Positions 1 through 21,465 of a DNA stretch of 21,465 nucleotides are shown here, in pieces. A model generated the notes under the pieces. That model did not search any database. It saw only the letters and a program-made list of their open reading frames with translations, and had not been told where the DNA came from. How positions within the stretch are numbered: the stretch's first letter is position 1; each line of letters starts with the position of its first letter. The stretch is from Vermamoeba vermiformis (Eukaryota), in NCBI GenBank assembly GCA_045837725.1, contig JBEWZL010000208.1, forward strand, positions 186,001-207,465. The letters run 5' to 3'. Made by a program: the position numbers and the translations under genes.

Positions 1-112
1 CGTTTGTGAGTTATTTTTCGTAACCATGTTTTTTTATGAGGGACCAAAACAGTTGCTTTAAAATGATATTATTCTTTTAAATGAAGTAGATAGCACGACG
101 TATTTAATTTCA

Positions 113-2070
113 ATGGCGTGGACGCTGAATTTTCTGCTACTTGCTGGTGCCATCGTTCTCGTGACTTATTTACACCGCACCATTCAAAAAATACGAAGAA
201 ATGCATTTGTATATCCATCAGAAGCGATTATCGATCAGACTCTGCCTCCTGTAAGTCTTTGATCTGTGCACAAAATCCAAAAATCACAAATTCCATTCAA
301 TTAACTGACCGCTCCGTAATTTATCCAATATTATGCTAAATTTATAAAAATTATTCATGATTTTTAGTCGTTTTATAGACATTTTGCGAGTAAACCAACC
401 AGATGCATCGTGTCAAAAATAAACTTAATTAGTTAATAACTAATAATCTTTTAGGAAATAATGGAGCATATATTTCTCAATCTAGATTATAGTTCTATCA
501 TGGCGTGCTCAGAAGTGAGCAAATACTGGCGCCATCATGCGATTAAAGAGCAGATCCAAGATTACATCTTCCGCAATGAGTAAGCATCTATATTTCTCGC
601 GATTGCTCCATTATCATTTATCAACCCTAATAATATTAGTACTTCGTTGAGCCTAAATGTCGATCGATTGAACGAAGCACTAAACTCGGAAACATTTAAG
701 CTGTCTCGTGACACGAAACTGCTCTCTTACCCGGTAATGAACAACTTATACTAATAGTAGGTATATATTAACATTATTGTGATTAGGCCATTTATCCACC
801 ACAATGGAGATTAGCAGATCAACTCTTCGCAAAAAATTTGGGCAAAGAACTGATCGAGACGGATTTGACAGGAGCGCGGCAAATTTACAACGCTTTGAGG
901 GCAAAAAATACGACAGAAGCTAACTCAACTGATATACATGTAAATAAGTAAGTATATTTTCATATGCGGTACATTTGTTGACGATCCGGAATTTTAGGTA
1001 TTTGCTGAAGCTGCGAGGAAGATTAGAGTACCATTATAATCATAATTGGAATATTAGAGACACTGGCAAGAATGTATTACAGATTAATATGAACGAGTAC
1101 AAAGATGGCCACAAGTTCTACATGAATCCAAGAGAGGATTGCGAAATGATCGTTGAATTTAACAACTTAGTCACTCGAAGCTCACCTAATTTAACGAGCA
1201 ATTTACTGAAATTTCGCTTGCTGGATTATAGACCACAGATTGCCGGTACTTAACGAAAATATGAAATTTTGTTTAATTACTCAAAAACAATTCTAAGAAT
1301 TTAGACTTGATATGCAGTTCGTTTATCATAACTTAGCTTTTATCAACGAGTCCCTATACTATTTTTGGTATTAATTTGCGGTTTTTATAGGATTTCCAGC
1401 CGGTCCACCATTAGTACAATTAGCGTTCTTATTCCTCCTACCGTGCATCATCATAGATTACCGAAATAGTCCTGATAGTGAAGCGAAATTTTATGCCAGT
1501 GTTATCTTGCATGCAATCTACGAAATAACAGGGCTAATTCTGGCATTTGCTGGACAAGTGCCTTATCCGGGACCAAGTTCACCACCGGAAGCCAGAAAAA
1601 AATTCAACATTGCCGTGAGCGTTACAATAGTATTAGCATTAATAGGCCTAATATTCTATCGATGGAGTTTGGAGTTGACGAATTATATTTTAATGTTGGT
1701 GGCTTGCACTGTTTATTTCTTTTTATGGCAAGATTTCGCGTCTGCGAGTTATCGAAGAGCAAAATTAGTAGCATTTATACTAGCATGTTTGATAGTCTCA
1801 ATGAACGATTGGAAGTTGACAGTGGATGCGGTCAAAAACGGTCAAATATTTTATACGCTAATGTACAATTTACTCATGCACTTGCAGTTCGGAGTTTTGA
1901 TAACGTTGCATAGTATCATGTTGAATTACTTCTACAAGTCCCCCCGAACTCGAAAGCAAGATCTGTTCAAGTGGCGCTCTTCGTTCGGAGAGATGTATCT
2001 CACTACATTAATTGCGCTTGTATTTATAACGATTTATGCACCGACGACACAAACTAAAGTGTTTGCGTGA
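113..2070 (+). CDS. Membrane-anchored F-box protein with C-terminal multi-pass (~7TM) domain, paralog A (~481 aa, 6 exons)
   Basis: Exons 113-250, 455-579, 640-733, 787-947, 998-1245, 1391-2070 join in frame through GT-AG introns (1446 nt). The protein starts MAWTLNFLLLAGAIVLVTYLHRTIQKIRR (TM plus basic patch), then has the F-box-like segment LPP|EIMEHIFLNLDYSSIMACSEVSKYWR. The last exon is strongly hydrophobic. Confidence 0.8.
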
Positions 2071-2178
2071 AATAAAAAGAATAGTTTAAATGCCTGCGCT
2101 GTTTTACAAAGTATTATAATGATTTGTAAAGAAATAACCCACGCAGATCTTGACTTAAAGTTAAATTTTATTATCGTA

Positions 2179-4189
2179 TTAAAGCAATACCACTACAGCC
2201 AACAAAAAGCATATTAGAGCGTTAATTTTGAGACCAGATCCGGCGTTGATTGTTGACTTGGTTGGCGTTTGAGTTGGCGCCGACGATTGCGGCGTGTTAC
2301 TAGAAGGTGCTGTAGAACTTTGAGGTGCTTGTTCTGGAGGTCTATAATTTTGTTCCGAGACTAAATAGTGCCACGGCACTCGAGCCACAAAAATGTCAAT
2401 CCGATCGGATCGCATGTTTGAACTCCAAAGAATATAATCGCCAGTAACGTCAAGAACTGCCTTAGGTAGTTTGTTGTAATGAGGAATCACCACCACTAGC
2501 GTTTATAAATGTCATAGAGGGTGCAACGATGAGCACATCCAAGCTCGAATCCGGTCTGAAACAAATTATCTCGTTGTCCTTAGCCAACTTACTATTATCA
2601 TCTGCATTACTGCCACATAAGAACTGGTGTTCATATGGCACTATTGAGGGGTCCTTTGCGTTGGTCCAAGTCAAATGTTGAGGACATCCGCCTGAGATCT
2701 TCCAACCTGCAAAAATAAAATTAATAAAATAACTCTAATCACTACTAAATTACTATAATAATAATATGTAACAAATATTTAAGTATGTTATTGATTTTTT
2801 AGTCGTTACGTACCATCACTATTGTAGAGAATTGTTAAATTTTCTCGCACGTAACCATCTTCAATAATAGGCTTAAAATCATATCGGTAAAATCTGCATG
2901 CGACAGAAGCGAAGTCGTCAGCAGATACAACGGTACCCCAGCCATTATCCGAGTGGCCTGGCGCACCATTTTCATCGGACATTCTAACATGTTGACCGGT
3001 TTCGAGATCGATGAAAACTCCGTCAACATCGTTTACACCGTCAATATTTGCTTTGATTAGTAAATAACGACCTGATTTGTCGATTTGACATTCATCAAAG
3101 TCCGTAGCGACTACAATAAAAAAATGAGTCTTCATTTTAATTAGGTTCGGATCAGGTAAACGTATAAATCTTAAAATAGATCTAATATCGGTATGGAATA
3201 ATTATATCTATGCTACTTACAATCAGGACCATCGAATAAGGCGAAGGTTTTGTTATGCAAGAAATACACGGCACATCCAACCGTCGAGTAATCAGCATTT
3301 CGTTTCAAAGTGAATGAAATAGCCCTCTCATTGGCACTAATATGTGTTTGCCACGCATATGAGTCAGCCAGCAGGTCATTAGTATCGAATACGTTCGTTT
3401 CTTCGAGCGTTAGTACATCCACGGTAAACATTCTGTTCCAACCAGGGCTGTATCCAAATATCAGATTTACCCGGTTTAATATGGAAAATAATATTATATT
3501 CGGATATTATTGTTATTGAGATGCGCAATTACTTACATGTACATCAGAGTCGGATGGATGAAAGAAAAGTACCAAGAGTCGGCAGCACTAGCGGCGTAGC
3601 TATTGCCGCTGAACAACTGTCCGATCTTCTTCACTATATGAGTAGTTAGTTATAAATAGAGCGTTAACGGTTTAATTTGATTGTTGCATCCGAAAGAGGT
3701 TTGCCAATTATTCACCGTTACCAATTATTCAGCTCCGGTTAACATAATGTTATAATATGATTTATAAAGTATTAAATTCGGAGTAAATTTCTGATTTTAG
3801 TAGCTGGATTTAACATTTTAAATTTTTGTTTACCTTCGTCGCTAGTCTTATTTACAGAAAATAATGTAGCTCCAACTAGATCGGTAATATTGAGCGCTGC
3901 AACGATGTACATCATATCTGAGCCTTGATGGTTGTTAATCTTCGCCCAATACGAGTATCCGTTCGGCTGAACTACTCCATCCGACTCGTCAGTAATTCTG
4001 TAGGCCTTAGTGTAGTACGGCAGTTGGAAAATCAAATGCACCTCGAGTATTAGGCAAGAAGGAGAGGTCAAAGTTGTCGCGACGAACATTTTGAGCGAAG
4101 GATTTTTCGATAAATCCTCCTGGCGCTTGATCTCCGAAGCAGACCGCAAGAACAGCACACCAAATTACTAGCAATAGTGCTGTCTTCAT
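2179..4189 (-). CDS. Secreted, probably GPI-anchored, beta-propeller-like protein of bacterial appearance; two apparent +1 frameshifts (possible pseudogene or assembly error)
   Basis: Signal peptide MKTALLLVIWCAVLAVCFG. Five exons with GT-AG introns. Beta-rich segments include DECQIDKSGRYLLIK and LDVTGDYILWSSNMRSDRIDIFVARVP. A Ser/Thr/Pro linker leads to the hydrophobic tail NAGSGLKINALICFLLAVVVLL*. The frame changes near 4024 and near 2479. Confidence 0.7.
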
Positions 4190-5031
4190 CTTGAACATAA
4201 TCTTCAAAGGCTAACAATGCAAACGCTTCAACTAAAGTTCAGCACGTGGCAACAAAACAGCCATTTTTAGCTAAAAACCAACAAACCAATAAATCATCTG
4301 TTAAAATCACGTTATTAAATAATAATGCCTACGAAACTTTGACTGACAACAATAGATGTATATATATATATTGTATGAGAGCTATTGGCGACAAGATCTG
4401 CACAGGAAAATACGTTAATTAGCTCAGCAGCAAGTATAGGAAGAAATTACCCTTACGCTCTGTAATCATAACATGCTAAAATTGATATTGGTCATCATGG
4501 TGCGTGTTTACGTAAGTATTGTTATGCTAAACCTGAAATAAGTGTCAGATTAGATTCAATTTTTATGGAAAATCAATATTAAGACTCTTTTAAATATTAA
4601 AATAGAAAATAATACGAGCCACTTATTGCGGGACTTTTAAGCGCACAAAATATATTTTACGCCCCGCAAGCTTAATTAATGCACGCACCCGAAATACGCC
4701 GCCAAGCGGCCTTTGATATTATTGTATAAATTATTCATAGATTACTTACCTTATCTTCCTACTGTTTTACTATCCAAGCTGTTTTGTTCCCGCATTCGCA
4801 TAATCGATTGCTTTAGCAATTTAATGATGCTAACATTACACACTGCTACCAAATTGACTGTTGTCACTTCCACAAGGATGAAAGTGTAATGGTCATTCAA
4901 ATTACATTAAATCAGTTTGTTTCCGATTGACGATGTGACATCCGCGTGGCAAGCACAAAAAAGATTGAAATTCACGTTGTTTACAATGATTTGATACATA
5001 ACGTTATACCGCAATCACTTGAAGACAAGGG

Positions 5032-6229
5032 ATGGAAGATGGCGCGCAAGCACTGCTTGTAGCGGATATTTTGGCTTGGATCTCGTTTGCGAGTAATCTT
5101 TTTGTATTTGTTTTGCATACTTGCAACCCATCCACGAGGAAGTTTCCCTCACGTGTATTTTTATATTCAATAGTGTCGTGCATGCTAACGAATATTGCGA
5201 TATGTATAAATTCACTGGGTAAGCGGAATCCATAATTTGTGTTTTCGGATGTGATGCTTATCTTTTTATGTTCGATTTAATTTCGGTTAATGCTTCGTAT
5301 ATTAAATATTATATACGTTCTATTATTTATATTCCGATTGGTATAATTTGTATCAGTGCACAAATTTATTGACGCAAGATCTTATTTTCAGCGGGATATC
5401 CTTATCAAAATATGGACACAAACTATGCCGCATGTGCAGTTCAAGGTACTTTGCATTATATTTAGCGATTGAATTTTATTAATAATTTAATTTAGCGTTT
5501 CTTGTTTATTATGGATATTTGAGCTGGGTGCTGTGGGTCCTAATTCTCAGTATTAACAACTATATTGTCATTGGGCTCGGACGAATCATCGAGCGCGCAG
5601 TACTCGTAGAAACAACGTACATAATTATTTGTTGGGGCCTGCCGCTCATTCCAGCCACAATTTTTGTAACGCGGGGATGGGTCGTGGGGTCAGATCTATG
5701 GTAAGAATTATACGAATTAGTCTGGCGAGTATTAAGATTATACTATTAGGTGCGGCGTGTCATCTGGTGATAGAATTTTTGGTTTGGCTGCGTACTGGAT
5801 CCCACAACTCGTCGTAATTTCGCTTAGTGCTATCTTTTTCGGACTCACAATTCACAAAATACGACAAGTAAGTTATAGTAACATATATTATGTATCTATA
5901 AGTCATTTAATCAATTATTTTGGATGATCTAGACAACGGTCGCTTCGTCAGATAACATTTGGAAAGAGACGTTGAATCGAGGAGCGCTGTCAATGCTAAT
6001 ATTCTTATTAGTATACATCATATTGAATTTTAGTCGAGCTTTAATGCGAATTATCAACTTGGGACGAGGAATAACGGGCTTGTCATTTACCGAGCAGATC
6101 TTGTACACAATCTTCACTACGACAACGGGTATATTATACTTAGCAGTATTTGGTACATCGAAGAGACATTATTCCGTTGTCAAGAAGTCACTTATGTCGC
6201 AAGAGTTTGACGCAGTCGACGATAACTGA
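5032..6229 (+). CDS. 7TM G protein-coupled receptor, cAMP-receptor-like (CAR/Crl-type)
   Basis: Five in-frame exons. Motifs seen: RKFPSRVFLY after TM1, ACAVQAFLVYYG at TM3, YIIICWGLPLIP at TM4, WC in ECL2, YWIP at TM5, GILYLAVFGT at TM7. Confidence 0.85.
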
Positions 6230-6462
6230 AATGAAATGACCACATCCATTTATCCCCGGATCATCTATGTAAAATAATAAATAGAATGTATATATTAAGC
6301 TATCTTTAGCATAATTCATTATCATTCTTCTCACGTGCTTTTCTGCGCGTCGATTCGAAGATAAAAAAAACCAAACAAAAATTTTGCTTTATTTCAACAA
6401 TTGAACTAATATAGAGAAGATTAATACTGCAGTATGAAGATATTGATATATATGGATAAGTA

Positions 6463-8543
6463 ATGTTTTGGACTGTTTACGTGGTGCTAGGAATCGGATT
6501 CTTTCTTCTCACGAGAAAACTCCACGAGCAAATCCGTTCTAGGCGCAAATTACCTTTAACTCCTCGTAGTACTATTGCCAAAGCTGGTATTGGTCAAGTT
6601 TTGCCTGCGGTAAGCCTTGATCTGCTAAATAAACGAAAAAATAAAAATAACTCCGATTTGTAGTTAATATTCTATTACGAATTAAATCTAAAATTGCTTC
6701 ATATTTGATATTTTAGTCGGAAAAATAAATTCATTATTTTTTACGATTTTTGGTGAGTTCTGGATGCAGATTAGCTCGCAAATAGTAACACTAGCATTTT
6801 AGGGGATAATTGAGCATATATTAACATATTGTGACCCAACTACAATAGTGGCTAGTACTATGGTCAATAAACACTGGTATTACGGCTCGCAACAAATCCG
6901 CGATCAAGTTTTGTAAGTCCAAAATCCCTACGAGAACAAAATGCAATAGTATTAATTTTATGTTGATAATATAGTCGCGCTTTGATTATGGATATTGACG
7001 ATTTAATCAAAAAAATTCGAGCAACCGCGCCAGAATTCGATCCATCAAAAATTAAATCAATGAACTTGAACGTACGTTATAAACTACTATTAAAACTGTA
7101 TTAAATTTTACTATGATCATATTAGATGTGGAATCAGGAGGAAAGAGTGCGAGACCAGCTGTTTGCTAAGAGCCTTGGCAAAAATTTAATCGTAGCGGAT
7201 CTGCGTAGCGCTCGTGAGCTGAAAAATGCAATGATAAGTTACAATGAGGCACAGAATAGTACCGATAATATAGTTGATGGGTTAGTAGCCTTATAGACAA
7301 TTTAATATTTGAGCTTATGCACGGCCAGCAAAACTATTAATTTTTAAATCAATTTCTTGGCCGAATTATCATTTCCAAATTAGGAAATTTTTCCATTGAG
7401 AGGCGATAGATTATTTTTACGGTAGAAAGTGGCACTAAATCGTTCGTAGATATTTGTTGAAATTTAGTACAAAAATGTACAAACGTTCTGCATCACAATT
7501 TTTCTTCAAAGACGCAGAGGCGGAATTTTGTTGCGTGTTGAAAGATCAGCTGAAATTGTTGCAAAGTATTGTCACGCAGTGGAAGAGTGGCAAAGAATGC
7601 GAGATTATTTGTGAATTGGCGGACATGAATGACGATCATACCATTCATATTGAACATCTTAAACGGATTAGAATCATCGAACAGAAGGCTAAATTTGCAG
7701 GTAACTAATATTTCATTTGCATGTGACCTTCGTTCATGAAACAAGAAATTTCAATTTTTTAAACAGATCCGGTACTTACTTCTAGGCAACCTAATCTAAA
7801 CAAAGTGCCACATATTAATAATTATTCTATTTGATAGATGTGTGTCGAAGGCTCACTAATGTTTTGTTTCCTAATTAGGCTACACGGTGGATGCGAATCT
7901 GTTCAAATCAATATTTTTGCTGGTATTGCCGTGCTTATTATTCGACTATTCAAACAACGTCTCACTGGCCACTAAGATATTCATGGCTAATATATTCAGC
8001 GTGTTGGCTATATTATTCATTGGATTCATGATCGCGTTCACACCAGTCGAAAATTCAAAGCACATCCGCTTCCATCCAAGCGTTCAAAAGTTTCATTATG
8101 TTATCGGTGCTGTACTTGGACTAGCATGGCTACTAATAGCAACATCAATGCGTGATTGGAGCTTTAAATTTGGTCATTATGGATTTTTGCTGGTCATTGG
8201 AAAATTATACACCAGTTTTACTGTCGATTTGCTCCACTGTGGCAAGCGAAAATTGTTTTTGCCTTTTATGGTAATATCAGTTACATTATTAACGGTCATT
8301 CTTGATTGGACTGATATTTTTGGATCTTCGATCCTGAATTTAGCCCAATCATTTTTGAATAATGTCCTATTTCATATGAAATTTGGACTAGGCTTGGTAT
8401 TATTTTTTGCTATGGTCGCTTGTTTTGAAACAAATTCGATCAAATTGGAAAATTTTGTACCGCGAGGAGATCTGGTGATGATCCATCTCATGGACATTAG
8501 CGTGGCGTTGTATATAACCTTGTATAATCCGAACAATGTGTAG
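6463..8543 (+). CDS. Membrane-anchored F-box protein with C-terminal ~7TM domain, paralog B (~474 aa, 6 exons)
   Basis: Exons 6463-6609, 6803-6912, 6975-7071, 7126-7280, 7450-7700, 7879-8543 are in frame (1425 nt). N-terminal TM, then F-box LPA|GIIEHILTYCDPTTIVASTMVNKHW. Shares DQLFAKxLGKxLIxxDL, NSTD, YLLK, LPCxxxDYxN and NxLxHxxFG with paralog A, with the same intron phases. Confidence 0.8.
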
Positions 8544-8761
8544 TGTATATAATAAACTGTTCATATCTTTCATTGATCAACGAGTGCGATCCATCGGAAC
8601 AACCTCCGAACTTGAATGAATTGTTGATGCAAGCAAATGATACTTTACTTATTACGTTCCTTAATGTACAAATAATTAACTATTTTCATAAAACTACAAT
8701 TGAGATTAAAAGAGGACCAGAAAATTTTTGCGAAATATCCGACGCAGATCTAGATCTTGAT

Positions 8762-10885
<2,124 letters not shown>

Positions 10886-11320
10886 CACTACAACGCAAAT
10901 ATATTCGTAGTGAGTGGTCTACTACAGCATACTATACGGGCATTAAAAATACGCTTGGCTCCGTTGAATCTCAAAATGGCAAATTTCTCTCGCATTATAA
11001 TGTTAGGAAGAAATAAATTTCGCGCAGTTGATTATCCCGCTACTAGCCGTTATGAAATTATTCAAAACTGACCTACCATGTAGCATAAGAGATATATGAT
11101 TGATAACTATTGAATGCTTTTGTTTATGCCCAACTGATCGGATTTGGTCTTGTTAGTACAAATTGTGGGCGTTAGCTTGCTGGAAGCTGGTTGCTATATG
11201 GTAGCATGAATATCTAGTATACTCCAATACTATCACGTGGCCGAGTCTGTCTTGCCGTTGGTAGCGGCTCTGTCGGATTGGTTGCGCATCTCGAACTAAA
11301 TCTGCCTTCTTCGTTGCAAA

Positions 11321-12705
11321 TTAGGTAATCTTCAGGTTCATAAGCTCATTGGTGCTAACTTCTACTCCTCGCTTTTCCAATATTTTGCTTATTAATTTCA
11401 AAAACATTTCGTTCACTCGTTGGTTAGATTTGGCCGAGACTCCTTCCATAAAATCGAAGCCATATTGAACGGCGAGGTTCTATAAATTAATACGTTAATA
11501 TTAATATCGCTTGTTTCACGAGAAGGTAATATTTGAACTTACACCAAGCTCATCCGCGTATAAAGTCGATTTCGCTTGATCTGCTTTAGTAGCCACAATT
11601 AAAATCGGAATATTCTCCGATGCAAATCGTTGCACTTGTTCAATCCATATGTGCAAATTCTCGAAAGAATCACGAGACGTTTTGTCGCAGACTGCTATGA
11701 CGCCATCTACGTGCTGATACATTTCTGGCTCGAGCGAATGAAACCTTCATCATAAAAAAATATTAAAACCATTAATATATGATATTTGTAGTAATTAATA
11801 GACCGAGGGCCTTGTCTTAGAAGCATTTCTTGAGGATCTTCAAAAACTTACGTCTCTTTGCCTTTAGTTTCTCGCTAAAAATTAAATTAAAAGTTAAAAT
11901 CGAGCGAATTTTATATTATTTAATAGAGCTTACGATTCTGATTTCAAAGTCGGTGTCATTCACATTAATTTTCTTCGTATACTAACGATAAATAGCAATT
12001 AATTAATTAGTTCAATACCACTATATCAATAATTAATTATACTACTTACCAATTCATCCAATGAAGTGTTCGTTTGCGAATTAAATTTGTTGGTCTATCA
12101 GAATAAAATATCGGCGTCAGATCAAAAAAAAATCGGCGCGCGATTGTTCATGAAATTGAAACAATCAAATGATTAACTTAGTAAGCATATATTTATAAAT
12201 CAAGACTAGTACGGGTCGATTCAAATTTTTGAGGCCTAGATGCGTGTCAAAAATTATCGCGACACGCATCCAAGCTGAAATTTAAAAATAATTTTTGAAT
12301 TGAAATAATAATTACCATTAATCGGAGTATTAGCGAGCTCTTTCCCACGCCTATAATGAAGGTATACGATAAGAATCTGATTCCAATTTTCTGAAATACT
12401 TTATTATGCACTATAATGAGCTCACTTACCTTTATCGCCGACCAGCAGTAATAATACGCTACTAAAATAATAAAAAATCAGTCAATTAATGAATAATATT
12501 TGATTTAAATTATTTGCCACGCTATTCATAATTAATCAATTTGTGACTTTAATGCGCCGAATATTGTTTAATATATTCACTTTAATTAAAAGAAGCAATA
12601 TATTCGAATTTTTGAGTCCAGATTCGGGATTGTGTCTTACTTGAAATTTGTCGGGATTTGCTGCTCCTGGCTTGCTTTCTCGTGCGAGCCATTATTATTC
12701 CCCAT
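11321..12705 (-). CDS. Atypical Rab/Ras-family small GTPase (MGN start, degenerate G3, no C-terminal Cys)
   Basis: About 8 small exons: MGNNNGSHEK, LLLVGDKGVGKSSLILR (G1), YTKKINVND, RETKGKETFHSL (replaces WDTAGQERF), VATKAD (G4), VSAK (G5). The 3' end may use one more exon ending near 11233. Confidence 0.8.
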
Positions 12706-12998
12706 TTTCACGAATTTTAATACATAAATAAAACCGACTGCCTTGTGTTTCTCTTTGGGTTTGAATCGTAAAATTTCTTGCCTGAATTTTACCGTTTTTT
12801 TTTTGTGCCGTGTCTAAATTGGTTATTAAGATTCCGTTTATGGTTCGAGCAATTCATTCCTATAAATGCAGGTGTTTTTATAATGGTAGTAGTTGAAATA
12901 TTTCTCGGTTAGGTGAGCGTTTCAATGAAAAACGGCGAAAAGCTTCAAACCAAGTTTCGTTTATTTATTGATTCAAATTAATCAAGCACAACATTACA

Positions 12999-13774
12999 AT
13001 GGGTAATTCGTTGGAGAAGGTATAGAGCTGCGCAAATCAAACGTCACTTAAGAATTTTGATACTTAACCGTTTTAAGGAGGCTGAATTCCATATAACCGT
13101 ATTGGGAGCCAGCAAAGTGGGCAAAACGGCATTAATCTCGCGGTTGGTATCAAATAGTAAGCTAAAAATTGGAATTTAAATTTGAAAAAAATAAATACCA
13201 ATTGGTATTATTAAAATTAATATAGGCGCCACTCGAAATTCGTATGCCGTGTACTTATACAGCGAGAGTAAGATTTTTGACTAATATATGCGATTTTTAT
13301 CGGTTAAATGACAAACTTCTTAGACAAAACTGTACACCTCCGTGTTGACGGCTCAGATAAAGTGATAGAAGTTCACGAATGCGATTTTGAAGCATCAAGT
13401 GATTCGCCCAAAGCCTTACGTAACTATACGGTACACTACCATTGAAGTAATTTTATCAGCACAAAATTCTAACGTAGATCTAGATCGAAAAGCCTGCTGG
13501 ATATTTGCTAGTGTACGATGCAACCAATCCGAAGTCATTCAAAGACGTCCAGCTAATTCGCGTGGAAAATGCCCCAATAGTCCTAGCAGCATTGAAAAGT
13601 GATGCAGAAGATCGAGTAGTGTCCAACGACGAAGGCGAACAGTTCGCCAAAGAGCAAGGGTGGCACTTCTTTGCAGTGTCAGCCAAGGACATTTTGCACG
13701 TGGACGAAGTGTTCCAACAAGTTGCGAGGGAAGTCGTAGCGGGGACTAGTCGCAAAGAGACAAAGTCAAAGTAG
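12999..13774 (+). CDS. Atypical Ras-like small GTPase or pseudo-GTPase
   Basis: Five exons in frame: MGNSLEK|EAEFHITVLGASKVGKTALISR (G1), IEVHECDFE (G3 lost), GYLLVYD, AALKSD (G4 variant), VSAK (G5). Ends KETKSK* with no CAAX. Confidence 0.82.
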
Positions 13775-13975
13775 ACTAAGGACTGCAGTGAGGAGACGAT
13801 TCACACAAGTGAATTAATCCGCTTTTGTAAATATAAATGTGTTTTGATAGGTTTATAGGACCTCAATAATTCATAGCGTACTTTTTTGTTGCAATGACAT
13901 TGTGTCGATGAAAACCAGTTCCAATTACTCGAACTAAACTTTAATCAATGTAACAACAATCAATAGTATACTATA

Positions 13976-15004
13976 ATGGGGAACTCTACAAATAAGGTAA
14001 AATCATACTGCACTGCGTGGAATTTAGCTAATGACCGCCAAGAGCCTAAGATCTGACACGCTACCGAATAACAATCACAGAATAGTAGTAATTGGTGCTG
14101 CTAAAGTCGGCAAAACATCGTTAATTCTTCGTTTCGTTGTTGATCGTAAGCTAGAAGAAGCATCTAAATATTTATTTAATTTGAAATTAATTTATTGCTC
14201 GACGGTCAGAATTTTTCGAAGATCTCCAGTCACCAGAAGAAGGTAGAATAATGTGGTAATTTTAGAAAGATTATTAGAATTTTTGCCGTATTGCCAAACC
14301 ACATCTGTCATGTCACACTTGTTTGAAATTGGATCTTGAAATGTACGCGTCATACCAGCTTTCTTTTCTGACATAGACTACAAGAAACAAGTAGAAGTTG
14401 ACGCCGAGGAAGCAATGCTCGAAATTCTCGATACAGCAGACAGATCCGACGAAATTGCCGTTGAGGTTCGGGATCACTGCGTATGTTTCCAACATTCCTA
14501 TAACGAATTAATTTTAATTACAATAGTTTGTCGTCATAATGATGAAAAAATTATAGTGGAATGAGACTAATTTCGCTTAATTCTGCAGATCAAACACAGC
14601 CAAGGATTCTTAATCCTTTACGACGTCACTAATACGGAGTCATTTGAAAGATGCCCCAAATTTCATCATACCATATTGAGGTACGTGTCGTACAATAGAC
14701 ATAGCACCGACAAAGCTGTCATGCTTTTAGACGTATGACAATTTGCAATCTTCGCTCTTTTCTGGTTATTAATAACGAAATTTCGATAAGTTTGAAAGAT
14801 ACAGACTGCGTGCCAGTTTTACTTGTGGCAACCAAGTGCGATATTCCGGATCGCGTTGTGTCAACTGCTCAAGGTGCAGAACTCGCAAAACAACACGGCT
14901 GGGCATTTATTGAAACATCAGCGAAAGATAAAATCAATACCAATGAAGTATTTGACGAGATTGTGAGGCAGATCAGAAAACAGAACTGTTCTTCGAAAAA
15001 ATGA
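13976..15004 (+). CDS. Atypical Ras-like small GTPase
   Basis: Six exons in frame: MGNSTNK, IVVIGAAKVGKTSLILRF (G1), EDLQSPEEDYKKQVEVD (no G2 Thr), LEILDTADR (G3 variant), QGFLILYD, VATKCD, ETSAK. Ends QNCSSKK*, which is not a CAAX box. Confidence 0.88.
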
Positions 15005-15158
15005 CCACCGAAAAAATTCTTACGGACAGAGCAAGGGAAATAAGCATGAATTACCACGAGACTAAGACAAGCTACCTTTTGTAAGAAAAGCACTGTCGAT
15101 ATGCTGTAGTAAAACGGTCTCCCAGAAAAATGTTTTTGGAGGATCCAAACTTAAAAGT

Positions 15159-16959
15159 TTATTCAGTGACGACCATAAATCCATTTCTGCCACGCTGGTA
15201 CCTAATTACTGCGTAAATCAAACCACCCACGACAGCCAAACCAACAATGACCAAGAAAACAATCGCCCAAGTAGGCAAATCTGGATTCTCAGCGTTCGGA
15301 GCCGAATGTGGTGTGACGACTGCAGGCGAAGGGCGAGTGGAAGATGAAGGCGATTGTATGGGTGGATTTGATGCTATGGGAGCTGATTGAGGTGCTTTGG
15401 GAGGCGCAGTGCTCAATAAAAACTGCGCAGCAAGGCTGATCTGTTGCGCTGCAATGTTGATCTGGTTTTGAACCTCGTTCCAGTCTTCATCTTCTACTGT
15501 TTGATAAATGCCCGGCAGCACTGTCGAGCCGTAGCCTAATCGCAAACCTGGTGCTTGAAGGACGTGCTTGTACCTTATTGCCATAAAAAGAAATTAGAAT
15601 CCGTTTTGATAAGTTTGTGCACAACAAATTAAGAAAACACAAAGTAATAATTAATATGCAATAACTAAGGAGCTAATAATATTATTGTGCCCAAAGATTC
15701 GAAATTGAAACGGAATCTTAATCGATGTCGGATCCAGTTTTGTTGCTACAACAATGACTTACCAAGGTCGTTTAGGCAGTCCAGGACCGATGAATTGTCG
15801 TTCAGTTGACAACAGCTTCTCATTCAACGCATTGTTACTGGCTTGCTGTTCTCCGTCTTGTTGCATTGATTGGCTGATCTGGACAGATGCCGACATAAAA
15901 CTATCGAGCGCTGCAGTAATGCTCGAATAGTCGTAGCTATTAATTAATTATAGATTAATATATGCTTTTGCAATTCTGAGAAAGAATAAAAGTAATGGAA
16001 TATTTGTTCCGGGCGAGGTGATATCACAAAATTATTTGTCGATCGAGATCTGAGGTCTTAAAGTCCTCTGATATTACGCTATTGCCATATCAATACGATC
16101 TCTTACGTCTTAGAAGCATTAGCACGCTCAATCATTTGCTGCGTCTTCGTCCAATAGTTCATCATATGCACCGCTGAGTTGGTGTAATTCATCGGCACTA
16201 TTTCTTTGTCCGCGTACACAAGACCCAAATACCCGAACAATTTTGACAAAGCCTGGCAAGCCAAGTGCATTAGTATATTATTAAAGGCCGCGCTATGATT
16301 ATACACGTACCAAATGATTGTGGAAGTACGGGTCTCCGAACTGTGTCATCCAGTACAAACTGTCGTACGCGCTGTGATACACGCCGTACGCACCGCGCAA
16401 TTGCAAGTCTATTTAAATAGCGTTAATATCGTTAAGAATATGGTATGAATTATTTAACGGTACCTGCTGAAGCGACACCCAAGTGGTCCAAGAAAGCAGT
16501 GTAATCGGAGCCTGATCCGAGCACGTGACAATCACCGTCCCATGTGTTGTTGCCACCAAAGAACGGCTGAAATACAGTTAGATACTAGTTGCACAATATG
16601 ACTATATAAATATTGTTGATCTTACCGTGCCATCGACGTCGTTGATCTTGGCAGCCGCAGCAATAATTTCTTGTTGCAATGAAGGTGTGGAGCCGCACGA
16701 TAAGGCTATTAATTAATATTACAATCTGTTCCACTTATAACTATTATTGCTTACCTTTACCAGTGACAGCGCTGTCAACCTAATTATAACATGTTAGATG
16801 TAAAGATTCGCATTAAAATATCGATGATCTAGATCTGAGCACACATACATTGAAGTAAGCGACGGCCTTGGCGAGCATATCATTCGAATGACGCTCAACA
16901 AACGCAGTGCTGCCTAAGAGAGCATATTCCTCGCCGTCCCAGCTGCAGAAAATAATGTC
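15159..16959 (-). CDS. Glutamate carboxypeptidase II / transferrin-receptor-like M28 metallopeptidase, 3' part only
   Basis: Motifs IIFCSWDGEEYALLGST, AVAYFN|VDSAV, LGSGSDYTAFLDHLGV, YGVYHSAYD and FGDP; dimerisation-domain segment YKHVLQAPG..GY...LPGI; then a Pro/Ser linker and a C-terminal TM helix. No start codon or 5' exons are present in the window. Confidence 0.92.
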
Positions 16960-17013
16960 CTACAAACACAGATCAGACTCGATCAGTTGCTCGATAATGA
17001 CACGCGCGACACG

Positions 17014-17033
17014 GGACGAAGTTCTACGTGCAG
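17014..17033 (+). repeat. Left terminal inverted repeat GGACGAAGTTCTACGTGCAG
   Basis: The reverse complement of 21446-21465 is GGACGAAGTCGTACGTGCAG (2 mismatches). The true end may include G17013. Confidence 0.9.
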
Positions 17034-17061
17034 CCAAACAACACTGGTAAAAATTTAAAGT

Positions 17062-19705
17062 TCAAACTTTAAACTCTGAGTACAATTTGTTTACAAGTTT
17101 TTTGACATACGTCTTTGAATACGTATTTTCAAACTTGTAATGAACCAAGTAGAATAATAAACTAATTCCAATTCCCTTTTGCTCAGTAAATATTTGTCCA
17201 AGGTATTGCTTGCAAAGTTCCAGATCAGGGTTACGTGGCTCCAACCAACTCATGTGCTTGTATGTAAATTCTCCATCTACTATAATCTGTTCTGCTGTTT
17301 TGAACTTCAATTCAGCAGTGCTAGACAAAATTGGCTTTGGCTCAATATGAATTGTATTGGCAAGTGACATGCTCTTGCCTTGAGATTGCACTCCTTGGTT
17401 AAAGAGGTACTGGAGGTGAGCAATAACCTGATCAGCCAATTCCATTGATATTGAGCCACTGTCCTGAGGAAAATTCTTGTTTAAGTACTTGTGCCAAGTT
17501 TCATTTGCAGAAGTTCCTTGAGAGTATTTGTCTTTTAGCTCAGCAATTGGAATGATGTCATCCACATAGTTTGCAAGTAGGTTCGACATTGCATGAGCCA
17601 CTCTTCCGTCAACAATAGGGGTTGTATGCAATTTGTCAATGTCAGGCAATGCTGGTTTACGTGCTCGCCTGACAGAATCGTTAGTTTAAACTTTAAACTT
17701 TGAAGTTCAATCTCCTTACAATGCACGTGAGTTAGCATAGTGGTCTGCCAATTCCTTTATTAGGTCATCACTTGAGCTTGAATGCACCAATGAATATTTG
17801 TTCAGCCAGTCTTGTAGTGAATGTGCCAAATTGTGGTCTTCCCCATGAATAGTTTTTGCAAAGGTGAGAGAAAGCTCATTCTTAGCCTTGTGATAGTCTG
17901 CTCATTTATTAATAAATCATGTGATAAGATTTAGACTGACCTGCATGCTTGTGATTCATAACTTGGTCCAATCGATGAATTGCATGCCACACATCTTGAC
18001 ATACTTTTGGTTCAGGGAGTGAAGGAAACAGCTTACGCCAACACTCTAACAATGAGTTCTTATCTATAAATGGTGAGTAACAGATGATTTAAGTAATGAA
18101 TTACCTTTATGTGAATTGTCAGTAAAGATATACTTTGTTCGAACCCCCGCTGTCCATAACTTGTGTAATTCTGATTGAATATGAGACCGCTTATCTGACG
18201 GAACAATTTTCGAAACAAGGACACAGCCATCCTCATTCAGTATTGTCAACAATGAAGCTTTCAGTTGGACCTGTAGAAAGTTAGTTACAAGATCTGTAAG
18301 TCTGAGATACCCTTACACGTGATTTGGCATCTTTGGACCATGCCGACAAATTTTTGACAACTTTGTAAGTGTGATCAATCCTTAAAATAATTTTGGTTCG
18401 CTGAATAACAGAGTCCGACATGCTCTTGAGATTATCATTGAATGTCTCAAAGGACAGTGAGTAAATGCCTTCAATAAACTTAGGTGTAGTTCGAATGATG
18501 TCATTTATCTGCAACTTTATCTTTTGCAGTTCATCTGGCTTGTTTTGCAAGCATTGGTACGCCTAATAACATTATTTTTATGGTGAAAACACATAGAGCT
18601 ACATACCACTTGGATACGGGACTCAAAGTGAGCCAGCCACAGTTGTTGAACTGTTTGTAAAATCTTATTGAAATTGAAATAGTGAGCAGGAGCAACATTG
18701 AAAATAAACTGAGCAAATCGCTTTGTAATAACTGTTTTCGGCAAAACAATTATGGAAGGTTCGGAATACGTTTTGTTATCCACAACAGACAAGGCAGTAA
18801 AATGAGCGTCATGGATTCGACAATAATATTGCGGCACTCGCAGTACAAAAGGCGCATCTACATCGAAGCATCGCTTCCTCTCCAAAAAGCCTTTCTTTGT
18901 CACATGACATTTCTGCGACACAGGTCAATTAAGTTTAAACTTTAAACTTTGAACTTACTCCTTTAATCTTGTTGGGGCAGTGTTCGGGAATGAAGTTCAG
19001 GGATGGTTTTTGATTTAGAGTTGAAGACAGCTGCAATTCAACAGTTTGGATAACCTCAGCAAAGTTATCTGCAAGCTTCATTATACAAGGAGTTCACTAT
19101 GCAACAACACTTACCAGCACTGGAGTTGAAAGAAAGAGAGGCCAGTTGCTCTATTAACGCTTCATGTTCAGCACAAGTTTCATCTTCAAAGTTCAAACTT
19201 TGATGTTTGAGTTCATTTTTTTGTGTTCGTTGCTCAACACTGGATGTCTCTTCTTTTATGCCCAAATCAGGTGCAAGACAAGGCTCATGCTGCAGTGCCT
19301 CCACTACTTTAGCAATATGCATAATTAGACCAATCTAGTGTACACCAAATGATGGGTAGAACTTGCCTTTTTTGGGTTTTGACCTCGAATGAGATTGTTT
19401 TTCGGAAAACCGCTCAAAATTGTCTTGTAGAGTTCGTTTTTTTCCTTCATTCGCATCTGTTCAAATGGTTAACTTCAAACTTTAATATATAAATTTTATT
19501 TGGTACCTTTATGCATTCGTTTATGGTGCCTTTTTAAATCTGCGGCTAGATTTGAATTGTACGAGCAGTTATCTTCGCGACACACCAGCGATTGCTTCGG
19601 CGCTCCTTTGGCTCCAACCTTTCGTAGCAAAAAGCATCTATAAATTGATGTGCTCTTTGCCAAGCACAGCGTTATGTCTAACTCGTCGTTCTCTTGTGTG
19701 GTCAT
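17062..19705 (-). CDS. DDE transposase, ~738 aa, 10 exons, with N-terminal C2H2 finger and a Cys-rich (DUF6729-like) domain
   Basis: Exons 19705-19507, 19456-19367, 19306-19115, 19068-18959, 18912-18607, 18562-18317, 18270-18105, 18063-17941, 17897-17720, 17668-17062 total 2217 nt in frame. Motifs: CREDNC...LKRHHKRMH; CP..C...RCFDVD...YYCRIH; LRIDHTYKVVK (D1); FTDN (D2); QDVWHAIHR; GTSANETWHKYLN (E). Confidence 0.88.
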
Positions 19706-19768
19706 TGACCGTAAAAAAATATTATTAGTGTGCTAATTTTGTGATTCGCGTTACCACTCGTCATTGCA
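19706..19768. promoter_or_regulatory. Putative minimal bidirectional promoter of the transposon
   Basis: 63 bp lie between the divergent predicted ATGs at 19705 (-) and 19769 (+). Inferred from position only. Confidence 0.5.
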
Positions 19769-21390
19769 ATGGCAGAGAAGAGCTCTGCAAAGCGTGCCCG
19801 TAGTCAGGAGGAAGGTGAAGAGTCAGGTAAGCATTTCAAAGTAATAATTCGGCAACGGGAGTATTGAATCTAATTTTTCAGATAAAGACCAACAAAAACG
19901 CCGAAAGGTTAACAATGACGATTCAAGTAAGCATAATAAATCTGCTGGGTGCAATGTATTATTTGTTGAAAATATTTGCACGAGCACAACTAATACAAAC
20001 GTGGTTAGGTTCTGGGTCGGATGAGGAAAACGATGAGGCCAACGACTGTAAGTACCAAAACATTACTATATATATTTAATTATGGCCACATTATATTCGA
20101 ACAATTATTATTATCAGCGCCATGCTATATTAAAAATTAGGCTGTTTGTTTTCATAACGGTAAAATTAATTAATAGTACCTGTTCTCGAATTAAATATTT
20201 ACGCTAAGTTTAAACTTCAAACTTTTAACTTCAAATTTAGTGAAAGTGGGCACGTTTGTTGCAGTAAATTTACCGAATGGGTTCCGATTTGCCAAAATTA
20301 AGAAAGCCAATCGCGTCACGCCTATCGTTAAACTGCTGAAGGTAGCGTAATTTTAAATAATGTTAATGGTTAAGTTTTAATTGCAAATGAAAACAGTTCA
20401 CCTCCGAGATCTTCAATAAAGGGAGCTACTATTCTCTTCAAAAAACAGATAAGAAAATTGCTCGTGCTGACGTGATTAAAGAAATTGAAGTTTCGTTTGA
20501 TGAGCACGAATCAAAATTTTTTGTCGCGAACGAAGTTATTACTGAGATCAGCAGGCGTAAGTAAACAGTATTAATTGTCACAACGGCTAATTATCGTTCT
20601 GCAGTTACGAATCCGACACAGACACCAGGGCCTCTGCAAAATCTTGATGTGGCAGAAGACAACAAGCAATCAACTGATTTCGATCTGGATTTTTCGCGCC
20701 CAAAACAAAAAAAGAAGGCGTCTTTATTACCAGAAGGATGTAAGTGGGCTCATATTATATAGTTAAATATTTATTTAACAATAATTCAGTCTCTGTGAAA
20801 ACTTCCGATCAGATCGGACTCGCGCACCAAGATGTTTGGAAAGGAGCGAATAGTAAGTAGTTTAAAGTTTGAACTTTAAACTTTACAATTAATTGTTTGA
20901 CACGGTTTAGATTCGGAGCGACTCGGCTATCTCCTACGCTGGTTAAATTACAACAAATATTTCACTAGCTCTGCAGCAAATTCTGCCATATCAAAGCAAG
21001 GCAAAACTCCGACGCCTAGTTATTTGTATTTTAAGCTCCGTAAGTATTCCCAACAACAGATACGATTTTTTGCCTAACGATCCGATAACAGTTTATTACG
21101 TAATTCCACAAGACGAGACAAAGGACGAACAAATCGAAGGGGCTGTAAAAACATCAATTGTCACTGCGTTCAACGGGGAGGCAAATCCAGACAAATACAA
21201 GATCTACGGGAAAAAATACTTTTTGACGTCATTAATCCAGGATTATTTAGAAATGTCAGAGAACACATGGACGACTGCTGTGTGCCAGCTGATTAACAAA
21301 GGAGCAGTTTGGTTAAAAGAAACTGTACGCACTGACGATAATTTTATGTATGTAATTATTCCGCCGCTCGTGCCTAATAATAAAAAGTGA
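19769..21390 (+). CDS. Transposon accessory protein of unknown function, ~342 aa, 9 exons
   Basis: Exons 19769-19826, 19882-19926, 20009-20047, 20241-20341, 20397-20556, 20605-20739, 20790-20852, 20911-21039, 21092-21390 total 1029 nt in frame, mostly with GTAAG donors. NLS-like KRAR/KRRK, an acidic patch, and a beta-barrel-like segment LKVGTFVAVNLPNGFRFAKIKK. Confidence 0.8.
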
Positions 21391-21445
21391 GAAAAAACCT
21401 AAAAGTTCAAAGTTTAAACTTTAATTTATTATCTGATATTTTTTA

Positions 21446-21465
21446 CTGCACGTACGACTTCGTCC
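21446..21465 (-). repeat. Right terminal inverted repeat, abutting the window end
   Basis: CTGCACGTACGACTTCGTCC matches the left TIR at 18/20 positions. Confidence 0.9.

Follow-up and report, generated by a model that had tools for sequence, protein, structure and literature searches.

A two-gene DNA transposon of Vermamoeba vermiformis with inverted ends, a probable Dada-type transposase and a putative array-binding helper

What kind of transposon occupies the right-hand end of the window (the whole 21,465-nucleotide stretch of Vermamoeba vermiformis DNA that was analysed), and what might its second gene do? Sequence analysis identifies positions 17013-21465 as a DNA transposon with inverted ends and two head-to-head genes, inserted into one intron of a peptidase gene of the host. 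Its main features are as follows:

15159-17012, minus strand: 3′ portion of the host gene that the element interrupts, an M28 peptidase with a TFR dimerisation domain, glutamate-carboxypeptidase-II-like
17005-17012, plus strand: inferred 8-bp target duplication, left copy (CGCGACAC), within the host intron (relatives duplicate 8 bp)
17013-17080, plus strand: left TIR, whose 21-bp core begins with GGG and which continues imperfectly to about 68 bp, with a motif cluster included
17062-19705, minus strand: predicted Dada-type DDE transposase, 738 aa, 10 exons (gene model)
19705-19507, 19456-19367, 19306-19115, 19068-18959, 18912-18607, minus strand: transposase exons 1-5
18562-18317, 18270-18105, 18063-17941, 17897-17720, 17668-17062, minus strand: transposase exons 6-10
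19706-19768, unstranded: inter-start gap of 63 bp, presumed shared promoter, bordering the CpG-rich half of the element
19769-21390, plus strand: accessory gene (gene 2), 342 aa, 9 exons (gene model)
19769-19826, 19882-19926, 20009-20047, 20241-20341, 20397-20556, plus strand: gene-2 exons 1-5
20605-20739, 20790-20852, 20911-21039, 21092-21390, plus strand: gene-2 exons 6-9
21399-21465, minus strand: right TIR; the contig end is one base short of that expected, and source-sample record 8 starts at base 2 of this TIR

The initial annotation had described 20-bp TIRs. These are present, with 18 of 20 bases in agreement between the cores (17014-17033 and 21446-21465), and are nested in an imperfect 67-bp inverted repeat (76% complementary); the true left end, however, lies one base further out, at 17013 (GGG), as judged from relatives and from a source-sample contig that starts at 17013. 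On the right, the contig stops at 21465, one base before the expected end of the element, and the complete right copy of the 8-bp target duplication is absent from the assembly: contig C93, which carries the 5′ part of the peptidase gene, opens with the last 5 bases of CGCGACAC and then runs on into the host gene. That first description had overlooked three things: the 8-bp duplication, the intronic location in a host gene, and a repeated AAGTTTAAACTT-type word.

The gene models bear out the architecture that had been proposed. The transposase is uninterrupted by stop codons, and its D-D-E triad and DVWH motif can be placed: DHTYK lies at residue 362, TDN at 431, DVWH at 460 and GTSANE at 588, the predicted key residues being D362, D432, D460xxH463 and E593 (the three aspartates and H463 are invariant in 10/10 models spanning them, and E593 in 11/11). 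Its introns, of 41-60 nt, are GT-AG in eight cases and GC-AG in one; those after residues 381, 437 and 478 have the same phase in 7 of the 10 related loci modelled, being absent from L046, L049 and the partial L037. Because these sites and phases recur in relatives, the transposase intron positions are supported; the splice structure of both genes is predicted from DNA. RNA runs X17 and X19 yielded 18 and 53 reads, respectively, none of them on the element; since all fall on the host gene and are only 90-95% alike, this RNA comes from another strain. The accessory gene does face the transposase across 63 bp from ATG to ATG (43-106 bp in four relatives), the stop codons lie near the inner TIR edges (distances to the 20-bp cores: 28 and 55 bp), and the left flank lacks TTAA, all as first reported. 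We have hardly any doubt that the window contains a real two-gene transposon.

The host genome contains seven diverged transposase loci, six of which have both TIRs; the six diverged full-length relatives all have GG..CC ends and gene 2, which upholds the suggestion that the accessory gene is a constant part of the element. Sizes here range from 4.4 to 6.5 kb. Among the five relatives with both flanks, the target duplication is an exact 8 bp in four and 7 of 8 in the fifth, and a second copy of the window element also has an 8-bp duplication at its insertion. No obvious motif is common to the insertion sites, and a tRNA/Rfam scan of the flanks of host-genome loci gave no match; such matches came solely from L046/L047, a distant metagenomic relative. 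Source-sample contigs include a break at 17013 with other flanks, an empty allele and a second insertion, and it is the latter two that indicate recent movement; a possible third flank in these contigs is absent from the assembly. Together with the open genes and the duplications in relatives, these observations agree with the earlier view of a young, intact cut-and-paste element, and the insertion polymorphism suggests that it may still be active. A TIR-pattern search for MITEs of the window family gave three matches, all accounted for, and scans of viral contigs and prokaryote genomes, which detect close relatives only, found none. L040 (C266) is the sole other match to the last exon of gene 2 (E 8e-6), with neither transposase nor TIR within the 7.6 kb examined.

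The transposase had been assigned to a poorly described lineage, a view that we do not share: four motifs and the catalytic spacing resemble, by eye, those of the Dada superfamily. Fish Dada motifs, obtained by hand translation of supplement DNA (PMC8869645) and read by eye, are ILCIDGTKKV, GNEHGQVL, LYVDRD, LDIWHF and RGSTSLESFH; their counterparts in the window lineage, likewise picked out by eye, are ILRIDHTYKV, LNEDGCVL or LNEHGQVL, IFTDNS, QDVWHA and QGTSANETWH, and four ordered motifs agree on such inspection. As in Dada, a DDE triad has DxxH after its second D, with similar spacing (D-70-D-161-E here versus D-68-D-176-E in Dada-U6_DR), and the gene is intron-rich. Published Dada transposases have a CCCC zinc finger in their N-terminal part, at a distance of about 178 aa from the first D (PMC3706591; PMC8869645); here, a zinc-finger-like Cys/His cluster about 170 aa upstream (C191/C199/C228/H231) starts 171 aa before D362, and across models its last three ligands are invariant, the fourth being H, and the first varies. 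Three word-based protein searches with these proteins gave no scored relative, Dada included. The Pfam DUF6729 model, which we take to mark Dada, has no match in these elements, and its HMM gives one weak, unrelated match in their own genome (E 0.21); in the ESM Atlas, the N-terminal part of L038 groups with DUF6729 clusters at 0.96. We consider it very probable, from this comparison of motifs by eye, that the enzyme is of Dada type.

The remainder of the element departs from what is described for that superfamily: Dada elements are 4.7-11 kb long, have no TIRs, make 6-7-bp duplications, insert into U1, U6, tRNA or 5S genes, and encode a C-terminal CCHC finger, with no second gene described (PMC3706591; PMC8869645). 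In contrast, the window element and six relatives have TIRs with GG..CC ends, the duplication is 8 bp, no RNA gene flanks the host-genome loci, a second gene is constant, and the 738-aa enzyme has a single Cys in its last 145 residues and no CCHC finger. It is for these reasons that we view this as a Dada-type variant and not a canonical member. In titles and abstract starts of the literature searched we found no two-gene or TIR-bearing Dada (Repbase may hold such families) and nothing on DUF6729; the layout of TIRs, 8-bp duplication, non-RNA target, second gene and arrays (see below) is undescribed in that literature.

Might the element instead belong, as an atypical member, to a different C/DxxH superfamily that makes 8-bp duplications, such as MuDR/Mutator, hAT, P or Novosib? 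The genes of MuDR are convergent; those described here are head-to-head, 43-106 bp apart, with short TIRs and no MULE domain match. In favour of this alternative, MULEs make duplications of 8-11 bp, a second ORF is present in some of them, and MuDR (mudrA/mudrB) and yeast Mutyl combine a C/DxxH transposase with an opposite-strand second gene and a duplication in that size range (PMC6446971); moreover, the Dada likeness is by eye, without a scored link. On the other hand, the four ordered motifs follow Dada, the MULE, hAT and P Pfam models match no exon tested, and a core transposase profile matches no solved transposase. A MuDR/MULE placement was rejected on the lack of a Pfam MULE match in exon-sized pieces (exon splitting lowers the sensitivity of this search) or in the 258-aa single-exon core of a relative. 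For Novosib, the RNase H fold is not confirmed (PMC5751038). Kolobok (Kol0 with KolX) also has a C/DxxH transposase, a second protein and RR..YY termini; it duplicates TTAA, and KolX has a 7-Cys zinc fold (PMC9587614), whereas our elements make variable 8-bp duplications and the gene-2 protein has a single Cys. Hence Kolobok was rejected, and MuDR and Kolobok are not the match, as had been surmised. Pfam plus NCBIfam named neither protein above cut-off, and of the nine HMMER matches to exon 10, eight are short fragments, unnamed or hypothetical, and the ninth, a repetitive Hydra protein without a matched stretch, was discarded as spurious. Overall, we judge membership of another superfamily to be improbable.

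With the transposase provisionally placed as a Dada-type variant, the second protein comes into focus. It has a charged N-terminus and a conserved C-terminal domain, which probably ends in a winged helix, as suggested by a low-confidence structural model (pLDDT 49; winged-helix matches non-significant); a fold search with this model gave nothing at E 0.001 or better. An SH3-like barrel is also possible: profile comparison delineates a barrel-like segment common to subfamilies B and C, with weak SH3 matches (E 0.18-1.6) and unnamed ESM Atlas clusters only (0.86), and its profile does not pick up the window protein. Gene-2 profiles link B to the window at 22.1 bits and B to C at 20.7 and 12.0 bits, each link outscoring 300/300 shuffles; the direct link of the window to C is not significant. 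Gene 2 diverges more quickly than the transposase, identity to subfamily B being about 21% for the former and 32-34% for the latter, and in L033 and L036 gene 2 contains tandem exon-intron repeats.

The element also contains family-specific arrays of 7-bp units in introns and subtermini, the window unit being AAAGTTY (all unstranded):

17054-17075: motif cluster, left subterminal (AAAGTTY units)
17682-17707: motif cluster, transposase intron 9
18929-18956: motif cluster, transposase intron 4
19185-19202: motif cluster, transposase exon 3 (coding)
19469-19486: motif copy, transposase intron 1
20204-20231: motif cluster, accessory-gene intron 3
20859-20884: motif cluster, accessory-gene intron 7
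21402-21424: motif cluster, right subterminal

The motif reaches a density of 6.3 per kb within the element, against 0.09 for host DNA and 0-0.15 for the five remaining families; the families of this genome have three motifs that are related yet distinct. Enrichment in non-coding DNA holds for the window, L033, L034 and L036 (coding clusters: 3/10, 0/6, 0/10 and 0/9, respectively), with p-values that are optimistic because the motifs were picked from the same sequences as were tested. Subterminal clusters occur at both ends in all six families examined. L038 and L039 have gene 2 and yet their motifs are at subtermini only; internal arrays are therefore no constant partner of gene 2.

The host encodes DNMT1-like (E 3e-72) and DNMT3-like (E 4e-18) genes, and the transposase is depleted of CpG across codon boundaries (C3-G1: 10 observed versus 32.5 expected; 0/1000 shuffles as low), compared with 72 versus 69.8 expected in host ORFs; window gene 2 has no CpG loss. 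Read as a footprint in the DNA, this loss shows past methylation of array-bearing families, against which any protection would thus be incomplete.

Bearing these data in mind, we hypothesize, with a probability of roughly 0.55, that this is an autonomous, recently mobile cut-and-paste element of a TIR-bearing, two-gene Dada-type lineage, in which gene 2 is predicted to encode an array-binding helper. From DDE chemistry, the transposase would pair the two TIRs, excise the element and insert it, through an 8-bp staggered cut, into targets that have no obvious sequence in common and are not RNA genes. Less firmly, one short central promoter may drive both genes, and the gene-2 product may be a sequence-specific DNA-binding helper, which would use its probable winged helix to bind the intronic and subterminal arrays and would sustain expression or mobility of the element in the face of CpG methylation by the host, as VANC/TnpA do in plants. 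VANC binds motifs that lie in intergenic and terminal regions as well as in introns, and VANC genes contain tandem exon-intron repeats (PMC5735166); Arabidopsis VANDAL21/VANC21 (PMC5735166) and Spm TnpA (10.64898/2026.08.24.746577) resemble our system in having a fast-evolving accessory gene, a family-specific short motif clustered in introns and termini, tandem exon-intron repeats in some families' accessory genes, and a host with CpG methylases. The transposase group and the host differ, however, and the likeness is one of layout. We give even odds that the gene-2 protein is what binds the arrays; that its role is specifically anti-silencing is a more tentative proposal. A shade more speculative still is the full scenario, in which a Dada-type branch of a free-living protist gave up targeting RNA genes, gained TIRs with unrestricted insertion, and independently evolved a VANC-like, sequence-specific, winged-helix anti-silencing system against DNMT1/DNMT3 CpG methylation, the protein co-evolving with arrays in the introns of its own element.

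Two alternatives concern the partner of the arrays. These might instead bind the transposase itself, for end recognition and self-regulation, gene 2 then being an excision or integration partner, like MURB or the Harbinger partner, that has nothing to do with silencing. The subterminal clusters of every family, L038 and L039 included, fit this proposal, as do the C2H2-like finger near the transposase N-terminus (E 3e-4, below cut-off), a Mutator transposase reported in a preprint to activate its own copies (10.64898/2026.08.24.746577), and the binding of MURB by MURA (PMC12973397). End recognition, though, has no need of internal intronic arrays, and the faster divergence and winged-helix-like end of the gene-2 protein better suit a protein that tracks a changing DNA word; we regard this alternative as unlikely. 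It would surprise us more if gene 2 were a targeting factor or chromatin reader whose SH3/Tudor-like barrel steers insertion to permissive chromatin after loss of RNA-gene targeting, the arrays being neutral slippage: the barrel-like segment of B and C, the lack of an obvious insertion motif and the intronic position of the window copy are compatible with such a role, but the barrel is predicted only, with no named ESM Atlas cluster, and local slippage alone would hardly yield family-specific words, in both orientations, at many separate non-coding places.

The preferred reading, an array-binding gene-2 protein in a Dada-type lineage, has several implications. The element is directly testable because it is small, intact and recently mobile. 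Dada is known as a site-specific, TIR-less group, and a TIR-bearing, non-targeted, two-gene branch offers a contrast for the cause of site specificity. Should the gene-2 protein prove to bind the arrays and to counteract methylation, then transposon-encoded anti-silencing would be no plant speciality, and families with three related but different motifs would supply matched pairs for specificity swaps: a VANC-like system in a non-plant host, a single genome of which holds several natural pairs of protein and motif.

We recovered the transposon (window 17013-21465) with both termini, the right limit of the window being the end of contig C208. The short terminal inverted repeats (TIRs) of the initial annotation are present, as an 18/20 core inside an imperfect 67-bp inverted repeat. 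Between them, splicing predicted at GT/GC-AG sites yields an intact transposase of 738 aa on the minus strand (17062-19705) and a second protein of 342 aa on the plus strand (gene 2, 19769-21390); 63 bp separate their start codons, the divergent arrangement that had been proposed.

Exon 10 of the transposase matches seven other loci in the genome. In six, both TIRs are found, 4.4-6.5 kb apart and all starting GG; L037 has a single end only. Exact 8-bp duplications border four of the five relatives having both flanks (7 of 8 bases in the fifth), and two members inserted at different sites, L035 and L036, share 99.15% identity. From the element's anatomy, we infer that it would move by cut-and-paste with an 8-bp stagger. 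Spliced alignment produced open transposase models of 608-724 aa in five of the six full-length relatives and of 724 aa in L035, with 30-34% identity to the window protein. Seven metagenomic loci were also found: a sister family sharing TIR start and motif with the window element (L043, L044), a member of subfamily B (L045), and two distant types (L046/L047 and L048/L049). Separately, a one-ended copy of the L036 family (L061 1697-4330; contig C43 of host genome G000) retains the 3' portion of gene 2 and is interrupted at a TA-rich site by unrelated sequence, and the remainder was not found in the 15 kb beyond. At L040 (5800-7651), a short stretch matching the gene-2 C-terminus lies next to a repeat array where the contig ends; 31 bp of L040 also occur in the flank of L037 (1440-1470).

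The element is real and young, as had been claimed: an empty allele and a second insertion are represented among contig ends from sequencing run X1, possibly the source sample itself and hence not independent evidence. These contigs break at 17013, where the loose ends run on into host sequence (the empty allele), into a second flank and perhaps into a third. On its left, the element adjoins an M28 peptidase gene, of which the 3' half lies there. Contig C93 supplies the continuing host sequence: it opens with the last five left-flank bases, followed by a splice donor, so the element lies within an intron, a few bases from its edge. At the second flank, the C260 locus, the assembly carries 215 noisy bases of the element's left end; the flank from the X1 contig ends in AGAAATGA, and the identical eight bases follow the garbled insert. 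Three listed element contigs have no differing letters and a depth of 620-795, against 304-383 for the listed host-gene allele contigs; contig depth is no copy number, but these values fit about two near-identical, heterozygous copies. Element pieces, several without differences, also occur in an independent water metagenome (X3). A low-depth X3 contig that joins 17706 to 18351 (window 17684-18351), with 40 other letters, is probably a related element.

Elsewhere in the window lie:

1375-2070 and 7875-8543: a pair of hydrophobic ORFs lacking introns, about 225 aa each, without a Pfam match; probable membrane proteins
8762-10918, minus strand: gene whose exons resemble an AGC-type protein kinase with an acidic extension; a single exon, compared with Pfam, had no match
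13484-13774 and 14705-15004: neighbouring genes for two Ras-family GTPases

Gene 2 behaves as the constant accessory gene that had been postulated, being head-to-head with the transposase in 6/6 full-length relatives; start-codon gaps are 43, 46, 75 and 106 bp in four of them (i.e., leaving out L033 and L035). A charged N-terminus and a barrel-like segment recur across the gene-2 models, as does a C-terminal domain that ends in a hydrophobic strand and PP. In profile tests, subfamily B is tied to the window protein through the C-terminal domain and to subfamily C through the barrel, each score exceeding 300/300 shuffles; window versus subfamily C was not significant, and the barrel in the window protein was recognised by eye only. 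The last exon of L036 gene 2 has five genome matches, of which four lie in full elements and the fifth in a one-ended copy. That of the window gene has a poorly predicted fold (strand-helix-helix-strand-strand, pLDDT 49) with no significant Foldseek match; the top, non-significant rows include MarR, SarX, BlaI, DsrD and FoxO1, which, like most top rows and the two best weak sequence matches, we take to be winged-helix proteins. A C-terminal winged helix may be regarded as a lead, not a result. Gene 2 also contains tandem exon-plus-intron units in L036 (4648-5930; 154 bp, 8.3 copies) and L033 (4633-5968; 142 bp).

The transposase lineage is less poorly described than had been supposed: compared by eye, four motifs parallel those of fish Dada transposases in order and spacing, in the part of the PMC8869645 supplement translated by hand, and that translation has the exact NEHGQVL of L034, L036 and L044. 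In the ESM Atlas, the N-terminal half of L038 falls with DUF6729 clusters (0.96); the Pfam DUF6729 model itself does not match these elements. In PMC3706591 and PMC8869645, Dada elements lack TIRs, duplicate 6-7 bp of target, insert into RNA genes and encode a CCHC finger at the C-terminus, whereas our element and its full-length relatives have TIRs, duplications in the relatives are 8 bp, RNA-gene targeting fails at the loci scanned, and the window transposase does not have the finger. Since all four traits fail, we would term the enzyme Dada-type, by eye, without placing the element among canonical Dada. No two-gene or TIR-bearing Dada is described in the literature searched (Repbase lay outside the search), including the available portions of PMC10045372, PMC6446971, PMC5751038, PMC12477816, PMC9587614, PMC12973397, PMC13565253 and PMC4455052. 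Among the distant types, L046 (5328-8708; also L047; 27% core identity, 61% GC locus) shows neither a second gene nor an 8-bp duplication; perfect inverted repeats of 291 bp delimit it, each opening with an entire tRNA-Gly(TCC) gene and running into the transposase start, and the two contigs carry the interior in opposite orientations. The arrangement may link this type to tRNA-targeting Dada, or may be an artefact of assembly. In L049 (1-6562), an ORF on the opposite strand gives a weak MYND-finger match (E 0.055), and the locus carries a near-palindrome of its own, repeated where the contig begins and upstream of the transposase.

Another feature of the element is an AAAGTTY unit that recurs in short, partly palindromic arrays, at 6.3 per kb versus 0.09 in host DNA and 0.29 in AT-rich host tiles, the motifs having been chosen from the same data used to test them. 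Seven of ten clusters are non-coding, whereas 27% of the element is; L034/L036 and L033 have related words of their own, with every cluster non-coding in the modelled parts. In subfamily C (L038, L039), motif copies are subterminal only.

Four methylase loci are present in the host, among them genes for DNMT1-like and DNMT3-like enzymes; by eye, L052 (G000:C11) is a second locus with DNMT1-like motifs besides L050, and L053 is DNMT2-like. Codon-boundary CpG in transposases is 0.26-0.31 of expectation in the four array-bearing families (window, L033, L034, L036), 0.75-0.77 in L038/L039 and about 1 in host ORFs; CpG is retained around the presumed central promoter of L033, L034 and L036, and across window gene 2. 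This pattern shows a methylation history and says nothing of gene-2 action. According to the available text of PMC12344493, methylation marks young TEs in another protist with DNMT1/DNMT3.

A fast-evolving, probably DNA-binding gene 2, family-specific non-coding arrays and a methylating host, together with the tandem exon-intron repeats in gene 2 of some members, form a combination that matches the description of VANC, a plant anti-silencing protein, in the accessible part of PMC5735166, and likewise the data for TnpA in that of preprint 10.64898/2026.08.24.746577. In the main rival reading, the arrays are bound by the transposase and gene 2 serves as a cofactor of transposition; subfamily C, which has gene 2 without internal arrays, keeps this reading alive. 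We put at about one chance in three that this element is a VANC-like anti-silencing system outside plants.

What the first reader, a model, noticed from the sequence alone, without database searches (positions are those of the whole stretch)
17054..21424. Heptamer arrays placed in the transposon's own introns and subterminal regions
Seen: eight arrays of TT(T/C)(A/G)AA(C/G) x2-4, several containing the palindrome AGTTTAAACT. Two are subterminal at both ends, five are inside introns of both genes, and one is in a linker exon. Several neighbouring arrays are about 540-740 bp apart. Known: transposase-binding repeats normally cluster subterminally. Inference: the introns may carry binding sites for the C2H2 transposase or the accessory protein along the whole element, reminiscent of VANC-bound motifs spread through non-coding parts of Arabidopsis VANDAL Mutator elements (sequence-specific anti-silencing).
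Basis: partly seen in the sequence, partly recalled or inferred. Interest (0 to 1): 0.85.

Follow-up and report, generated by a model that had tools for sequence, protein, structure and literature searches.

The report
Transposon end-motif arrays inside its introns
A small two-gene DNA transposon repeats the 7-base motif of its inverted ends inside five of its own tiny introns, partly at the same places as in a distant relative, so the introns probably serve as docking sites for the element's own proteins.

Summary
All chains of two or more TTYRAAS heptamers in the 21.5-kb window lie inside one 4,453-bp element: 21 matches on both strands against 0.07 expected, and none in 17 kb of host DNA. 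It has 67-nt terminal inverted repeats, 17014-17080 and 21399-21465. Each has an outer terminal motif found only at the ends and an inner heptamer array. My in-frame GT..AG gene models place five arrays in 5 of 17 introns, one in a transposase exon and two in the repeats. A related family from metagenomes (L001/L002, 44-62% amino-acid identity) has the same heptamer arrays in the homologous transposase introns 4 and 9, just after the stop codon, and in intron 6. The rest of those introns does not align. So the arrays are conserved cis elements. Most likely they are reiterated DNA-binding sites for an element-encoded protein; I favour the single-C2H2 transposase. The VANC/VANDAL analogy is apt in layout but untested in function, and it differs in that this motif is conserved rather than fast-evolving. 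I found no expression, binding or whole-genome data.

The parts
17013..17080 (.). Left terminal inverted repeat: outer 21-nt terminal motif (17013-17033), about 20-nt spacer, inner heptamer array A1
   Evidence: Inverted repeat I1, 67 nt, 76%. The terminal motif occurs once in the window at up to 3 mismatches. Contigs of DNA run X1 branch at 17012/17013 into other flanks. The architecture is shared with L001.
21399..21465 (.). Right terminal inverted repeat; it ends at the window's last base, so the terminus may be cut by one base
17054..17074 (.). Array A1: 3 perfect units in the left repeat; overlaps the last codons and the stop codon (17062-17064) of the transposase
17685..17711 (.). Array A2: 3 perfect and 1 imperfect unit, inside transposase intron 9 (17669-17719, 51 nt)
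   Evidence: The homologous intron of L002 also has an array. No differences in the array in the X3 variant contig, against 3 in the rest of the intron.
18934..18954 (.). Array A3: 3 perfect units, inside transposase intron 4 (18913-18958, 46 nt), directly after the donor site
   Evidence: The homologous intron of L002 also has an array.
19185..19204 (.). Array A4: 2 perfect and 1 imperfect unit, in transposase exon 3 (19115-19289), a poorly conserved linker
19474..19486 (.). Array A5: 1 perfect and 1 imperfect unit, inside transposase intron 1 (19457-19506, 50 nt); the weakest array
20209..20235 (.). Array A6: 2 perfect and 2 imperfect units, at the 3' end of accessory-gene intron 3 (20048-20240, 193 nt)
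20861..20887 (.). Array A7: 3 perfect and 1 imperfect unit, inside accessory-gene intron 7 (20853-20910, 58 nt), just after the donor site
21406..21425 (.). Array A8: 2 perfect and 1 imperfect unit, in the right repeat, 16 nt after the accessory stop codon
17062..19705 (-). Putative transposase gene: 10 exons, 9 GT..AG introns of 41-54 nt, 740 aa. One N-terminal C2H2 finger and DDE-like motifs seen by eye; no Pfam family.
   Evidence: In-frame model. zf-H2C2_5 scores 20.7 bits, below the cut-off of 27. Relatives of exon 10 exist only as exon-sized metagenome fragments. tblastn to L001/L002.
19769..21390 (+). Accessory gene: 9 exons, 8 GT..AG introns of 48-193 nt, 342 aa, no known family
   Evidence: In-frame model. 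No Pfam hit in 3 exon stretches. No homologue found. In the X3 variant contig all 7 listed substitutions and the 3-nt insertion fall in introns 5 and 6, none in the exons.
19706..19768 (.). 63-bp spacer between the two divergent start codons; it holds no array

Best explanation
The heptamer arrays are double-stranded-DNA binding sites for a protein encoded by the element. I favour the transposase, through its single N-terminal C2H2 finger and flanking basic stretch. Each end has two parts: an outer terminal motif where cleavage would occur, and an inner array where the protein docks. The same docking array is repeated about every 0.55-0.75 kb along the element. It sits in the only places that tolerate it in a compact element that is 73% coding: its 41-58-nt introns, one long intron and a linker exon. 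Binding of an oligomeric protein to these sites would gather the 4.45-kb element and bring its ends together. It could also let the protein regulate its own genes. Shown: the arrays are element-specific, non-coding-biased, identical in motif to the inner part of the repeats, and kept at homologous introns in a distant family. Inferred: that a protein binds them, which protein, and what binding achieves.
For: (1) Specificity: 21 matches against 0.07 expected, all inside the element. There are 0 chains in 17,013 nt of host DNA in the window, and 0 in 2149-6302 of L002. (2) Identity with the ends: the 67-nt terminal inverted repeat includes the array. The internal arrays match the end arrays at 84-96% over 22-26 nt (pairs I3, I11, I12, I13, I17). 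The outer terminal motif is absent internally. (3) Placement: 1,201 of 4,453 nt are non-coding. Five arrays lie wholly in introns and A8 wholly in the right repeat; A1 straddles the stop codon and A4 is exonic. That makes at least 6 of 8 non-coding, binomial P = 0.0064. (4) Arrays replace intron sequence rather than add to it. Introns with arrays are 46, 50, 51, 58 and 193 nt; introns without are 41-55 and 82 nt. (5) Deep conservation: L002 matches the transposase at 44-62% amino-acid identity. It carries arrays in the homologues of introns 4 and 9 and right after the stop codon, plus intron 6: 11 matches against 0.46 expected. In pairwise intron alignments little besides the arrays and the splice-site dinucleotides lines up. 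L001 shows the same terminal motif, spacer and array at its end. (6) A 95-99% variant in metagenome run X3 has 3 changes in intron 9 outside the array and 0 of 28 inside it. That is weak: P about 0.1 at 8% divergence. (7) The unit is its own reverse complement, as expected for a site bound by a symmetric dimer (sequence).
Against: There are no binding data. No RNA evidence confirms that the introns are spliced. Two RNA runs of the same species label gave 0 reads on the element, and their reads on the neighbouring host exon are only 90-99% alike. All eight arrays also lie in regions that would be transcribed, so an RNA-level role is not excluded. Array presence is not fixed: intron 6 has an array in L002 and in an X3 contig but not here. 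A5 is barely an array. Only one related family could be read as DNA, and only its transposase 3' half, so conservation rests on 3 homologous sites. Host-intron frequency was tested on only about 21 kb of host DNA because no genome is held.
Confidence: 0.5

Rival explanations
1. VANC-like protection. The 342-aa accessory protein, not the transposase, binds the arrays spread over the element and keeps it free of silencing marks, as VANC21 does on VANDAL21 in Arabidopsis.
For: The layout matches passages of PMC5735166: VANC21 signal in introns, intergenic and terminal non-coding regions, and motifs in tandem at high density unique to the element. The accessory gene looks functional: in the X3 variant contig all 7 listed substitutions and the 3-nt insertion are intronic. 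Copies in run X1 show no variant branches over 2.3 kb, so the element was active recently.
Against: The accessory protein has no detectable family or homologue. VANC targets diverge quickly between related families, whereas this motif is unchanged at 44-62% transposase identity. VANC motifs lie in one orientation; this unit is self-complementary. The arrays are part of the terminal inverted repeats, which is a transposase-type position. No array lies in the 63-bp promoter spacer. Whether the host uses DNA methylation or RNAi is unknown.
Confidence: 0.15
2. RNA-level signal. The arrays act in the two pre-mRNAs as binding sites for a splicing or retention factor. That would allow regulated intron retention, for example a truncated finger-only protein if transposase intron 1 is kept.
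For: All eight arrays lie inside the two predicted transcription units: 5 in introns, 1 in an exon and 2 at the 3' ends. Because the unit is self-complementary, both oppositely oriented transcripts carry the same motif. Some arrays abut donor sites or overlap branch-point-like sequence.
Against: The arrays belong to the terminal inverted repeats, a DNA-level feature. Seven array-bearing stretches fold no better than shuffles, with z from -1.81 to +0.90, like 3 array-free introns. Host introns in the window have no such arrays. No known RNA family matches.
Confidence: 0.12
3. No function of their own. The arrays are slippage-prone or conversion-prone copies of the end motif, seeded into introns during gap repair and tolerated there. 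Alternatively they are sites for a host factor.
For: Arrays come and go between relatives, as with intron 6. Unit number varies from 2 to 4. An X3 contig changes sequence exactly at an array border.
Against: Neutral 20-28-nt tracts should not persist at homologous introns when the transposase has diverged to 44-62% and the surrounding intron sequence no longer aligns. The arrays stay short, with no expansions.
Confidence: 0.1
4. Intron-creating inserts. The array-bearing introns arose by insertion of a tiny array-carrying sequence, introner-like or a solo end of a nested copy.
For: P0002, a 65%-identical fragment, reads from the exon-10 homologue straight into an array-like tail. P0005 and P0009 end at the same place. 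This suggests an extra array-bearing intron that this element lacks.
Against: Array introns are no longer than array-free ones, apart from the 193-nt intron. They share nothing but the array. The terminal motif is absent beside internal arrays. Two array introns are at positions shared with family B, so they are old. No arrays occur in host DNA.
Confidence: 0.05

Closest known systems
VANDAL21/VANDAL6 with VANC anti-silencing proteins (Arabidopsis Mutator-like elements; PMC5735166 and PMC10398659, passages read)
   Same: A short motif, in tandem, accumulates in the element's own introns, intergenic and terminal non-coding regions. High motif density is unique to the element. The element encodes an extra protein beside the transposase.
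   Different: Here the motif is a self-complementary 7-mer that is also the inner part of 67-nt terminal inverted repeats. It is conserved between families, where VANC motifs diverge rapidly. Arrays are 2-4 units inside 46-58-nt introns. The accessory protein shows no family, and no binding or methylation data exist. That VANDALs lack terminal inverted repeats is recalled, not checked. Supplementary figures of the 2017 paper, which map motifs on copies, could not be seen.
Subterminal transposase-binding repeats of cut-and-paste transposons (Ac/Ds, En/Spm, Hermes, Muta1; recalled general knowledge, papers seen only as search listings)
   Same: Short motifs reiterated just inside the terminal inverted repeats, distinct from the cleaved tip. 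Arrays A1 and A8 fit this exactly, and family B keeps the same two-part end.
   Different: Those repeats are confined to the first few hundred bases. Here 6 of 8 arrays lie more than 600 bp from either end and are hosted in introns.
Internal transpositional enhancer of phage Mu
   Same: An internal set of transposase-binding sites, far from the ends, that helps assemble the complex joining both ends.
   Different: That is a bacterial virus with a single enhancer region and no introns. Here there are many dispersed arrays of the end-type motif.

Membership tests
VANC-type sequence-specific anti-silencing system | Target motif arrayed in the element's introns, intergenic and terminal non-coding regions | tested here: met
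   5 arrays in introns and 2 in the terminal repeats. None lies in the 63-bp intergenic spacer.
VANC-type sequence-specific anti-silencing system | High motif density unique to the element in the genome | tested here: inconclusive
   0 chains in 17,013 nt of host DNA in the window and none in 4.1 kb of host DNA in L002. No whole genome is held.
VANC-type sequence-specific anti-silencing system | Target motifs diverge rapidly between related families, co-evolving with the protein | tested here: not met
   The same TTYRAAS units occur in family B at 44-62% transposase identity.
VANC-type sequence-specific anti-silencing system | Element encodes a VANC-family protein | tested here: inconclusive
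   No Pfam hit at E up to 1 in three exon stretches of the accessory gene. No homologue of its last exon. The spliced protein could not be searched whole, and no direct comparison with VANC was made.
VANC-type sequence-specific anti-silencing system | Protein binds the motif and removes silencing marks | not testable with these tools
   Needs EMSA, ChIP and methylome or small-RNA data.
Subterminal transposase-binding repeats of TIR transposons | Short motif reiterated just inside the cleaved terminal motif at both ends | tested here: met
   Arrays A1 and A8 start about 40 nt from the tips within the 67-nt repeats. The same is seen in L001.
Subterminal transposase-binding repeats of TIR transposons | Repeats confined to the subterminal few hundred bases | tested here: not met
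   6 of 8 arrays lie 0.6-2.2 kb from the nearer end.
Mutator (MULE) or another named DNA-transposon superfamily | Transposase matches the superfamily's Pfam domain | tested here: inconclusive
   7 exon stretches of the transposase gave no transposase family at E up to 1, only a sub-threshold C2H2 hit. The exons are short, so sensitivity is low. The structure model of exon 10 was too poor to search (pLDDT 58.6). The Atlas gave nothing.
Mutator (MULE) or another named DNA-transposon superfamily | Characteristic target-site duplication length | not testable with these tools
   The right flank lies beyond the window's end. L001 and L002 each show one end only.
Introner or MITE-derived introns | The intron is an inserted repeat with copies in many host genes | tested here: not met
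   There are no arrays in host DNA. Array introns share only the array and are not longer than the others, except the 193-nt one.

The most novel reading that the evidence does not exclude
The element keeps some of its mini-introns because they are slots for a lattice of protein-docking arrays, about one per 0.63 kb. An element-encoded protein would then coat or fold the whole transposon, for self-protection (anti-silencing or immunity against self-insertion) or for end pairing. This would be a second, independent invention of the VANC-type 'motifs in my own introns' strategy, in an unclassified transposon superfamily of a non-plant-looking eukaryote. It uses the end motif itself, and the motif is stable over deep time.
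Probability: 0.2. Interest if true: 0.8.

Novelty: new variant of a known kind. Interest (0 to 1): 0.6.

Why it matters
Cis-acting sites of cut-and-paste transposons are normally thought of as the ends plus a few hundred subterminal bases. The only documented case I found of a transposon that spreads protein-binding motif arrays through its own introns is the plant VANDAL/VANC system. I found it with two literature searches and did not look further. A second case would suggest that introns of mobile elements can be maintained as carriers of cis-regulatory or architectural sites. This one is an unrelated, compact element with very short introns, with the end motif itself reiterated and its intron positions conserved between families. 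It would give a simple system to test that idea: two small genes, seven short well-defined arrays and one marginal one, and an element that looks recently active.

Tried and rejected
- **RNA holders:** no RNA holder was listed for the stretch.
- **RNA reads:** two RNA runs of the same species label (X16, X18) gave 0 reads on the element and 5 and 9 reads on the flanking host exons, at 90-99% likeness. They probably come from a diverged lineage, so they say nothing about expression or splicing.
- **Whole genome:** none is held, so the genome-wide intron control could not be run.
- **Transposase classification:**
  - Pfam on 7 exon stretches gave only a sub-threshold C2H2 hit.
  - HMMER against 1.84 billion representatives with exon 10 gave 9 hits. 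Eight are exon-sized fragments and one (P0006) is an internally repetitive protein that I regard as spurious.
  - Three word-based protein searches found nothing.
  - The Atlas gave no usable hit.
  - The AlphaFold model of exon 10 was poor (pLDDT 58.6), so no fold search was made.
- **More loci:** the first alignment was too loosely conserved for a scan. A smaller alignment gave L001 and L002. Protein and pattern scans of the prokaryote genome collection and the viral collection found nothing.
- **Other searches:** earlier findings of this scan held nothing. Rfam gave no match.
- **Ideas rejected:**
  - Internal arrays as solo ends of nested copies: the terminal motif is absent internally.
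  - Stable RNA hairpins: z-scores are not significant.
  - Exon 3 as part of a long intron that would make A4 intronic: an 89-codon open frame and only 1 variant in the exon against 3 in intron 2 of the X3 contig argue that it is coding.
  - Regular ~630-bp spacing in L002 as a statistical finding: the observed choice of introns is the most even of 10 possible, so P is only about 0.1.
Full report
**What is in the sequence**

The window is eukaryotic DNA of about 38% G+C with very short introns.
- The double heptamer TTYRAASTTYRAAS occurs 21 times counting both strands, always between 17054 and 21419. One hundred dinucleotide-preserving shuffles gave a mean of 0.07 and at most 3.
- Allowing one mismatch in 13 nt gives 20 matches: 18 in the eight arrays, one weak exonic site at 17299, and one outside at 2417. 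The expectation was 1.57.
- Single units are 24 within the 4,452 nt from 17014 and 15 in the 17,013 nt before it.
- Chains of two or more perfect units are 7 inside and 0 outside. The eighth array (19474) has one perfect and one imperfect unit.
- AGTTTAAACT is present in 4 of 8 arrays.
- Written in the other phase, the unit is a 7-bp palindrome centred on the C/G, so an array reads alike on both strands.

**The element is larger than the finding's coordinates**

The longest inverted repeat in the region has arms 17014-17080 and 21399-21465: 67 nt, 76% complementary. Its outer 21 nt is a terminal motif that occurs nowhere else in the window at up to 3 mismatches. A spacer of about 20 nt follows, and then the array. 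The window stops at the right tip.

In the DNA run that probably gave the assembly (X1), contigs branch at 17012/17013 into at least two other left flanks. Depth inside the element is 620-930, against about 250-275 for the two flank contigs. A single 2,332-nt contig covers 17013-19344 without variants. This points to a few copies that are identical or nearly so, meaning recent activity. One caveat is that contigs drop rare variants and summed depth is a poor copy-number measure.

**Gene models**

I modelled two divergent genes separated by 63 bp.
- On the minus strand: a 740-aa protein in 10 exons (ATG 19705, stop 17062-17064), with nine GT..AG introns of 41-54 nt.
- On the plus strand: a 342-aa protein in 9 exons (19769-21390), with eight GT..AG introns of 48-193 nt.

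All 17 introns keep the reading frame, but none is confirmed by RNA. Indirect support:
- Metagenome ORF fragments match exon 10 as a unit.
- tblastn segments on L002 start exactly after the homologues of introns 4 and 9.
- In a 95-99% variant contig of run X3 covering 20465-20864, all 7 listed substitutions and a 3-nt insertion fall in accessory introns 5 and 6, and none in about 290 exon bases. The record reports 8 other letters, so one is not listed.

The minus-strand protein has a single C-x4-C-x12-H-x4-H finger, scoring 20.7 bits for zf-H2C2_5 against a cut-off of 27. By eye it also has DDE-like motifs. No Pfam transposase family matched any exon, so I could not assign a superfamily.

**Where the arrays lie**

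- A2, A3 and A5 lie in transposase introns 9, 4 and 1.
- A6 and A7 lie in accessory introns 3 and 7.
- A4 lies in transposase exon 3.
- A1 overlaps the last codons and the stop codon of the transposase.
- A8 lies 16 nt after the accessory stop.

Non-coding DNA is 1,201 of 4,453 nt. At least six of eight arrays fall there, binomial P = 0.0064. Introns with arrays are 46, 50, 51, 58 and 193 nt; those without are 41-55 and 82 nt. In the short introns the array therefore takes up about half of a normal-sized intron and does not enlarge it.

**Conservation in a relative**

HMMER over 1.84 billion representatives found only 9 hits to exon 10. Eight are exon-sized fragments of 89-188 aa at 35-65% identity, and one is a repetitive protein I discount.

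A metagenome scan returned two loci of one related family, L001 (1,144 nt) and L002 (6,302 nt). tblastn identities to my transposase model are 44% (residues 200-478), 39% (480-538), 54% (540-658) and 62% (653-734) for L002, and 59% for L001.

L002 has 11 matches to the 13-nt pattern against 0.46 expected. All lie between 232 and 2148, and none lies in the remaining 4.1 kb of host-like DNA. They are placed as follows:
- in the homologue of intron 4 (232-258);
- in the homologue of intron 6 (870-882);
- in the homologue of intron 9 (1497-1523);
- directly after the stop codon (2129-2148);
- a two-unit coding match at 542 and a partial match in intron 5.

In pairwise alignments of introns 4 and 9, little besides the arrays and the splice-site dinucleotides lines up. 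Our intron 6 has no array but may hold a decayed one. An X3 contig also shows an array at that intron. L001 ends with the same terminal motif, a 31-nt spacer and the array.

P0002 (65% identity) reads from the middle of the exon-10 homologue into an array-like tail. P0005 and P0009 stop at the same point. This suggests an additional array-bearing intron in other relatives; I could not fetch their DNA.

**Interpretation**

A 20-28-nt tract that stays recognisable at homologous introns, while the protein has diverged to about half identity and the rest of the intron is scrambled, is under constraint. It is the same motif as the inner part of the terminal inverted repeats, where cut-and-paste transposases usually dock (general knowledge of Ac, En/Spm and Hermes). 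The simplest reading is therefore that the internal arrays are extra docking sites for the same element-encoded protein. They sit in introns because the element is 73% coding.

A single finger with a basic flank, and a self-complementary unit, fit one protein or dimer per unit; this is inference. What multi-site binding achieves is open. It could be end pairing or compaction, autoregulation, or protection.

Passages of PMC5735166 report VANC21 on introns, intergenic and terminal non-coding regions, with tandem motifs at a density unique to the element. However, VANC targets evolve fast, and here the motif is stable and equals the end motif. I saw only passages of those two papers. Their supplementary figures, which map motifs on individual copies, were closed.

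**Rivals**

- An RNA-level role cannot be excluded, because every array is inside a predicted transcript. However, array introns fold no better than shuffles (z from -1.81 to +0.90), no Rfam family matches, and membership in the inverted repeats is a DNA-level property.
- A by-product of repair or slippage is hard to square with the deep positional conservation.
- An insertional origin of the introns is contradicted by their normal length, by the lack of shared sequence beyond the array, and by the absence of the terminal motif beside them.

**Limits**

- No genome is held, so the host control is only about 21 kb.
- No RNA from a carrier strain was found.
- Only one related family, and only its transposase 3' half, could be read as DNA.
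- The spacing of 631, 634 and 628.5 bp in L002, and 634 and 1246 bp here, is striking. Given the available introns it is only the most even of 10 choices.

**Verdict**

The mechanism is inferred. I rate it a new variant of a known kind: motif arrays in a transposon's own non-coding parts, as in VANDAL/VANC, combined with classic subterminal binding repeats. It is of moderate to high interest.

Noticed in passing
window 16936-17041 and the left junction at 17013: The element sits a few bases inside the 5' end of a short intron of a host M28-type peptidase gene on the minus strand (exon 16813-16959). Run X1 also holds a contig that matches 16936-17013 with 6 differences and then continues with unrelated, exon-like sequence. 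Its depth is similar (275 against 249). It looks like an empty-site allele or a paralogue, so the insertion may be heterozygous or polymorphic.
   Followed up: partly
window 21465 (last base): The window ends exactly at the right tip of the element, one base short of the full inverted repeat. The assembly probably broke at this repeat, so the right flank and the target-site duplication cannot be read.
   Followed up: partly
L002 232-2148; window 17054-18954: Array centres in L002 are 631, 634 and 628.5 bp apart. Here they are 634 and 1246 bp apart, the latter about twice 623, with the array-free intron 6 in between. The near-constant step of about 630 bp is unexplained and not statistically secure.
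   Followed up: partly
window 19706-19768: Only 63 bp separate the two divergent start codons, so both promoters and 5' leaders must share or overlap a very small spacer. That spacer holds no heptamer array.
   Followed up: no
window 17062-17078: The transposase reading frame runs into the terminal inverted repeat. Its last five codons and the stop codon are encoded by array A1, 48 nt from the element's tip.
   Followed up: no
proteins P0002, P0005, P0009 (relatives of exon 10): Three metagenome fragments end at the same point inside the exon-10 homologue. P0002 ends in a tail that an array would encode. This suggests an extra array-bearing intron in other families, meaning intron gain or loss linked to arrays. 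Their DNA could not be fetched.
   Followed up: partly
window 16500-16997 in RNA runs X16 and X18: RNA reads labelled with the same species as the assembly match the host exons at only 90-99% and carry fixed differences, for example at 16528 and 16531. The RNA therefore seems to come from a diverged lineage or cryptic species.
   Followed up: no
window 18271-18316: Transposase intron 6 has no array, but it aligns with the end of the L002 intron-6 array over a short shared stretch. It may be a decayed array.
   Followed up: partly
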